A program made the position numbers and the translations under genes. 64,000 bases of DNA. Origin: Klebsiella phage phiKp_32. Location of the stretch: sequence record LC768500.1. The stretch is one strand, 5' to 3'. The notes under the pieces are model-generated. The model did not search any database and had not been told where the DNA came from. It saw nothing but the letters and a program-made list of their open reading frames with translations. This document shows, piece after piece, positions 1-64,000 of this stretch. Position 1 is the first letter of the stretch; each line of letters begins with the position of its first letter.

Positions 1-1
1 A

Positions 2-355
2 GGTGTTTCGGCGATATTCATCGACGAGGTTCAGTTCGTTCCAGTGCGAGTGCTTAGCGCGATCATGGTAATGTGTGACACCATGGATATTCCTCTTCTC
101 TGCTACGGTCTCCGTAACGCTTATGATGGTAAGGGATTCCCGGGATCTGATTTCTTATTACGTCACGCTGATAAACTGGTTGAATGCAAATCGATTTGTT
201 GGTGTGGTAAAAAGGCGACCCACAACATGATGGTTGTCGATGGGAAAGTGGTAAGGGAAACCACGTCAGGGGGAAATATGGTTGTCGGCGGTAATGAACT
301 GTATCACGCCGTTTGCAGGTATCATTTCTTCGAAGGCAAATACAAAGAAGATTAA
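2..355 (+). CDS. tdk: thymidine kinase, 5'-truncated by window start
   Basis: In-frame translation from position 2 gives ..IFIDEVQF.. (TK motif), followed by ..CKSICWCGKKATHNMMVVDGKVV..GGNELYHAVCRYHF, the zinc-ribbon C-terminus typical of thymidine kinases. Confidence 0.8.
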   Translation, partial: GVSAIFIDEVQFVPVRVLSAIMVMCDTMDIPLLCYGLRNAYDGKGFPGSDFLLRHADKLVECKSICWCGKKATHNMMVVDGKVVRETTSGGNMVVGGNELYHAVCRYHFFEGKYKED

Positions 356-433
356 CTTATATTTATTTTGAGATCTACATTATCATGGTGTAAGCATAGT
401 ACGTTTTTATTTTCCTTTTTAGGAGTTAACATC

Positions 434-928
434 ATGATGAGCCAACTTGTAAATATTCTGAGTGAACACAGATCGGCGTTTATTTGGCCTTCCAACATCC
501 TTCAGTTAGAAGATGAATACTTCTATCTCTCGGTCAAGATTACGGAGAGTGGTGTGGTCAAATGTATCTTCCGGAACAAGCTCACCAAAGACGTCCGTAA
601 GTTCGACTTCTCTGATAGCATTTTTGATAAAGAGGGGTTATGGGATTACTTCAATGCGATCGGCAAAGAAGTCTACGCCATTGGGATTGACTACGGTAAA
701 GGGTTCCAGCTGAAGATGTTGTTTGAGCCGATTAAGGCGATGATCACCGATAAGGCACATAAGCCTTATAATGGACATCTTCCAAGAGACGTAAGAGCAC
801 CACTATTTTCCCCGGTTAACGCCCACAGCATTTATCTCGACGAAAACGGCGAAGTCACACTCGATGGCTTCGAATGGGCTTCTCGTGGATTGCAATTAAA
901 AATCATCGAAGAGCTCTTAATTAACTAA
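434..928 (+). CDS. hypothetical protein (start at ATG 434 rather than 368)
   Basis: ATG 434 is preceded by TTAGGAGTTAACATC; the upstream in-frame extension lacks an RBS. Confidence 0.6.
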   Translation: MMSQLVNILSEHRSAFIWPSNILQLEDEYFYLSVKITESGVVKCIFRNKLTKDVRKFDFSDSIFDKEGLWDYFNAIGKEVYAIGIDYGKGFQLKMLFEPIKAMITDKAHKPYNGHLPRDVRAPLFSPVNAHSIYLDENGEVTLDGFEWASRGLQLKIIEELLIN

Positions 929-971
929 TTAATGTTATGCTAATTAGCTCATCACTGTAAAGAGGATTAAG

Positions 972-1448
972 ATGAAAAACCTGCTCGATTTAGTGCTCAA
1001 ATTTTTCATTGGGCTTAACCCAGGCCTGGCCGTACTGATGGAAGGTGGTTCGATCGTCAATGTGGTTGAAAAACCAGAAATCGATCGTTACGCCGGTGAT
1101 ATCATGCGTCCGGACGGCACAACCAAGCTTCTGTCGGTAACCTGGAAACCGGGTACATTTAAAGGCGTGTTCGGCCTCGATCCAGCCTTTGCTCCCGTCA
1201 CGCAGGATGAAGCAGGCACCACTGAAGGTATCTTCCTGAAGACCGACGGCACGCCTTACTTTGCGTTGACGGCTGAAAATGCTACCGAAGCCAAAATCGA
1301 AGAAATCCTCGGATATGCTTTCGAAGAAGGTACGGTCGCAGTAGACACCGAAACCAAAAAGGTCAGCTTCGCAACGTCTACCATCGTTGCTGAAATCGAT
1401 CTGGTCGTTATCGAAGCGGCTCCGGTGGCCGACGGCCAACTGCCGTAA
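972..1448 (+). CDS. hypothetical protein
   Basis: RBS AAGAGGA 7 nt upstream; followed by hairpin terminator 1458-1490. Confidence 0.6.
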   Translation: MKNLLDLVLKFFIGLNPGLAVLMEGGSIVNVVEKPEIDRYAGDIMRPDGTTKLLSVTWKPGTFKGVFGLDPAFAPVTQDEAGTTEGIFLKTDGTPYFALTAENATEAKIEEILGYAFEEGTVAVDTETKKVSFATSTIVAEIDLVVIEAAPVADGQLP

Positions 1449-1457
1449 TAAGTAACC

Positions 1458-1490
1458 TACTCCTACGTCCTTAACGGGGCGTAGGAGTAG
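1458..1490 (+). terminator. GC-rich hairpin CTACTCCTACG..CGTAGGAGTAG
   Basis: Perfect inverted repeat directly after the stop of 972..1448. Confidence 0.5.
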
Positions 1491-1553
1491 TTCGTTAATT
1501 ATAACTGACTTTTTTAATATATAACCACCAACGTTCATTTAGGACATAACACC

Positions 1554-1760
1554 ATGTTGTATGACGCAATTGAAGTTTGTTTTATCGTAATCTCCATTCT
1601 TTCCTTTATCTGGGTAATGAAGAAGAAAGGAACTGGGGCGATGTTAATTATTGCGTTTTCTATTGTTGTCGTGGCAGGATGTCGTTATCAAGATAACGCC
1701 GATACCGAACAAGCTTTAGAGCATCCAAAATATACCAAATCTAACTGCGGCTGTTTATAA
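1554..1760 (+). CDS. small membrane protein; internal ATG 1617 would give a lipoprotein signal peptide (MKKKGTGAMLIIAFSIVVVAG|C)
   Basis: Two hydrophobic segments; KKK n-region, h-region and a VAGC lipobox. Confidence 0.45.
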   Translation: MLYDAIEVCFIVISILSFIWVMKKKGTGAMLIIAFSIVVVAGCRYQDNADTEQALEHPKYTKSNCGCL

Positions 1761-1772
1761 GAGGAACTGATT

Positions 1773-2066
1773 ATGTTTTATGATTTAGTCAAGGTTTGCA
1801 AGGAACTCGTATTTTCTCATACCTTCAACGAAAGCAATCCTGACAAGGGTTACTTCGATACCTGGAAGTGGCGTAAGTTACTCATTAACGTGGTAAGCGT
1901 AACGTATCACACCCCTAAGCTTGCCGCGCTCAGTCCGCTCTTAAAGGCTATTTCCAGTAAGCAAGACGGGCTGACAATTTCCCCACAAACCGACAGCCAA
2001 GGACGGGTCACGCGAATTACGGTGACACACAATAATAAATCAGTGGGTTTCAGATTCAAACGTTAA
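1773..2066 (+). CDS. hypothetical protein
   Basis: ORF with GAGGAA RBS; tandem with neighbours. Confidence 0.5.
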   Translation: MFYDLVKVCKELVFSHTFNESNPDKGYFDTWKWRKLLINVVSVTYHTPKLAALSPLLKAISSKQDGLTISPQTDSQGRVTRITVTHNNKSVGFRFKR

Positions 2067-2079
2067 AGGAATAATCGTC

Positions 2080-2652
2080 ATGGGATACATCGAGCTTAAA
2101 CACGGAACTGATAAAGACTACGTTCCCTACCGCACCAATGACATCTACGAATTAGATGAAGATATCACCGTCTTAACCGACGATACTCGGGTTATCGACG
2201 AAAATAAAGAAACCTACTTTTTTGTGCCAGGGGTGGACGCAGAAAACATCAAGGTTAAGGTCGGTGACGTGAACCAGTTTTTACTTTTCTGGCCCGTGAA
2301 GGAAGGGGTTGAAATCAGACTTGTTTCGTTTGGGACTGGTAGAAAAACCACAAAAGTGGTTGGGTTCCTCATGACCGAGTTTCATCACCATTCCATTTAC
2401 GCCAGCGTGTTCTCGTCCCTGCTGCATCGAGAATCGAAAATGAATTTCCGCAGTAATAAACTGGCTACAGGGATCATGTGTAAATTACTTCACCGGTGCC
2501 TCAAAAGCTTTAAGCTCAAGCATCCTTCGCTCGGACGTATCTATCTCGATATCGTATCTGATAACGGTGTTATTAAGTACGTTAACCAACACGGTAATTT
2601 TAGTGGATTGTATTATCGATTCAATCCAGGATTTAAACCAGAATTACGCTAG
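2080..2652 (+). CDS. hypothetical protein
   Basis: ORF, RBS AAGGAA upstream. Confidence 0.55.
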   Translation: MGYIELKHGTDKDYVPYRTNDIYELDEDITVLTDDTRVIDENKETYFFVPGVDAENIKVKVGDVNQFLLFWPVKEGVEIRLVSFGTGRKTTKVVGFLMTEFHHHSIYASVFSSLLHRESKMNFRSNKLATGIMCKLLHRCLKSFKLKHPSLGRIYLDIVSDNGVIKYVNQHGNFSGLYYRFNPGFKPELR

Positions 2653-2660
2653 GAAAAAAT

Positions 2661-3203
2661 ATGTCAGATATTATCGCTTACAATAAAGCGCGGCTGGTTA
2701 ATGGGTTTGAACTCGTTTGCCATCATCGCACTATTCACCTGTTCGAAGATGTTTTCGAGAAGGGCAGGTACAATAAAGAGTTCGTTGCTAAATTTGACGA
2801 ACTGGAAGTATTTTTGGATGTTCGTTACGCGATCATCTTAGGGAGAAAAGATAAAGATCTCACACTGCATCTAATTCGCAGTAATGCAGCTCGTGAGATC
2901 GTCAGCTGGGATTATCATTACAAGTCCAATGATAACCGATCTGACAATTGGAAGATGGAGGCCATCGGGCAGTTTATCATCAGTGACATGGAGCAGGGGT
3001 ATTTCTCCCTCTCCCCTGGTTATCGAAGTGATATCAACGACCTACTGACTTATATCGGTGGTCAAGAGAAAGAGGTCAATATTCGCAATACAGAAATCAG
3101 CGTCAGTGAGGGTAAATTTAACTTCGTAGGCCGTAACGGACAGATCGGCCCGGGTTTGTTATCAGAGACCAAACCCGTTAACCTCATTAAGTTGTGGGCA
3201 TAA
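2661..3203 (+). CDS. hypothetical protein
   Basis: ORF, RBS AGGAAA; hairpin 3207-3240 follows. Confidence 0.55.
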   Translation: MSDIIAYNKARLVNGFELVCHHRTIHLFEDVFEKGRYNKEFVAKFDELEVFLDVRYAIILGRKDKDLTLHLIRSNAAREIVSWDYHYKSNDNRSDNWKMEAIGQFIISDMEQGYFSLSPGYRSDINDLLTYIGGQEKEVNIRNTEISVSEGKFNFVGRNGQIGPGLLSETKPVNLIKLWA

Positions 3204-3272
3204 TAATAACTCCTACTCCCGATAAGGGAGTAGGAGTTATTAACTTTTTTGTTTTTAGAATAGGAGGGTGTA

Positions 3273-4526
3273 GTGCACGATGATTTTTATGACCGCCATG
3301 ACCACGTTTTCGTTTTCGTGCAAAAATTTGATTTAGCTCATCCTGAACTAATAGACCGAACCGTAGAGGAGAAATTCGAAATTTATACTAAGGACTATCC
3401 CGATTATGATTGTTGGGCTCAACTGGTTTATTATTTCAAGGACGGCGGGGTGTTTTCACCAGAAGGGGTGAGACTTTCAATGAGGGGGATGGTGGTTTCT
3501 CCGTTGAAAAGACTCAACCGACCCATCCACGAAAGAATAAACGAAATGGTGTTCAGGGAAGGGGCGAAAAAACAGTCAGGTTATCCTAGGATAATGATCG
3601 GCGATTTAGGACTTTCAATGCACAGACTGATCGCATCTACTTTCATAAAAAGACCCGATCATTTAAAGCTTATCCCATTTATGCTTTTACACGTCAATCA
3701 TAAAAATGGGATTAAGAACGATTACAGACCTAATAACTTAGAATGGACTACTCCTAAGGAAAACGCGATCCATAGCGCCATGACGGGACTCACGCCACAG
3801 GGACTAGCCCACACAAAAACAATATCGGTACTCGGGTTCTTCTCTTTACCAGGAAAGTGGTTCGGGAAAACCATTTCATTTAGTGGAAATAAAGAGATTA
3901 ATTCCGCAGAACTGTTTTCTCAAACAATGATACACGAAAAGGTTAGGGAAGGTGGGTTGTACAAGGGTTTTAAGTGGATTAGCGTATCTGAAGAAGAGTA
4001 TAACAACCATCCACACGGTTTAGAAGATCCAGAATTTAAGAGATTTATCGACGAAGGGGGAAACACTTACCTTGATGAAAGAACTAATTTTCTTATAGGG
4101 ACAGTGATTCACGAATGCGCTTATAAAGGGCTGCAATTTATTATTTTCGGTGAAACAATGATCGAGCGTAACGGATTCCCGGCTAATCGTTTAATGGAGT
4201 TTTATAAATCCAAAGAATCGGATTCTTATTTATCAAAGGGATGTCTTTTTGTGAGGGGGGATCTGTCCGACCTTGAAAAATTTCCGCGTGGAATACCCGA
4301 TGAGCTGGTAACCATTTTATCTAGGGAGAGGGGAGATAAGTTCTATCCCGTGATCGCCAATAAAGATGGAGAGGATAAGTTATTTGCATCTAAAGAAGAG
4401 TTATCCGCGAACGGGTTTATTTATAAAGAGGTTAAGAAAAATATACGGGGAGAGACGGGAAGTCATAGGGGTCACGCATTCAGATGGGCGGAACGATTAT
4501 CGGGGTCGTTCCAACCGTCAGACTAG
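3273..4526 (+). CDS. free-standing HNH homing endonuclease
   Basis: ..HVNHKNGIKNDYRPNNLEWTTPKENAIHS.. HNH motif; GTG start with AGGAGG RBS. Confidence 0.75.
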   Translation: MHDDFYDRHDHVFVFVQKFDLAHPELIDRTVEEKFEIYTKDYPDYDCWAQLVYYFKDGGVFSPEGVRLSMRGMVVSPLKRLNRPIHERINEMVFREGAKKQSGYPRIMIGDLGLSMHRLIASTFIKRPDHLKLIPFMLLHVNHKNGIKNDYRPNNLEWTTPKENAIHSAMTGLTPQGLAHTKTISVLGFFSLPGKWFGKTISFSGNKEINSAELFSQTMIHEKVREGGLYKGFKWISVSEEEYNNHPHGLEDPEFKRFIDEGGNTYLDERTNFLIGTVIHECAYKGLQFIIFGETMIERNGFPANRLMEFYKSKESDSYLSKGCLFVRGDLSDLEKFPRGIPDELVTILSRERGDKFYPVIANKDGEDKLFASKEELSANGFIYKEVKKNIRGETGSHRGHAFRWAERLSGSFQPSD

Positions 4527-4624
4527 GACGTATCATGTGGTCCGCTGGCACGGGTAACCTCAAAGACACCATTGGACAAAGTAAACCCATCCCCGCCTCT
4601 CCAGAAATCACTGGTTAAACTTTA

Positions 4625-4654
4625 TAATAACTACCGGGAGATTTCCCGGTAGTT
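4625..4654. terminator. bidirectional hairpin ATAACTACCGGGAGA..TCCCGGTAGTTAT between convergent genes
   Basis: Perfect 13-bp inverted repeat between the 3' ends of 3273..4526(+) and 4660..6714(-). Confidence 0.5.
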
Positions 4655-4659
4655 ATCAG

Positions 4660-6714
4660 TCAAAATAAATCCATGACGTTAGAGAGATATTTATTTAACG
4701 GTAATGTTTCTGATTCATTATTCATGATATCAAATGACTCATTGCCGTCTATAACACGTAATGCTGGGTTATTAAGAGAACTCTGAGCTAATAATTGCTC
4801 GACGTTCTCTTTAGACCACTGCATGATATCTACGCTTCTGGTCATGATGTTTATTTCATTTCCAGTATCGAGTTCAATTAACCAGAAGAAACAAGGGGCG
4901 TCCTGCCCCTGTCTAAAGATCCTCGCCTTGGTTTGTTTCATTTCGTAATCGCGCCAAGGGGCGTCCATCATAATCTCCTGATTTGCAACGACCATGTGCG
5001 CCCCTTCCTTTAGGGTCTTAAAGGTCGTAACCCCAGGATTATACGTCGGATCATCAGTGAATATACTAATGAGTTTCTCTTTACTTAATTCTGCGTCCCC
5101 GTAAACGAGTAAGGGTTTTAATCCCTCTTCCTTAAGATAAGTGTTAACTTCATTAAGGACGTCGACATAAGAAGTAAAGATTAATGTTTTCTTTTCTACC
5201 TGATTAATAAGCCCTGGAAGATTAGCATGCCTTACTACTGATCTGACCGCATCAATCCTCGCTTTACCCAAGACATTCCCTAACGCCTCACCTTTGATCT
5301 TTAATCCCACATATTTTACTGCTGATTTAATATTTCTGAATTGTTTCAGTTTATCTCCTCGTAAGCGGGCTTCAATATCGATCTCGACGTTCTTAGCATA
5401 TTGAGAGTCTTCGGAGTCGGTGAAGTTATTATATCCTTGTGTTCTGAACTTATTAACGATCTGACGATAACGAACCAATCTTCCTAATTGGGATGGATCG
5501 TCTTTTACATAATGTTCGTAATCTTCCAGAACGTGATTAAAGAAATTGAGGAACGTTGGCATGTTTGTTTCGTAAAACTTAACACGCTGTTGTATGTAAG
5601 CTAACATGTCAAGTCGTATTGCTTTTAGAGTGAATCTTTCTCCGCCGGGTACGACGACTGGAAGCATGACTACGTCAGGTTCTTCATCTAGCCCCACAAC
5701 GCTGTCTATGACGTATCTCGTCTTTCCTAAGCGATGGGCGAGCAATTCATTGAGTTTATCTCTGGACAAGCCATAGGACTTCAGGAAGCGTTCTCGGGCA
5801 TTGCCTTTAAAGAATGGATCGATCGCACAGAACATCGGATATGTTTCTTTCCCGGAATTTTTTAACAAGGTTCCGCTCATAGGCAGAGCGTCTTTAAAGT
5901 CGAAGTGGTCTACAACGGAAATCAAGTTTTGCGTTTGTTTAGAGGAAAGTTCGTTAAAGTTATGGCTTTCATCGATAACAAGGTCGACCCCACCGTTGCC
6001 AGCAAACTCAAAAATGCGTTCCACCGCTTTAAAGAAATCCGGTGATCGGGTGGCTTCGATATGGAATACGTAATATTCGGCGTCTCTATCCAACGGTCTA
6101 TTTTGTCGAGTGGTCCAGTATTTGGGGGGAGTGACGAATACCTTTTCTTCAATGTGAAATTTCCAAACTGTATTTAGCACAACGTCAGGAGCAATAATGA
6201 TATGTTTCTTATTCCCCGTCAGACGCGTCCACATTAAGGCCGTAGGCGTTTTTCCTGAACCAGGTTTAGCGTCTAATAGCAATCCCTTTAGGTGATAAGA
6301 TGACTTAATTCCTTTATACATTTCTAAGAACCCCATCTGAGTAGGATGTGGTTTTATTTTAAACTGCTTTAAAAAAGAAGCTTTGTCTATCGGATAAGCT
6401 GTAGGGGTAACGGTATCCTTTATCCAAGTATCCGTTCTGAGTTTAATTTGGAGTTCGTTAAGGTTCTTGCGACTACTCCAGGTATTTCTTGACTGGAGTA
6501 TCTTTGTTATTAGATGATCCAACTCCAATAAGAAAAAGTTATCCGTAACGAACTTATTGGACCCAACACGTCTGAACATATAACGACCTGGCGTGCTTGT
6601 ACCATACGCGGTCTGTATGTCGTCATTAAAGTTACGGAAGTTAACATGATTGATTTCCGTAATAGTCGGTCCTTGTTTAACATCAGGCCCAAAGATATAG
6701 TTTAACATCACCAA
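4660..6714 (-). CDS. superfamily 2 helicase (Walker A PGSGKT, DESH box, motif VI QGQ..R)
   Basis: ..LLLDAKPGSGKTPTAL.. ..VIDESHNF.. ..ARIFRQGQDAP.. Confidence 0.7.
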   Translation of the reverse strand: MVMLNYIFGPDVKQGPTITEINHVNFRNFNDDIQTAYGTSTPGRYMFRRVGSNKFVTDNFFLLELDHLITKILQSRNTWSSRKNLNELQIKLRTDTWIKDTVTPTAYPIDKASFLKQFKIKPHPTQMGFLEMYKGIKSSYHLKGLLLDAKPGSGKTPTALMWTRLTGNKKHIIIAPDVVLNTVWKFHIEEKVFVTPPKYWTTRQNRPLDRDAEYYVFHIEATRSPDFFKAVERIFEFAGNGGVDLVIDESHNFNELSSKQTQNLISVVDHFDFKDALPMSGTLLKNSGKETYPMFCAIDPFFKGNARERFLKSYGLSRDKLNELLAHRLGKTRYVIDSVVGLDEEPDVVMLPVVVPGGERFTLKAIRLDMLAYIQQRVKFYETNMPTFLNFFNHVLEDYEHYVKDDPSQLGRLVRYRQIVNKFRTQGYNNFTDSEDSQYAKNVEIDIEARLRGDKLKQFRNIKSAVKYVGLKIKGEALGNVLGKARIDAVRSVVRHANLPGLINQVEKKTLIFTSYVDVLNEVNTYLKEEGLKPLLVYGDAELSKEKLISIFTDDPTYNPGVTTFKTLKEGAHMVVANQEIMMDAPWRDYEMKQTKARIFRQGQDAPCFFWLIELDTGNEINIMTRSVDIMQWSKENVEQLLAQSSLNNPALRVIDGNESFDIMNNESETLPLNKYLSNVMDLF

Positions 6715-6738
6715 TCACCCGTTATTAGGAGTAGTAAA

Positions 6739-8016
6739 ATGAATTCTGTCGACATCAACACCTATAAGAAATTCTTCTCTGCTGTTGCCGCTGAACTGTT
6801 CAGTAATCTGGAAGATCTCAAAATCGTTTCCCATCGTCACGCGCTGTTAAATATTCTGTTTATCGACGGGATCAAAATCAGTACGGGTGAACGTCGCCGT
6901 TATGCCTTCCACGAAAAGCATCTGAAGGCGGTCAAAGAACGCATTAACCTGGGCGACTTCTCTTTCCTCGATGAGCAGGTTCGGGATAAAGATTTCCAGC
7001 CGCGACAGTATAAAGGCGTCGAAATCGATCACGCTTACGGCTATGTGGTCAGCGCGGTCCCGGTCTTCACTTCCATGGAACAGCGCGGCACCGGCGATAA
7101 GGAATTCGACAACATGACCACCGGCCAGCTGGCACGCGTTGATCAGTGGTTCACCGACTACGCTAAGAAAGAAACCGACCAGCTGAAAACCATCGCCGAT
7201 CTTACCGAAGCCTGGGGTAAATTCACCACGACGGTCAAGGATCACGATCTCTACTTCGGATTCGACATCGAAGATCATAAAATCAGTCTGACGCTGGATA
7301 AAGCACCTCCTATCGCTGATGAGATCAAGATCCTTCGTCAGCCGGTTACTCTGGAGCAAATCGCCGAGTTCTCTGAAGATGACCAGAAACACATCGCCGG
7401 TGTTCAGGCTGCCATTGACAAGATGAACGAACTCACTTCTGAGTTCTTCGGTATCGAGCTGGGTAACAAATACCTCACCCAATTCCGTGAGCGTATTTGG
7501 GAACAGAACTTCTCCATGCCGCTTCAGTACCAGACCAACATCGTCTATGAGTTCACCGATAACACGCCTGAAACTCGTGCCCTCGTAGAGGAACAAGTCG
7601 AAAAGGCCATCAGTCTGCTGAAAGATAAAGAAGCTGAGCTGGGTAATCGCGTCTACCTCGACACTAACTCGCTGGCGACCTTCGTTATTAACGAAGAAGG
7701 CGCTAACGAATACTACGATTACCCAGTTGTCCGTGAGATGTGGTCGAAGTTCGTTCGTTCGTTCGGTAAAGCCATCCTCAACCTGATGAACCAGACCGAA
7801 TCGGTTTACTTCAAACCCTACATCTCTAAGGTAACCAAAGTGGAAACCGAAGATACTGTAGCGGCGCCGGCTCGTGGCGAAACCCCACATCTGGTTGCAG
7901 TGGATGAACCGGCTTTTGTAGATGGTGATGCAGAAGTGGCGGTTGAGGGCGATTCTGCCCAGGATGAAACCTATGCGCTCGAAGGCAACGCTCAGGCTCC
8001 TAGTCAAACCGTTTAA
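6739..8016 (+). CDS. highly acidic hypothetical protein with strongly biased codon usage
   Basis: RBS TTAGGAGTAG; convergent hairpin at 8025-8056; CTG/CCG/GGC-rich codon usage unlike its neighbours. Confidence 0.65.
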   Translation: MNSVDINTYKKFFSAVAAELFSNLEDLKIVSHRHALLNILFIDGIKISTGERRRYAFHEKHLKAVKERINLGDFSFLDEQVRDKDFQPRQYKGVEIDHAYGYVVSAVPVFTSMEQRGTGDKEFDNMTTGQLARVDQWFTDYAKKETDQLKTIADLTEAWGKFTTTVKDHDLYFGFDIEDHKISLTLDKAPPIADEIKILRQPVTLEQIAEFSEDDQKHIAGVQAAIDKMNELTSEFFGIELGNKYLTQFRERIWEQNFSMPLQYQTNIVYEFTDNTPETRALVEEQVEKAISLLKDKEAELGNRVYLDTNSLATFVINEEGANEYYDYPVVREMWSKFVRSFGKAILNLMNQTESVYFKPYISKVTKVETEDTVAAPARGETPHLVAVDEPAFVDGDAEVAVEGDSAQDETYALEGNAQAPSQTV

Positions 8017-8024
8017 TCGATAAC

Positions 8025-8056
8025 GCAAAGAAACTATTCCTCCTACCCTTACGGGT
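8025..8056. terminator. hairpin ATTCCTCCTACCC..GGGTAGGAGGAAT between convergent genes
   Basis: Perfect inverted repeat. Confidence 0.5.
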
Positions 8057-8083
8057 AGGAGGAATATATTTCTGTTATTTTTT

Positions 8084-8743
8084 TTACGGCGTTTGTTCAT
8101 TCTTAGCGGCTATTAATGCAGCCTCTAATTCCTGAATGTACAATTGTTGTTTGGTTATGGTTTCGGCTTGCTTAGCAAGTTTGATTTGATCCGTCTCTGC
8201 ATTAGCGATAGCGTTAAGCCGAGTAGATTCAAATATTTCCGCGTCTTCTTTCGACACATAAGCCCTGGTAGGAATACTACCAATGTAGCTCTTCGCGTTG
8301 ACAAGTCCGAAGTTAGTTTTCGCGTAATCTTGGAAGTGATCGATCAACGTGTTAATTTTATCCGCCATCTGAGGAGGGCATGCCCCCAGGTCGGTGTAAA
8401 CAACAAATCTTTCAAAGATCACCCCGTCAATTAGGGGAAATGATTTGATATAGGTGCTGGGAATATAAACCGGAGATCCGTTTTTAGAGGTCAGGGTAAT
8501 GATTGCCCCGTTATTCTCTTCTACGAGATCTAAGATACTTTCATAAGCATCTTCCGAAATCCCTACTGGTTCGAACATCAATCCCCAAACATCAATATTC
8601 CTGTTTCGGAACTGTGCCGCCGTACAGACGTCTTCCACTTTATAAAAGATGGACTCGTCGACCACTGTTGTAAAGGGTGTGATCGCGGTAAATTGTCCCG
8701 CGGCATAGAGTGAAGGAATGACGTTTTTATCAGTGTCTGCCAT
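8084..8743 (-). CDS. hypothetical protein with a C-terminal coiled coil
   Basis: ORF in an operon with 8754..10091. Confidence 0.55.
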   Translation of the reverse strand: MADTDKNVIPSLYAAGQFTAITPFTTVVDESIFYKVEDVCTAAQFRNRNIDVWGLMFEPVGISEDAYESILDLVEENNGAIITLTSKNGSPVYIPSTYIKSFPLIDGVIFERFVVYTDLGACPPQMADKINTLIDHFQDYAKTNFGLVNAKSYIGSIPTRAYVSKEDAEIFESTRLNAIANAETDQIKLAKQAETITKQQLYIQELEAALIAAKNEQTP

Positions 8744-8753
8744 GGACTAACCT

Positions 8754-10091
8754 CTATTCGGTAATAATCCCGTCTTTAATAAACTGGGCCTTGGTCACCA
8801 TTTGGAATCGGGTGGACCCCACTTGAATGGTTGCGAAGAGAATATTGTCCTTGACCAGACGTTTGATCCCTGCCGGCACCAGACCGTCTTCAGTTAACAC
8901 TTCTGCTCCGCTGATCAGTGTTTGCATGGCGGTGATGAAGTCGGTTGTGGCCGTAGACATCCATGCGAACTGGGAATCGGTAGAAGGGATGAGCTGATAA
9001 TCAGGGTAGAGTTCTTTGATTTTAGTCACGCCGTTAAAGTTCGTCGGTTTACCGGCGAAACAGACTTTAGCGGATTTATAAAGGAAAGGAACAACCTGCG
9101 CTGATTTTATGATGTTATCTGACGTAAAACCTATGAGGTATTTCGTCGGATTTGTTAAAAGTGTTTCGTAGCTGGCAATCGGAGAGTACAGCGAACTTCC
9201 ATCTGTTTTATTCTCCAGGCCTAATTCATCCCAATAAGGGATCGCAACAAACTGCGTCGGGTTAAAAAGATCAGGGATGGCGTTCTCCCAATCCTCTTCA
9301 CTTTCAGACGTTAATGCCAAAATGGCATTTGCTATCTCGGTGTAGATCTGATCTTCCTGATCGTCGGCGTTACCGTAAACCAACACAGTGAAATAAACGG
9401 TGTTGTAATTCGCGGTGTTTACCAAGTCATAGACTTTGAACGGATAGACGAAACGAGAGCTGTATCGGTATTCGCCGTCATTGGTTGCTGCTAAGACGCG
9501 TTGCTCGATCACGCTAGGGGTTTCTTGAGCAAGTCTGGTAGCGAGCTGCTGATAATTCAGTGTGACGAGTTTATCAATTTCGTCATCTGGAAGTACCAGG
9601 ATGGGGACGATTTCACAATAAGGATATTCCGCTTCAAAGTAAGCATTAGCGAACCAGATTTTAAAATAAACGGTATCCCCGTTAGTCAGCGTCTGGGTAC
9701 CCTCAATATGAGAAGGAAGATAAATGACACTATTCGTGACCATCGTTCCTACACCGCTAAATACCACGCCAGCGGTAAATTGCGCTTGCACTAACTGCAA
9801 ACATGCTGTACTATCGTTAGTTAATACTCCGGCCACCGCCTGTTGATATAGCCACTGAGCGATGTCCAGCTGTTTGTTTTTTGTTTCGTCCGGCATGATT
9901 TCGGCAACATCATCCTTCACGCCATAAAAATTAATTAAGGTGGGGATGCGATCATCGCTGCGATAGAAACCCGGATCTTTCGAATACGCTCTCGTTTTGC
10001 TAGACAGCTCCCCTAACGGGGAAACCACTTTCTCGTGGTTATCACTTAGCGCCGCAATAGCACTAAATGAAAGGTATGAATATTTGCTCAT
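8754..10091 (-). CDS. hypothetical (possibly virion structural) protein
   Basis: 445-aa ORF; RBS on the minus strand. Confidence 0.55.
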   Translation of the reverse strand: MSKYSYLSFSAIAALSDNHEKVVSPLGELSSKTRAYSKDPGFYRSDDRIPTLINFYGVKDDVAEIMPDETKNKQLDIAQWLYQQAVAGVLTNDSTACLQLVQAQFTAGVVFSGVGTMVTNSVIYLPSHIEGTQTLTNGDTVYFKIWFANAYFEAEYPYCEIVPILVLPDDEIDKLVTLNYQQLATRLAQETPSVIEQRVLAATNDGEYRYSSRFVYPFKVYDLVNTANYNTVYFTVLVYGNADDQEDQIYTEIANAILALTSESEEDWENAIPDLFNPTQFVAIPYWDELGLENKTDGSSLYSPIASYETLLTNPTKYLIGFTSDNIIKSAQVVPFLYKSAKVCFAGKPTNFNGVTKIKELYPDYQLIPSTDSQFAWMSTATTDFITAMQTLISGAEVLTEDGLVPAGIKRLVKDNILFATIQVGSTRFQMVTKAQFIKDGIITE

Positions 10092-10111
10092 AATGTCGTC
10101 CGTTAAGGAAA

Positions 10112-10525
10112 GTGAAAATGTTTCCCATAGCCAAAGAACTGGTAGATAGGTTCATAGAATGGCTCCTCAGGCGCGCGTCTGGAGAGACTTTAGAAGAAAA
10201 ACAGAACTCGGCTATTCGGTATATTTCCTACGTCGCCGGGGGATTATTGTGGGCGGTTTTGACCCTCGTCGTCATCGATATTAATTTATCTTTACGTATA
10301 CACACGACTGAAGGTGCTGCTGCGGCGGTTAACAAAATGTTCTCTACGGATAGAAACCCTATAGATGAACTGATTAAAATCAACCGCACGTTAAGCGACA
10401 GGGTAGAATCGCTCAGGGAAGAAAACATTCTTTTAATTAAGGATAACTTGCGTCTATTGGATCAAGCTAAGATCATGGAAGATGTTGTAAAAACCTGCAA
10501 AAGACCATCAACCAAAAAACAGTAA
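10112..10525 (+). CDS. single-TM membrane protein with a coiled coil and basic tail
   Basis: ..YISYVAGGLLWAVLTLVVIDINL.. TM segment; heptad-like LRLLDQAKIMEDV. Confidence 0.5.
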   Translation: MKMFPIAKELVDRFIEWLLRRASGETLEEKQNSAIRYISYVAGGLLWAVLTLVVIDINLSLRIHTTEGAAAAVNKMFSTDRNPIDELIKINRTLSDRVESLREENILLIKDNLRLLDQAKIMEDVVKTCKRPSTKKQ

Positions 10526-10560
10526 TATTTTTATACTAGGGATCCCAAATATGGGATCCC
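10523..10560 (+). terminator. hairpin ACTAGGGATCCC..GGGATCCCTAGT
   Basis: 12-bp stem; each arm contains GGATCC. Confidence 0.45.
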
Positions 10561-10591
10561 TAGTATTACACAATGACAAAGGCCTTGAACT

Positions 10592-12082
10592 ATGTCTGAG
10601 ATTAATCTCGTTTATTATTTAGTGAGTCGAAAAGTAGAAGGTAAGAAAACAGAAAGGGCTTGCGCAGGCGCTTTCGGTTATTCTTACGACGTATCCGTGG
10701 TGGGTAAGAAGAAGTTACAGAAAGACGTTCCGACTACGGTAGGGTATTATGTCGGGAATACAACGAGCAACGGAACTGTAGTAGAACCTATCGATTCCCT
10801 TTCTGTGGTTGTTTCTGATAGGGCTTTGGAGATAGAGGCTCAGCTGGACTTACTCAAAGTTATTCTGGAGGACGCTGTAGAACATGAGGATGTTAAGAAC
10901 ATCGGGTTAATTGGGAAATACCCATTGCTCGAAAAGCTTCTTACAGTGGACCCTTCCAAAATCGTAGAAAAGGAATATAAGTTAGGTAAAACGGAATTTA
11001 ATAAAGAGGCGGTTAAATCTCTTACAGATATCCAAGCTCTTATGGATAAACTAAAGGGAAGAAGTAAACTCGTCTTTAACTTCACACTAAGTGTCGAAGG
11101 TGGGATGGGTCCTAAGATGGCGTGGCAGTCGGCTGGTATCGCCGAGGTTGAAACGGTTTGGGGAATGGAACCCATTGCGGCTTTATACCGTCAGCCGATG
11201 AAAACTTTCCTTAATCCGGAGAGTGACTTTAACCGTATCATTTGCGGTAGTCGGTGGTATTTTAACACTGGCGAAGGTAACGACTTCTACGAGCTAAAAG
11301 AAGGATACCGCCGGTATGGTTTCGGTAAAGTCGAGAAAGATAAGAAGTATTACGGTAAGCTCACTCCAGATGTGACTTATTCCTCTTTCTACACACAGAC
11401 ACCGATAGCACTGTTGGATAAGCTTTACGACTATACCGAGAAAAGGACACATAACCCTAAAGGGTTGATGCTCGCCGGGAACATGCAGTTCGTCAGATCT
11501 AAGGAAATAGCCAGGCTTATCGATAACTGCCCTGGGGTGGTGAGAGAAAAGGACTTGATCGTTCCGTTTAGAATGGGTTCTCAGGACGAGCCTACTTTAG
11601 TAGAGCTGATTGACCCGCCTGGACTCACTTACCGCATCTCCGACGTCATGGAAGAACATGACATTATCTTACACAGTTTCTTAAATAAAGACGAGTTCAA
11701 TAAATTCGGTCAATATCAAAAGTTCTACGATATAACAAATATCATTTTTGAGAAACTCCCAAATAAAAAAGGGGAGATCAAGTTAAAGCTTCAGCCAGAC
11801 TTCACTCAAAACACCCAAACGTTTAAAGTCAACGTAGAACACCGCAAAGCGGTTAAAGCAGTACCTATAACGTTGAGCGTCGGATACGATTTACCAGAGC
11901 GAAATGCATTTAACTCAGTAAAGGATCCCGATGTTCAAGTTTGGGTTAACATTGACGAAGCCAACGACGGATGTTTGATCTACCGCATCATTGTTAAAGC
12001 GGAAGACTGGATTTACATACATGCGTCTGGATGCGCTAATGTAAGGGTCTTGAATAAAGCCGAGCTAGGTAGAAAAGATTAA
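10592..12082 (+). CDS. hypothetical protein
   Basis: 496-aa ORF; hairpin 12093-12128 downstream. Confidence 0.6.
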   Translation: MSEINLVYYLVSRKVEGKKTERACAGAFGYSYDVSVVGKKKLQKDVPTTVGYYVGNTTSNGTVVEPIDSLSVVVSDRALEIEAQLDLLKVILEDAVEHEDVKNIGLIGKYPLLEKLLTVDPSKIVEKEYKLGKTEFNKEAVKSLTDIQALMDKLKGRSKLVFNFTLSVEGGMGPKMAWQSAGIAEVETVWGMEPIAALYRQPMKTFLNPESDFNRIICGSRWYFNTGEGNDFYELKEGYRRYGFGKVEKDKKYYGKLTPDVTYSSFYTQTPIALLDKLYDYTEKRTHNPKGLMLAGNMQFVRSKEIARLIDNCPGVVREKDLIVPFRMGSQDEPTLVELIDPPGLTYRISDVMEEHDIILHSFLNKDEFNKFGQYQKFYDITNIIFEKLPNKKGEIKLKLQPDFTQNTQTFKVNVEHRKAVKAVPITLSVGYDLPERNAFNSVKDPDVQVWVNIDEANDGCLIYRIIVKAEDWIYIHASGCANVRVLNKAELGRKD

Positions 12083-12132
12083 CTTGGTTGAATATAACAG
12101 TTAGGGTCGTGAGACCCTAACTGTTATACTGT

Positions 12133-12930
12133 TTACTTTAATTTACCCAGTTCTGCTGTTTGAGATTCAAAAACAGCGGTCAGTTCATTTAAGAGAACCA
12201 GCCCAGCACCAGTAACATTAATCAACGTATTATACGTATTAATGGTATCCTGGAGCGTTTTTAAACTATCCTTGTCGAAGACCAACTGGGACGTTTTGAT
12301 CTTGTCAACGATAATATTTCCCAGATGATAGACTTCGTCAATGCGATCAGCGAGGGAACGAATGTCAGAGGACTTAATACCAGATACCGCTCCATTGAAA
12401 TGCTCGACAGTATCGTAGAAGGATTTGAATGAATCGTAATACTGGTTAAGCCGATGATGAGTATTACGAGAAGACTGGATCCCTTCCATAAAGGACTGCA
12501 GATCGTTGGCCAGTGTATCCGTCTTACTCACACTGAACCAGAACGAAGAACCGACTGTCCCCGTCTTAGCAACGTCTTTCAGCCACTTGTAAATGCGACC
12601 GGATTCTGTTAACGCGGTAGAAAGCAGCAGCGCGGTGGAAGAAACCATTTTAACATAATAGCTCCATTCGGTTTTCTCCGGATCAAAATAAGCTGGGCCG
12701 GTCAAAGGAACCATTGTATGTTTAAAGTAATTTACTGTGGCGAGGTGTTTGGCTGTCTTGCCGTAATCGATGGTGTGGGCCGATGATTTAAGTTGACGAA
12801 ACGCCTCTTTAAATCCACGTGATATTTCGGTCATTTTAAGTGAAAGAGACTCACCGACAGAAAGTTTTTCAGAACCGTCTATACCGAAAATAACAGGTTG
12901 CTTAACCTGTTCGATAAAACTGTTATTCAT
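12133..12930 (-). CDS. hypothetical protein
   Basis: 265-aa ORF convergent with 10592..12082. Confidence 0.55.
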   Translation of the reverse strand: MNNSFIEQVKQPVIFGIDGSEKLSVGESLSLKMTEISRGFKEAFRQLKSSAHTIDYGKTAKHLATVNYFKHTMVPLTGPAYFDPEKTEWSYYVKMVSSTALLLSTALTESGRIYKWLKDVAKTGTVGSSFWFSVSKTDTLANDLQSFMEGIQSSRNTHHRLNQYYDSFKSFYDTVEHFNGAVSGIKSSDIRSLADRIDEVYHLGNIIVDKIKTSQLVFDKDSLKTLQDTINTYNTLINVTGAGLVLLNELTAVFESQTAELGKLK

Positions 12931-12989
12931 TACTGGCGCTCCGTATTATTAGGTCAATAGCGTTTTTCATAGAATCCAAGAGGTAAACG

Positions 12990-14444
12990 ATGAGTACCCC
13001 TTTTCAATTTTTACAAAATGTAAAAAGCAGCCCGATGGTTCACATCGGTTTTAACTATAGTCCGCTTTTTGATATGATCAATGGCCGGTTCTTTAAGGGA
13101 TACGATGAACAGTATTACCTGAACGGTGGGATCATGGACAACAACGCCACAGTAGGAGGAAGCAACACGCAGAAAACCGGACAGTTGGTATTTGCCTGCC
13201 GTCGTTTCCTGCAACGTTTCCCTATGGGGGTAATCATCTATGTTGACAGCGAGTCCACGTTAGACATTGGACGATTGGCTGATGCTGTCGATGCTGATTT
13301 CGGTATCCCTGGGTACTTCTACGATGAGATCTTCGACAAACGGTTCATCTATAAAACGAGTAAAGATGAATTCGATGGCACCGCTTTCCACAACCTCATC
13401 AAAGACGCTTACAACAACTTCAAGGACAACAAAGATAACCCGGACATGTATGTCCAAACTCCGTTCCTGGATAAAGAAAATAAACGGATCAAATGTATTG
13501 CGCCGATCATGGTTATCTGTGATTCTTTAAGCGACCTTCGTTTCACCGAGGCTTCCGCCAAATTCACAGAAGGTGATGTGGACGAGGGTGGTAAGAAACG
13601 CACTCGTGATATGGAGTTCGGTAACCTCAAACGCGTTGTCTTTGAAGACTCCAGCAACCTGGGTGGCATCGCCGGCCTCAGACTGTGGTGGGTGGGTCAG
13701 ATCGCCGACATGATTAACATGGACGGTAAGCCGATGGAGAAACAATCCACCTTCATCCGCCCAGGTAAGAAGATCGCCAAGTGTCCTAAAGCGATTCTCC
13801 AGCTCCCGAGCATCGGTTATGAGATCATTAAAGGCAGTGGGTTGAAAGTCGATCAAGAATGGATGTACCCGAATCCATTCGGTCGCGATGTTGTTATCGA
13901 CGCCGACGCCAGAGAAAACCCGGATTTATTACTTTACAGCTTTACAATGTATCGTAATAAAGGCGGGAGTTCCGGACTACAATGTTCTTTCATCGGTTCT
14001 CAGTCAGACGGGATCCAGGAAGGGCTGAGCATGTATCACACCATTAAAACCGACGGTTATTTCGGTTTAAGTGTGGGCAGCAAGGTCAGTCACGCTTGTG
14101 ACCTCATGCCGGACCTTAAAGTTGGCCGAACCACCATTCGTAAAATCGTCAATGAGAACCACCAATTCTACAGGGCGATCACTATCTGTTACCAGATGTG
14201 GTTCATGCAGAACTATTGGATGCGTTTGGATCACAAATACCGCATGACGCCAGCCGAATTATATGCGAAGGTGGCTGAAGCCGGTTACGACTGGACAGAA
14301 TTATTGGAAAACTCCGTCGATTACTGGCACCTCAACCCGGACATCAAGAAACATACTCTGACCACCATGCAGCTGTTGGCTGTTGCGTGTGGAGAAGGTT
14401 CTATTCCGTGGGCTTCTAATCGTTTATTAAAGCAAGCGGCATAA
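12990..14444 (+). CDS. UvsX/RecA-like recombinase with a non-canonical P-loop
   Basis: ..GGSNTQKTGQLVFA.. (cf. T4 UvsX GPSKSFKS), ..VIIYVDSESTLDIGRLADAVDAD.. (cf. UvsX LFYDSEFGIT..MGVD, RecA FIDAEHALD), ..IMVICDSLSDL.. (cf. RecA VIVVDSVAAL). Confidence 0.55.
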   Translation: MSTPFQFLQNVKSSPMVHIGFNYSPLFDMINGRFFKGYDEQYYLNGGIMDNNATVGGSNTQKTGQLVFACRRFLQRFPMGVIIYVDSESTLDIGRLADAVDADFGIPGYFYDEIFDKRFIYKTSKDEFDGTAFHNLIKDAYNNFKDNKDNPDMYVQTPFLDKENKRIKCIAPIMVICDSLSDLRFTEASAKFTEGDVDEGGKKRTRDMEFGNLKRVVFEDSSNLGGIAGLRLWWVGQIADMINMDGKPMEKQSTFIRPGKKIAKCPKAILQLPSIGYEIIKGSGLKVDQEWMYPNPFGRDVVIDADARENPDLLLYSFTMYRNKGGSSGLQCSFIGSQSDGIQEGLSMYHTIKTDGYFGLSVGSKVSHACDLMPDLKVGRTTIRKIVNENHQFYRAITICYQMWFMQNYWMRLDHKYRMTPAELYAKVAEAGYDWTELLENSVDYWHLNPDIKKHTLTTMQLLAVACGEGSIPWASNRLLKQAA

Positions 14445-14499
14445 TTTGAAGGGGAGGGAGACCTCCCCCTACTTTTATTATTTAAGGATTATTAGGGTT

Positions 14500-14868
14500 A
14501 TGATTAAACCAGAACTAACCATTTTGATTGTCTCGGATTCTAACTTTAAGAATCTTTGTGATGACCCGACGAGTTATGTCGAAAAGCTCTACGGGATCTT
14601 AAACAATCGGTATAAGGTTCCTATCAAGATCATTACGGTCAGTGGTCGTTACGGACTCAGCGCAATCGATAGTAACATTGAGACGCTCGATGTTGAGGAT
14701 CGGAATAAGACGCTGTTCACCCAAACTATCGAGAACCACGCAGCGGTATTTGACGAACTGCAGATCATTTCTTTAAGTAACATCGTGGATCCCTTTATCG
14801 AAGGTGTAGCAGATACCATGAGTGCGTTACAAAAGAACATTACTCGTTATTCGTACAAACGTAAGTAG
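14500..14868 (+). CDS. hypothetical protein (start moved to ATG 14500)
   Basis: The ATG at 14446 lies inside the upstream hairpin; 14500 has the RBS AAGGAT. Confidence 0.5.
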   Translation: MIKPELTILIVSDSNFKNLCDDPTSYVEKLYGILNNRYKVPIKIITVSGRYGLSAIDSNIETLDVEDRNKTLFTQTIENHAAVFDELQIISLSNIVDPFIEGVADTMSALQKNITRYSYKRK

Positions 14869-14874
14869 GTTAAC

Positions 14875-15549
14875 ATGGGTAACAGAAAAGCTGCCGAAGA
14901 CGTTATTTTGGATTTCGTGGGCAAACTCACTAAAGGTGGGTTTAACCTGAAGGTCTATACCGACCTTTTTAAAAACATGAACGACGCTCAGTTTGAACAG
15001 TTTATCGATAAGATCGATAAACAAGGTGGTATGCCGCTATGGACATCCAACTGGGATAAGAACGAGCATATCGAATACGACACTGTCCTCGGACTAGCCA
15101 AAGAATACGGGGTAGAACTCGAGACCCAACTCATTATCACCGATGAGGACACTGGGGTAGAACTCATCACACCAGAAACTTATTTGGTTGGGATAGCCGA
15201 GATCCGTAAACAGCGTCAGATGCTCGTTAAAAAGTTTGGTGCTGCTAAAGACGATACCAGCACCGACGACTTAACGGGTCAGGTTGTTGGGGATAGCCGA
15301 GGGACGGGCATTTCCTCTCCGGAGATTAAGATCCTTATGGCGCTCGGGCTCAACACCGTGGCAAAAGAGATCTACGATGTCAAAGGCGGTGATGAAAAGG
15401 CATTGGAAGTTTATAGAACAGAGCTCATGGAGACTGGATCGACTAACGTTAACAATGCCTTGAAGCGCGGCAGTGGTGTCAAATCCCTTCAGACCACCCA
15501 TTATCTGTTTAACGCCAGACACATCGAAAACAATATCGATAAGAGGTAA
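14875..15549 (+). CDS. hypothetical protein
   Basis: 224-aa ORF in tandem. Confidence 0.55.
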   Translation: MGNRKAAEDVILDFVGKLTKGGFNLKVYTDLFKNMNDAQFEQFIDKIDKQGGMPLWTSNWDKNEHIEYDTVLGLAKEYGVELETQLIITDEDTGVELITPETYLVGIAEIRKQRQMLVKKFGAAKDDTSTDDLTGQVVGDSRGTGISSPEIKILMALGLNTVAKEIYDVKGGDEKALEVYRTELMETGSTNVNNALKRGSGVKSLQTTHYLFNARHIENNIDKR

Positions 15550-15551
15550 CG

Positions 15552-15980
15552 ATGGAACACATCAATCGAGCTGTAGAAGTCTGGGCTCAAGAATTTGCAA
15601 CGCTGGCAGAAATCGACGAGCTCAAAGTTCTGCAAGATGCGATCAGTAATGCGATCATTACGAAGAGCATCCTTTCTTTTGACGAAGGCGTTTCTGAGCT
15701 CGAGCAAAGTTTATCCGCCCAGCCGGAGTACTACGATCAGATCCATGGTGTGATCTTCCGGCTATTGGCTGAGGTTCCTTTGGATAAGCTTAAAGCTGAA
15801 CTTAACGAGATCGTTACGGAAATGAATGAAACCGGGTATTTCAAACACTTACGCCCCACTCTGGATACTCCGATGGATGTTTTCTGTTTCGTTTTAAAGA
15901 TCTACTACAAACAGATCATTGCAGAGCTGGGCCGGCACATTCAAATCCCTACGAAGAAAACTCGCCCAACCAACGTGTAA
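15552..15980 (+). CDS. hypothetical protein
   Basis: ORF, RBS AGAGGTAA. Confidence 0.55.
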   Translation: MEHINRAVEVWAQEFATLAEIDELKVLQDAISNAIITKSILSFDEGVSELEQSLSAQPEYYDQIHGVIFRLLAEVPLDKLKAELNEIVTEMNETGYFKHLRPTLDTPMDVFCFVLKIYYKQIIAELGRHIQIPTKKTRPTNV

Positions 15981-15989
15981 AGGATTCTC

Positions 15990-16688
15990 ATGAACACGCT
16001 TAACGTTTACACCGAACTCGATTCACTTTTTGATTCCCGGCGTGCGACTTTGGAATCACTCCTCCCTAGTAATGAAACCTGGGAAGGTGTTTACGCCAAG
16101 CAGTATAAAGAACGTAAGCTGGATCTATTCGAACGAAAAGAACTCGGGATAACCCAATCCATTTACGAACAGGCTTATGACAAAAGAGACCTGTCTTTAT
16201 TCACCAACATCAAACCGACTCAAGTACTGAGCAAGCTCCTGCTGTTAGTACTGGATAGCGAACAACTGGTCGGTAAACCAATCGCTTTAAACGTCGTCAA
16301 CATCACCATTAATCTTTATCCCTACGATCTTGACGAAGATTTGGTTAACGAGTTAGAAAAGAATATCAAACAAGCTTTGGTTTTCAAAAATGAACTCACT
16401 TTTGTTTCCAAACCTCCTACCGAACTCGATGCGAAATATTTTAAAAACTTTGATAACGTTTTTAAATACGACATCCTGATCGGTAAAGATTCTAAAACGT
16501 TCATGGAATCCTTAGCGAAAACTCCTATTAAAGACACGAAGTTCTTCGTACCGGATCTTTATGTTAAACAACCGGATAACGGGATCGTTTGCTCCCCTGA
16601 AGAACTTGTTGAAAGTTTTAGTTTAGTGCTTGCGCCAGCGCTTACATTACTTTGCGTCCGACATAGCGTTTATGATTACATGGAATAA
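15990..16688 (+). CDS. hypothetical protein
   Basis: ORF, RBS AAAGGA; hairpin 16690-16717 follows. Confidence 0.55.
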   Translation: MNTLNVYTELDSLFDSRRATLESLLPSNETWEGVYAKQYKERKLDLFERKELGITQSIYEQAYDKRDLSLFTNIKPTQVLSKLLLLVLDSEQLVGKPIALNVVNITINLYPYDLDEDLVNELEKNIKQALVFKNELTFVSKPPTELDAKYFKNFDNVFKYDILIGKDSKTFMESLAKTPIKDTKFFVPDLYVKQPDNGIVCSPEELVESFSLVLAPALTLLCVRHSVYDYME

Positions 16689-16719
16689 CAGGAGAGAGGG
16701 CATTGCCCTCTCTCCCATT

Positions 16720-17214
16720 TTATACTGATGGCTTAACAATTTCACCTTCAAAGTCAACTGATATGGCGCCCATATCAAGTTCTTTGTCTTTGATCCTGCC
16801 GATATCGGCGAGTTGTGAAAGTGGAACATTAGGATCCAGGAAGGTAGGCTGACCTGGCGCGAAACTAGGAAGTTTTAATTCACCGGTGCTTAATGACTGA
16901 AGTGCGTCGACCATTTGTTTGAATGAAACTTTGTTGTCTTCATTCTCTTTTTTCTTCGCGCGTTCTTTTCTGTCATCTCGAACTGATTTTTCCAACTGAG
17001 TTAACAAAGAAGAAATCGCTTCCAGTAATTTAGGGTCACCGGGTTTATTGGAGTAAGCCATAGAGGCGATATCCAGTATCATACTACGGTGTGACTGCAC
17101 CGCCTGAATGAGCTGAGTCTGTTCAATATCTTCGTCAGTCGGATGGAGAGCAGCATTGATTGCAGACATCACCTTTTCTATCCGTATCTGAACGGGTGCT
17201 TTTTCGTCCATCAT
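16720..17214 (-). CDS. hypothetical protein
   Basis: 164-aa ORF, convergent. Confidence 0.5.
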   Translation of the reverse strand: MMDEKAPVQIRIEKVMSAINAALHPTDEDIEQTQLIQAVQSHRSMILDIASMAYSNKPGDPKLLEAISSLLTQLEKSVRDDRKERAKKKENEDNKVSFKQMVDALQSLSTGELKLPSFAPGQPTFLDPNVPLSQLADIGRIKDKELDMGAISVDFEGEIVKPSV

Positions 17215-17284
17215 AATTTTTTAAACCTACATTATAGAAGTAGTGGAATAAATAAAATGTTTTTAGCCCTTAGGGAACGTTAAC

Positions 17285-17878
17285 ATGCTTAAGAAATTTT
17301 TCAACTGGCTGGGGTTTAAAAGCAAATCGATAGGTAAGGCAGATACCCCGTTAGACGTCATAGAACGCATCAGGGAAGGCTTTCTTCCTAAGAACATGCG
17401 AAGCTTAGATAAACCGTTGTCTCTTCTATACGATTTAATTAAGACGCTTCCTGAGCTGGAATACAATGATTATAAAAAGTTACAGCGTAACACAGTTAAG
17501 GTTAGATCGCTGAGTTCGTTAGACATGTTCCATCTTTTAAAATCATCGGTTTTATCCAGCCAAGCGGAATATATGGATGCGGTGCAACGTTTAAATAGCG
17601 TCGCTACCGAAAGGCCCTTTCTTCATTGGTACTCTGGAGAGGAAAGCGCTATCGCACTTAACGAATTGTTTTTAAAACTTCTACCTAAAATAATCCTTTT
17701 CCACCAACTTAACAACCAGAGTACATTTCAACAGAATGAAGATATAACCGGATTTACGAATATCGAGATCCGGTTCTTTAGTTCTGTTCAGCTAAGGTAT
17801 ATGGTCGAAGACTATATCAGCATGTTGGAAGTGCTACTCTCACATCATTTTGGAGGCTCGGTTGAAGAAGCCCACTAA
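17285..17878 (+). CDS. hypothetical protein
   Basis: ORF with RBS AGGGAAC. Confidence 0.5.
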   Translation: MLKKFFNWLGFKSKSIGKADTPLDVIERIREGFLPKNMRSLDKPLSLLYDLIKTLPELEYNDYKKLQRNTVKVRSLSSLDMFHLLKSSVLSSQAEYMDAVQRLNSVATERPFLHWYSGEESAIALNELFLKLLPKIILFHQLNNQSTFQQNEDITGFTNIEIRFFSSVQLRYMVEDYISMLEVLLSHHFGGSVEEAH

Positions 17879-18278
17879 ACATCCCGTAGAACTTGAAATC
17901 TCTAAGTTATCCAATAACTCATGCGCTGACAGTGATTTAGCTGACGAGCCCGCAAGGTTATTCCGTAAGCTTTTACGTAAGCTTAACATGAATGTCGACA
18001 AACTCTGTTTGCTTATGAACGAGTATGTTAAGTGGACCGTGACGGGAGAGGACGAGGCTGAAATCAGAAAAAGACGTTCTTACACAATGGGGAACATTAA
18101 AGACACTTACTTTAAGAACCCCACACTGACTTTCAGCAAACTTATCGAGGGATTAAGTATCCTGAGAATGAGCAAAGTCGAGGTCATTCTCAGAGTCTAT
18201 GATAAGAAAGGCAATATGACCGAGGTCTCAGAAACTGTGAGAATCATCAGCAGCCCCGACGATAAAAAAGACGACTAA
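17850..18278 (+). CDS. hypothetical protein; no ATG start (TTG), +1 frame relative to 17285..17878
   Basis: Open frame begins with TTG and overlaps the upstream gene by 29 nt; GGAGG at 17853-17857. Confidence 0.35.
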   Translation: MEARLKKPTKHPVELEISKLSNNSCADSDLADEPARLFRKLLRKLNMNVDKLCLLMNEYVKWTVTGEDEAEIRKRRSYTMGNIKDTYFKNPTLTFSKLIEGLSILRMSKVEVILRVYDKKGNMTEVSETVRIISSPDDKKDD

Positions 18279-18350
18279 TCTTATAGCCCGAATACTCCTA
18301 CCTTAGGGTAGGAGTATTTAACCCTATTATTTATTTTTTAGGATATCGTC

Positions 18351-19469
18351 ATGGATTTAAATCCCAGTAGTATTTTTGACAACATCGATTTTAATTCTCC
18401 CGTATCCGACATTAAAAAAGAGGCGGATACTAAACTCGCCGATTTAAAAGGTAGCGTCCTTAACCCTATCAGCTCTAGTACCGCAAGGATTAAAGACGGC
18501 ATCGCCCTGTTAAACAACATGGACACTAAGTTTAACCAAGCGGTAACAGGATTTAAATCTGACGTCATGGGTGTCGCTAACAGTATTATCGGCACCCTTC
18601 AAGATGGATACTTCACCATTAATGAATTAGTGAGTATGGTCATAGGGGCTTACACCAGCCTGACTAATCTCGCTAACATTGGTGATGATCTCAAATCCAT
18701 ACTGGGGACTAACGTCAGTAATATCGACGGGTTCTTAGATCGGTTCAGCAACATCTTCGTCAGTAGCATCAACTCGAAGGTAAGAGCGAGCGGGTACAAA
18801 TCCAATACGGTTAGTAGCGGTGGCGAATTCCTCACCATCACTCAGAGTAATAATAATCCGTCTTCCCAAGCCATCATCGCAGCGTTGGGCAAGCTGTCAG
18901 TAGGCGATCTTCAGGATTCTTACGATAGTTCAGTTTCCACCGCGGTATACAGCACCCTCTTAGCACAAGCCGTTTCCAGTGGATTGACTTCTTCCTACGC
19001 CGATCTTTATAACAAGATCACGGATAAAACCGAAGCCGATAAGGCAGTTGTCTCGGCAATAGGTAACGCCCTTGCTAACGGCGATCTGACTTCAATTGAA
19101 AATCTCTTAGCGTTGATTACTAACAGCGGAGCGAAACTCACTATTGGTTCCACCTATCCCAATGCTGCCGAAACCCTGTTAAGTAAATATAAACCTCTGG
19201 ATTCTCAAGATGTTTCAGATTACCCGGCTATCTCCGAACAGCTGAAAACTATTTTGGTTCTCTTCGGGGGAGTGAATTGGTGGAAGGTTTACACCGCATT
19301 AGGTTGGGTTCCTAATTTACTTATCGCTTCTAAGCTCTCAAGTAGTGTCAGAGATATTTGGATGGAAGACGCCGAGCTCTTTGCATTAGTGGCTTGCAAA
19401 GGTTTCTTTAAAGAGATGACCGCACGTAAAGCCTTCTTAACCAACTTTCCACAAACCCCGATAAGTTAA
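18351..19469 (+). CDS. Ser/Thr-rich hypothetical protein
   Basis: 372-aa ORF; hairpins 18287-18318 upstream and 19474-19505 downstream. Confidence 0.55.
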   Translation: MDLNPSSIFDNIDFNSPVSDIKKEADTKLADLKGSVLNPISSSTARIKDGIALLNNMDTKFNQAVTGFKSDVMGVANSIIGTLQDGYFTINELVSMVIGAYTSLTNLANIGDDLKSILGTNVSNIDGFLDRFSNIFVSSINSKVRASGYKSNTVSSGGEFLTITQSNNNPSSQAIIAALGKLSVGDLQDSYDSSVSTAVYSTLLAQAVSSGLTSSYADLYNKITDKTEADKAVVSAIGNALANGDLTSIENLLALITNSGAKLTIGSTYPNAAETLLSKYKPLDSQDVSDYPAISEQLKTILVLFGGVNWWKVYTALGWVPNLLIASKLSSSVRDIWMEDAELFALVACKGFFKEMTARKAFLTNFPQTPIS

Positions 19470-19545
19470 ATAACTACCGTCTCCCTTTGGGAGACGGTAG
19501 TTATAATTAGATCATTTTTTTTATCTTGGGAACTGCTGATGGAAA

Positions 19546-20631
19546 TCACTCTCGCTCAATTCTTTTAATAAAATAATTCTTATACATTCCATTGTTCCGA
19601 TAAGACCGATTCAGGTTAGCCGAGTTGGTTCCGAAATTGGTTAACTCTATTGTTCCGGTTAGTCTGGTGACGCACTTAGTGCGTTTATGAGTCAATTCCC
19701 ATATCACTCTGTCAGACCTATTCGACTTCCTCCCGGTTCTATCGTAATTATAATCTCTTATTGCATTTATCAAATTCTGCTCGGGATCTTTATAGTGTTT
19801 GGTGTACTCTTCCTTGGTTACCTCTTCCCATTTACATCCCTTATAGGTTTTAGCTTTACCTGTCCTAATGGCGTGAAGATTACGATTATCCAATCCAAAT
19901 TTAGCGCATTGTTCCTTGCCGCAAACGTATATCACTCTTTTCTTGAATCCTGGGATATCAATCACAGTACCTTTCATGGGAATGACGAAAGGATGCGACA
20001 AGTGCTTATGGGATACAAGGAGGTTATTCTCTTTGGCATGTTGCTTGTTCTGTTGTGGCGTGGTCCATTCTAATGAATTTACGTCGTTATCATCCTTTCC
20101 CTTTAAGTGGTTAACTTCAAGTTCAGAATAATCGTAAAGATTGAGCTCATCAGGTTTTGGAATCCAGGACGACGCAACGATCCTGTGCACCATCATTACG
20201 TATCCTGATTTCATATATACTTTATAACCAAAATGGCTAAACGTTCCTTTAACCATTTTGTACGTTCTTAAATTAAAAATTCTACCTCTGTTACTCACCC
20301 AAATATAAGTAAAAGATGTTGATGTTTTCTTATTAATATTGAGGTTCTTCGGGCTGTACGGAAAATAACTTGCCGGAACCCAATACTCTGATCTGGGATC
20401 TTCTTTTAATAATTTTGTTAACTTGGCATAATAAGCTTTCTTACGTTCTTCGTGCGATAAAAGATTCAATAAAGCGTTAGCCTTTTTTCCCATCGCATCA
20501 ATAATAGATTTATATTCTTTAACAAATAACGGGAGATTTCCTCTAGCTATTTCATCCCATTCTTCTTCAGTTCTTATTCGCGGCGGTCTGATTTTCATGG
20601 TTACACTGCTCCAGATTACATTATTTATCAT
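19546..20631 (-). CDS. free-standing HNH homing endonuclease
   Basis: ..ELEVNHLKGKDDNDVNSLEWTTPQQNKQHA.. HNH motif. Confidence 0.75.
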   Translation of the reverse strand: MINNVIWSSVTMKIRPPRIRTEEEWDEIARGNLPLFVKEYKSIIDAMGKKANALLNLLSHEERKKAYYAKLTKLLKEDPRSEYWVPASYFPYSPKNLNINKKTSTSFTYIWVSNRGRIFNLRTYKMVKGTFSHFGYKVYMKSGYVMMVHRIVASSWIPKPDELNLYDYSELEVNHLKGKDDNDVNSLEWTTPQQNKQHAKENNLLVSHKHLSHPFVIPMKGTVIDIPGFKKRVIYVCGKEQCAKFGLDNRNLHAIRTGKAKTYKGCKWEEVTKEEYTKHYKDPEQNLINAIRDYNYDRTGRKSNRSDRVIWELTHKRTKCVTRLTGTIELTNFGTNSANLNRSYRNNGMYKNYFIKRIERE

Positions 20632-20685
20632 ATAATAAGAAGCAGTGGTTTTCCATTAACAATACAAACCCTTGATATTAAAGGG

Positions 20686-22836
20686 TTACCTCGGAAATTG
20701 TTGGTGCCAGACGCGTCCAATATCTCCGATAATCGAGTCGTTCACAATACCCGCGATATTACCCGCAGAAACAGACTGACTTATCGAGTTCTTAGCCGTG
20801 GTTAATCTCCTTGATAATTTGTTCCATCTTAAAACGGTATCAAGGTAATCCGACCCGGATAATCTCGTAATGTAGTCGGTATATTTCCCGGTATCGATCA
20901 ACATCCTGTTAACCGCTTCAGCAGGGTTCGTCATATCGAGTAAGGAGACCGCCCTGGAGATAGGAAGCGAGACATGTTTTTCTAAATCGACAAAGGAGAT
21001 ATCAACAGTACAGTTCAACGGTTTACGGTCTTTCTTCCAACCACCAACACCTTGTCCAAAGGAGATCGTTGCGGAATCGACCATACACGTTCTCATGATG
21101 GCACGACTCTTAGAAAAGATCTTACACAGGAAGGGTGATGTGTGAGCTGAAGGACCTGCGCTTAACGGCAGAATGATCGGCATCAATAATGATAGCGGAA
21201 CCCAGATATTCATCAGTTGCGAATAAGGGTGTGCGTAAGTCGCCTCAAAATAGAAACGATAAGTTTCTTTATGTAGGTTTGCTGACGATTCGGCCCAGTG
21301 ATCAGGAATGTTGATATAAGAGTTGTTCATTAACGCCATGGGAATGTTAGCGATCCCTATGGAGTTAATACCACCCATAGCAACTTCTTTCAAACCACTA
21401 ATAACGCCGTCAACAACACCAACGCCTGTCATTCCTCCGGCTAAATCAAAACGAAGATCGTTAGCCGCTTTTGACATACTGTTGAATTTATCCGCTACGG
21501 CTGACTGGGTGGCAGAGTTAGAGAAGTTATCCGTTACCTCACCTAAATGTTCTACTCGCCAAGTAATAGCATCTAGACCGCCGTACCAAGATGTTTTAAC
21601 GAGATCAGCAACTTGTCCCGCCCACGAAGAGTCAGTGACGTTATCCGTAGCCGCAGTTAATCTCGCTGTAACGGATTCCAGACTCTCCGAAGCAGAGGAG
21701 AACTCACCTTGCCCGGAAGAGGCCGTGGTGGTCGTTCCACTTCCGTCAGTATTCATTGACGAAGCATCCGATGGTGCGGCAGTCGCCGTCCCTGTCCCGG
21801 TCGTATCCGTGGTAATTGCTTGCGGGAGTATGCTCGTGTAAGCATCTTGATCGGTAAATGCCGAGGCTTTCTCCGGGTAATACCCTTCTTCTTTAGCACG
21901 ATATTTACCGGTGGTGTTCAATTCCTTTTGCATCAACTCATTGACACCATACTGTTTCCCAGAGAGAGTTTCGGCATTGAACTGGATGTTTTTGGCAATA
22001 TCTGCCATCGCATCGTATTTTTCCTGAGCGGAGTTAATGATGCGTTCGTTGAGCTTCTCAATTTCGGATAAGAACTTCCGATATTTTCTCGTCCCTAGTG
22101 AGACCAGTCGAATAACGTCTATTGTTCCGTCGTCGTTAATACAGTCCGGAAATAATGCGTTTAATCGCGCTATTTCATTATAGTAATTCCCGGCTTCTTC
22201 TGGGTCAACACCATTGATAGGCGCTCCTGGCGGTTTCTTAATAGCAAGAACGGGTTTTATAAATCCTTGAGCTGTAGCAACGTCGTTTAAGAAGTTATTA
22301 GCTGCAGTCAGGTACATCCCCATGCTAGGCTTCACGTAATAATACTGATTACGCGGAGTATCCATGAGGAAGTCTAAGAACGTCATCCCGATGCTGATCA
22401 GCTGGATGGGCCAGAATGCCAAAGTCCCTAACCCCTGACCGAAATAAAACGCCAGGCTGGGGCTACGGCCTTTATTAGCCTGAATAGCTGCTACTGGGTC
22501 GAACATGCGTTCTAAGAAAGTCAGTATCCCTGTGAATTCTGGAACACCAACAGTGATGGTAAGAAGAGACGCATTATCGTCATAGATCTTCTTATACTGT
22601 GTTCCCATCCCGCCGTATGAGGAAGACAAAAATTGGGAATAACGGGGGTCTGTCGCCGGCCCAAATTGAGGGACTGGGTTGATGTACCGGTTATCCCCAA
22701 TCGCACTACTGAAAAAGTTGTAATAAAGGTCTTTGTTAAGGTGATCTCGGATAGTGACGTTATCTATCCCAGTGCACATTAATTTGAAAGACTTAGCGAT
22801 GAGATTTCTATCTCGTAAAGATATGCTGTTAGCCAC
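20686..22836 (-). CDS. hypothetical virion-type protein with a Thr/Gly-rich linker
   Basis: 716-aa ORF co-oriented downstream of the 2268-aa gene; TTDTTGTGTATAAP..GSGTTTTASSG low-complexity linker. Confidence 0.6.
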   Translation of the reverse strand: MANSISLRDRNLIAKSFKLMCTGIDNVTIRDHLNKDLYYNFFSSAIGDNRYINPVPQFGPATDPRYSQFLSSSYGGMGTQYKKIYDDNASLLTITVGVPEFTGILTFLERMFDPVAAIQANKGRSPSLAFYFGQGLGTLAFWPIQLISIGMTFLDFLMDTPRNQYYYVKPSMGMYLTAANNFLNDVATAQGFIKPVLAIKKPPGAPINGVDPEEAGNYYNEIARLNALFPDCINDDGTIDVIRLVSLGTRKYRKFLSEIEKLNERIINSAQEKYDAMADIAKNIQFNAETLSGKQYGVNELMQKELNTTGKYRAKEEGYYPEKASAFTDQDAYTSILPQAITTDTTGTGTATAAPSDASSMNTDGSGTTTTASSGQGEFSSASESLESVTARLTAATDNVTDSSWAGQVADLVKTSWYGGLDAITWRVEHLGEVTDNFSNSATQSAVADKFNSMSKAANDLRFDLAGGMTGVGVVDGVISGLKEVAMGGINSIGIANIPMALMNNSYINIPDHWAESSANLHKETYRFYFEATYAHPYSQLMNIWVPLSLLMPIILPLSAGPSAHTSPFLCKIFSKSRAIMRTCMVDSATISFGQGVGGWKKDRKPLNCTVDISFVDLEKHVSLPISRAVSLLDMTNPAEAVNRMLIDTGKYTDYITRLSGSDYLDTVLRWNKLSRRLTTAKNSISQSVSAGNIAGIVNDSIIGDIGRVWHQQFPR

Positions 22837-22878
22837 GCCGTGTCTCCTGATTGGTGGGGCTTTCGCCCCACCGTATGG

Positions 22879-25800
22879 TTATTTGCTCGTATACCCCATC
22901 CTAGGATCTGGAGCTTTCTGGTTCTGGATTTCTTTAAGCAATTGAGCGAGTAAATCGTTAGTTCTTCCTTGGGCTTGAACTTGAGCCGTTGCGACCGGAT
23001 CGGGTTGCTGAACCGGTTTAGCCAACGGAGTTGGCGGCGCAGAAGTACTTTGCTCGGTCGGGACCTTAACACGATTAAGTGGGTTAGCCGGATCGGATTT
23101 GTACGCGACCGATCCCTCACTCACCGGGGTAGAAGGCACAGCTCCGATAGGTTTAGGTCCTTGATTAACCGACGGAGTAGTAATCGCTGAAACTGCCGCG
23201 ACACTGTTAGCTGTTCCTACGTTTTCCGATTTCATCGTAGGCGGTTTGGCGTCAGGGCTGACAGAGGAAACCGAACTCGGAGGAGTTTCCCCAGAAGAGG
23301 AAGGCGTCGCTCCAGCATTAGGATCCACCGTCAACTCATTGGAAGTCAAACGTTTCATATACTGCTGATAAAGTCTTGTCCTCGCCGGCATATCAGGCAA
23401 GCCGTTGGGGTTAAGTCCTTGAGCTGCATATTCAAACGAGTTGTTCTTCACAATGGACTGAAGTCGTTTACCAGTCGAGCCGTTGGAGAGATACCAGATC
23501 AAGGTTTTCGCCATGACTTCTGGATCAGTAGAAACTAACTCTGGATTCTTAACGAGGTCTTTCCCCACATACTGAGAGGCAGCTCTGAAGTTATCCTTAC
23601 CCGTAAGCTGAATGAACCCACGGCCTCTGTAAAGCCATCCGTCGTTAGGACCACTGTTACCCAACCTACCGCCATAAACCGCGTTAGCGATGGCCTGAGG
23701 GCCACCAGCCACGATCTGCTGGGCCTGCCCCATCGACTTCACTCTACCTGGGAAAATTTCCAACAGCCGACCTGGCTTGTAGTTCATGTTTTCCGCGGTA
23801 TTCTTAAATCCTCCGCTTTCAAAGTTAGCCAGAGCTAACATTTCAGCAATAAGACGAGGATCCGTGAAGCCGGCCTTAATCATCTCCTTCATGATTAATT
23901 GCTCTGCGGCTTTCTGGGGAACGCTAACACCTTTGTCTCCACCTCCCGACCCGCCTACCGGAGTGACACCAGAAAGATCAACTGTCGACGTATCGGTATT
24001 ACCCGTAATAGGTTTATAGTTGATGACTGGCTGACCGCCCGCGATGACGTTATCGCCCATTGCAGCGGTCGCAACAGCCTGATTTAATCCACCCTCACCC
24101 ATTGAGTGAGCCGAGGTATACGGAACGACTTCTTTAGCTCCAGAAGCTTTAACTTCTTTGTCACCAAAATTCAATTTCGCATTCTTCGCGGCGGTATCGA
24201 GGTTATTAACGATTGCTTTAACCTGAGGTGTGATCGACCCAGAAGTTGTATTAGGGAACGGCGACCATTTAACCTCCCAAACGGAAGTTGGGGTTTTACC
24301 GATATTCACTTTGAGCCCTAAAAGCTCTTTTGCGAAATCAAAAGCGTTAGTGGCAGTCATGGACTTCCAACCCGCGCTTGGTTTCACCCCCCTCATGATC
24401 CTCACGTATTTCACCCACGCCATACAGACTGGGAGGAAACGATCCCGGAACCACGTACACCATTGGTTAGCTTGGTCGTCAGTTATTCTGAATGAGTTCT
24501 TAAAGAGGTTATACACCGCACCTGTGGTAGAAGTGAATCTAGCGTCGTTACCGATTACACTGATGTAATCCTCACAATACCGTTCTAACTTCAACACAGC
24601 TTCAACACGCCATGGGATGTGTTCCGTGTCACCGTAGGCTGCTAATCTTAATGCGGTTATCCCGGCCAGAGGTTTATCGCCCCCTGGTAAAAGATCGGTG
24701 ATGTTAATTTCCATAACCGATTTTGTTACCGGATAACGTTTATTGATCTCTTCAATATCAGAACGATCCTCGTACGTCCCACCCACTCTCATTTTAAGAC
24801 TAGACCACCAACCTGCCTTCTCAGATTTTTCAACCTGTTCGGCGGAGGTCTTCATGGTCACAATGCCTTCTTTCTCTATCCCCTCAGCTGTTCTTCCGTG
24901 TCTTTCGTTAAAGCTTTTCAGTTCGTCCAAATACAACCTAACCTGATTAATGGTTTGGTCTTTACCCATTATAGGTGTGGCTTCATCGAACTGAGCGGCT
25001 ATCTGATAAGGATAAGGATTGATGGTACCGATCCTGTCGTTGATGGTGGAAACAGTAGAGTACAATTTAGCGTCGGTCGATTTATCGAACGTCTCAAAAT
25101 CCCTGTACCCCGCGGTATCGATCGCAGAAGCGTAAGTCAGGAAAATAGGTTTGAAACGAAGATTAAACCAAGTGAAGTAAGCCTGCTGCTGGCCCTTGTC
25201 ATTGGCTTGAGGTATGAAGCTTTGGAATATCTGTTCGAGAGGAGCTGATTTAGCTATTGAAGCCACCCCAGCGGTTACGACGACATATTCACGTAATGCT
25301 TCTTCGGCAGATCTGATCTTAGCGGCTAAATCTGACTCGACGTCCTTGATACCATATTGAGCCATACGAAGTTTGAACTGCGACCCTTTGCCTTTGGCGT
25401 AATACTTATAGATCAAATACCCGGCAACTGCAACTGCCCCAATCCCCAACGTTACTGGATTAAATAACAGAGGAGCGACGGCAGTAGCCAAAGCACCTGT
25501 ACCCGATACAATAGCCGACCCGGCAGCACTCGCACCAGAAGCAATAGCTGATCCGATCCCGAGGTTAATCCCCATAGCCGACATGGCGCTAGAACCCAAA
25601 GATACCGCCGAAGCCGCAGTAAGCGTATTGCTCGCCACATCCTTCCAGTTAGTCCCTTCGTGTTCTTCATTGGTGGCGTCGAGGTACATTCCTAATCCAG
25701 CGGTAGCCAAACCCGCTAAGCCGAATTTAAATGCCCTTCCTCTACCTACCCTACCGCCTCTAGTTCTTCTTCCTCTACGTCGGCCTGAAGCCCCTCCTGC

Positions 25801-28800
25801 AGCATCAACAATATCGTCAACACCATCAGATGCCCGGCGACCTAACAGACCAACAGTAAGGATCTTAGCTAACGACGTTAATCCACTTACAATAGCGGGT
25901 AGAGTGGTGATACCGAGGGTTAAGAATTTGGAGAGTTTAACACCAAGTCCGGCGACCCCACCCAAAATAGTTCCCATGGGGTTCTTAACGAAACCCAAGA
26001 GACCATTAAGGAATCCGCCACCTTTCTTCTCTTCATCGGGAGAACCGGAACCTCTCTCTCCTTCTCTATGACCGGCGAGATCGATAATAGCGTCCTGATA
26101 ACGAGATTCACGTTCAGCTTTCGCTTTACGTTCCTTATCTTCTAAAGAGTTTAAGCGAACATCATCCGTGTTTCCCATTCGGCTTGTTTCATTAACAATA
26201 TCAGCCTTGATATCCGGCATGTCGTTAATGTCATAACCAAACTTACGGCAAAGCAGAGCGTAAATACGATCGACCGAATTGGTAATAGGCGTATAGTCCG
26301 CGGTTACAAGATCGTTGATCTTATCTCCAGCTCGCTTACCGTAACCTTTAGCTCGATCACCCAGTTTCCTGCCCAGGTCAAGAAGTTTACCACCCATTAC
26401 TCCCGTCATACGTTTGAGGGATTCTATTTTCATCCCCCCTGATGTAATGAGCCCATCCTCGTATTCGGCTTGGGTAATAATGACGTCGCCGTTCTCATCA
26501 TACACCGGTCCGTCGATATCTCTCCAACCCTTTACAGGAACAACGCTACCATTCAAACGTTTGAAGTATTTACCGTTCTCAAAACCCTTCCTTGTCAGAA
26601 CAGGGGAATCCTCTCCGACTCGATAAACATCCATTTGGGTTATTCGATTGGTAATACCCTGACCTATGCCTTTCAATCGGTTAAGAGGATCTAACCAGTT
26701 AAAGAGTTTTAATCCGGCTGATTTCACCGCGTTTAAGCCACGAAGCACGACGGCCTTGCCTTCGGCACTGAACAGTTTACCCGAAAGACGTTTAGCGGAG
26801 ATCACGACCTTGGTTCCGAGATCAACGATCGATCCTTTGATCTCTTTCCAGCTGGTGATAATTTTCTTTAAAACTTTGTCGTAATACTGACGAGCTCTGA
26901 GTTTACGCGCTTCGAGTATTGGATCTTCACTCTCCCCATCGTAAATGTCTTCATCGTCACTGACGTCTCTGGCGTCCGCCATACTACGAACTTTGGTATA
27001 TAACGCCCAGGCTGCAGCACCACCACCGATCAACGCCGCTGTTTTAGGATCGTGAATCGCCAATCCCGCTAACCCACCTAACATCCCACCCAGCATCAGT
27101 GGTTCGTGAGCCAGCAGTTTATCCATGCCAGCACTGAAAATATCCTTAATCCCACCAAGACTTTTAATGCGGTCGAGGATGGTTTTCTTCTGTGCGGTAT
27201 CAGCGGCATCTTCAGCATCAGTTTTGGGCTTATTCACTTCGGCTGGCTGACGAGAAAGGATTTGTTTCAGGACTTCCAATTGTTCCTGATTAATATCCCT
27301 TATTCCCATTACAGAATCCGTTAAAGATTTAACTTGCTCTGGGCTTAATGCATTTCCATCTTGTCTGCCGGGAATCCCGAGTTTAAGCTGCTCGGTGAGT
27401 TCCGATAGGGCGGTAACTAATTTACCGGAATCCTTCCCGGACAACCCACGACGGTTATTGATAATGGTTTTCGAATTACCCCCACCCATTCCACCACGAG
27501 TAGGGAGAGGGCCTACGTCATCCTCTTCGATAAGGCCTTCGTTACCATTAAGCTCTGATTTTAACCGGTCCCATATCGCATCGGTGTTAAAGAAATCTGA
27601 CCCGTTTTCACTATTAATCAAATTCATTTCTCTTAATAGTGGATCGTAACCAGCGTTTCGTAACAAATCGATTTGCTGAGAAATATTAGGGAGATAGCCT
27701 TTGAGGTTTTTGGCTCGCAGACTAAGATCGGCCGCCAAACGTTTACTTTTAGCGGTCGGCATGTTCAACTGAGCTTTAATACCAGCCAGCCCAGATTTTT
27801 TAGCCGCTTCAATATGCTGGTCGGTTAACCTGAACGACCCCCGCATCACTTGTTCAATTTCTTTACGAATCGATGGAGTTAGCCCGTCTTCGTCTTCCAT
27901 CCCGAAATAGTTGAACGGGTTGAATCCTTTATCTTGGTCAACGTCTCTCGCCAAACGATAAGATAAGAAACGTTTAGCTTCTGGTGACAACGTCCCATTT
28001 TTGTCAATGACAGAAACCATGTCGGACGTACCTGAGGCCAACCCACTAAATTCTCTCCCATTCAACAAATTACGTTTAACCGCATTTTGGGTTTGTTTAT
28101 GGCTTAAGAACTTCCCACTGCGATAATCGAAGCGCTCTTCTTTCAGGTTATCATTACCCGTGCGTATCTTTTCCAAGCTCAGATGAAGCTTAGCGAACCA
28201 CCCAGGAATGATTTCATTTAACGTACGATCGGATTGACTGCTCCAGTAGCTTGGCTGAGTCAAATCCATCAAGTTACGTTTCTTGAGTTCGTACTGTTTA
28301 CCGCGGGAATCGTTGATATTAAAAGAAAGATCGTTTAACCTATTTCCCAGGAAATTTTTACCTGTTTGTTTTAAACGCCACGCTCTTTCACTTAACCGTT
28401 TTTCACCGGGAGCAAGTGAGTCAAGGTAATCGTCGTAGGTAGAAAAGTCTTCTTCGTAGTTAGCGTTATTGCGGAGAATGGTTCCTGCTAAACCAGCCGC
28501 GTTAGTTCCAGCGTATGACAGAACGCTACCCAACTGTTCCAACTTGCGATATTGCCGGCGGATGTTTTTGGCTTCTTTTGGATAGAGGGTCGCAAGTTTA
28601 TTAATAAGCTTAGCACCCTGCCCAGATTTAAAGAAAGCTGGTCCTCTCTCAATGACCTCGTTAGCTAGCATCTGCCCGATAATGGTTCCCATATTGAGAC
28701 CCATTCCTTCGGACATCTCCATCCCCATTCTACCCGCGCCAACCATTCCGCTTAAACCAGAAAGCATTCCTTCTCTGGCTTCTTTACCGAACGTCTCGGA

Positions 28801-29685
28801 CAGATAACCCATCACCCCACCGGACCTACGTCCGATTGTGGAGAAGATGGAATCACGCAATCTACCTTTAGCTGCCATAGCCAGGGAAGTTTTCTCGTAA
28901 TCACTCTTACCCGAATTAAGAGTGATCTTTTTAAGCTCGTCAATCTGACGATGCATCGAGGCTTCCATGAACTTGTAGTATTTAGCGTTGGTTAAATGCA
29001 TCCGAGCCAATAAGTTGATTTTAACCGCATCGTTCTTAGCCTGGATTTTATTCTGGTAACGCAAAATACCTTGAAGGGTGGTCGAGATCCCGCCTAACAG
29101 CGAATTGGTTGCTTGTTGCTGAGCTAATTGACGACCGCCAACTACCGCGGTCATGTTGTTGATAGCCCGCCCAATACCCACCATTGTTCCTGTCTGCTGG
29201 GCCGTAACTCCGCTTATAAAACCGGCTAAGCCATCTTCATCGACTTCTCCCATACTTGGATCAGAAGGCGTGTATCCTCCTTGATCCCAATGGCTAAAGT
29301 CCTTATTGCTGAAGGTCTCCAACCCCTGGGCAATTTTATTAGGAGCCTTGTCGCCGTGGCGGTCTAAGGTCATCTGAGCAATTGCCTGGAGATCTTCCAC
29401 CATATCTTTTGATCCGGCTTTGACCTCACTTAGGATCTCCTGCTTCTTCCAATCAAACTCTCTTTTTAAATCAAAGACAGTCCCAAATGATTTTGGGAGG
29501 AGCATTTTAGCCGTTCTCAACCTACCTTCTGAACTTCCTATCGTACCGCTGTGGAGCTCACTGAGAAAACCGCTCCCCATGCTCGCAAAGAAACCTTTTT
29601 TAGGTGCGTTATCGAAGTCGAAGTCGAAATCTATATCGCCGGCGAATGGGTCGTCTCCCCAATCGTCGAAATCATCTTTAGCCAT
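22879..29685 (-). CDS. giant (2268 aa) virion-associated peptidoglycan hydrolase / tape-measure-like protein with a C-proximal GH19-type domain (phiKZ gp181-like architecture)
   Basis: ..LANFESGGFKNTAE..LYRGRGFIQLTGKDNFRAASQYVGKDL..TLIWYLSNG.. GH19 signature; several Gly/Ala-rich hydrophobic segments (MLGGMLGGLAGLAI, GSAIASGASAAGSAIVSGTGALATAV); divergently adjacent to the RNAP beta-prime gene. Confidence 0.7.
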   Translation of the reverse strand: MAKDDFDDWGDDPFAGDIDFDFDFDNAPKKGFFASMGSGFLSELHSGTIGSSEGRLRTAKMLLPKSFGTVFDLKREFDWKKQEILSEVKAGSKDMVEDLQAIAQMTLDRHGDKAPNKIAQGLETFSNKDFSHWDQGGYTPSDPSMGEVDEDGLAGFISGVTAQQTGTMVGIGRAINNMTAVVGGRQLAQQQATNSLLGGISTTLQGILRYQNKIQAKNDAVKINLLARMHLTNAKYYKFMEASMHRQIDELKKITLNSGKSDYEKTSLAMAAKGRLRDSIFSTIGRRSGGVMGYLSETFGKEAREGMLSGLSGMVGAGRMGMEMSEGMGLNMGTIIGQMLANEVIERGPAFFKSGQGAKLINKLATLYPKEAKNIRRQYRKLEQLGSVLSYAGTNAAGLAGTILRNNANYEEDFSTYDDYLDSLAPGEKRLSERAWRLKQTGKNFLGNRLNDLSFNINDSRGKQYELKKRNLMDLTQPSYWSSQSDRTLNEIIPGWFAKLHLSLEKIRTGNDNLKEERFDYRSGKFLSHKQTQNAVKRNLLNGREFSGLASGTSDMVSVIDKNGTLSPEAKRFLSYRLARDVDQDKGFNPFNYFGMEDEDGLTPSIRKEIEQVMRGSFRLTDQHIEAAKKSGLAGIKAQLNMPTAKSKRLAADLSLRAKNLKGYLPNISQQIDLLRNAGYDPLLREMNLINSENGSDFFNTDAIWDRLKSELNGNEGLIEEDDVGPLPTRGGMGGGNSKTIINNRRGLSGKDSGKLVTALSELTEQLKLGIPGRQDGNALSPEQVKSLTDSVMGIRDINQEQLEVLKQILSRQPAEVNKPKTDAEDAADTAQKKTILDRIKSLGGIKDIFSAGMDKLLAHEPLMLGGMLGGLAGLAIHDPKTAALIGGGAAAWALYTKVRSMADARDVSDDEDIYDGESEDPILEARKLRARQYYDKVLKKIITSWKEIKGSIVDLGTKVVISAKRLSGKLFSAEGKAVVLRGLNAVKSAGLKLFNWLDPLNRLKGIGQGITNRITQMDVYRVGEDSPVLTRKGFENGKYFKRLNGSVVPVKGWRDIDGPVYDENGDVIITQAEYEDGLITSGGMKIESLKRMTGVMGGKLLDLGRKLGDRAKGYGKRAGDKINDLVTADYTPITNSVDRIYALLCRKFGYDINDMPDIKADIVNETSRMGNTDDVRLNSLEDKERKAKAERESRYQDAIIDLAGHREGERGSGSPDEEKKGGGFLNGLLGFVKNPMGTILGGVAGLGVKLSKFLTLGITTLPAIVSGLTSLAKILTVGLLGRRASDGVDDIVDAAGGASGRRRGRRTRGGRVGRGRAFKFGLAGLATAGLGMYLDATNEEHEGTNWKDVASNTLTAASAVSLGSSAMSAMGINLGIGSAIASGASAAGSAIVSGTGALATAVAPLLFNPVTLGIGAVAVAGYLIYKYYAKGKGSQFKLRMAQYGIKDVESDLAAKIRSAEEALREYVVVTAGVASIAKSAPLEQIFQSFIPQANDKGQQQAYFTWFNLRFKPIFLTYASAIDTAGYRDFETFDKSTDAKLYSTVSTINDRIGTINPYPYQIAAQFDEATPIMGKDQTINQVRLYLDELKSFNERHGRTAEGIEKEGIVTMKTSAEQVEKSEKAGWWSSLKMRVGGTYEDRSDIEEINKRYPVTKSVMEINITDLLPGGDKPLAGITALRLAAYGDTEHIPWRVEAVLKLERYCEDYISVIGNDARFTSTTGAVYNLFKNSFRITDDQANQWCTWFRDRFLPVCMAWVKYVRIMRGVKPSAGWKSMTATNAFDFAKELLGLKVNIGKTPTSVWEVKWSPFPNTTSGSITPQVKAIVNNLDTAAKNAKLNFGDKEVKASGAKEVVPYTSAHSMGEGGLNQAVATAAMGDNVIAGGQPVINYKPITGNTDTSTVDLSGVTPVGGSGGGDKGVSVPQKAAEQLIMKEMIKAGFTDPRLIAEMLALANFESGGFKNTAENMNYKPGRLLEIFPGRVKSMGQAQQIVAGGPQAIANAVYGGRLGNSGPNDGWLYRGRGFIQLTGKDNFRAASQYVGKDLVKNPELVSTDPEVMAKTLIWYLSNGSTGKRLQSIVKNNSFEYAAQGLNPNGLPDMPARTRLYQQYMKRLTSNELTVDPNAGATPSSSGETPPSSVSSVSPDAKPPTMKSENVGTANSVAAVSAITTPSVNQGPKPIGAVPSTPVSEGSVAYKSDPANPLNRVKVPTEQSTSAPPTPLAKPVQQPDPVATAQVQAQGRTNDLLAQLLKEIQNQKAPDPRMGYTSK

Positions 29686-29705
29686 TTTAACCTCGTGGTG
29701 CGAAT

Positions 29706-31148
29706 ATGCAACCTACTAATATTACGTTATTGAACCCAAACAAAGTGGCTTGGGCTCTCATGAAAGCCGTGACGTCAACAGACGTCCATGAGGGGATGAC
29801 CAACAACCTTCATGAAGATGGTTTATACTCTCCAACAATCTTCGGTCGTGTCGGTACCGACCAACGAGATAAAACTCAATCTTACATCAATGTTAAGATT
29901 CCTGTCTTCAACCCGACTTATTTTAAGGCTTTGATTGGGTTAAAGGGTTTGTATCTCGGAATAATCAAAGGGACGGAATACGCCCTTTGGGACGCATCAG
30001 AACGCGACTTCATAAAATCAAACCTCCTGGAAGGAGAAACCGGCTACAGTTTCTTTATGCGTCACTTTTACGACTTAGAGCCTAAGTTAAACGAAAGTTA
30101 TAAACGCAAACAGCGCGTAGAACTCTTTAATAAATTTAAAGACATCGCGTTGACTAAAAACATCATTGTCCTGCCGGCTGGTATTCGCGATATTCAAATA
30201 GAACCTAACGGACAAATCGTCGAGCCTGAAATAAATGATTTCTATCGTAAACTGATCTTCCGTAGTCGCAGCGTGGTTATCCAGGAAGGTGAAGAAGATA
30301 ATCCGATTTACGATAACATCCGTTGGGCGATTCAAAGCGTGTTTAACGATATCGATGATTATATCTTCCGACTGATGGAAGGTAAGCGTGGATTCTTACA
30401 GCGCCGAGTCTCAACTCGTGGTGTCGTCGGGGGTACTCGTAACGTTATTACCGCTCGTAAAGTTTCTGTTGCTGATGCGGATGATGATAATGGGGTTGAC
30501 GTTAACACCACAGATATCGGGATGTATCAAGCGCTGTTGGGTTTCCAATACGTTGCACGATATGCGTTACTTAAAGGTTTCTTAAGCCGCGTGTTTACGG
30601 TAGGGTCAAGTACGGCTAAACTCGTCGACCCCAGAACCTTTGAATATCAATACGTTGAAGTTGAGAGCAACATTGTTGACAAATGGTTGTCAGCCGATGG
30701 ACTCACCGCTTTGTTCAACGGATTCGGCACCAGGCACTTGCGTCATAAACCGATCAAAATCAACGGTTATTACATGGGCCTGACCTATGATGACGGTAAA
30801 TATGTCAAGTTACTCGGTGACGTAACCGAACTTCCTCCTGGGTTTGATAAGAAGTTCTGCAAACCATTGACTTACATGGAACTCTTCTATTTAAGTTGTG
30901 TCGAAGAAATAGAAAAGAGGATGCTTCAGGTTACCCGTTATCCGATTACTGGGATGGGGTCCATCTATCCTAGCTTCATCAAAATCAAAACAACGACTAA
31001 CGCCCAAAAAAGAATTATTTTAGATGATTACTGGGAAGAAGGTTATCGTTGCACATACTACCCAGTCAGAGAAACTAAACCAGATTATTTCGACGCCATG
31101 AGTGTCGATGGTAGTCGGTTAGGATTACTCGGCGGGGACTTCGATTGA
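29706..31148 (+). CDS. RNAP beta-prime-like subunit, N-terminal polypeptide, exon 1 (ends ..LLGGDFD inside the catalytic DFDGD motif)
   Basis: ..EDGLYSPTIFGRVG.. (cf. beta-prime RDGLFCARIFGP), ..IIVLPAGIRDIQ.. (cf. VLPVLPPDLRP), ..GKRGFLQRRVSTRGVVGGTRNVITA.. (cf. [23 protein letters not shown]), ..TRYPITGMGSIYPSF.. (cf. NRAPTLHRLGIQAF). Confidence 0.8.
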   Translation: MQPTNITLLNPNKVAWALMKAVTSTDVHEGMTNNLHEDGLYSPTIFGRVGTDQRDKTQSYINVKIPVFNPTYFKALIGLKGLYLGIIKGTEYALWDASERDFIKSNLLEGETGYSFFMRHFYDLEPKLNESYKRKQRVELFNKFKDIALTKNIIVLPAGIRDIQIEPNGQIVEPEINDFYRKLIFRSRSVVIQEGEEDNPIYDNIRWAIQSVFNDIDDYIFRLMEGKRGFLQRRVSTRGVVGGTRNVITARKVSVADADDDNGVDVNTTDIGMYQALLGFQYVARYALLKGFLSRVFTVGSSTAKLVDPRTFEYQYVEVESNIVDKWLSADGLTALFNGFGTRHLRHKPIKINGYYMGLTYDDGKYVKLLGDVTELPPGFDKKFCKPLTYMELFYLSCVEEIEKRMLQVTRYPITGMGSIYPSFIKIKTTTNAQKRIILDDYWEEGYRCTYYPVRETKPDYFDAMSVDGSRLGLLGGDFD

Positions 31149-31525
31149 TTGCAAATCACATTTGCACAGTCCCACTAGACGCGAAAGCTCTAGTGCGTAT
31201 CTCCTTGAATTGTCTGGGAAGCTCACAAAAGTCTGATGCCTGCTTAGCAGGAGCCGATAAGGCAGAAATAAGTTCAGACCTGACCTATGCTAAACAATAA
31301 GGCTAAGGGTTATTAACAAGGGGCCATCAGCAGCGAACCCTACTTCGGTAGGAGACGTTCAACGACTAGAGCGGAAGCGCTCGTACTCTTTACAGGGAGT
31401 AAAGAGGAAGTGGGGAGAGGGCTAAGTTCGGCACTAGCCGAATACGTCTAAGATATAGTCTCGACGTCCAAGGTAAGACTTGGAGTACGCTAAAGCGTAG
31501 GGGTGTGGAAACACCTTAAGAACCG
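31149..31525 (+). mobile_element. group I self-splicing intron without an ORF, interrupting the beta-prime Mg-binding motif (DFD|GDQ)
   Basis: P7-like strands GTTCAACGACTA (31357-31368) and ..AGATATAGTCTCGAC (31451-31465) closely match Tetrahymena GUUCACAGACUA / AAGAUAUAGUCGGAC; P9-like hairpin TCCAAGgtaagaCTTGGA; GNRA-capped hairpins; the 5' exon ends in U and the intron ends in G (31525); the downstream in-frame sequence resumes GDQLNS..AIAEAKALMGRR.. (cf. [22 protein letters not shown]). Confidence 0.8.
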
Positions 31526-31699
31526 GGCGACCAGTTGAATTCTAATTCAATCAACGGAGAGGATGCTATTGCTGAAGCTAAAGCTTTAATGGGCAGACGC
31601 GATTACTATATCACCGGCACGGGGCAGTTCCTTTACAGTCCAACGGTGGAACCTCACGAATTCTTATTCCGAAATCTCAGTAACGGACTCAACCTATGA
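31526..31699 (+). CDS. RNAP beta-prime-like N-terminal polypeptide, exon 2 (GDQLNSNSINGEDAIAEAKALMGRRDYYITGTGQFLYSPTVEPHEFLFRNLSNGLNL*)
   Basis: In frame with exon 1 after removing 31149..31525; restores D-F-D-G-D-Q; stop TGA at 31697 overlaps the ATG of the next gene (ATGA). Confidence 0.7.
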   Translation, partial: GDQLNSNSINGEDAIAEAKALMGRRDYYITGTGQFLYSPTVEPHEFLFRNLSNGLNL

Positions 31700-34600
31700 G
31701 CGTATTATACCAACAGTTCTTCCGTAATTTTGTTCTTAGGAAAAAACAAGAAATTACAAATCCTAAGTTTCACCATCTGACGGATATGGTGTTGCCGAGA
31801 GAATCGGTAATGATGTATCTACCGAAGACGCAAGAAGATATCGGCCCAAGTACCGAGGAGCCCTTAATAGGGACTTACCCTGATGGGGTTAACATTTATT
31901 TCAACAGTCTTTATATAACCCCCATCGGAAGAACTCGACCCGTTCCCTTTAACGAAAAGCAATCTATACAGCTTTATCGTAAAAGCCATTTCAAATACAA
32001 CTGGGCGAGGACGCTGTCCAACTACCTGAGCCGTCGTCAGGAACTGTTGGTAAACAACATAGCGATGGGACCCCATCGTCACCGTTATGTCTTTACTCGC
32101 TTTGTTCAGTTCGAACGAGCTTACAACCAACTGGCTTCTGGGATTGAAGCCGTTAAGCAAATGAGTAAGGAAACGACCCGCAATCAATACTGGCGAATAG
32201 AACTTCCTCCAAGCATCCCCGATTATCGTCAACTGCTGGTAGCCGTCGATCATTATAAGAAGGCGTTCAAAGACGGTGTTTATACCACCACTGACAATCA
32301 GGCTGTACTCCCGTTTAAGGGCTACGGTTCTTATTGGATCATGGATTGGTACCTCTTCTTGATAGGCGAAAAGAACTACAGTCTGTTTAATCGCTTAGAT
32401 AAAGAAGAAATGGATAAACTCCACATCATCTTTAGTCATAATGGACTCAGCTGGGTAGTTAACCTTGGTATCGTCTCTCAATGGATGGAAGAACTTAACG
32501 ACAAGCACGGCAATCCCACCAGTATGCGTGTTAACGCGGCTAAACGGTTCCTGCTTGGATTTAGGGCTCTGATAGCGGGCGGCACGCTAAGCGAAACCAT
32601 AGAGGAGAAATCTCATGCCGCTGAGAATGTCGGATTGGGTACTGGAACGCCAGAAGAGGAAAGAAGAAGCCAGGAAGCTAATAAGGAATCAGAAGAAGAA
32701 CCGCTGGATCTCGATGAGTCTGAAGAGATTACTGATCAGTCTGTTACTATGCTTGATCTTTTCATGGGCAGCAAAAAGGCTGATACAGAATCTGATGATG
32801 ACCAAGGAGGAGAGGATTCAGGAGGAGCTGATGAGAATCACGGAGAAGAGTGGGCTGCAGCGGTCGACGATGAATTACTTTATAACGCCGAAACAGAAGG
32901 ATTAGGGGAAACCAAGAAAGTTATTTTCAGTACCCCAGAATCTGGTATCCTGAGAGCCTTAGAGCAAAGAGCCAAGGCCGGGACATTAACTGTTGCGGAA
33001 CAACGTTATTACACTAATCTCGCGCAATCATACAAAACGATCAAAATGCCTAACGGTGAAAGTCTTGAAAGTTTTGTTAAGATCGATCAGGCCAAACTCC
33101 GCCACCTTCCTGCTAAAATTGCTCCTGAGATGAGAGGGATCATCGACCCTTCTCAGCTACAAAGTAGAGCGACCAATCTTAAAACGAAATACTCTGAAGA
33201 ATTCCTTAATCGGGATATAGCCGGGATGATACTGAACATTCAGAACGCCGGTATCGTTTTAACCGACCTGAAACGTGAACGTATCGTCAATGCGGAATCG
33301 GCTTACGACGTTTATACCATGAACGTCCATCCTGTTGGCGGATCGCCTAAGACCGCAATGTTCCGCATCCCCAAAATTGACAAAGACGGAACCTTCACTG
33401 TCGATGGGGTAAAACAACATCTTCAACTTCAGCGTATGGAAATACCAATTCGTAAGATAAACTCTGAGCAGGTTGCTTTGACGAGTTATTATGACCGCAA
33501 GATCATGATGTCTCGTTCGACAAAGGTTGCAGATGATTACGGATTGTGGCTGAACAAACAACTTATTCTGTTGGGTGAGGCCGGTAAAGTATCTGGGGTG
33601 TTGGGCGATGTCTATAATCGTAGTTACGCTGTTCCTCGTACTTATTCTGCGTTAGCCAAGCGGTACCGAACATTAAAGGCTGGTGGGATTGAATTCAACT
33701 TCGATCTTTCTAGTCTTGTTGGCTCAGAGAAAGAAATCAAGAAACTGATTTCTCCTAACTGGGTTCCGGTGGCTAAAGAAGGTGACGGCTTCATCTTTAT
33801 GGATGATGGCGGTAACCTTTACAAAGATAAGACACACATTGGTTCTTTCGAAAGCCGCTGTGGAATTGACACGACGAAGGCCCCAGTCGATATCGTTACG
33901 GTGAATGTAAACGGATACGCTTTCCCTATCGGTGTAGTGCTCGCTTACTACTTCGGATTCGACGAACTTCTTAAAGCACTCAATGCTGACTATCGGACCG
34001 TTCCGGCCGGTGAGAAAGTTCGGATGGGTCAGGACGAATACGCGATAACCTTTAACGACGAAACGCTTATTTTCAACAGACGGGATAGTTTAACCGCACT
34101 TATCATGGGCGGATTCCGGAAGTTAGCGAATCTCAGTAACTTCTCTCGCTATGACCTAAACACAAAAGGTGTATGGGTGCCGGCTATCGGGGATAAGAAA
34201 GTCAAACCTGGTCATTTTGATGAAATGCGTTTGATGTTCGAAATGTTCATCGATCCGATCACCAAATCTGAACTGGTTAAAAGGGGCTATCCGACTGAGC
34301 TTCATTATCTCATGATCGAAGGCGTGAAAATGCTGAACACCGATCGAACTGCTCACGAGATAGAATTAACTGAGCAACGTTTCGTTGGGTATGAACGTTT
34401 TGCTGGCCGAGTCTATAATGAGATTGTTAAGTCAACGCGTCAATTCAGGAATAAAGGTAACGACAAACGTTTCACCTTCGATATGAACCCTGAAGCGGTT
34501 ATCATGAGTATCATCACCGATACAAGTGTAAACCTAGTCGAAGAGGTTAACCCCATCCACGAAATCAAAGAACAGGAAGTTGTTACCTTTGGTGGTACTG

Positions 34601-34860
34601 GTGGGCGAAGTGAAACGACAATGGTCAGACGTACACGTGGTCAGCAAGAGAACTATGCTGGGGTTATCTCCGAGGCTGGTAAAGACTCCGGTAAAGTTGG
34701 GTTCGTGAGTTACTTAACGAGCAACCCTAAGATCGCCGATTTCCGTGGTAACGTCGACCTAAGCATGCCTGACACTCTGAGCGGCAGACTGTCGGTAACA
34801 TCCAACCTTTTAGCTCACTCGACCTCCGATGACCCAAAACGGTTAACTGTAATATTTTCC
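31696..34860 (+). CDS. RNAP beta-prime-like subunit, C-terminal polypeptide, exon 1 (contains a large acidic insertion)
   Basis: ATGA-overlapped start; C-terminus ..DPKRLTVIFS resembles beta-prime ..LPRVAELFE(ARRP); acidic insertion EEERRSQEANKESEEEPLDLDESEE.. Confidence 0.6.
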
Positions 34861-36243
34861 TGAGTACAATATTATGTTGAGACTCAGGAGCAAATTAAGA
34901 TGAAACCAATTGAGTGTAAAGATTTTCCAGGGTATTACGAGATACCCAATTTTTCCAAGTACTGCATTAATAAAAAATCAGATATTATTCATAAACGCAA
35001 AAACAAAAAAATCAGACAGTACGACGTTAAATCTTCTGTGACGTCCAGGCCAGAAACCGGGTGTTATAAAAGAGTGACGATGTATTCTGATGATAAAAAA
35101 CTCCACGCCTTTTCGGTCCATCGGTTAATGGGCTTGGTGTTTAAACATCCTGGTGCCGGGTTTCACTCTCTACAGGTCCACCACGGAGATGGGATAAAAT
35201 TTCATAACGACATCGATAACTTAGAATGGGTTACACCCAAGACCAATATTGTTTTAGCAAACGATTATTACATGGGTAAAGCTAAAATACCTGTCCAAGC
35301 TAGGTCTAAAAACGGTGAAGTTCTAAATTTTTCTAATCTAAGTGATTGTGCTAAATTACTCGGGATCCATAGGACAACCCTTATCTCCAGATTAAGTACG
35401 TTTGGAGAAAAGTTTGTTCACCCAGAGGGCTATCAACTGAGGTACGGAAATTCCGATAAGCCATGGGTTGCACCAGACGAAGAATCAGCTAAGGACTTAG
35501 ATGAGTTTTACTCGTCACCCATTTTGGTAAAAAATCTCAACACTGGCGAAGTGAGGGAATTTAAAACAGCCAAAGGCGTGATGGAATTAATAGTAAGATC
35601 TCCGTCAAGCATAAGTACTTTGAGTAATGATTCGACTCAACCCATTGTGATGGGTAAAGATAACGTACCGTACATTCTCATAAAAAAATATTCTGGGGTC
35701 GATTTCAGGAGAGTTGACGATCCAATGAATGATTTTGTCGAACAACAGACCAATACCAGAACGGTAGTTGCGACGAATGTTACGACTAATGAAAAGAGAG
35801 TTTATACGACCGCGCAGGCGTGCGCATCTGATTTTGGAATAGGAAAAACTACACTTAATTGGCGTCTTAAGAAACCCATCCCTGGTGTTTTCGACGGATG
35901 GATTTTTAGATATTACGAGGCCCGTATGGGAGGAAACACCCATACGCAATAATCTTTAATTGTTCTGGGACGATCTCGAAGACTCTCATACCAAAGCGGA
36001 ATACGAAAGTATAGACGTCATGGTTTTAAAAGTTGAGAAGAGAGACGATCTAGCAGCGAAGCACCTACGTATCTTCGAGAGAAGAGATAGGGTGAACGTT
36101 CAACGACTATGGGTGAAACTCCCAGTAGATTTTACATGAAGTAATTTCGAAACAGGATTCCCTTCGAGTGAGCTGAAGAAGCTCGATACTCATGGGTGAA
36201 ATATAGTCTGCTCCCTACGGCGACGTAGCGGCGGGTGTCATAG
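34861..36243 (+). mobile_element. group I intron carrying an HNH homing endonuclease ORF; boundaries approximate (about +/-10 nt)
   Basis: Same P7-like strands as intron 1: GTTCAACGACTA (36098-36109) and AAATATAGTCTG (36199-36210); HNH ORF located 5' of the ribozyme core; flanking coding sequence is continuous by homology (..VIFS | HTGLKEATGHKALFSG.. cf. [19 protein letters not shown]). Confidence 0.7.
34900..35952 (+). CDS. intron-encoded HNH homing endonuclease (NUMOD4-like N-terminus, HNH core, C-terminal HTH)
   Basis: ..CKDFPGYYEIPNFSKY.., ..HRLMGLVF..QVHHGDGIKFHNDIDNLEWVTPKTN.., ..SDCAKLLGIHRTTLISRLS.. Confidence 0.75.
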   Translation: MKPIECKDFPGYYEIPNFSKYCINKKSDIIHKRKNKKIRQYDVKSSVTSRPETGCYKRVTMYSDDKKLHAFSVHRLMGLVFKHPGAGFHSLQVHHGDGIKFHNDIDNLEWVTPKTNIVLANDYYMGKAKIPVQARSKNGEVLNFSNLSDCAKLLGIHRTTLISRLSTFGEKFVHPEGYQLRYGNSDKPWVAPDEESAKDLDEFYSSPILVKNLNTGEVREFKTAKGVMELIVRSPSSISTLSNDSTQPIVMGKDNVPYILIKKYSGVDFRRVDDPMNDFVEQQTNTRTVVATNVTTNEKRVYTTAQACASDFGIGKTTLNWRLKKPIPGVFDGWIFRYYEARMGGNTHTQ

Positions 36244-37386
36244 CACACCGGGTTGAAGGAAGCAACCGGACATAAGGCTCTGTTCTCCGGGGTTCAGCAA
36301 AGCCAGGGGGTGTCTGCGACTAACTATCAGACCAACTGGTTACGTACCGGGGATGAATTGGTTATCGCACACCGGACATCCGAGCTTTATTCTAAACCAG
36401 CTAAACTCGACGGTAAAGTAATAAAGCTTACCAAAGAAGGCTTGGTGGTCGAATACAAGGATGGAACGACGGACAGTTATCCGTTAGGCTTAACCATCGG
36501 CAGTGCGTCTGGTGAATTCCACAGACACACAAGAGTCACTGATTTAAAAGTTGGTGATAGTTTCAATGCCGGGGATATTATCGGTTGGGACGAAATGTAC
36601 TTTGAAAGGGATTTGGCTAACCCTAATCAGGTGGCGTGGAAATGCGGGGTAATGGTGAGGATTGCCTTTGTTGAGAATCAGTTCACGTTTGAAGACTCCA
36701 TTGAGGTTTCTAAAGACTTCGCTGAGCAGACGAAAACGCCTTATTTGAAGTTGAAAGAATTCTCTTTAGACTTCGAACAAACTCTCGTCCCTCACGTAGA
36801 AGTCGGGTCGGAAGTCGACATGGACGCGATTTTATGCTCGATAGAGGATCCCCACGTAAGTGGTCTGGACGATTCTGATGACACTTTCTCAGGATTAGAG
36901 CGTTTAGGGGTTAAACAAATTCGGTCTAACCATCATGGCCGTGTTGTTAAAATTGAGTGTGTTTATAACGGTTCAATTGAAGACATGTCAGATAGCCTGA
37001 AAGGGTTTGTGGCTAAGTTAGATAAAGAACGTCAACAGCTCAATAAGGTCACTCATACCGGGATCGTTAACGGTAACGTTGGGGGAAACACGTATGTTAA
37101 GAAAGCCAGTGTTGAACCTAATCGGGTTACGGTTAAAATCTTTATTGAGGATCTCAATAGCTCCGAAACCGCCGATAAATTTGTGGTCGGTAACCAGATG
37201 AAAGGTACCGTGGGGAATATCGTGAACTACACAATGCGTACACTGGATGGTCGTATTGTCAAGATTCGATTCTCATTTAAATCGATGTTCAACCGTATGG
37301 TTCTGAGCTTACGAGATAAAATGGGCATCAATGAAGTTAACGCCAACCGCACTTCGGCAGCAGTTAAAGCTTTCAGAGGAAAATAA
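36244..37386 (+). CDS. RNAP beta-prime-like C-terminal polypeptide, exon 2 (no start codon of its own)
   Basis: Frame open from 36244 with no ATG; ..KEATGHKALFSG.. and ..HTRVTDLKVGDSFNAGDIIG.. match the beta-prime C-terminus ([31 protein letters not shown]). Confidence 0.6.
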   Translation, partial: HTGLKEATGHKALFSGVQQSQGVSATNYQTNWLRTGDELVIAHRTSELYSKPAKLDGKVIKLTKEGLVVEYKDGTTDSYPLGLTIGSASGEFHRHTRVTDLKVGDSFNAGDIIGWDEMYFERDLANPNQVAWKCGVMVRIAFVENQFTFEDSIEVSKDFAEQTKTPYLKLKEFSLDFEQTLVPHVEVGSEVDMDAILCSIEDPHVSGLDDSDDTFSGLERLGVKQIRSNHHGRVVKIECVYNGSIEDMSDSLKGFVAKLDKERQQLNKVTHTGIVNGNVGGNTYVKKASVEPNRVTVKIFIEDLNSSETADKFVVGNQMKGTVGNIVNYTMRTLDGRIVKIRFSFKSMFNRMVLSLRDKMGINEVNANRTSAAVKAFRGK

Positions 37387-37387
37387 A

Positions 37388-38248
37388 ATGTCTATCGCCC
37401 TAACCAAAGCGATTAAAGATATCCAGGTATCTTTAAAAGAGGTGGGGCTTTATCCTTCTAAGATCGATGGTGTATGGGGGGATGGGAGTTCAACTGGCTT
37501 CCTTACCCTCATTAACTATTATGCGTCTAAAGAAGGTAAAGCGTCTCAAGTTAAAATCGGTCCTAAAGTCGGCAACGAAGTAGCCTTTAAAACAGTTCAG
37601 CAACAACTCCAAAACATCGGGCTTTACACCGGCGCGATCGACGGACTTTGGGGTAACGGAACCAAAACCGCTTTGGCAACTCTGAACAGCGCCTTCCGTT
37701 TAGGTTATCAACTGCCTAAATACAGCGCATGCTGGAGTAAGAAGGTTGAACCGGCATTCGTTGCCCGTTGTAAGAAATGGGTGGACGACGAAGCTCTGGT
37801 TCCTGAATGCCTTGATTACGTCATGGCGATTATGTGTTTCGAATCAGGTGGTACCTTCCGACCGGATATTCAGAATGGTGCTGGTGCCAACTATTGGGGT
37901 TTAATCCAATTCGGTACTGCGGCCGCAACCGATCTGGGTACTACTCTTGACAAACTCAAGAAGATGACTCAGATGGAGCAACTGGAGTATGTGTTTAAAT
38001 ACTTCAAGATGCGGATGAGATCGTACAAACTGAAAAGTCTGGAAGATTTCTATATGTCCGTATTTTACCCGGCCGCTATAGGTAAATCTCCTGACACCAT
38101 GATCTTCGCCAATGGTTCTGTTGGCTATCGTCAGAACATCGGTCTGGACGTTGACAAAGACGGTAAGATTACCGTTGGAGAAATCAGCGTTAAAATCTAT
38201 CAAACTTACTACGACGGGATGCTACCCGTTAATCGGAGAATTGTCTAA
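37388..38248 (+). CDS. endolysin: two N-terminal peptidoglycan-binding repeats plus a C-terminal lytic transglycosylase-like domain (phiKZ gp144-type architecture)
   Basis: Repeats ..VGLYPSKIDGVWGDGSSTGF.. and ..IGLYTGAIDGLWGNGTKTALATL.. (PG_binding_1-like); catalytic region ..CFESGGTF..NYWGLIQFG.. (E-S / GLMQ-like SLT motifs). Confidence 0.75.
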   Translation: MSIALTKAIKDIQVSLKEVGLYPSKIDGVWGDGSSTGFLTLINYYASKEGKASQVKIGPKVGNEVAFKTVQQQLQNIGLYTGAIDGLWGNGTKTALATLNSAFRLGYQLPKYSACWSKKVEPAFVARCKKWVDDEALVPECLDYVMAIMCFESGGTFRPDIQNGAGANYWGLIQFGTAAATDLGTTLDKLKKMTQMEQLEYVFKYFKMRMRSYKLKSLEDFYMSVFYPAAIGKSPDTMIFANGSVGYRQNIGLDVDKDGKITVGEISVKIYQTYYDGMLPVNRRIV

Positions 38249-38409
38249 TGGACGATACCATTAAAGAAGCGGTCGCTATCGCCAATTTGTTTGAATTGGT
38301 TAAAGCAACGACCGGGAAAGTCGGACTTGAATATATGGCCCCCATTGATGATTCTCGTGCCGACGAAATTATCAGCGGTGCTATCAACGCGGCAGTAAAA
38401 GGACAATAA
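38248..38409 (+). CDS. small hypothetical protein (53 aa, below the ORF-track cutoff)
   Basis: ATG overlaps the endolysin stop (TAATGG); RBS GGAGAA; MDDTIKEAVAIANLFELVKATTGKVGLEYMAPIDDSRADEIISGAINAAVKGQ. Confidence 0.35.
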   Translation: MDDTIKEAVAIANLFELVKATTGKVGLEYMAPIDDSRADEIISGAINAAVKGQ

Positions 38410-38411
38410 CA

Positions 38412-39911
38412 ATGATCAAGCAATCTTCCGTTTTCATTGCGTTGCCTATCGCAGAAAGTTTGGTTGGTGTTAACAAAACCTTTGCTGATAAAAGCCATCC
38501 GCTCATCAAAGGCCTGAGCGATTGCAGCTATGGGTTGGTTCCCTATACCCTCGATAACCTTCCTTTGACTTTACCGGAAGTTACTCACGAGGAAATGGAA
38601 CACGGTTTGCTGCTGGATGAAGCCAGTACAACACTCGCTGAATCTGTTCGTAAGAGTTTCCAGCAAATCAGCCATTACCTCAAACCTTTCGCGAAAAATC
38701 TCATCGAAGAAATTTACAAGGCGACGGATATTGATGAAGACGCTACACGTCAGATTTTCGACCGTCTTCAGATTGAATACCGTAAGCTCGATTACAGCTT
38801 CTTCGATAGCCCGTTTTACCCGAAAGAGATTGACGGCTCTATCGACTACAGCAAGATCCCTCTGAAAGATCTGATGTTGCCGGATAACGCAGTTGATAAA
38901 GACTTCGGCGGGTTCGCCGATTATATCCAGGCGCCTAACGCAGAGATCAAAGAGATCTTTGAAGCTTATCAGCCGGGTTGGGCGTTCGATAAATTTATTG
39001 GGAACAACAACTGGGCTGACGTCTTCAATATTTTCAACGGTAATGTTGATCTGACAACGGCCGGTTACAAAGACCCGGCGCCTCTGTTCAGTCTGTACGT
39101 GCTGTTTACGAAAATGAAAGCGGATGAAAATCCGGCTCCATTCGTAAAAAATATCGAACTCCATCAGTATCGTGGTTACGTCAACCGGATGCATAACTTC
39201 CTGACCGTAGCGCTTGTTTTTTGTTCTCGCTACTATCGGGGTTTGAAACTCACTCCAATGCCTGTTTTATCTTTGGTAGGTAAAATGGAAATGGATCGTG
39301 GGATTAACCTCCTGCGCGGTAAAATCGTCGTAGGTCTTACCAAAAAAGGTCTTGATCTTTACGCAGCGGCGGCACCTGAAGGTTCTGTGAGTGAAGCTCT
39401 GGCCGGTAAAGCCGTAGCCATGATCGCAACCAAGTCCGATAAAGCTGGTTTGAACATCGTTGCAGGCGCAGAGTACTTCCAGGAAGTATTCCGCAATTAC
39501 CTGGCTGGCGTAACGGGATCTCTGAATGCTAAGATCACTGAATCCTGTCGGGGCGCAGTTGAGAATGCGCTGATCAAGTTCCAAAACGAACACGCGGAAC
39601 TCAAAGATACCGTGATGGGTCTCAATGACAAAATTGAATTCCGTCGTCTGAGCCACGCTCTGCAGTCTGACGTGGATGCGTTCGTTGGTGGTTATAAATC
39701 GCAAGTTGTCGCTAACGGTGTTCCGTTGTCTAAATACGTCATGGGATCTGATCTCGTCGCCTCTCTGGGTAACCTGATGGGTATGACGTTCGCGGCGGAT
39801 GTACTGCGCACCAGTTCTCGCTTGATCGGTTCAGGTGAGATCACCGATGTTCAGAAACGCGAAGCGCTGACCGAAGCGGTTGTAAAATCTTTAGTTAAAC
39901 ATCTTGTCTAA
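38412..39911 (+). CDS. hypothetical protein
   Basis: 499-aa ORF. Confidence 0.6.
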   Translation: MIKQSSVFIALPIAESLVGVNKTFADKSHPLIKGLSDCSYGLVPYTLDNLPLTLPEVTHEEMEHGLLLDEASTTLAESVRKSFQQISHYLKPFAKNLIEEIYKATDIDEDATRQIFDRLQIEYRKLDYSFFDSPFYPKEIDGSIDYSKIPLKDLMLPDNAVDKDFGGFADYIQAPNAEIKEIFEAYQPGWAFDKFIGNNNWADVFNIFNGNVDLTTAGYKDPAPLFSLYVLFTKMKADENPAPFVKNIELHQYRGYVNRMHNFLTVALVFCSRYYRGLKLTPMPVLSLVGKMEMDRGINLLRGKIVVGLTKKGLDLYAAAAPEGSVSEALAGKAVAMIATKSDKAGLNIVAGAEYFQEVFRNYLAGVTGSLNAKITESCRGAVENALIKFQNEHAELKDTVMGLNDKIEFRRLSHALQSDVDAFVGGYKSQVVANGVPLSKYVMGSDLVASLGNLMGMTFAADVLRTSSRLIGSGEITDVQKREALTEAVVKSLVKHLV

Positions 39912-39926
39912 TCGGGAATTTAATCC

Positions 39927-40652
39927 ATGAACTATTCGGCTCTAACGAGAAATAAGGATCGGGTCTTTAAAGCATTAAAAGAGTTAGAGGACCATTCGGT
40001 TATCGCTCTGGAGCCGTTAGAGGTTCATATCCCCAAACGCTTTATCGAGCGATCACTAGCCGATATCGGTGATAAGGTTGAAACGATCGGTGTTCTGGGG
40101 ATCGTCATTCCCGATGTCGCTTATTGCTGCATGTATCGCGTGGCTACTGTAACACTGTCACCAAGTAACATCAGGGAAATCACAATAGACGGCGTAAGAT
40201 ATGTTGTATTGGATTTCGAGAAGGGCGATACAGTCTTTAACAACATCGAGGTCGTTAAAGACGAACATCTCAACTATTCTTATTACATGGAGTTCGGGTA
40301 TTTCGCAAGGGTTCCTTGGTACGTCGATGTAACGATGGCACCTAAGCTTTTCGATTACGCCGGGCTGATCACCGGTAAGAAAGTAGGGACCAGTCCTCAG
40401 GTATTCAGGGTGCTTTACGGATTATCATATCGAGATCCCGATAACTACGAGATCGCTTATCGTTACGGTCCAGGAATTAAGGCCGGGAAGAAACCTCACC
40501 TGGTGGGGCTCAACAACGGCAGCATGTTGATAGATGGAACGTTCAACCGCCTCATGGGCGGATATCTGGCCGACAACACCATTGCGGCTATTCTTAATCC
40601 TGATACCAAAGTCACTGATTCAGAAAAAGTGATGAAGGGATCGCCAGAATAA
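39927..40652 (+). CDS. hypothetical protein
   Basis: 241-aa ORF. Confidence 0.55.
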   Translation: MNYSALTRNKDRVFKALKELEDHSVIALEPLEVHIPKRFIERSLADIGDKVETIGVLGIVIPDVAYCCMYRVATVTLSPSNIREITIDGVRYVVLDFEKGDTVFNNIEVVKDEHLNYSYYMEFGYFARVPWYVDVTMAPKLFDYAGLITGKKVGTSPQVFRVLYGLSYRDPDNYEIAYRYGPGIKAGKKPHLVGLNNGSMLIDGTFNRLMGGYLADNTIAAILNPDTKVTDSEKVMKGSPE

Positions 40653-40666
40653 AATAAGGGTAAACC

Positions 40667-41530
40667 GTGAGTCAGTTTTCTTTCGGCAACATTATTCTTG
40701 CCAGCAACGGTAAGAAAGGACTACTAAAGCCGATCGATGATTCTGGTTACTATCTGCTTAACGCGGGGGGATTTAACGTCCCTAACCGTAACGGGATTAA
40801 ATATACTGCCAATCAGTATATTCAAGAGTGTATGTCCGAGGACTCCGATCTCATGCGTCGTATTAAACGCGGTGAGGTTTATGGGGAATGCGGACATCCT
40901 CCTATGTTCTTTTACGAACGCGTCAACGGTGTGATAGTAAGAACCAAGATCACCGATCTGTATCAATGGATCATGCGTCTTAAAACTATCGACATGGACA
41001 GGGCGGCTTTCCACATTCGCAATATCCATTTTGATACTGATGCATGGACCCCTAACAACAACGGTCCAATCTATAACAGTATCGAAGTTAAACCTTACCT
41101 TTCAACGGTGTTTGGTAAGATGTTTGAAGAGAACCTGTTAACGCCTGATATGAATACCTCTGTCTCTATCAGGACGGTCACCGCTCCTCAGCAATTCGGT
41201 CATAAGTCTCGTGAGGTCGAATACTTCACTGGCTACGATTGGGTTTATGAGGCGGGTATGGATTGGGCTAACAAACACATGACTGCCGGATGCGAAGCCT
41301 TCCTGCAAGAAATGGTGTTTGATGAAAAACAATCCATGACGCTGGATACCGATACAGCTATTCAGTTGATCGAAGCAGGGCTGGAGAAGGTAGACAATAT
41401 TCGTAGCGTTGAGGGCGTCGAAGCCTTTGAATCTATCAAAGGACTGCTCGGGTCTCTTAAACGTCACAACGAAGATCGTAAACAGAAACACACCATTTCC
41501 TACGCTTCTAACTGTCTGGATTTATTCTGA
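40667..41530 (+). CDS. hypothetical protein
   Basis: 287-aa ORF (GTG start) followed by hairpin plus T-run terminator 41530-41570. Confidence 0.55.
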   Translation: MSQFSFGNIILASNGKKGLLKPIDDSGYYLLNAGGFNVPNRNGIKYTANQYIQECMSEDSDLMRRIKRGEVYGECGHPPMFFYERVNGVIVRTKITDLYQWIMRLKTIDMDRAAFHIRNIHFDTDAWTPNNNGPIYNSIEVKPYLSTVFGKMFEENLLTPDMNTSVSIRTVTAPQQFGHKSREVEYFTGYDWVYEAGMDWANKHMTAGCEAFLQEMVFDEKQSMTLDTDTAIQLIEAGLEKVDNIRSVEGVEAFESIKGLLGSLKRHNEDRKQKHTISYASNCLDLF

Positions 41531-41570
41531 TAATAACTGGAGGGGGAAACCCCTCCAGTTATTTTTTACT
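41530..41570 (+). terminator. rho-independent terminator TAACTGGAGGGGGAAACCCCTCCAGTTATTTTTT
   Basis: GC hairpin followed by a T-run. Confidence 0.65.
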
Positions 41571-41616
41571 CACATCCTATTTTTATGTCGACATAACACA
41601 ATAAGCGAGTTTAACC

Positions 41617-42267
41617 ATGTTTAAGAAAGATCTCTCACTCACTCAACTTAACGATCTGGCAGCAATCAATTTTCTGGTAACCGCTCCTCTGGAAGTTAAA
41701 TTGATCAGCAACCTTTACGGTGAGATGGAACGTATTTGGGGTCAGATGCGCGATCAATATGGCGAACATCTCATCGAACGCAATCTCGGGGGCGGGGTTA
41801 AATCTGACGGCGTAAGAGATTATGCCGAGAAACTCACCGTTCTCGTTTTTAACTCCATCGGATCATTCCAGCGTGGCCTGTCAAAGAAAACCATCGGTGA
41901 TAAAAATGATGAAGCGACGACGCTCATTCGTCGTGTACCCGCATACACCGATCTGTCGAACGAAAAACTTTTCAAGATCTTCATGATCAATCTATTCGGT
42001 TACGACGAAGATCTTATCGCAATCTCTTTTGCGACTAACGATAAAGATCGTAGCAAACTGCTCTTCCGATACATCCTCAATCGTTTTGACGTCGTTCGTA
42101 ACAATCCTGAGTCCGAAGAACTTATGGAAGGTTTCTATCCTGATAACTTCTTCGAGATCGTTGCCGAAAGACCAAGCGACGTTTATCAGGAATGTTTCGC
42201 GTACATCGTGGAACAGGGTTATCCGGTCATGAAAGCGCTGCAGTACTACGCGTCCTCATTACGCTAA
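41617..42267 (+). CDS. hypothetical protein
   Basis: 216-aa ORF. Confidence 0.55.
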   Translation: MFKKDLSLTQLNDLAAINFLVTAPLEVKLISNLYGEMERIWGQMRDQYGEHLIERNLGGGVKSDGVRDYAEKLTVLVFNSIGSFQRGLSKKTIGDKNDEATTLIRRVPAYTDLSNEKLFKIFMINLFGYDEDLIAISFATNDKDRSKLLFRYILNRFDVVRNNPESEELMEGFYPDNFFEIVAERPSDVYQECFAYIVEQGYPVMKALQYYASSLR

Positions 42268-42397
42268 AAGTTTTAAGACCTATATAACTAAGGTGAGGCA
42301 AACACAGACAAAACAGTCTGGGTGATGTTGTAACATCATCTTTTTGTTTCCTCATCTTTCTTATTTTAACATCCAATTTATTATCGAGGACCGAAGA

Positions 42398-42841
42398 GTG
42401 AGCAAACTTAACAAAACTTATGCTGAATCCCAAACTGCCGCTATCGCCAATCTGACCGAACACGCGAGCTACGACAAAGCAACGGCGCACACTACCTTTT
42501 CAGCAGAAAAGTTTTCTTTGCCTGAAGGGGTAACCCCTGAAAGTATTAAGACGCACAAAGATCTCTTCATTGACATCACCGGTGCGATCGAAGAAGCTAC
42601 CGCGCAACAAACGCTGGCTGCTCATAAGGCCGATGAAAAAATTCTCACCACCACGGGTTCTCTGGAACTGGGCGGGGTCGTCTTTACCTCTCAACACCAC
42701 CTGAAACAAAAAGTAGGGGAGCACGAACTGTTCGGCGGGAGTGTAACCAGCGTCGATTACATCTATTCTCCTGAAGCGACCGAATGGGCGGCAAGCATGC
42801 GCGCCAATAACGCGAGTATCGCCGAAGATCTTTTTAAATAA
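42398..42841 (+). CDS. hypothetical protein (GTG 42398 preferred over ATG 42344)
   Basis: RBS GAGGA 7 nt upstream of GTG; hairpin 42850-42880 follows. Confidence 0.5.
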   Translation: MSKLNKTYAESQTAAIANLTEHASYDKATAHTTFSAEKFSLPEGVTPESIKTHKDLFIDITGAIEEATAQQTLAAHKADEKILTTTGSLELGGVVFTSQHHLKQKVGEHELFGGSVTSVDYIYSPEATEWAASMRANNASIAEDLFK

Positions 42842-42911
42842 GGCATTCTTACTCCTGCCCTAAGGGCAGGAGTAAATAAGGCGTTTTATTTTTTTAGGGG
42901 AAGAAAGTAGA

Positions 42912-43190
42912 ATGGCTTCTAAGTCAACCACAAGAATCTACGAACTTGCTGATGGTGGGATTCGGATTGGGTTTGTGAGAAATGAAGGATCGATCAAGGT
43001 TAAGGTAGAACAGTTTGACCGAGAGCGCAAACTCATGAATCTGTATGGCGCAACCATCCATATTTTAGAAAAAGCGGGCGCCATCACTGAACTAAGAAAA
43101 GTATTAGGTAAACAATTTCCGCGTTGGGGATTCGACATGAATCCCGAAGCAAAGGAAGACATCGTGCTTACTTTTATCAAATTGTTCTAG
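42912..43190 (+). CDS. hypothetical protein
   Basis: 92-aa ORF, RBS GGGGAAGAAAG. Confidence 0.5.
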   Translation: MASKSTTRIYELADGGIRIGFVRNEGSIKVKVEQFDRERKLMNLYGATIHILEKAGAITELRKVLGKQFPRWGFDMNPEAKEDIVLTFIKLF

Positions 43191-43309
43191 TATTTTATGG
43201 TAGGGGTGCTTTGGGCACTCCTACTGGACTCATCATGCATTTTAATTCAACACACAAAAAGAATGAGACCTGTACTATTAAAGTAAGAACAATGATAGGA
43301 GTTGCTTTC

Positions 43310-43993
43310 ATGGATTCAATAAGCTGGTACGGAAAATTTAAAGCAGTAACCGAGGATTTGATTCCGGTTGATCTTTTACGGTACTGCTTATGGTCGATCA
43401 CCTTTAATGACAAAGCGCATGATTTGAATCACGTTTATCATGTTTGTAAACAAGGGAACGATCTTGCATTATTACAAGATTACGATGACCACTGGCGAAG
43501 CCTAGTATTGGCCGGTTGCCTGCTTCACGACATTGGGTGTCGTTACGATCGTAAAACCCATCATCTCATAGCGTATGGGTTGGTCTTCGATTTAACCCAT
43601 CGTTATTGCACCGGACACTATTCGCCAGAAGAGACATTGATCATTGCGAAAAGTTGTCTGGAGCACAGAGCAAGCTGGGAGGGTGATTTCAGTCATCCTA
43701 TTTCAGAGACCGTCGCTCTGGCCGACAGAGGTATTCCTGATTTCGAGTTATACTGCAAACGAGCCGTTCAGTTCAGGTTAGATCAAAACCTGACTGAAGA
43801 TGTTTTGGTAGAAGAAGTTCGCGTTCACATGTTAGACAAGTTCCTACCTAAGACGGGTTACGTCTGGAAAAACTATCCTGAATTAGGATTGTCTTTATAT
43901 GAACAAGAATGGAAAGTGTTCCACGATAAACTTAAAGATGAAGCTGTCTTTAGAGAGGCTGTACTAGAAGCGTACCGTAAATTAAAATCTTAA
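43310..43993 (+). CDS. HD-domain (metal-dependent phosphohydrolase-like) protein
   Basis: ..KAHDLNHVYHV.. and ..GCLLHDIGCRYDRKTHHL.. H/HD motifs; TAGGAG RBS 8 nt before ATG 43310. Confidence 0.45.
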   Translation: MDSISWYGKFKAVTEDLIPVDLLRYCLWSITFNDKAHDLNHVYHVCKQGNDLALLQDYDDHWRSLVLAGCLLHDIGCRYDRKTHHLIAYGLVFDLTHRYCTGHYSPEETLIIAKSCLEHRASWEGDFSHPISETVALADRGIPDFELYCKRAVQFRLDQNLTEDVLVEEVRVHMLDKFLPKTGYVWKNYPELGLSLYEQEWKVFHDKLKDEAVFREAVLEAYRKLKS

Positions 43994-44050
43994 TCTATAT
44001 TGTTAACGTCCTCATAAGGGACGTTAACAATAACCTACGAGGAAATCACT

Positions 44051-44545
44051 ATGATTATTTTACTTGCTGTTTTTGCTATTATCCTTTGTATTGGTTTTTG
44101 TTATAAAAAGATCAATATCAAAAACGACATCGGAATCAAGGTTAACAACGCCACAAAGATGGTCATCAATATTAACCTTGGTAAAATTAAAGGCGAATTC
44201 AAGATCGTTAAACACAGTCGCTGTTTCAAACCCAGAGTCTCTCCTGGTCTAAATGGATTGGTTTATACCGTCCCTGTGTTTTGTACGTTATCTGAATTCA
44301 TCACCGGCTTATATTCTGAAGAAATAAGACCTTACGACAAACAAAAAGATAAACACCTCTTAGACGTCGTCAGAGCCATCGTAGGGGCCGAATTAAAGGA
44401 CGATGGTATGATTGCCTTATTCGACGACACGACCCTTTGTGAGACCGTAGAGAGAGCCAGAGAGTCATTTGTGATGAATAAGGATTATTTCTTCTCTGAG
44501 AAGGGGTGGAACCGAGGCAATGTTATTGCACCTATCAACCTTTAA
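44051..44545 (+). CDS. hypothetical membrane protein (N-terminal TM)
   Basis: MIILLAVFAIILCIGFCY hydrophobic N-terminus. Confidence 0.5.
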   Translation: MIILLAVFAIILCIGFCYKKINIKNDIGIKVNNATKMVININLGKIKGEFKIVKHSRCFKPRVSPGLNGLVYTVPVFCTLSEFITGLYSEEIRPYDKQKDKHLLDVVRAIVGAELKDDGMIALFDDTTLCETVERARESFVMNKDYFFSEKGWNRGNVIAPINL

Positions 44546-44559
44546 TTAAGGATTTTAAA

Positions 44560-44700
44560 ATGTCTGACATGTTTGACGTGGATCAACTCAACAACCTGAA
44601 CCTGGAAGCGGTTGAAGAGAAAGTCGAATCTCTTCGTGATGGTGGCGGTGAAGTTGTCGAGGCTTCCGATGAATGTGAAGGCGGCGCCTGCAAAATTTAA
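44560..44700 (+). CDS. small acidic protein (46 aa)
   Basis: RBS TAAGGA 7 nt upstream; followed by the strong terminator 44708-44760. Confidence 0.4.
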   Translation: MSDMFDVDQLNNLNLEAVEEKVESLRDGGGEVVEASDECEGGACKI

Positions 44701-44707
44701 AACGTGT

Positions 44708-44760
44708 AATAACTCCTACTCCCCATGCGGGGAGTAGGAGTTAGCAGTACTTATTTTTTT
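44708..44760 (+). terminator. rho-independent terminator AACTCCTACTCCCCATGCGGGGAGTAGGAGTT plus T11
   Basis: 14-bp GC-rich stem followed by a T-run. Confidence 0.75.
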
Positions 44761-44764
44761 TTTC

Positions 44765-45661
44765 TTACAGCATGTATTCAGGAGCGGTAACTTTAGCCGC
44801 TTCACGAGTCATCGCAGCAAGAGTACCAGAATCGGTAAGACTCTGGAGAATCGCCGTAGGCTGTAGGAATCCGGATTCGGCACCGCGACCAGCTGGGTTA
44901 TACATCGGGAGTTTGCTCAGGAAAGAACGAGCAATCTCTTTAGCGGCCTGGGTATCGAAATCGATCAGACCGGTGTATTCCATGTTGATGTCACGCATCT
45001 GACCGGCTTCGTCTTTGTTACGACGCATCTGGATTTCAACGGTGTTACGCGGCATGATACCTACTGCAAGAGCAGCATGGGCAACATCACGCATATTACG
45101 CGTCGGTTCCAGATAAATGTTCGCACAAGAGATTTGGTCGATCAGGAGATCGCCTGGATCGTCGAGGATAACCGCACGAGGATGGCCCAGATCCGGATCG
45201 TTCAAACCATACAGAGACCAGGAACGATGGAGGTTAGTATAAACCTCACCTTCGATATCCACGCCAGCATGGTTGATAACACCGAGGGTACGAGTACCGC
45301 CCGACGGCACTGAGAATACACGGCCAGAGAAACGCTGTTCTGCGAATTCGGTCTCAATACGTTCAGAGAGACCGGTGATTTCACGACTACGCGTTTCAAA
45401 CCAGGATTTCGCCAGTGAGTGGAGGATGTTACCTGCCGGCATACGGCTAAACAACGCAGGGGTACTGATACAGAAGCACCAGGTCTGCTGCTGAATATGC
45501 GGATGCTCGGAGACCATGTTGGCGATATTGGGAGCCCAGCCATACTGGCCCCCTTGAGGGCCATTCAGAACATGACGGTCGCCCACGCCGAACGCAGAGT
45601 ACCATTCAGAACTCCCAGGTACCAGCGTGCTTGTGTTCCTAAACGGAGTGTTGCTTGACAT
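44765..45661 (-). CDS. putative tail tube protein (298 aa); alternative: other major virion protein
   Basis: Immediately downstream of the 719-aa gene in a two-gene minus-strand operon; size and neighbourhood (three genes from terL) resemble phiKZ gp29/gp30. Confidence 0.35.
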   Translation of the reverse strand: MSSNTPFRNTSTLVPGSSEWYSAFGVGDRHVLNGPQGGQYGWAPNIANMVSEHPHIQQQTWCFCISTPALFSRMPAGNILHSLAKSWFETRSREITGLSERIETEFAEQRFSGRVFSVPSGGTRTLGVINHAGVDIEGEVYTNLHRSWSLYGLNDPDLGHPRAVILDDPGDLLIDQISCANIYLEPTRNMRDVAHAALAVGIMPRNTVEIQMRRNKDEAGQMRDINMEYTGLIDFDTQAAKEIARSFLSKLPMYNPAGRGAESGFLQPTAILQSLTDSGTLAAMTREAAKVTAPEYML

Positions 45662-45676
45662 TTAGAGTCACCTTAC

Positions 45677-47836
45677 TTAGGAGTTAGTGGTATCGAGATC
45701 TTCTTCGTTATACGCAGCAAGACTCATGTTCATCATGTACTTACCTTTACGGAACCAGACGTTGGCAACGCTGTTCAGAACAGCTCGGCTACCAGCACCG
45801 GTTTCGTTGTAAGTGCAGTCAACCCGGAGGTCTTTGAACATGGTACCCATACGACGACGGATAGCTGCTTCAGAAGTATCTTTGACGGTTGACGCATAAG
45901 TTGTAGCATCAATGGTCGTATCACCGGATACCAGTGTCCACGCATCGGCTACGATCTTCTCAATACAAACCGCGGTGAAGTTAGTGATCAGGTCCTTCAA
46001 CACGGCGTCGTTATCGTCGTACACTGTTGGAAGTGCAGGACGGTAATACTGAGACGTGTTGTAAGGACGAAGACTGATACCACCTTCATCGAAGTTATTC
46101 GCAGCAGCGTCATCACCTTCGAAGTCCATGGTCGGAGAATGCATCTGGGTCAGAATGCGATTATCGCCATGATCCGGAGAATTCACCGAGCTCAGGTTAC
46201 CGGAGCTGTTACCGCCAAGACGAGCGAAGAAGTAAGCCAGGTCCAGCGTTTGCGGGAATTCAAGGCCGGTGCTTTCGTCGATGATCTTAGCATCCCACAG
46301 GGAGATAGCTGCACGGGACGCCGGAGTGCCGTAAAGCGAAGATTCCGGATACAGACGAATCTTAGTCGCCAGAGACTGCATCATGGAATAACGCTGGGCG
46401 ATGGTGTTGTCTTCCAGCCATTCGGAAGCCTGCAGGATCAGAATCTGATCTTTGCGGGTGTTCCAGAGCTCGATCAGGGCGTTCTTAATATCCAGGTTAT
46501 AACCCACGTCCCAGATAACAGATTGACGGTTGCGCGTCCAATCGTTAACAGTGGATGATTGGGCATAAGCCTTAATATCAGCCAGATACAGAGACTGGGC
46601 TACAGTCCAAGCGTCTTTGATGCTCAGCTGGTCGATATGGCCGTTGTTGGTCGCCGGGTCGAAGTTGTAAGTTCCTTCAACCGGAACTGGCGTAGTCCGG
46701 TCCGCTTTCAGGAACGGAGAGATGCCGCCAGCAGCGTCAATGTAACCGGAGTTAGCGAACGGGTTAGCGTCATCCACCAACATACACGCATAATACGGAA
46801 CGTTGGTATGGTTAGTCAGCGTGAACGGGTTCATCTGACGAATTGGGTTGACACCCGTTACGTTAACAAGCGCTGATTTACCAGCAGCCAATTCCGCCGC
46901 ATACAACGCCGCACAAACTTCCTGGATGTTCTGATCGTAAACCTTGACTTCGTAGAACGGAGCAGGGCGCAGAGTTACCTGACGGTTAACGTTAGCGTTG
47001 GTGAAGTCGCCCACTGCGGTCGCCAGGCTGTAACGAACATCGTACTTGTCTTTGGTGTTGAACAGCGTGTACGTTGCCGATTCACCGCCATTAACGTTGG
47101 AGAAGAAAGTCGGGACGCCCGTAGAAGATTTTACGTACATTCTCATTGAGAACGGGAACACGCCGTATTCTTCAACGAAATCTGACACCGAATCCCAATC
47201 CGTGGAAGCATTGAGGCCCATGGTCAAACCGTGCAGGTTATATGCGTCACCAACACCAGCCGGGAGTTCGAAGAACGGATACTGAGTAAACGTAACTTCT
47301 TCCCCATTCACCGTTTCGGTGAACGTCGATTTTACGAGCTTGCCGTATTCTGGCGTGGTCGGCGCGGTAACGTCGAGCTTAACCAGTTTAACGTAAACGC
47401 CCGGCACCGCGGTACCACCGGTAACAGGGATCAGTTCACCATCGTCGTCGAAAAGATAGCTGCCGTCAGTCGCACGCTGATACTGAGGAATAGATGTACC
47501 GTTCCCGATAGCGATAGCGTAAGCAACACGAGCTACTACGGTGTTGGCGGAAACACGGCGTACACCAAAACCACCCTGACCGCCGGAGGTGATCATCGAG
47601 ATCAGCTGAGATACCGCGGAGTAATAAGGGGTATCAGGATCCAGGATATCGCCGTAAAGATTGGTAAAGTCACTTGAGTTTATGAAACTCTGTCCGAGTT
47701 CACCCTTAGGGGTGACTACGGGAATAACCGGGTAATGACAAGGATACGTAGGCAGAGACGTTACCGGGTTTAAGCGGCTCTTATCGTCCATACCGTTATT
47801 GATGACTTGTCCCGGAATGATTTTTGTAAAGCTCAT
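45677..47836 (-). CDS. putative tail sheath protein (719 aa); alternative: major capsid protein
   Basis: Large abundant-type protein with high-expression codon usage; contains ..TGGTAVPGVYVKL..; paired with a roughly 33-kDa downstream gene. Confidence 0.4.
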   Translation of the reverse strand: MSFTKIIPGQVINNGMDDKSRLNPVTSLPTYPCHYPVIPVVTPKGELGQSFINSSDFTNLYGDILDPDTPYYSAVSQLISMITSGGQGGFGVRRVSANTVVARVAYAIAIGNGTSIPQYQRATDGSYLFDDDGELIPVTGGTAVPGVYVKLVKLDVTAPTTPEYGKLVKSTFTETVNGEEVTFTQYPFFELPAGVGDAYNLHGLTMGLNASTDWDSVSDFVEEYGVFPFSMRMYVKSSTGVPTFFSNVNGGESATYTLFNTKDKYDVRYSLATAVGDFTNANVNRQVTLRPAPFYEVKVYDQNIQEVCAALYAAELAAGKSALVNVTGVNPIRQMNPFTLTNHTNVPYYACMLVDDANPFANSGYIDAAGGISPFLKADRTTPVPVEGTYNFDPATNNGHIDQLSIKDAWTVAQSLYLADIKAYAQSSTVNDWTRNRQSVIWDVGYNLDIKNALIELWNTRKDQILILQASEWLEDNTIAQRYSMMQSLATKIRLYPESSLYGTPASRAAISLWDAKIIDESTGLEFPQTLDLAYFFARLGGNSSGNLSSVNSPDHGDNRILTQMHSPTMDFEGDDAAANNFDEGGISLRPYNTSQYYRPALPTVYDDNDAVLKDLITNFTAVCIEKIVADAWTLVSGDTTIDATTYASTVKDTSEAAIRRRMGTMFKDLRVDCTYNETGAGSRAVLNSVANVWFRKGKYMMNMSLAAYNEEDLDTTNS

Positions 47837-47994
47837 GCTCTAAGCCTCATATTCGGAAAACGTTTTATTAAGATATTTTTTTGATCAAAAAAATATAGAT
47901 GGCCGGCAATCGTATGTCTAGAGTCACCATAAGTTACTCTCGTTTAATTTAACCGAACCCGGCACATAACATTCAACATAAGGAGCGGGGAGTC

Positions 47995-48873
47995 ATGCTT
48001 CTCAACGCATACGAAACCACAGTTGGCAAACCCTTTGCGATCATGGATAAAGTCCAGGGCGTCCTAAAATCGTTAGCGACGATGGATGACTTAGACCATT
48101 CCAGTAAAGAAGGGGTTTATTTCATTACTTATGAAAACGGCAGCCAACTTCCTCTTTTTATTTTCCCTTTAAGTTTATTGGATCATCAGCGTCGTAAAAT
48201 CACCGTTGTTGACAAGCGCCCCTTCTCCAATAAAAAAGACATCATCATTAGCCCTGTGGAATTTATCGGGCAGTTCACCGCGGCGTGCATTCAGCAAGAT
48301 GTGTTTGAAGGAAACTTAAACACCATCAAAAATTCTCGTTATCTGACGACTCGCGGATACGCCAAATCCCTCAGCAATCGCATTGGGCGTCAGAGCGGTT
48401 TAGACCCAAGAGAAATGATTGAGCTCGCCATCATTCTAGGTCACTTCTTTGTGTGTCTCACAGAGAAGCAAAACGACGATTACCAGTTCGTTAGCGCCAA
48501 CGTACTGAAAAATGCGTTGCAATTAGATCAGAGTATGACTCAGCCTATTATTGAAGAGATGGGGTTCATTTCAACCATCCCTGAGCTGACCAAATATATC
48601 GCTGATCGACCGGGCTTTTTCAAACTGAAGAATTTCACCCAAAAAGATTTTATCGGGTTGGGTAGCAACATCATCTTCAGTAACCTCGGCAAACAGGTTG
48701 TTGGTGCAGCTCTGGAACACCCTCCATTATTTACCGGATTATGTTTTATGGCGCTGAAGAACAGAATGTACCTTCAGACTGTTTTGGGTCAGCAAATTGA
48801 TCCTAAGTACAACGAAAGATTAACCGATAGCTTTGTTAAAATGATCAACGGGAATTATCCCGTCCAACTTTAA
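47995..48873 (+). CDS. hypothetical protein
   Basis: 292-aa ORF, RBS AAGGAG. Confidence 0.55.
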   Translation: MLLNAYETTVGKPFAIMDKVQGVLKSLATMDDLDHSSKEGVYFITYENGSQLPLFIFPLSLLDHQRRKITVVDKRPFSNKKDIIISPVEFIGQFTAACIQQDVFEGNLNTIKNSRYLTTRGYAKSLSNRIGRQSGLDPREMIELAIILGHFFVCLTEKQNDDYQFVSANVLKNALQLDQSMTQPIIEEMGFISTIPELTKYIADRPGFFKLKNFTQKDFIGLGSNIIFSNLGKQVVGAALEHPPLFTGLCFMALKNRMYLQTVLGQQIDPKYNERLTDSFVKMINGNYPVQL

Positions 48874-48878
48874 AAGGA

Positions 48879-51482
48879 ATGGACATGAGTGTGTCGTTAG
48901 TTCAACCAAGAACTGACTTGATACGTTACGCCGAGTCCAATATGTGGTCGTCTCCCTATAACGATCAACAATTCAGGCTGGAGCTACAACGTATCAGTCC
49001 CCCAGTAGGGTTGGTCAATACCTTTACGTATATGGGTAAAGGGAGAGGATTACCCGATTCCACTACCCCTCATCACGTCTATACTCTTAGTGGTACCTCG
49101 CTAGGGTACTGGAACTTCATCAACAAAAATATAAAAACTAATCCAGTTGATACCTGGGTGAGAGTTGATTGGCTCAGCCATCAACGTGGTGTTTATATTG
49201 AACTTTATCGCCCGGACGGCAGAATCTATCCAAGAGATTGCGCGTGGATCATGCGGACTTATGACGGTGCACACCTTCTTTGTGTGGAACGTTTAACCAA
49301 CTACCCGCTGCCATTAAACGATAACTTCTATCTACGGTGTTATACCCCTGATTGGGATATTTATCGTGGGGTGGAAGGAACCGACGAAAATAACGGGTTT
49401 CAGTATACCAGTTTCGTTGGTCCAACTCAGGCTAATCTCACGGCGCTCCAAACCCAACTCAATACGTGGAGTGGTTTAGGCGGATTATCGTCCATTTATG
49501 TCGATGGAATAAAATGTCCGTCTCTTCCTACCGTGTCGGCTGTTACGTCGAATACCATCGTAGAGATTTTCTACGATCCGACCGTTTATAGAGTCGATAA
49601 CTACGACTTGAAAACTCTGCCGGACTTCTATTCTGATTTGGATAGCAAGCGTAAATACATCGTCCACCCTCCTAAGGTTGAAGGTGACTGGGCGTTCCGG
49701 TACTTCGACGATTGCGACATCTACATCACGACCCCAACCGGGAAAGGGTTATATTTCAATATCAATAGTCCGGATGCATTGCGTCAACTCACTCACGCTG
49801 ACTATAGTGTGAGCGCTGATTACGTCGCGACCCTTATTGATACCCTGGCTGATCTTAAGAATCGAGACGATCTGAAATTGCAGGTGATTTATCGCAGCAC
49901 GAACTGGAGTCACGATCTCGTATGGGAAGCCAATCGAATCAGGTACCTTTACCGTCTTGATGATAATGGAATAATCAACGCAATGACTGCGGTTCACTCC
50001 ACGTTGCCTGAATGGACAGCCAGTGGTTTGGAAAATTCTTATTCCATGCTGATCAACAGACAGAAATGGGGAGAGCTGACCGATGAGAATATCGTTAAAG
50101 CGTTAGGGTTTAATGCCCTGACACAAGCTTTAGCATCATCACCGGTATCAATGCCCTACGTGGAAGGATACGCCGGTTACGACGTTCCTGTTAGCTTCCA
50201 GGAAGCTTGCGTGGCTTTTGAGTACGATGCCGATGGATTGCTCATCAACAATTATCCGTTGACTAACGCACTGAAATACGCTCCTAACAATCCAACCTGC
50301 GCCATGGTGGAGTTCATCGCTGGTAGTCCGGCCATCACCAGACATCAAGTGATTGGGAGTGATCCGGTTACGCTGTTGAGTAACTGGTCTTATTTAGCAT
50401 TGCAATCCGGCCGGTTAGTTTCCACCGGGGAATCTGACGGGAAATGGGCACCTGCGGTATTGGGGACTGACTATACCGTTACCAATGGTGTTCTTACCTG
50501 GATCCATGATTCAACAAACCGGATAGGTAGAGTTATCTTTAACGATGTTTTCCTTTACAAGGATTTCACGTTATCGCATCTCGACAACTCTATTTATTTC
50601 GCCATTACCGAAATATGGGAAGGCGGCGGGATAGCTGCGGACATCGCGCCGGCCAACATCTATATTTGGATGAACGGTCATCCCCTCATTCTTAACGTCG
50701 ATTACGTGATGGATTACCCTAGAGTGTTCATCAATAACAAGATGTATTTGAATGAGAGCGGAGAAAACGATTTTGTCGTGGCTGCGTTCGGGATAAGTAC
50801 GAGTTTAACTCAGCCGGTAGAAGAATCTGAATTAGGTTATATCGTCGGTGGGACCATAGGGGTTAACGGACGTTACAATATCCGGGACGGAAGGGATACA
50901 AGGCTTATCGCTGCGGGTCGCTTATTCCCATCTGGCGGTATCGATGATTCAGAGCAACACGCTCCTCAGAACGCCGGTTATTCTCTCAACGGTTACCCGT
51001 ATCAGGTTAAGCACGTTTATCAGACCGTTCAAAAAGCGGTGGATTTTAATAACTATCCTCGGTACGCCGAAGACAGGGATTTGGATAATCGCATCTGTAC
51101 TTACCTGACGACGTATTGTGAGAAACCAGGACCTATTGTTTGGCCTAACATCTCCGACAAATACAGATTGTTTAGTCCTTTCCTGAATCAGATCGTAAAC
51201 GCAATATTGCTGAAAATCATTACCGTCCCTGCACCAACCACAGGTGGGGTATTCAGTAAACAGGTGATCAATGAGCTAACCAAAGATTATCAATGGTTGC
51301 TTGATTACGATCCGGCTTTCTTGAAATACGACTTACGGTATTACACGATCAATCCGTTTTCCATGGCGGGTATGCAAACTGTAACAACCGCCCAGTTACT
51401 CTTCATCACTCAGGTTAACGAAATCTATCTCAATAGCGCGTGCGGCATAGAGGGATATTTTGAGGTAAATAATAATGTTTGA
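48879..51482 (+). CDS. hypothetical large virion-type protein
   Basis: 867-aa ORF between the sheath/tube pair and the terminase. Confidence 0.6.
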   Translation: MDMSVSLVQPRTDLIRYAESNMWSSPYNDQQFRLELQRISPPVGLVNTFTYMGKGRGLPDSTTPHHVYTLSGTSLGYWNFINKNIKTNPVDTWVRVDWLSHQRGVYIELYRPDGRIYPRDCAWIMRTYDGAHLLCVERLTNYPLPLNDNFYLRCYTPDWDIYRGVEGTDENNGFQYTSFVGPTQANLTALQTQLNTWSGLGGLSSIYVDGIKCPSLPTVSAVTSNTIVEIFYDPTVYRVDNYDLKTLPDFYSDLDSKRKYIVHPPKVEGDWAFRYFDDCDIYITTPTGKGLYFNINSPDALRQLTHADYSVSADYVATLIDTLADLKNRDDLKLQVIYRSTNWSHDLVWEANRIRYLYRLDDNGIINAMTAVHSTLPEWTASGLENSYSMLINRQKWGELTDENIVKALGFNALTQALASSPVSMPYVEGYAGYDVPVSFQEACVAFEYDADGLLINNYPLTNALKYAPNNPTCAMVEFIAGSPAITRHQVIGSDPVTLLSNWSYLALQSGRLVSTGESDGKWAPAVLGTDYTVTNGVLTWIHDSTNRIGRVIFNDVFLYKDFTLSHLDNSIYFAITEIWEGGGIAADIAPANIYIWMNGHPLILNVDYVMDYPRVFINNKMYLNESGENDFVVAAFGISTSLTQPVEESELGYIVGGTIGVNGRYNIRDGRDTRLIAAGRLFPSGGIDDSEQHAPQNAGYSLNGYPYQVKHVYQTVQKAVDFNNYPRYAEDRDLDNRICTYLTTYCEKPGPIVWPNISDKYRLFSPFLNQIVNAILLKIITVPAPTTGGVFSKQVINELTKDYQWLLDYDPAFLKYDLRYYTINPFSMAGMQTVTTAQLLFITQVNEIYLNSACGIEGYFEVNNNV

Positions 51483-53190
51483 TACCAGCACCACATCGAC
51501 CACATCAAGTACGAGTGTTGCGGCGACGGGTCCTCAGTTACCTAACTCGAATGATCTACTCACCCCACTCGATATTTCCAACCTTTACGATCCGGATACG
51601 GTAGCTGATTCTGATGCGTCCAAATACATCGTTGGTCGTGAAGGCCAAACTGTCATAGACGGATTGAACCAACGAGCTTACGTCATTACTCACGTTGGTA
51701 CCGAAGATGCGAAATACAAATCAACGTTAAAACGGATAGGATTCGTTACGGATAGCGACGACAACTCCAGTGACATCATTGGTTTACCGGGACGTTTTGC
51801 CGGCAATGGTGTTTTGGGAATCGACTACAGTGTCAGGCCTCCTCGGGCTGTCGTCGACGGCCGAGTATGGGCTCCTGATGCAGCTTACGGTTTGCTTTAT
51901 AAAGGTGTAGTTATCGGTGATACCGGTCAGGTCATTTCTGTTCAATACGCGACTAACGGTGATTTGATTTCTAATCAGGTCCCGACTAAATTAGCTGCGG
52001 TTAACAACATGACCAACCACAGCATCTTCACCACTACTGCGTTTTCGGTGACTCAAACAGCTGATGAACTCCCTGACGGAAGTTTGTGTACGCTGGTGTT
52101 CTTCGATGCCGCCGGTAACATGATTCCTGAACCTTATGAACTTGGCGTGATGCACACTGCGTTGCTGAGAGATCATCAGATCGGGATCAAGTATGTTTCG
52201 GCTATTGAACTGATTTCTCCTTGGTTCACTGATACGACCGATCCTACTACGCTGAACATTCCTATCAACGTTGCGATGAGTTCGGTTCAATTCTCTGCGC
52301 GCATCCATTATAACGATGGATCAACCAAAGAGCAATTGATTGACGGAACCAAATGTGCGATCATCGGGCTCAATGAATACAAACCTACTACGGTAGGTCA
52401 GCGTGCTTCGATCGTACTTCGTTATTCGTTCGATGAGGGCGAACAGGCTTTAATTGCTACGCCTAATTATCCCGACATGATCACCCAGGCTTATCAGATC
52501 GTTTGTACTCAGGTTAACGGTGCTTACTCTCCAAAACTCTACACGTATCCAGTGTGGAACGGAACAGGGTATTCGCTCAAACATTACCTGTACGATCTTA
52601 CCCGCCGATATGCAACTGACGTCACTCAGCACGTTACGCTCAACGACACGTCGCCAGCCTTCCAGCCGGCCAACTATGGCGTTCAGCAAGACATGGTGTT
52701 TAACCTGACGTTGTCAGACGTATCTTCGACGTTTAAAGCATGGACGCTGGTACAACATACTTCTATTACGTTGTATAAAGCGAATACCGGGACGGGTCGT
52801 CGTTGGGGCATTCGGTACTCTTCTGCGAATAACCCTTACGTCGCTTATAACGTCGGGTATACCGAAGCCAATGGTGTTCAGTCCATTAACCTGGCTGGCT
52901 CCATCCTCACGATTTCTGATTGGTTGAATCGACTCTACTATCCGGTAGAACCATTGATCGATACCACGAAAGAATCGGCGGCTCTGGTTCCTAACTATAT
53001 CCGGTTGGTTGACACTAACGGGGTTACTCACGACCTTGAAATCAACGATTGGAATAAACCTCAAGCTCTCACTTCTCCTGTTGCAAGTGGTCAAACCCTC
53101 TTCCTGCAATGGATTCAGAAATCAGAGAACGGGGCCGAACTCCAATTGGCGACCACGGGTGTTGTTGTAGACGTCGCTCCGAGCAATTAA
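51475..53190 (+). CDS. hypothetical protein with a Ser/Thr-rich N-terminus (possible fiber or structural protein)
   Basis: 571-aa ORF; ATGTTTGA overlap with the upstream gene. Confidence 0.55.
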   Translation: MFDTSTTSTTSSTSVAATGPQLPNSNDLLTPLDISNLYDPDTVADSDASKYIVGREGQTVIDGLNQRAYVITHVGTEDAKYKSTLKRIGFVTDSDDNSSDIIGLPGRFAGNGVLGIDYSVRPPRAVVDGRVWAPDAAYGLLYKGVVIGDTGQVISVQYATNGDLISNQVPTKLAAVNNMTNHSIFTTTAFSVTQTADELPDGSLCTLVFFDAAGNMIPEPYELGVMHTALLRDHQIGIKYVSAIELISPWFTDTTDPTTLNIPINVAMSSVQFSARIHYNDGSTKEQLIDGTKCAIIGLNEYKPTTVGQRASIVLRYSFDEGEQALIATPNYPDMITQAYQIVCTQVNGAYSPKLYTYPVWNGTGYSLKHYLYDLTRRYATDVTQHVTLNDTSPAFQPANYGVQQDMVFNLTLSDVSSTFKAWTLVQHTSITLYKANTGTGRRWGIRYSSANNPYVAYNVGYTEANGVQSINLAGSILTISDWLNRLYYPVEPLIDTTKESAALVPNYIRLVDTNGVTHDLEINDWNKPQALTSPVASGQTLFLQWIQKSENGAELQLATTGVVVDVAPSN

Positions 53191-53274
53191 CGTTCGTTAT
53201 CCTAACTACCGGTCTGAAAAGACCGGTAGTTATATTTTATATCGAGACCGAGACAAACCGACAGGATAAAAAAC

Positions 53275-56200
53275 ATGTTTGCAAGTAAAGACGAATTAGA
53301 ACTACATCTTGCAAGAGAAAAACTTGCTATGATAGGAGCGACAGAAAGTCAGCTCCCCGAATACCTGCTCGATGACGACACAGAAGCGCTTCCCATCAGG
53401 ACCCCAGAAGAGTTGCTTCTAGCCCATTATCGAGAAGATACGTTAAGCGCGATCAAAACGGTCAGGTTCTTAAAGGACTTCGAACGTTATAACGCTAAAC
53501 CGGATCTGACGACGAAGAACATCTCTTTCTTAAAGGTTGCTGAAATCTTTAGACTGATGGGAATAAAGAATTACTATTTCTGCCTCCAGCTCAACAATCC
53601 GTTGCTGATAGGGGTGGATCCTTACGACCCCAACCTGACAGATGAACAAAAATTCATGATCCTCCAGGAGTGCCGTGAAAACTTCTGGTATTTCCTCCGT
53701 GAAGTACTTCATTTGAGTGGGGGTATTCAGTTCCAGGCAAACAGAGCAAACATCTGTTTCTTATGGTGTTATTTGTGTCACGTCAACACCATGCTTATCA
53801 TTCCCCGCCAATTTGGAAAGCTGAGCAAGCTAGATTCCTTAGTGAAGATCCCAAATGGATGGCGTAGAATGGGTGACATCAAGATTAATGATGTGGTTAG
53901 TACTCCAGATGGGGGTACGGCTAGAGTCTCTGGTGTTTATCCTCAGGGCGTTAAATCGTTATATCGTGTTACCTTTTATGACGGTCGTACGGCGGATGTT
54001 GGCGCCGAGCATTACTGGACTGTTTGGGACCCAGGTAAAGGCGACGGTGGCATCTGGCGCACACTCACTACGTTAGAATGCCAACAACGCATGACTGAGA
54101 TGAAGAAGTCGCATAACTATCTCTCCGTTCCTTTGGTTCAGCCTGATAATGACCCGGACAAGAAACTCGCCATTCATCCTTATGTCTTAGGTGTATTGCT
54201 GGGTGACGGCGGTATTTCTGGCAGTTCTGTTTTAATAACCAAACCCGACAAAGAACTTTACGATAAAGTCTGTAGTCTCATTCCTGATACTCTAGTCGCC
54301 GAATGGTGTAATGAAAAAACATTTGTCATTAAGCGCAGACCTGATGTTGAAGAAAAGACTAACGTAATGAAAGATAGTCTTAAAAGTGTTGATCTGATGG
54401 GCCTTCGGTCCTGGGAGAAATTTGTTCCTACAGATTATTTAAACGGCTCTTATCGTCAGCGTTTAGAGTTGTTGCAGGGTTTACTCGATACTGATGGACA
54501 CGCAGGTACCGGTGGTAACATTGAGTACTGTACGACGTCCCCCAAACTCGCTAAAGACTTCGTTTACCTTGCTCGTAGCATCGGTGCTATCTGTACTTGT
54601 AAAGAACGCCAGACGTATTATACCGACAAAGGAGAACGTAAACCTGGCCGGGTTTCTTATCGCATTAGCGTTCGTTATACGAAACCCTGGGAACTCTTCA
54701 CGTTAAGTCGTAAACGGGATCGTTTAGTTGACAAAACACGAGGGTTAAAATTTAACAGCCGTTTAACCATGCGTTCCATCGAGTATGTAGGGGAAGAAGA
54801 GACTCAGTGCATTGAAGTGGACCATCCTGATCATCTTTACATCATGGATGATTTCGTCGTCACTCATAATACTGTTTCTGCTCAGAGCATTATGTTCTGG
54901 CTAACTTACTTAACCGGGAAGTCTTACGAGTCCCACTTAATCACCCTGAAAGACGATAACCGTAGTCAGTTCGTAGAGGCGTTAAAGGGTATCCGTAACA
55001 ACATCCCGAGTTACTTAACCAACGTGGGGTGGCGAGATAAGGATAGCGGTAACTCGTTAACCTATAGTGCGTTTGGGGATGATAAGAAAAACATCTTCCG
55101 TATTAGCGTGCCGCAAATCGGTAGAGAAGCCGCTCGTAACGTCGGTCGTGGTTTGACTATCAAAACGCGTATGATCGACGAACCGGCATATATCAACTTC
55201 ATGGAAGAGATACTTAACGGTGCAGGTCCTAGTACGCTAACGGCTCGTGCTAACGCCAGAAGAATAGGCGAACCCTACGGGACGGGATTCATTACCACGC
55301 CTGCGAGTAAAACGACAGCCAGCGGCGAATACATGTACAACATGTTGATGGATGCGACCGAGTGGCGAGAAACGTTCTTCGACAGTTTTAACGAAAGTCA
55401 TCTGTACCAGCGTTTGATTAAAGCGAGTCCTGTGGAGGGAATCACCAGTCCTACCGTAGGCATGGTTTTCAACTACTTGCAGTTGGGTAGGAATAAAGAC
55501 TGGGTTAAGAAAACCATAGACGAGTTAAAGTTAAGTTTAGCCGAAGCGAAGATTGACTTACTGTTAATGTGGGACGATGCCAGTAAAGGTAAACTTTTCG
55601 ACGACTTAACTCGAGAAGCATTAAACGAGGGTAAACGAGGAATACTCTGGAGTCAGGAAGTAGGGAGTACGGGGTTGTTCATCGACTGGTTTATTACGCC
55701 AGAAGAACACACTCAAATCATTACTGGGAATAGTCAAACCTTTTACGTCGTCGGTTGTGATACTTCCGCTGCGCAAAACCGAGACGCCTGTACTGTCGTG
55801 ATAAGAGACGTCATGGACGGTAAAGTGATTGGGGTGGGTCGTTATCCGATAGCCTACTTAATGGACGTAGGCGAGGTATTACAGACGATCCTGTTAGAGA
55901 TTAAGAACAGCTTACTGATCATCGAGCGTAACTTCGCGCACCACATGATCGACCAACTGCTCGTTAGTCTTCCTGCATTAGGCATCGATCCCTTTAAACG
56001 TATCTTTAATCAGATCGTACAAGATCCGGTTAAGTACGAAAAAGAAATGATCGAGTTTAAACAACGTAATTTCGCTAACAGAGACAGTCACTTCTATCTG
56101 AGATTCAAACATCTGTTTGGGTTCGTTACCAATGCCAAAACGCGTGACGAAGTATATAGTTTTATCCAGGAAGCCGTAGGGACGACCGGAGATAAAATTT

Positions 56201-56673
56201 ACTATACCAAACTCATCGACGAGCTGGTTAACCTCAAAGAGAAGGGAGGTAGGATAGACCACGAAAACAACAAACACGATGACCTGGTTATCGCTTGGTT
56301 GTTGGGATTCTGGTTCTTGAAACTAGGTAACAACAAAAGTGAGTACGGAATTCCTCCAGGCATTAGTTTGAGTAAAATCAGCTTAATGCGTGTTGGGGAC
56401 GATAAGAATGAGGAAACCAACAGTGCGCACAATGAAGCGATGGTTGCACTCTATCGTCGTAAAGTTGAAGAGCTGAGTGACAGACTTATTAAAACCACCG
56501 ACAATACCGTAGCTCAAAGGATCGAGTACATGATTGACAAACTCAGCAGCATGATCCCTCAGGATAAGCGTAAGAGTTTGACCATCGATGAAATCGTTAG
56601 GAAAGCCAAGGAAGAAAGAGGCCGTCGAGTATTGGAAGCACGTAAGTTACGCAGTCGTTACGTGTATATCTAA
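53275..56673 (+). CDS. terL: terminase large subunit (T4 gp17-like) interrupted by an intein; mature protein about 782 aa
   Basis: Exteins: ..IPRQFGK|TVSAQSIMFWLTYL.. (cf. T4 gp17 SRQLGKTTVVAIFLAHF), ..RGLTIKTRMIDEPAYI.. (Walker B), ..GTGFITTPA.., nuclease ..FYVVGCDTSAAQNRDACTVVIRDV.. (cf. [23 protein letters not shown]). Confidence 0.8.
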   Translation: MFASKDELELHLAREKLAMIGATESQLPEYLLDDDTEALPIRTPEELLLAHYREDTLSAIKTVRFLKDFERYNAKPDLTTKNISFLKVAEIFRLMGIKNYYFCLQLNNPLLIGVDPYDPNLTDEQKFMILQECRENFWYFLREVLHLSGGIQFQANRANICFLWCYLCHVNTMLIIPRQFGKLSKLDSLVKIPNGWRRMGDIKINDVVSTPDGGTARVSGVYPQGVKSLYRVTFYDGRTADVGAEHYWTVWDPGKGDGGIWRTLTTLECQQRMTEMKKSHNYLSVPLVQPDNDPDKKLAIHPYVLGVLLGDGGISGSSVLITKPDKELYDKVCSLIPDTLVAEWCNEKTFVIKRRPDVEEKTNVMKDSLKSVDLMGLRSWEKFVPTDYLNGSYRQRLELLQGLLDTDGHAGTGGNIEYCTTSPKLAKDFVYLARSIGAICTCKERQTYYTDKGERKPGRVSYRISVRYTKPWELFTLSRKRDRLVDKTRGLKFNSRLTMRSIEYVGEEETQCIEVDHPDHLYIMDDFVVTHNTVSAQSIMFWLTYLTGKSYESHLITLKDDNRSQFVEALKGIRNNIPSYLTNVGWRDKDSGNSLTYSAFGDDKKNIFRISVPQIGREAARNVGRGLTIKTRMIDEPAYINFMEEILNGAGPSTLTARANARRIGEPYGTGFITTPASKTTASGEYMYNMLMDATEWRETFFDSFNESHLYQRLIKASPVEGITSPTVGMVFNYLQLGRNKDWVKKTIDELKLSLAEAKIDLLLMWDDASKGKLFDDLTREALNEGKRGILWSQEVGSTGLFIDWFITPEEHTQIITGNSQTFYVVGCDTSAAQNRDACTVVIRDVMDGKVIGVGRYPIAYLMDVGEVLQTILLEIKNSLLIIERNFAHHMIDQLLVSLPALGIDPFKRIFNQIVQDPVKYEKEMIEFKQRNFANRDSHFYLRFKHLFGFVTNAKTRDEVYSFIQEAVGTTGDKIYYTKLIDELVNLKEKGGRIDHENNKHDDLVIAWLLGFWFLKLGNNKSEYGIPPGISLSKISLMRVGDDKNEETNSAHNEAMVALYRRKVEELSDRLIKTTDNTVAQRIEYMIDKLSSMIPQDKRKSLTIDEIVRKAKEERGRRVLEARKLRSRYVYI
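53821..54870 (+). mobile_element. intein (about 350 aa) with a LAGLIDADG homing endonuclease, inserted in the terminase Walker A loop
   Basis: C-terminal ..FVVTHN|T; LAGLIDADG motifs ..LGVLLGDGG.. and ..LQGLLDTDGH..; block-B-like ..GAEHYWTV..; block-F-like ..TQCIEVDHP..; first residue Leu. Confidence 0.7.
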
Positions 56674-56735
56674 ATTTTTATAAGTCTATATTACCATGAT
56701 GTAAACCTCGTATAAACTTTTTAGGAGCTAACATC

Positions 56736-56951
56736 ATGAACAAGTTTAATGTTACCTTTATCCGTCACGACGATGCTCTGGTCGCTAACGTTCCTTGTGT
56801 CAACGAGGAAAAGGATGTGTTACTCGGAGGTGGGTTGGTCGATTCTCGTTTAGGTCATCTCGAAGTCGATATCAAAACGGGAACTCTCGTTCTCAGATCC
56901 AATTGCGCCAACGATTCACTTACGACGGAATGTCGCCTGCATTACATTTAA
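56736..56951 (+). CDS. hypothetical small protein
   Basis: TTAGGAGCTAACATC-ATG initiation motif. Confidence 0.5.
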   Translation: MNKFNVTFIRHDDALVANVPCVNEEKDVLLGGGLVDSRLGHLEVDIKTGTLVLRSNCANDSLTTECRLHYI

Positions 56952-56995
56952 CATTATACCCCTACGGCGTAATCGCCGTAGGGGTATAGTTTTTA
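56950..56995. terminator. hairpin TATACCCCTACGGCG..CGCCGTAGGGGTATA between convergent genes
   Basis: Long perfect inverted repeat plus a T-run. Confidence 0.55.
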
Positions 56996-56996
56996 T

Positions 56997-57605
56997 TTAG
57001 TTTCTAATGTAATCCACCAACGCTTCAAAATCACCGTCGTAGAAATACGGCTTAATTTTGATTAAAGAACAAGCCGCAGACAAAGTGTTTTCGTAACGAT
57101 GAACGAATCGCTCAAAATACTCTCGGTTGAGAAGACGGGTTTCTTGATCATCTAAAGATACTCTTTTATTCCAAGCTCTATCTAAAAACGTATCATAATC
57201 GATTTTTACAAAGATAAGTTTATCGGGGTACATTTGGGTGTTGAATATTTTTAAAGCCTTTACGTTGCGTTCTATAACACTGTAAAGACCTATTCGACCA
57301 TTACCCTGATAAACCGCAGTAGAAATAAAACAGCGATCGGAGATAACTGTCTTCCCTTGATTTAAAGCAGGAACAACAACTTTATCTCCTAACTCTATTC
57401 GCTGAGCAATAGCGAGATAAAGTTTTGCTTCTTCACAAATCCCGTTATCGATAATGAGATTACGGATGGTTAACAAAGAGTCCGGAGACTTAGCCGGTTC
57501 TTCCACTTGAAGAACGTCGTAATTATCGGTCTTCAATCTCTCTGTTAGTTGTTTGGTTAAAGTTGACTTACCCGCTAAGTCCATGCCTTCGAGAACAATG
57601 TACAT
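56997..57605 (-). CDS. tmk: thymidylate kinase
   Basis: MYIVLEGMDLAGKSTLTKQL.. P-loop typical of dTMP kinases. Confidence 0.75.
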   Translation of the reverse strand: MYIVLEGMDLAGKSTLTKQLTERLKTDNYDVLQVEEPAKSPDSLLTIRNLIIDNGICEEAKLYLAIAQRIELGDKVVVPALNQGKTVISDRCFISTAVYQGNGRIGLYSVIERNVKALKIFNTQMYPDKLIFVKIDYDTFLDRAWNKRVSLDDQETRLLNREYFERFVHRYENTLSAACSLIKIKPYFYDGDFEALVDYIRN

Positions 57606-57675
57606 AGTGAATTTCTCCTGTAGATTTTTATCACTATAACTTATTTATAACCGTTTTAATTTAGGAGTTAGTATC

Positions 57676-58017
57676 ATGGCTGAACACAAGAATACCTTAA
57701 ACGAAATAACAGGCGGAATGAAGCGAGGAGAGTTTTATTCTTTATCGGCGTCAACCCCTCCTGAAAAATCGGTCTTTCATAACACCTACAGTAATTCCGC
57801 TACACCTGAAAACAAAGTAGCGAGTATGAAACTTTTTATCTTCGATTATTACAACAATCTTAAACCGGATATGGTTTTCGCTTATAATCAAGAAGAAGCG
57901 ATCGCCATGATCAAAGAAGCGGTGATTACGGGTCAACCAGATAAATTTTATTCTTCGGTTAAAGAGATTGAAATTCCCGCAGATCCAGCTTACGTTCGTT
58001 ACAATTCCGGAGAATAA
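57676..58017 (+). CDS. hypothetical protein
   Basis: TTAGGAGTTAGTATC-ATG initiation motif. Confidence 0.5.
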   Translation: MAEHKNTLNEITGGMKRGEFYSLSASTPPEKSVFHNTYSNSATPENKVASMKLFIFDYYNNLKPDMVFAYNQEEAIAMIKEAVITGQPDKFYSSVKEIEIPADPAYVRYNSGE

Positions 58018-58020
58018 AAA

Positions 58021-58947
58021 ATGGAAAAGAAAAAAGAACCATCTTTGTCTAAATCAGACTTGCCTGAAAATATGCTAAGAACTCCGTTTGATCTTGTTGA
58101 CGATTATCAAGAAAATAAAAAGGGTGTGGTTAAACTCGCCTTACCTAACGATCAACTCCCTACAGATGCGCTGGGTCGGACCCCTGACTTACGGTCGGAC
58201 GGTTCTCCTGCTTTTAGAAGAGAAGATCTTTTTAAAGGTTTACGGGCCGTCGAAATAGCACCTGTACCAGAAAAATCATCGGACTCCGGTAATGTGCAGC
58301 AACAAAGAATTGAACTTCTGATCAAAAAGATAGCAGAGATGTTCGATTGTTCTGAAGAACGGGCAGCTGGCATCGTAAAGGAAGCCCTGGCCCAAAGGAA
58401 TATAGACCAAACGCTAGACAGTATGTTTGATAACATTAGTAAATTTCAGGAAATCGGGGTTGTAAATGGAATGCCTCCAAAACTCATCCCTCCCGCCTCT
58501 GGTGTCATGTGGATCAATCTAGTAGATCCGGCGACCGGAGAACCTATTAAGAGAGAAGATCTCGTTAAAGCAATGCAAGACGTCGATCTGGAAGAGGCAT
58601 ATCCGGGTACTCGTAAAACAAATCCTGAGCTATACCGGACTTCACCTTATCCGACTCCCGAAGAGATGATTACTTCTCAGAACATCGGCATGGGTAAGTT
58701 GGTACACGTTACCGACAAATGGTTCTTCTATCGTCATCACCAATTCCACAGCATTCATCACAAACGTCGTAAAGCACACTTCGATGAAATCAGTCTTATG
58801 CTGATTCGTTTTAACTGGGTTCAGTACAAAGAAGCGCTGCATAAGAAGAAATATCATATCTTCGATAAGACCCCTCGGGCTAAGGCTGAACGTTTAGCAC
58901 TTAAACGTTCCAGAGAAAAGATTAAATCAACTTTGATGATTAGTTGA
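58021..58947 (+). CDS. hypothetical protein
   Basis: 308-aa ORF. Confidence 0.55.
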   Translation: MEKKKEPSLSKSDLPENMLRTPFDLVDDYQENKKGVVKLALPNDQLPTDALGRTPDLRSDGSPAFRREDLFKGLRAVEIAPVPEKSSDSGNVQQQRIELLIKKIAEMFDCSEERAAGIVKEALAQRNIDQTLDSMFDNISKFQEIGVVNGMPPKLIPPASGVMWINLVDPATGEPIKREDLVKAMQDVDLEEAYPGTRKTNPELYRTSPYPTPEEMITSQNIGMGKLVHVTDKWFFYRHHQFHSIHHKRRKAHFDEISLMLIRFNWVQYKEALHKKKYHIFDKTPRAKAERLALKRSREKIKSTLMIS

Positions 58948-58955
58948 GGTTAGGC

Positions 58956-59255
58956 GTGGAGATTCCATTAGTAAGTTCAGGGGTTGGGATACACGATAGG
59001 TATTACGAGATAATCAGATATGGCTTTAACGAGTGTTTAAACGGATTGGATGACGAAAACAACCAAGCCAGTTACAAAGATTATCATGGCAATATTTTTA
59101 CGGCATCCCGATTGAGACCTAACAATAGCTCTAACTTTATTTATTCTTTCAGGGTAGGAGAACGAACCCTATTAACAGGTGTAACTGATCCAAGTGCGGT
59201 GGACTTAACGGAATACCGTAACCTTTTTAGGTTCATTAAAATCAAAGGTTATTGA
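58956..59255 (+). CDS. hypothetical protein (GTG start)
   Basis: RBS GAGG 6 nt upstream of GTG 58956. Confidence 0.4.
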   Translation: MEIPLVSSGVGIHDRYYEIIRYGFNECLNGLDDENNQASYKDYHGNIFTASRLRPNNSSNFIYSFRVGERTLLTGVTDPSAVDLTEYRNLFRFIKIKGY

Positions 59256-59689
59256 CGATGAATGAACAAACCACTTATAAATCAGGTTATCTCCCCATCC
59301 AACTCGAAGGGTGCTCTAAAGAACAACTCATTGACATCAACGACCAGTTATTCAGCAGGCTTAAAGAACTTCGTAAAACCTATCTTCCGGGAGATTACGA
59401 AATCACCCTCATCACCGATATTCTGAAAGGCAAAGAACCCGAAAAGAATAGTTTCTTTTACAGTTTGGTCGGAACTCATACCACCCATCTGGGAGATCGT
59501 CTCGACTCAGAGTTTAAAATCAAATTAAATTCTGTGGCAATTTTCCCTTACTCTTGGGTTCTCAGGGGTCATAAAGCCAGAAACGATAAAGATCCCGAAA
59601 TTAAAAGATTGAAGAAACACCTCTTTCGTATTTATAAACACAATCTTCATAAGCGGTCTAAATTCCATAAATTAAGGAAAGGTCAATGA
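59252..59689 (+). CDS. hypothetical protein with a basic C-terminus
   Basis: ORF with ATGA overlap. Confidence 0.5.
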   Translation: MTMNEQTTYKSGYLPIQLEGCSKEQLIDINDQLFSRLKELRKTYLPGDYEITLITDILKGKEPEKNSFFYSLVGTHTTHLGDRLDSEFKIKLNSVAIFPYSWVLRGHKARNDKDPEIKRLKKHLFRIYKHNLHKRSKFHKLRKGQ

Positions 59690-60006
59690 GAGCTTGTAAG
59701 CAACCCTTTACGATACATCGATACCCTAGTGTCGATAAGTTAATAAGCGAACCCGGGAACAAATCTCTGCTGTTATTGAGTTTCTTCAACTTAGAGATCA
59801 AAATCAAGAACGCAGAGCTTAGGGCCGTTAACAATCCATTTCCAGGAGATGTTTTCTTTACTGAGGAAGTCGGTAACGATAAAATTCTCTTAGTTGTCCG
59901 GTTTAACCTCGGTACCGGGGAACGTTACTACCAACTCAATAATCTGGAATGGGTTGTTTGCACTAACTCTCTCACCGTGAGAGAACTCACTTTACTTTTA
60001 GGATAA
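59686..60006 (+). CDS. hypothetical protein
   Basis: ORF with ATGA overlap. Confidence 0.5.
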   Translation: MRACKQPFTIHRYPSVDKLISEPGNKSLLLLSFFNLEIKIKNAELRAVNNPFPGDVFFTEEVGNDKILLVVRFNLGTGERYYQLNNLEWVVCTNSLTVRELTLLLG

Positions 60007-60011
60007 TCATT

Positions 60012-60518
60012 ATGAACGATATTTTTGTTGTTGGTAAAGCAGAACAATCTGTTATTGATAAAGCACGCGCCTACAATAACCTCGTCAATGAAACCGATTT
60101 CGGAGACGGTAAAATCAAAACGGTTAACGAAGCTATCGTGCAGCGTCTGCTCTGTGAAGCAGAGGAGCTCGGTTTAGATATCGATCAAGAGCCGTTTGCT
60201 TCTCTGGGGAATCGCCAATTCACATTCTACCGCGTCCCGGAAGACGCTCATCTCATTCCATGGCATAACCATGTTTTCAACATCTGTCAAGTGGAAGACA
60301 AACTTCAGGCACGTGACGCTAAAATCGTCGCGATGACATTGAACGGATTTGACTACCAGATCGAGGTTGATTCGGAACGAGGAACTCGTACCTACTACCT
60401 TAACGGTCAACGTATTTGCGATTGCACCGGTACTCCGACGTTACAAGATTTCAAAGATCTCTTCTCCGAAGAACGTCGTCGTTATTTCCAGCGATTAGAG
60501 CAGACCCTTCGGGGTTAG
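60012..60518 (+). CDS. hypothetical protein
   Basis: 168-aa ORF. Confidence 0.5.
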   Translation: MNDIFVVGKAEQSVIDKARAYNNLVNETDFGDGKIKTVNEAIVQRLLCEAEELGLDIDQEPFASLGNRQFTFYRVPEDAHLIPWHNHVFNICQVEDKLQARDAKIVAMTLNGFDYQIEVDSERGTRTYYLNGQRICDCTGTPTLQDFKDLFSEERRRYFQRLEQTLRG

Positions 60519-60526
60519 GAGTTGAG

Positions 60527-61021
60527 ATGGATAAGAAAGGTCAAGGTTCTCTTTACGGTAAACTCTCCTTTTTGGGTTTTCGCACCGGTGAAAACCCAAA
60601 GGAAGGTTTCGATCTCCTAGATTTCGTATGGGGGGGGGTGACACCCGGTGAACTTTCCAATTCCGAAGTAATGGGGGTGTATTTAGATCCGTTCTCGCTT
60701 AAAGTAGAGAAAGTGGTGCTGAAGACGGGCGAAGAGGTAATGACGGCCGGTTGTACTCTAAACTACTCGGGTATAGCCGCTAATCACACAAGTCATATCT
60801 ACCATGTCCGGGCGGAGGTCTATGGAAGGGGTAATTGCAACTTCGGATTAATTTATGATCACGAAACTGAGAAACTCCATTTCATTGAACGCAGTGATAT
60901 TGACATCAAAGAAAGTGAGGAGCTTCAACACACAACTATTGAAAAACTCATACTTTCTTACGACGTGGTAAAATTCGAAGGTAGTCCGCAAGAATACATC
61001 GAATTTATGAAAACCCGTTAA
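60527..61021 (+). CDS. hypothetical protein (start at ATG 60527)
   Basis: TTAGGAGTTGAG-ATG; the upstream extension overlaps the previous gene. Confidence 0.5.
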   Translation: MDKKGQGSLYGKLSFLGFRTGENPKEGFDLLDFVWGGVTPGELSNSEVMGVYLDPFSLKVEKVVLKTGEEVMTAGCTLNYSGIAANHTSHIYHVRAEVYGRGNCNFGLIYDHETEKLHFIERSDIDIKESEELQHTTIEKLILSYDVVKFEGSPQEYIEFMKTR

Positions 61022-61027
61022 AACCAA

Positions 61028-61080
61028 CTATACCCTCCTCCCCGATAAGGGGAGGAGAGTATAACTTATTTTTTTTTTTC
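61028..61080 (+). terminator. rho-independent terminator TATACCCTCCTCCCCGATAAGGGGAGGAGAGTATA plus T-run
   Basis: GC-rich hairpin followed by T11. Confidence 0.7.
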
Positions 61081-62571
61081 TTACCGGTAGGCGTCTTTAG
61101 TCAGCGTTCGTAAAACGATATACAGCATCAGACTCGTTCTTAATGAACTTACTGTAATTCGGGTTTTTATCCCCGTCAGTTGTCTGACAATGTCATCGCC
61201 TTCATCTCGCATCTTAAAGACACTTTGGTTTTGACTACGGCTACTGAGGTACGCGCCCCGCATTCGACGTAACACTTCTCTCAGGTCGTTAGCCCGAATG
61301 CCGTTTTCCGTTAAGTATTCGAACAGGTGGGTGGTAACTTCGTCGACGAACTCTCTGTACTTAGCTCCCTTCGGCGAGTTATACTGATCGGGGAATACCC
61401 GGATAATTCGCTCCAGTTTATCCCTGGGAGAGTTGTCAATGGCTTCCGCAGCGTAACCTACCAGCTCGTCCTTGTAAAAGCCCGCAGAAGAACTGAGGAC
61501 GTTTTGGATGTAGTTTTTATACTGAGTAACGTTCTTCGTCACCTCTCGTACACTCACTCCATCTTCCAGCGTGACCATCCCGCCGTCCAATCTGACGATA
61601 TTCGTTTTCGATTTCACTTCATGGAAAACTTTGTTAATGTCGTTGATCACGCCTCTGAGTCGATCCTGGATATCACCGACCATGTAAATGATTTTCTTAT
61701 CATCATCCATGGTGGTAAACGTTTTATAGTGAATCCCTGTTTTGGGATCTAAAATAAACTCGGCTCTAGCTCGAATTAACGCCATCCAACTACCGTAACG
61801 TTTGATATCATAACGCATACTTAAACGGTTATAGGTTTCCATGGCGATCTCTTTCTTCGCCAGGTACTTATAATCGTTCGCCATAATACTCGTCAAACAT
61901 TTGTAATGGTACATCGCTAAGATGTTAACCATCGCATTGTGTTTAACGCGATCATGGAGATCGCTATGAAACGTCCGGTACAGCAGGTAAACGATGCTTA
62001 GGTTAAATACGTCACCGGTCACTTTCCAGGTCGCATTGATCAGTTTACAGGCGTGGAGGTTTTCTCGTAATTCTTCTTCGTCGACATCGAAGATTTCAGT
62101 GAACCAGCGATTTCTGTCTTCTGATGTGAAAACGATTCGGTGGATACCCAAATAGGGATTTCCGAAGAATTCCACGTACTGTTCGTTCTTGGTGGTAAAC
62201 CCAATGACATACCGAGTTAATCTATCGGCCCAACGGTTATCGATTTCTAAATCGTGTCCGAATGCGTTAAACACACCGAGTATCGCGTGATCGGTATTGA
62301 AATTGTAGTTGGGCAGCAGGGCTTCAAAACCAGATATCCCAAATGTTTTTTGAAGGAGTTTTTCGATTCCCTTGTCGGGAGTAATCTCTTCGAACATTTT
62401 GACTTCAGGTTCGGCGTCGTACATCCCGTCTTCGACCAACATCGGATCGCCGCTTAAAATCCCGCTAGGATCAAATACAGGCAGTCCAGAAAGTTTATCG
62501 AACCATTGACGGTCGTCATTCTGAAAATAGCTCTCAGAGCCATTGAGACGATCTGCGTACTGATTAAACAT
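61081..62571 (-). CDS. hypothetical protein
   Basis: 496-aa ORF. Confidence 0.6.
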   Translation of the reverse strand: MFNQYADRLNGSESYFQNDDRQWFDKLSGLPVFDPSGILSGDPMLVEDGMYDAEPEVKMFEEITPDKGIEKLLQKTFGISGFEALLPNYNFNTDHAILGVFNAFGHDLEIDNRWADRLTRYVIGFTTKNEQYVEFFGNPYLGIHRIVFTSEDRNRWFTEIFDVDEEELRENLHACKLINATWKVTGDVFNLSIVYLLYRTFHSDLHDRVKHNAMVNILAMYHYKCLTSIMANDYKYLAKKEIAMETYNRLSMRYDIKRYGSWMALIRARAEFILDPKTGIHYKTFTTMDDDKKIIYMVGDIQDRLRGVINDINKVFHEVKSKTNIVRLDGGMVTLEDGVSVREVTKNVTQYKNYIQNVLSSSAGFYKDELVGYAAEAIDNSPRDKLERIIRVFPDQYNSPKGAKYREFVDEVTTHLFEYLTENGIRANDLREVLRRMRGAYLSSRSQNQSVFKMRDEGDDIVRQLTGIKTRITVSSLRTSLMLYIVLRTLTKDAYR

Positions 62572-62579
62572 ATCGTCTC

Positions 62580-63530
62580 CTAGATCCGACTCGGGACTGA
62601 ATTTCTGATGGCGTTGTATCTCCGATCCGGGTCAGAATACGTCATGAGTTTTATCCAGCGAGTTTTAAACAATTCTTCGTACTGGTTAAGACTATCACGG
62701 TATTCGGCGATGTCGTCACGGATGATATCAACTTGAACCCCAGAACGCGCCACGCCTTCGTCGACTTTGTATCGAACGGTTTTCCAGATATAATTCTTGG
62801 TCATCAGGATAACCAAGTCGGCGAATACGTCGTAGGCTCTTGGATGGATCGTCGATAACCCATCGTCGTAACTCAGGATAAGTTTACCTGTCAGGGAGAA
62901 CACCCCACTCGGCGCCCCATGAATTACAAACGAGTTATTCCCGACGAGGGTTATGTTCGTGAACGTCTGGGGGATTTCTCGGTTGGGTAGCATCCCGTTG
63001 ATCATGGAGTTCAATGCGTCGTTGACAGTACCTACCCCACAGGAGTCGGCGTTGCCAAGCACGCTCATGATTCCGCTGGAGGAATTCATCGCCCCCTGGT
63101 AAACTTCCACAACCGAAATAATTTTCCGACCACCCGTCAAGAAATCTGGAACGTTCACCAGTTCCATTCCCTGTCCGAGATGTTCGATCCGTGATCCGGT
63201 TAAATCAATCAGTTCGGTTACCCCACCCTGGACGTTGCACCGGGGTAGGATGATCGCATGTATAATTTTTTCTCGAATACCTTGCTGAACGGTGGTCTGC
63301 GCGTACTGGTTATACCAGTTCCCGGTCAGATTCCCGTTAGGGTTCGAGAACGCAAGCTCCAACAGGTACTCAGGGATGTCACTCCCGTTGAGAACTTTGT
63401 TGATCGCGTAGTCCACGCAGTTCATAATCAACTCCCACACTGAGTTTCGGGACTGGAGAAATTTCCGTCTCGATAAAAAATTCAACTGAGAATTTTTACT
63501 CTGGGGTTTTCGGCGGTTATAATATTCCAC
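62580..63530 (-). CDS. hypothetical protein
   Basis: 316-aa ORF. Confidence 0.55.
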   Translation of the reverse strand: MEYYNRRKPQSKNSQLNFLSRRKFLQSRNSVWELIMNCVDYAINKVLNGSDIPEYLLELAFSNPNGNLTGNWYNQYAQTTVQQGIREKIIHAIILPRCNVQGGVTELIDLTGSRIEHLGQGMELVNVPDFLTGGRKIISVVEVYQGAMNSSSGIMSVLGNADSCGVGTVNDALNSMINGMLPNREIPQTFTNITLVGNNSFVIHGAPSGVFSLTGKLILSYDDGLSTIHPRAYDVFADLVILMTKNYIWKTVRYKVDEGVARSGVQVDIIRDDIAEYRDSLNQYEELFKTRWIKLMTYSDPDRRYNAIRNSVPSRI

Positions 63531-63629
63531 TGCGGGAATTTAAAAACTCATCGGGTTTATGATCCCGTATGTTTTTGAGTTTTATTTCCCGTATAAAATA
63601 CTCCGTGCCGTAAGATAACACCCCACAGA

Positions 63630-63671
63630 AAAAACCTCGCCTTCGGAACATTTCCTCGAAGGCGAGTTGCC
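63630..63671 (-). terminator. hairpin CTCGCCTTCG..CGAAGGCGAG with a T-run on the minus strand
   Basis: 10-bp perfect stem; AAAAAA on the plus strand 5' of it gives a T-run after the stem in the minus direction. Confidence 0.5.
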
Positions 63672-63723
63672 ATGATCTCACTCGAGCAAGAATCAATCCG
63701 ACATACAATCCCAAGCGTTCCAA

Positions 63724-64000
63724 ATATTTTCCATCGGGATTTTGGTTATCTGTAAATTTTTACACATGAATCTATTTTATATTAATATTTTTCGCGTGCG
63801 CGGATATTCTAAATTTTCAAAGATAATCTAAAACCGATTCCAGTTCTGGGTTTTTATTTTTCTGTGTTTTGATTTTCCAAATCCAATTTTCAAAAATCTA
63901 AATCTAAAAAATCTAAAAAATTTAATACTCAAAAAAATCAATTTTTCCTAGGGGTCCTTATTACGCGTGCGTACGCCCGCACGCGTATAAAAAATAAATA
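63724..64000. promoter_or_regulatory. AT-rich non-coding region with short direct repeats (AATCTAAA) and GC palindromes (CGCGTGCG / CGCACGCG)
   Basis: No ORFs; AATCTAAA-type repeats at about 63826-63925; TACGCGTGCGtacgccCGCACGCGTA hairpin at 63962-63987; CGCGTGCG also at 63793. Confidence 0.4.

Follow-up and report, generated by a model that had tools for sequence, protein, structure and literature searches.

Evidence for an endonuclease-less group I intron between catalytic aspartate codons of the virion RNA polymerase beta-prime gene of Klebsiella phage phiKp_32

The polymerase locus

The sequence analyzed here, hereafter the window, is a 64,000-nt stretch of Klebsiella phage phiKp_32 (LC768500.1), a Miami-like Klebsiella jumbo phage. 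The gene under study encodes the N-terminal beta-prime subunit of the virion RNA polymerase and is interrupted by an intron; all features described below lie on the plus strand. Exon 1 (29706-31145, 480 codons), as taken from the list of open reading frames, ends in ...LLGGDFD, its 3' end being GGG GAC TTC GAT (G D F D), and is followed by a TGA codon at 31146-31148, as an earlier note on this DNA had read. Since the listed ORF (29706-31148) includes this stop codon in its end coordinate, the last exon base is T31145. Exon 2 (31526-31699) comprises 57 codons and a stop codon (GDQLNSNS...). Its translation from 31526 starts with GDQLNSNSINGEDAIAEAKALMGRR... and, in a longer reading, GDQLNSNSINGEDAIAEAKALMGRRDYY..., runs to the stop codon at 31697-31699, which overlaps the ATG of the next gene downstream, that of the virion polymerase beta subunit. 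Once joined, the two exons are predicted to encode a 537-aa protein with the junction GAT/GGC (a slash marks a splice or insertion site throughout), an intact DFDGD motif and the junction-spanning peptide ...LLGGDFDGDQLNSNSINGEDAIAEAK. The earlier note had correctly proposed that excision rebuilds DFD/GDQ; the full motif is however GGDFDGDQ at this locus and not NADFDGDQ, as it had been given.

The spliced 537-aa protein matches phrog_2986 ('RNA polymerase beta subunit') over residues 1-532 (E=7e-216), in a single stretch that runs over the junction. In phages OBP and N1M2, its orthologues bear the annotation virion-associated beta-prime, in line with the virion polymerase that the earlier note had suspected. 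A Pfam search of the polymerase fragments and a PDB sequence search with the spliced protein returned no match, and the beta-prime identity therefore rests on PHROGs, the orthologue annotations and the DxDGD motif. Next to the host gene lies one for a virion protein of 2268 aa that contains a glycosyl hydrolase domain, and a large beta-like gene follows, an order which we take to be the gp181-gp180-gp178 arrangement of phiKZ. In beta-prime, the DxDGD motif of the double-psi barrel (DPBB) carries the three Mg-binding aspartates, and in both jumbo-phage polymerases this domain belongs to the N-terminal fragment of beta-prime (PMC7598289). The insertion hence lies between the codons of the second and the third catalytic aspartate.

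Boundaries of the insertion

A megablast search of 29706-31702 against 50,697 phage records retrieved six relatives, and in four of them, Klebsiella phages Miami, KPN8 and YC1 and Stenotrophomonas phage BUCTxx100, the gene is uninterrupted. These intron-less relatives are 96-97% identical to the window, with a match in two pieces spanning 1617 nt. In phage Miami, the uninterrupted gene is CPT_Miami_232, which codes for a 537-aa protein annotated as RNA polymerase subunit. The alignment is colinear: window positions 29706-31145 correspond to Miami positions 1-1440 (96.7% identity for exon 1), and the window from 31526 onward corresponds to Miami from 1441 onward. The uninterrupted junction reads GACTTCGAT/GGCGAC in the four relatives, and GACTTCGAT/GGCGACCAA in Miami. 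Because a shift of one base either way breaks the Miami match, the intron boundaries are unambiguous, and the intron extends from 31146 to 31525 (380 nt), with an in-frame TGA at its start, a G at its end and no ORF. The end at 31525 proposed in the earlier note was thus correct, while its start (31149, for a length of 377 nt) and the corresponding junction of 31148 to 31526 are 3 nt off, the actual junction joining 31145 to 31526. According to the Miami alignment, the terminal guanosine (omega G) at the 3' splice site is G31525, and all members of the intron family described below end in G; this last base and the U (T31145) closing the upstream exon are as had been noted.

Exact removal of the insertion restores the reading frame: exon 2 is conserved as protein and is in frame only then. 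The spliced sequence differs from CPT_Miami_232 by four amino acids, none of which is close to the junction. The window sequence is also reproduced by an independent assembly: 4548 nt of Logan contig DRR406566_183 agree with it at every position, and this stretch crosses the exon-intron junction and reaches 108 nt into the intron. No ORF of more than 51 aa was found within 31146-31525 on either strand and hence no endonuclease gene, in agreement with the homing endonuclease having been described as absent.

Assignment to group I

The covariance-model search which the earlier note had suggested as a check was performed with Rfam model RF00028 (Intron_gpI). Positions 31153-31483 aligned to the full model (1-253) with a score of 37.5 bits, which does not reach the curated gathering threshold of 50 bits, but its E-value was significant, at 7.9e-8 in a search of 901 nt and 5.6e-6 when both strands of the whole window were searched with all families. 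A leave-one-out nhmmer profile built from 11 homologous cores, window excluded, matched 31163-31461 with 191.7 bits (E=3e-58), covering model positions 4-297 of 298.

Covariation was examined over 12 homologous introns, on a MAFFT alignment that is sequence-based and not structure-guided. A standard pair was present in 90.3% of the cells, versus 31-51% when the 3' partners were slid by 1-3 columns, and compensatory changes occurred at 49 of the 80 pairs. The covariation score was 0.537, against at most 0.17 for slid partners; as the tested structure was derived from the window sequence, the model is favored over these slid controls. None of 500 shuffles reached the observed covariation values, in a control that ignores relatedness among the sequences. 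Several compensatory pairs each were found in P2, P5a, P7.1, P7.2 and the outer P8 stem, while P4 and P7 are near-invariant. The folding energy of the intron is also low in comparison with shuffled sequences (z = -3.65).

The precise insertion, its boundaries, its fold and its membership of an intron family are established by these data. The presence of P7.1 and P7.2 between the 5' strand of P7 and the 3' strand of P3 assigns the ribozyme to subgroup IA, a subgroup assignment having been suggested as a check in the earlier note. On the strength of the sequence comparisons, it is highly probable that 31146-31525 is an endonuclease-less group I intron of subgroup IA, located in the virion beta-prime N-terminal gene and predicted to splice. 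The group I assignment made previously from the letters of the window is supported by the Rfam E-value, the covariation, the leave-one-out profile and the precision of the insertion.

Secondary structure of the ribozyme

The secondary-structure model was assembled manually, with the Rfam alignment and a comparison to a Raoultella phage intron as its basis, and all of its 80 pairs are canonical in the window sequence. The 5' strand of P1 (31143-31147, GAU/UG), identified by sequence reading, pairs with the internal guide sequence CAGUC (31167-31171), with the splice site located after U31145. The last exon base thereby faces G31169, and this U31145.G31169 pair, likewise obtained by sequence reading and compared in a table with nine homologues, is a wobble pair at the 5' splice site. 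Only three exon bases are paired with the guide. Between the two strands of P1, minimum free energy (MFE) and centroid folds predict a P1 extension hairpin (31150-31166, UGCAAAU CAC AUUUGCA). A convincing complement to GGCGAC beside the guide, which would form P10, was not found by sequence reading, and the search for a partner of the conserved CCC that follows the guide was equally negative. P10 is weak in many phage introns.

P2 (31173-31195), capped by a GAAA loop, is paired in 97% of the cells and shows compensatory changes at seven of its nine pairs. The 5' strand of P3 (31200-31204) pairs with its 3' strand (31414-31418, from the covariation alignment), with compensatory changes at four of five pairs. 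The P4-P5 domain (31211-31332) corresponds to helices 3-9 of the covariation alignment. It contains P4 (31211-31217 with 31327-31332), which is almost invariant, P5 (31221-31224 with 31321-31324, from the same alignment) and P5a (31231-31236/31274-31279), which is paired in all cells and has compensatory changes at all six pairs. In the P5 extension, P5b (31239-31251) and a small hairpin (31253-31263) are weakly supported in distant homologues (33-67% paired), and P5c (31282-31311) completes this region. P6 (31333-31335 with 31356-31358) is paired in 94% of the cells, and the P6a hairpin (31339-31352), which has a UUCG loop and differs in length among homologues, in 67% on the MAFFT alignment.

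The 5' strand of P7 (31362-31368), with a bulged C31363, and its 3' strand (31456-31461, UAGUCU), located by the Rfam alignment and covariation, are paired in all cells, and the only compensatory change is a U-A to C-G replacement in Proteus phage 7. P7 matches the Rfam consensus GUUCAaAGACUA / AAGAUAUAGUCu. The P7-like strands pointed out in the earlier note, GTTCAACGACTA (31357-31368) and AGATATAGTC (31451-31460), indeed correspond, in the RF00028 alignment, to the J6/7-P7 and J8/7-P7 consensus. G31364-C31460 is presumably the guanosine-binding pair, as expected from general knowledge of group I introns. P7.1 (31369-31382) shows compensatory changes at four of five pairs and P7.2 (31386-31406) at all eight, while P8 (31419-31449) has an outer stem that is paired in all cells, with compensatory changes at three of four pairs. 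The 3'-terminal part is predicted to form P9 (31467-31484), P9.1 (31486-31499) and P9.2 (31502-31515, GGAA loop) from MFE and centroid folds only; the homologues likewise possess three 3'-terminal hairpins but are unalignable in this region. The GNRA loops that had been noticed at first reading are accordingly the GAAA of P2 (31183-31186) and the GGAA of P9.2 (31508-31511).

An intron family at the DxDGD codons

A sensitive blastn search with the intron matched 28 phage records, none of them with more than 71% identity over most of the intron, from which it follows that this exact intron is absent from that phage collection. Exact-pattern scans of IMG/VR with the intron core and with the exon-intron junction gave no match. 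A degenerate family pattern retrieved only three phages in IMG/VR, all known already, and six loci in metagenomes, two of which are chance matches. Salmonella phage SPFM1 (LR535901) was left out of the comparison because its record shows intron pieces in a scrambled order.

Related introns are found at four positions within the DxDGD codons or next to them, and interrupt virion as well as non-virion beta-prime genes. The position of the window intron, DxD/GDQ, is shared with the intron of Pseudomonas phage EL (NC_007623), located between gp184 and gp186 in the orthologous virion beta-prime gene at the identical site DHD/GDQ (GAT/...G/GGC). This intron belongs to the same ribozyme family and has the same GUC guide, with cores 67% identical. 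While the window intron has 380 nt and no endonuclease gene, the EL intron is ~1.75 kb long and contains gp185, which encodes a 424-aa HNH protein and sits at the position of the short P1 hairpin of the window. Exon 2 is unannotated in the EL record, and our literature search found no paper describing the EL intron or any intron inside DxDGD (DFDGD).

Six nucleotides downstream of the window site, after the third aspartate codon (DxDGD/Q), introns of the same family with the same GUC:GAU pairing are found in the same virion beta-prime gene of Raoultella phage VB_ZK_P1 (PV662128), Vibrio phage VP4B (KC131130) and contig OGVK01002527. VB_ZK_P1 is otherwise ~96% identical to the window phage and has the window's second intron (see below) in common, while the cores of the two beta-prime introns are 71% identical. 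Its intron encodes a 424-aa HNH protein, 33% identical to EL gp185 over the full length, and this ORF is also inserted at the position of the window's P1 extension. The contig intron has an endonuclease ORF as well, whereas that of VP4B is devoid of one.

The two remaining positions are found in the other beta-prime paralogue. This gene adjoins the nuclear-shell gene in Vibrio phage 2 TSL-2019 and is presumably the non-virion beta-prime, by comparison with phiKZ gp54/gp55. Introns at NAD/FDGDQ are present in Vibrio phage 2 TSL-2019 (no endonuclease ORF), contig JACCDR011340897 (an ORF upstream of the core) and the Aeromonas phages AVP1 (HNH, 337 aa), ZPAH34 (an endonuclease ORF remnant) and CF8 (no endonuclease ORF), the Aeromonas homologues thus spanning a full endonuclease ORF, a remnant and none. 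Introns at NG/DFDGDQ occur in Proteus phage 7, with an ORF of 287 aa counted among the HNH carriers, and in Salmonella phage SPLA3, without endonuclease ORF. In metagenome contig OEQO01000735, two introns are separated by a 9-nt exon, TTCGACGGT. Aeromonas phages PS1 and CF8 also possess an unrelated intron of ~250 nt at DFDG/DQ in the virion gene.

The guide follows the insertion site. In all eight introns located after an aspartate codon (three sites), a GUC guide faces GAU, and in both NG/D introns a GCC guide faces GGU; as judged from these sequences, guide and exon covary across insertion sites. The core of the window intron is 72% identical to that of a NAD/F intron, 71% to those of DxDGD/Q introns and 67% to that of EL. 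By sequence, it hence resembles introns at other sites more than it does the EL intron at its own site, in a tree that carries no support values. The picture of the DxDGD codons as an intron target with several sites, common to the two polymerase paralogues, is mildly new. A more speculative extension, which we regard as doubtful, is that in nucleus-forming jumbo phages the ~18 nt coding for (N-G/A)-D-x-D-G-D-Q may serve one ribozyme lineage as a landing pad with several sites, the triad codons acting as interchangeable 5' splice sites between which the ribozyme could move, whether through reverse splicing or through imprecise repair of an HNH nick, while still splicing. ORF-less copies with recoded flanks, such as that of the window, would then persist as a protection against the endonucleases of co-infecting relatives.

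Proposed splicing reaction and alternative explanations

In the proposed mechanism, the guide CAGUC (31167-31171) would pair with GAU/UG and set U31145 opposite G31169. A free guanosine held in P7 would attack after U31145, and the released exon would in turn attack after G31525, joining the exons as GAT/GGC. Splicing would yield the 537-aa protein with the magnesium-binding triad of DFDGD intact, and the TGA forming the first codon of the intron is expected to halt ribosomes on unspliced RNA.

Several alternatives to this scheme have to be considered. The insertion could be group I by origin and no longer self-splicing, in which case it would need a maturase or an RNA chaperone, from phage or host, or would splice poorly and mainly throttle the virion polymerase. 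Such a decayed element would be consistent with the Rfam score under the gathering cut-off, the short P1, a P10 that was not identified and the lack of an intron-encoded protein. We nevertheless consider this improbable, as the core helices are all intact in the window and kept by compensatory change across the family, ORF-less relatives persist (in Vibrio phage 2 TSL-2019, VP4B, CF8 and SPLA3), and the gene product is presumably essential. Less probable still is a gene that is really in two parts or defunct, in which the ORFs of 480 aa and 57 aa would be separate products or a pseudogene and the insertion would be inert. Although GenBank treats homologous arrangements as separate ORFs or omits exon 2, the break would fall between the second and the third catalytic aspartate, a complete ribozyme fold with covariation is present in the insertion, and exon 2 is conserved as a protein that is in frame only on exact removal. 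In addition, the natural split of jumbo-phage polymerases lies after the DPBB domain and not inside DxDGD (PMC7598289).

An assembly artefact, by which an intron from another locus or another phage would have been joined into the gene, has a negligible probability. Errors of this kind do occur, as illustrated by the scrambled intron pieces of Salmonella phage SPFM1, but the independent Logan contig is identical through the exon-intron junction, the boundaries follow group I rules exactly and a related intron lies at the same site in phage EL.

Origin and persistence

The window's group I intron may be a vertically kept or trans-mobilized derivative of a mobile family that carries HNH genes in the P1 loop. 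It would most likely have been acquired from a diverged donor, through homing or through recombination, and such an arrival would explain a patch of silent changes in the flanking exon sequence. The spliced gene differs from that of Miami by 3.0% overall; 12 of the 142 differences from Miami, all of them silent, fall in the 30 nt on each side of the junction, over a background of 2.8%, and the 80-nt flank is 84% identical to each of the four intron-less relatives. A further patch of 12 changes relative to Miami is located at -210 to -120. As divergence is thus uneven in other parts of the gene too, a P value that assumes a uniform rate (8e-8) makes the co-conversion signal look stronger than it is. 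The flank pattern is what co-conversion in homing, or selection against endonuclease recognition, would leave, and is suggestive only.

A search for the donor of the flanking exon variant found none. No close homologue of the EL/VB_ZK_P1 endonuclease is encoded in the window, where the search matched only the HNH ORF carried by the second intron and, at 3273-4526, a free-standing ORF of HNH-like type, with similarity confined to the HNH domain. The P1 hairpin was also compared with the flanks of the VB_ZK_P1 ORF as a candidate ORF-deletion scar, and the similarity was too weak to be used.

Relation to known introns and implications for annotation

The architecture of the window intron (P1-P2-P3-P4-P5-P6-P7-P7.1-P7.2-P3'-P8-P7'-P9-P9.1-P9.2) is one which, from general knowledge, we take to be common with introns of the T4 td type (IA2). 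Both would also be alike in having an in-frame stop codon after the 5' splice site and in interrupting conserved codons of an essential enzyme. The td intron resides in a different host gene and its ORF encodes a GIY-YIG endonuclease in P6a.

In jumbo phages, introns of RNA polymerase genes have been published, including in the virion beta-prime N-terminal subunit (PMC11620839; PMC12350094, Fig. 5A; bioRxiv 10.1101/2020.12.14.422802). Frequent disruption by introns has been described for the RNA polymerase genes of jumbo phages that are AR9-like or infect Staphylococcus (bioRxiv 10.1101/2020.12.14.422802). These phages (Bacillus AR9/PBS1 and Staphylococcus jumbo phages) are distant and infect Gram-positive hosts, and some of their introns are group II. 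The element is therefore of a kind known in jumbo phages, and what is new is an endonuclease-less member at the site of the EL intron. The earlier note had presented the arrangement as striking, which was an overstatement, as the codons for catalytic sites in essential phage genes are a typical location of mobile group I introns (PMC12908238), and the EL intron lies at the same site.

The present result does not change what is known of how group I introns work. It provides the EL intron with a counterpart at the same site that lacks an endonuclease and points to the catalytic-triad codons of both jumbo-phage beta-prime paralogues as a recurrent intron target. The interrupted gene calls for annotation as one spliced 537-aa subunit, and the records of EL, VP4B, VB_ZK_P1, PS1, CF8, Seoulvirus phages and others fragment the gene or drop exon 2. 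Since intron endonucleases can be weapons between co-infecting viruses (PMC11620839), intron-occupied, recoded alleles are candidate resistance alleles.

One such weapon is encoded by the group I intron of PhiPA3, which interrupts the virion beta gene of this nucleus-forming jumbo phage after two conserved aspartates of the catalytic region. Its product is gp210, an active nicking endonuclease that acts against co-infecting phiKZ (Birkholz et al., 2024, Science; PMC11620839). The PhiPA3 intron thus differs from the beta-prime intron of the window in being located in the beta subunit gene and in encoding an endonuclease. The window itself contains a second intron (~34843-36277), with an HNH ORF, in the beta gene orthologous to that of PhiPA3 and three codons from the PhiPA3 site; its boundary can be placed in two ways that differ by 1 nt (CGG/GCT or CGGT/CTC). 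This second intron passes the Intron_gpI threshold, with 51.9 bits, and is a weak match to the 11-core profile.

Related introns and their endonuclease genes

Two introns were found within a single beta-prime gene on the reverse strand of a metagenome contig (OEQO01000735.1, oriented positions about 1810-3565), where they are only 9 nt apart. The order in this contig is NAD, intron, TTCGACGGT (encoding F D G), intron and DNMYLFF, which leaves a three-codon micro-exon within the catalytic motif. The ORF of the downstream intron is located in its 3' part.

In the Aeromonas phages AVP1, ZPAH34 and CF8, the introns located at NAD/FDGDQ in the other beta-prime paralogue show a decay series of the endonuclease gene at one insertion site. 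AVP1 possesses a full HNH ORF of 337 aa (homologous locus L007, 1350-2360), ZPAH34 retains a remnant of roughly 150 nt from the 3' end of the HNH ORF (L017, 2200-2365), and CF8 has a short P1 hairpin only (L019, 2350-2380). In the virion beta-prime genes of the Aeromonas phages PS1 and CF8, a different intervening sequence, of roughly 250 nt, is present at DFDG/DQ (loci L021 and L022, 4044-4300 in each), for which no alignment with the family of jumbo-phage introns related to the main intron was possible.

The second intron of the window

A second group I intron (34843-36277; ribozyme core, 35894-36230), which scores 51.9 bits with Rfam, above the cut-off, interrupts the virion polymerase beta gene, the next gene after beta-prime and contiguous in Klebsiella phage Miami. 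It contains, 5' of the ribozyme core, a 350-aa ORF (34900-35952) with HNH_3 and NUMOD1 domains. Its insertion site, ...SDDPKR/A, lies three codons downstream of the DD site at which the PhiPA3 gp210 intron is inserted. The boundary has a 1-nt ambiguity, the junction being either CGG/GCT, as in Miami, or CGGT/CTC, which satisfies the U rule but converts Ala to Ser. The beta-prime intron of Raoultella phage VB_ZK_P1 is similar to the 3' part of this second intron.

The window contains another HNH endonuclease-like ORF (3273-4526, plus strand, 417 aa; PHROG 59, E=1.5e-20), whose likeness to the intron-encoded enzymes is confined to the HNH domain. No group I intron signal was found near this ORF, which appears to be free-standing.

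Guide region and gene overlap

The GUCCC at and after the guide of the main intron (31167-31174, and homologues) is conserved in introns at three different sites, while only its GUC pairs with the exon. Downstream, the stop codon of beta-prime exon 2 overlaps the beta start codon (ATGA, 31696-31699), so coupled translation of beta could hinge on whether the beta-prime intron before it is spliced out; the Miami record annotates a separate ribosome-binding site at this overlap.

Annotation in public records

GenBank either divides the interrupted beta-prime genes of EL, VP4B, VB_ZK_P1, PS1, CF8, Vibrio phage 2 TSL-2019, SPLA3 and Proteus phage 7 into separate hypothetical ORFs or leaves out exon 2 entirely, and the retrieved feature tables list no intron in the beta-prime regions of these eight phages. 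The record of Salmonella phage SPFM1 (LR535901; L018, 2280-2700) contains pieces of a family intron and of its exons in scrambled order, which looks like a misassembly.

Follow-up and report, generated by a model that had tools for sequence, protein, structure and literature searches.

The DNA analysed here is a 64,000-nt stretch from Klebsiella phage phiKp_32 (sequence record LC768500.1), to which we refer as the window. The phage is a Miamivirus-like jumbo phage (Chimalliviridae), and the window contains an open reading frame of 1132 aa which, judged by family matches and orthologues, codes for its large terminase subunit (TerL). The Walker A loop of this protein is interrupted by an in-frame insert of 350 residues. 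The reading frame is divided as follows:

53275..56673, + strand: TerL precursor open reading frame, 1132 aa, stop codon included (ORF list and PHROG phrog_2)
53275..53820, + strand: N-extein, 182 aa, with the Walker A residues PRQFGK at its C-terminal end (alignment with the intein-free TerL of pTD1, VP4B and Survivor)
53803..53820, + strand: N-terminal half of the Walker A loop, P-R-Q-F-G-K, with Lys182 as the -1 residue
53821..54870, + strand: intein, 350 aa, Leu1 to Asn350 (intein-free orthologues, family alignment, AlphaFold and Foldseek)
54871..54873, + strand: +1 Thr, predicted second splicing nucleophile and Walker A Thr of the mature TerL
54871..56673, + strand: C-extein, 600 aa plus stop, with the presumed remainder of the ATPase domain and a presumed RNase H-like nuclease domain

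The precursor matches the PHROG family phrog_2 ('terminase large subunit') at E = 2.6e-42, and the spliced 782-aa extein matches it more strongly (E = 2.1e-50), in an alignment that is continuous over the junction; when searched alone, the extein also matches phrog_32359 (E = 7.2e-37). At the nucleotide level, the reading frame is 96.5% identical to a coding sequence of Klebsiella phage YC1 annotated as 'terminase large subunit @ intein-containing', and its RefSeq orthologues bear the name terminase large subunit, in agreement with the terminase identity put forward in a first-pass annotation of this DNA. Pfam searches with the spliced extein returned noise and no terminase model, and PDB sequence searches with the extein, both by phmmer and with a four-sequence profile, returned no matches, so that the TerL identity rests on the PHROG families and on the names of the orthologues. 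A single TerL copy was found in each related genome, and the gene must therefore give a working protein.

Both ends of the insert are fixed by three intein-free orthologues, the TerL proteins of Vibrio phages pTD1 and VP4B and of Pantoea phage Survivor, which read PRQ(Q/S)GK|TV without a gap. The Lys and the Thr of the Walker A motif are thus the immediate neighbours of the insertion (..IPRQFGK | TVSAQ..), and the GKT of that motif is regained in the spliced sequence (PRQFGKT). The intein begins with LSKLDSL, Leu1 being encoded by the CTG codon at 53821..53823, and ends in VVTHN, after which the C-extein continues with TVSAQSIMFW. Because residues -1, 1, 350 and +1 (K, L, N and T) all differ, the boundary is unable to slide. 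The first-pass annotation had placed a 350-aa insert at 53821-54870, at GK|T in the Walker A loop, starting with a Leu (CTG) and ending in VVTHN|T, and its coordinates and translation hold against the intein-free orthologues; the Leu, moreover, aligns to Ala1 of the intein structure 6BS8. In 89 of 109 family members, GK stands directly before the intein. Among TerL orthologues, the intein is present in some and absent from others, a patchy distribution as expected of a mobile element.

Domain architecture and class 3 signature

The 350 residues fold, in an AlphaFold model of high confidence (pLDDT 92.6, pTM 0.91), into a HINT splicing domain and a LAGLIDADG endonuclease domain, with these parts:

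53821..54135, + strand: N-terminal half of the HINT domain, residues ~1-105, with blocks A and B; approximate boundary (beta-strands of the model)
54010..54018, + strand: block B His64-Tyr65-Trp66 (B:10 to B:12), Trp66 being the W of the WCT triplet
54136..54720, + strand: LAGLIDADG homing-endonuclease domain, residues ~106-300; approximate boundaries (Pfam and model)
54187..54213, + strand: LAGLIDADG motif 1, LGVLLGDGG, residues 123-131, with catalytic Asp129
54472..54501, + strand: LAGLIDADG motif 2, LQGLLDTDGH, residues 218-227, with catalytic Asp225
54721..54870, + strand: C-terminal half of the splicing domain, with blocks F and G (model strands 314-333 and 346-349)
54808..54810, + strand: block F Cys330 (F:4), predicted initiating nucleophile, aligned to Cys118 of Msm DnaBi1
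54862..54870, + strand: block G Thr348-His349-Asn350 (G:5 to G:7)

The top whole-molecule matches of this model in Foldseek are the inteins PI-SceI (yeast VMA1), TliVMA and PI-PfuI. Together with PhoVMA, these combine a HINT domain with a two-motif LAGLIDADG domain, as the phiKp_32 intein does, and match it with E = 8e-19 to 8e-12, a query TM-score of 0.57-0.69 and an identity of 12-16%; PI-SceI is ~100 aa longer. They are class 1 inteins with Cys as first residue. When mini-intein folds are considered, the matches are headed by class 3 structures, with a target TM-score of ~0.8, and the endonuclease region, which is alpha/beta in the model and has its LAGLIDADG helices at residues 120-129 and 211-225, matches the folds of PI-SceI and I-DmoI.

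By sequence, the best match in the PDB is the Mycobacterium smegmatis DnaB intein 1 (Msm DnaBi1, 6BS8, phmmer E = 2.2e-8), and the class 3 entries 6BS8 and 6RIX (1.1e-6) outrank the wild-type class 1 intein gp41-1 (6QAZ, 4.6e-4). The 6RIX and 6RIY entries correspond to the Mch DnaB1 intein, which is proven to be of class 3 (PMC7664689). In Pfam, LAGLIDADG_3 (PF14528) matches residues 213-267, scoring 32.3 bits where the cut-off is 22.5; in a set of 5.8 billion proteins, 280 pass E <= 1e-5, with 1.9e-77 as the lowest value; and by tblastn the intein matches 863 phage records. Given these values, the similarity is far beyond chance. Beyond the Miami-like group, the closest intein has an identity of 50% (tblastn), and mycobacteriophage terminases are also matched, for example Phrappuccino gp2 at 37% identity (tblastn). 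In tblastn searches with the whole intein and with its three parts, no second intein or HINT domain was found in the window.

The splicing motifs lie at residues 63-66 (EHYW), 328-333 (TQCIEV) and 348-350 (THN). In the phmmer alignment to 6BS8, the N-terminal half of the HINT domain covers residues 4-68 and the C-terminal half residues 116-139 of that structure, and H64, W66, C330, T348, H349 and N350 of the phiKp_32 intein correspond to H65, W67, C118, T137, H138 and N139, the residues that form the catalytic centre and WCT triplet of Msm DnaBi1 (PMC6195587). The H-x-W, block-F Cys and T-H-N pattern that had been read as a class 3 signature from the phage DNA alone is hence found in register with a class 3 intein. 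Conservation was counted in a family alignment of 109 members, and in all 109 of these H (B:10), W (B:12), C (F:4), T (G:5) and the terminal H and N are invariant. Residue 1, on the other hand, varies: it is A in 88 members, L in 6, S in 4, G in 3, N and Q in 2 each, and E, M, D and C in 1 each, and the 12 intein-bearing TerLs that were compared (7 distinct lineages) show L, N, E, Q, A, M or G there. At +1, 93 members have T, as phiKp_32 does, and 16 have S, while B:7 is Gly in phiKp_32 and Cys in 66 of the 109 relatives.

The insert thus shows the general marks of an intein, namely an in-frame insertion missing from orthologues, a HINT fold and an Asn as last residue, as well as the sequence features by which class 3 members are recognised (Tori et al. 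2010): a residue 1 other than Cys, Ser or Thr, Trp B:12, Cys F:4, Thr G:5 and Thr+1, a position at which class 3 inteins have Ser or Thr and, rarely, Cys. It is, by this signature, a class 3 intein, and the chemistry of that class is what the signature predicts for it.

Both LAGLIDADG motifs noticed in the first-pass annotation were recovered, each with its catalytic Asp and with support from PF14528. Asp129 is kept in 103 of 109 family members and Asp225 in 104, and motif 1 contains invariant Gly columns. Each of the six close relatives has kept the frame open (6/6). In comparisons with the Miami and KPN8 allele, dN/dS amounts to 0.12-0.14 over the whole intein with its endonuclease, and in the endonuclease domain it is 0.14 against the Miami allele. 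As judged from these substitution ratios, the intein, endonuclease included, is under purifying selection. The dN/dS of 0.14 and the patchy distribution lend indirect support to a predicted site-specific cleavage of the intein-free allele by the endonuclease; a candidate intein-free target is ATGCTTATCATTCCCCGCCAATTTGGAAAG|ACTGTTTCTGCTCAGAGCATTATGTTCTGG, and the pTD1 and VP4B sites are candidates too.

Relation to known inteins

Class 3 inteins were placed at phage TerL P-loops by Tori et al. 2010 (PMC2807308), and GK|T is the 'classic' P-loop site (PMC5050341). From actinophages, hundreds of such inteins are on record. The five mycobacteriophage TerL inteins that have been tested (sites b, c, e, f and g) all splice and two of them cut DNA, site a (GK|T) lying outside that set (PMC5050341). 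In a catalogue of 287 class 3 inteins, those with a canonical LAGLIDADG domain occur almost entirely in TerL and Cas4 (bioRxiv 10.1101/2025.01.02.630785). In the literature that we searched, we found no description in which the TerL inteins of Chimalliviridae are assigned to a class.

Msm DnaBi1 (6BS8) and M. chimaera DnaB1 (6RIX/6RIY), both proven by experiment to be of class 3, share with the phiKp_32 intein a P-loop insertion at GK|S/T, the residues H, W, C, T, H and N in register, a non-nucleophilic residue 1 and a HINT domain with a target TM-score of ~0.8. While they are mini-inteins without an endonuclease and reside in a bacterial helicase, the phiKp_32 intein carries an endonuclease and resides in a phage TerL. 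They also differ from it at residue 1 (Ala versus Leu in phiKp_32) and at B:7 (Asp versus Gly). Msm DnaBi1 has a redox-sensing Cys48. The founding class 3 intein, MP-Be DnaB of mycobacteriophage Bethlehem, can be likened to it via its description (PMC2807308): it is phage-borne, has the WCT triplet, a Pro as residue 1, a Thr+1 and a P-loop ATPase as host, and is of similar length, its last residue being Asn341 compared with 350 aa in phiKp_32, but its host protein is DnaB-like and belongs to another phage lineage.

The TerL1-a inteins of actinophages and mycobacteriophages have both the host function and the GK|T site in common with phiKp_32, but the TerL of the latter is of the phiKZ/EL jumbo-phage type, with 782 aa and Gram-negative hosts, unlike actinophage TerL, and is missed by the Pfam terminase models. 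The same insertion site in an orthologous TerL is found in other Chimalliviridae and related jumbo phages, namely EL gp11, RisingSun gp240, Aphrodite1 gp43, N1M2, Aeromonas Chaoshanvirus and FishSpeaker, whose inteins form one family with that of phiKp_32 and conserve H, W, C, T, H and N. Although divergent, being between 293 and 360 aa long and starting with Q, L, E, A, G or M, the inteins of EL gp11, RisingSun gp240, Aphrodite1 gp43 and the other jumbo-phage TerLs are, in these alignments, alleles of one site. InBase presumably lists the EL ORF11 intein.

Predicted splicing route and alternative readings

We consider it highly probable (roughly 0.88) that TerL carries, between Lys182 and the Thr of its Walker A loop, a full-length intein of class 3 that is equipped with a LAGLIDADG homing endonuclease. 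In such an intein, the thiol of Cys330 (F:4), to which an initiating role is assigned in class 3 (PMC2807308, PMC6195587), would attack the Lys182-Leu183 peptide bond with the aid of His64 and Trp66, and the N-extein would move onto the Cys330 side chain as a thioester (the block F branched intermediate). The hydroxyl of Thr+1 would then receive the N-extein (the block G branched intermediate), Asn350 would cyclise with the help of His349 and free the intein, and an O-to-N acyl shift would establish the native Lys-Thr bond, yielding the P-loop PRQFGKT and a TerL of 782 aa. Splicing and its chemistry are, in this form, what the signature and the homologues lead one to expect. Because the ATPase site is split beforehand, packaging should depend on splicing, by the same reasoning from signature and homologues. 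The excised 350-aa intein would cut the intein-free TerL P-loop DNA of co-infecting phages and would thereby bring about its own copying (homing).

Of the other readings, one retains a real intein but has it splice by the class 2 (KlbA-like) route, in which Thr+1 itself makes the attack on the N-terminal junction and Cys330 has no more than an assisting role. As long as Cys F:4 is unmutated, WCT inteins could in principle take either route (Tori and Perler 2016); nevertheless, the class 2 examples named, the KlbA inteins, have Cys+1 and Asp at F:4, whereas phiKp_32 has Thr+1 and Cys at F:4, and the invariance of this Cys in 109/109 disfavours the route further, which makes it improbable for this intein.

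We regard it as very improbable that the host protein is something other than a terminase, be it a helicase or a relative of DarB or GyrA. Annotations among the orthologues do read 'DarB-like antirestriction', 'putative ATP-dependent DNA helicase' and 'gyrA', but matches of this kind are given by the intein by itself, which hits the NCBIfam models for intein-containing DnaB and GyrA_w_intein as well as PHROG primase and helicase families. The extein alone, in contrast, matches TerL families only (PHROG), the intein-free orthologues are named terminase, and the gene adjoins virion structural genes.

That the insert is a decayed, non-splicing element, be it a pseudogene or an insertion retained in a functional TerL, is exceedingly improbable. 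Decayed class 3-like inteins exist, an example reportedly being Arth_1007 of Arthrobacter, but no sign of decay was found in phiKp_32: all splicing residues are intact, dN/dS is ~0.13 with the frame open in the close relatives, related genomes have one TerL copy each, and a 350-aa domain kept in the P-loop would part Lys from Thr.

A class 1 intein with a shifted N-terminal boundary, for which the Ser immediately after Leu1 (Ser184, intein position 2) would be the first nucleophile, can practically be dismissed, as such a start would leave a ligated GKL-TV where the intein-free orthologues read GK-TV with no additional residue, position 2 is unconserved and Q in most relatives, and phiKp_32 has neither the class 1 Thr at B:7 in block B nor an Asp at F:4, which is Cys; the Ser at position 1 that the first-pass annotation had itself entertained is excluded by the intein-free alleles.

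Probable allele exchange and implications

Beyond its classification, the class 3 intein of phiKp_32 belongs to a group of phages in which two diverged intein alleles occur at one site although the genomes are otherwise ~97% identical. The alleles differ by dS ~1.1 and the flanking DNA by dS 0.1-0.25, and the 5' breakpoint of the allele is sharp, ~25 nt upstream of the insertion site. Alleles this diverged in phages so similar point to recombinational exchange of intein alleles at the TerL site. The GC content of the intein (0.40-0.49) is not separated from that of its flanks (0.43-0.49) and gives no compositional sign of a recent import. A patch of the N-extein, 53439..53706, is also diverged relative to BUCTxx100, and ~115 nearly identical bases follow it before the intein begins; because of these intervening bases, we leave the patch unattributed to intein homing.

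A further step would be to assume that Miamivirus-like jumbo phages which co-circulate actively swap their inteins and that the endonuclease acts as a competition or speciation factor in co-infection, a tentative idea that we hold to be rather unlikely. For phiPA3 and phiKZ, an intron-borne endonuclease has reportedly been described in such a role. Equally tentative is the idea that splicing might be conditional and time the activation of packaging.

A class 3 intein in a TerL P-loop is a well-described type and, as such, an ordinary feature. Class 3 inteins at this place have been described since 2010, and the understanding of protein splicing itself is unchanged by the present one. Its meaning lies with the phages that carry it, in that 1) the TerL of Miamivirus-like phages needs annotation as a spliced 782-aa protein, the intein alone producing exactly the family matches behind the antirestriction, helicase and gyrase labels of its orthologues, 2) the record of class 3 inteins at GK|T is extended from actinophages to the TerL of nucleus-forming jumbo phages with Gram-negative hosts, where the site is occupied patchily, in keeping with the origin and spread in phages that have been proposed for class 3 inteins, and 3) diverged alleles in near-identical genomes constitute a natural system for intein exchange between phages.

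The host gene and the boundaries of the insert

The large terminase subunit (TerL) gene, its insert and an upstream hairpin lie as follows:

53275..56673, + strand: TerL precursor ORF, 1132 aa
53821..54870, + strand: intein, 350 aa, starting LSKLDSLVKIPNGW and ending DDFVVTHN
53196..53236: GC-rich hairpin with a T-rich run behind it, ctaactaccggtctgaaaagaccggtagttatatttta, in the interval separating TerL from the upstream virion-protein gene

At the DNA level, the TerL gene is 96.5% identical to that of Klebsiella phage YC1, whose record labels its own copy "terminase large subunit @ intein-containing", and 90-96% identical to those of BUCTxx100, KPN8, Miami (genus Miamivirus, family Chimalliviridae) and VB_ZK_P1, the latter four having genomes of ~252-257 kb. 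The precursor matches the PHROG family phrog_2, "terminase large subunit" (E = 2.6e-42), and the 782-aa product obtained by taking out the 350 residues scores higher (E = 2.1e-50), aligning as a single stretch (residues 33-269) that spans the junction without a break. With the spliced protein, tblastn collected 314 phage records, mostly from jumbo phages and many named terminase large subunit, and found one TerL copy in each close relative. Pfam and PDB sequence searches with the extein did not recognise this type of TerL, so that its assignment as a large terminase, which we regard as supported, rests on the PHROGs, on the way orthologues are named and on the adjacent virion genes.

RefSeq and GenBank also list TerL orthologues as 'DarB-like antirestriction', as 'putative ATP-dependent DNA helicase' or as 'gyrA: DNA gyrase subunit A', the record of Miami (TerL at 3001..6399 of the compared stretch) being one with variant naming. 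The intein alone matches models of DnaB and GyrA proteins that contain inteins, as well as helicase and primase families in PHROG, and the extein alone matches TerL families only; the matches of the intein explain these names, which are probably misannotations. The Miami record also annotates a terminator at the place equivalent to the hairpin. Around the gene, YC1 is collinear with the window over 50001..60000 (95%), and collinearity with Miami is lost at ~57600..58650, 3' of the thymidylate kinase gene, where identity is 22-68% and the BLAST pieces are rearranged, suggesting that the small-gene content differs.

In an alignment of fifteen orthologous TerL proteins, the insert, flanked here by ..MLIIPRQFGK and TVSAQSIMFW.., is absent from three (Vibrio phages pTD1 and VP4B and Pantoea phage Survivor), which read PRQ(Q/S)GK|TV and thus show that it runs precisely from Leu183 through Asn532 of the precursor and separates the Lys of the Walker A motif from its Thr. 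With K at position -1, L at 1, N at 350 and T at +1, a sliding of the junction is impossible. The first-pass annotation had placed the insertion in the terminase Walker A loop, as the intein-free orthologues and the TerL profile match across the junction bear out; the alternative it raised, a Ser as intein position 1, is ruled out by the intein-free alleles reading GK|TV and by the fixed junction residues. The motif positions it gave all agree with the ORF translation, including the CTG codon of Leu1, EHYW (intein residues 63-66), the LAGLIDADG motifs LGVLLGDGG (123-131) and LQGLLDTDGH (218-227), TQCIEV (328-333) and THN (348-350).

Assignment to class 3

Class 3 inteins are defined by the WCT triplet and a missing N-terminal nucleophile (Tori et al. 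2010, PMC2807308). In phmmer searches of PDB sequences, the intein matches inteins exclusively, best 6BS8 (E = 2.2e-8) and then 6RIX/6RIY, which are M. smegmatis DnaB intein 1 (PMC6195587) and M. chimaera DnaB1 (PMC7664689), both assigned to class 3 by experiment. His64, Trp66, Cys330, Thr348, His349 and Asn350 align with His65, Trp67, Cys118, Thr137, His138 and Asn139 of 6BS8, which form its catalytic centre and WCT triplet (PMC6195587). The two chains are in step at residue 4, and extrapolation from there puts Leu1 at the first residue of the 6BS8 chain (Ala1, PMC6195587). The proposed signature (non-nucleophilic Leu1, H-x-W, block F Cys, T-H-N) is thus in register with proven class 3 inteins. 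An AlphaFold model built on a 59-sequence alignment is confident (pLDDT 92.6, pTM 0.91); as a whole molecule it best matches PI-SceI, PI-PfuI and the inteins TliVMA and PhoVMA, and among mini-inteins its leading matches are the class 3 structures (target TM-score ~0.8). Pfam LAGLIDADG_3 scores over its cut-off. Together, these comparisons support a class 3 intein with a LAGLIDADG endonuclease in a jumbo-phage TerL.

A search of 5.8 billion proteins returned 280 at E <= 1e-5 (best 1.9e-77), hosted by PhoH, DnaB, Snf2-type and other P-loop ATPases. Across 109 family members (97 complete inteins excised from the matches and 12 TerL inteins), H(B:10), W(B:12), C(F:4), T(G:5) and the terminal H and N never vary. 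Position 1, by comparison, is A in 88, L in 6, S in 4, G in 3, N and Q in 2 each, and E, M, D and C in 1 each, Leu1 being a minority state that other members share; even among the 12 intein-bearing TerLs (7 distinct lineages) it is L, N, E, Q, A, M or G. An invariant internal Cys combined with a freely varying, mostly non-nucleophilic residue 1 agrees with the prediction of the class 3 mechanism. Inteins with the WCT triplet could in principle take the class 2 route (Tori and Perler 2016); for this one such a route is very improbable. At +1 there is a Thr in 93 members and a Ser in 16, the intein is preceded by GK in 89 and GR in 14, and both catalytic Asp of the LAGLIDADG motifs are kept here and in ~95% of the family. 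At block B position 7 (intein residue 61, 54001..54003), 66 of the 109 have a Cys (consensus ECCxxHLW) and this intein has Gly; in Msm DnaBi1 a second Cys matters for redox control.

Distribution and known relatives

Inteins of this kind are well known, as the work of Tori et al. (2010), who located them in the P-loops of phage TerL, and Kelley et al. (2016), a 2025 survey and our tblastn search with the intein (863 phage records, 300 of them mycobacteriophage) all indicate. Lys|Thr is the "classic" P-loop site (Kelley et al. 2016, PMC5050341); representatives of the mycobacteriophage TerL inteins from five other sites were shown to splice, two of them also cutting DNA, and the assays did not include the one at Lys|Thr, site a (PMC5050341). 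The survey counted 287 class 3 inteins in actinophages and found those with a canonical LAGLIDADG almost entirely in TerL and Cas4 (bioRxiv 10.1101/2025.01.02.630785). Class 3 TerL inteins being already known, what is new is a member in the jumbo-phage TerL family, and our literature search found no paper describing this intein by class.

Occupancy is patchy among orthologues of 49-63% identity: Aphrodite1, EL, RisingSun, N1M2 and Aeromonas phages carry the intein, pTD1, VP4B, Survivor, pEt-SU and AH04 are free of it, and more distant phiKZ-type TerLs are also without it. The TerL copy is the sole tblastn match in the window, and YC1, Miami, KPN8 and BUCTxx100 have one matching place each in the whole genome. 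In the jumbo phages EL, MIZ-Pa99, HHBS47_1, FishSpeaker, PhiPA3, 2050HW and SA002, the same search finds family members in other essential genes, namely RNA polymerase beta subunit, SNF2/SF2 helicases and DNA primase, with four matching places per genome in EL and its relatives.

Probable allele replacement, and proposed splicing and homing

Over 50250..57500, compared in 150-nt bins, the window is 91-100% identical to Miami (mostly 95-99%), except from ~53796 to ~54690, where identity drops to 63-89%. Against Miami and KPN8, intein codons 1 to ~300 differ by ~23-37% in DNA (dS 1.1-1.2), and the exteins and last ~50 intein codons by 2-5% (dS 0.10-0.25; exteins against Miami 0.11-0.25), the latter returning to 98% identity with Miami; the 5' break precedes the insertion site by ~25 nt. 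One site thus holds two alleles in near-identical phages, one shared by the window, YC1 and BUCTxx100 and the other by Miami and KPN8, and the breakpoints suggest a recombinational exchange of the greater part of the intein. Relative to BUCTxx100, the intein is 99.4% identical (dS 0.026) and an N-extein patch at 53439..53706 only 75-90% (N-extein dS 0.58), making the TerL gene a mosaic; ~115 near-identical bases separate patch and intein, so a link of the patch to homing is not established.

By analogy with proven homologues, Cys330, activated by His64 and Trp66, would attack the Lys182-Leu183 bond and hand the N-extein to Thr+1, after which Asn350 would cyclise, releasing the intein, and an acyl shift would restore the P-loop PRQFGKT, which in its split form should be inactive. 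The freed intein should in turn cut intein-free TerL alleles and so home into them. Its reading frame is unbroken in all relatives, and its dN/dS, endonuclease included, is 0.12-0.14 against the Miami and KPN8 allele. This low dN/dS, the open frame, the single TerL copy and the patchy occupancy lend indirect support to this scheme.
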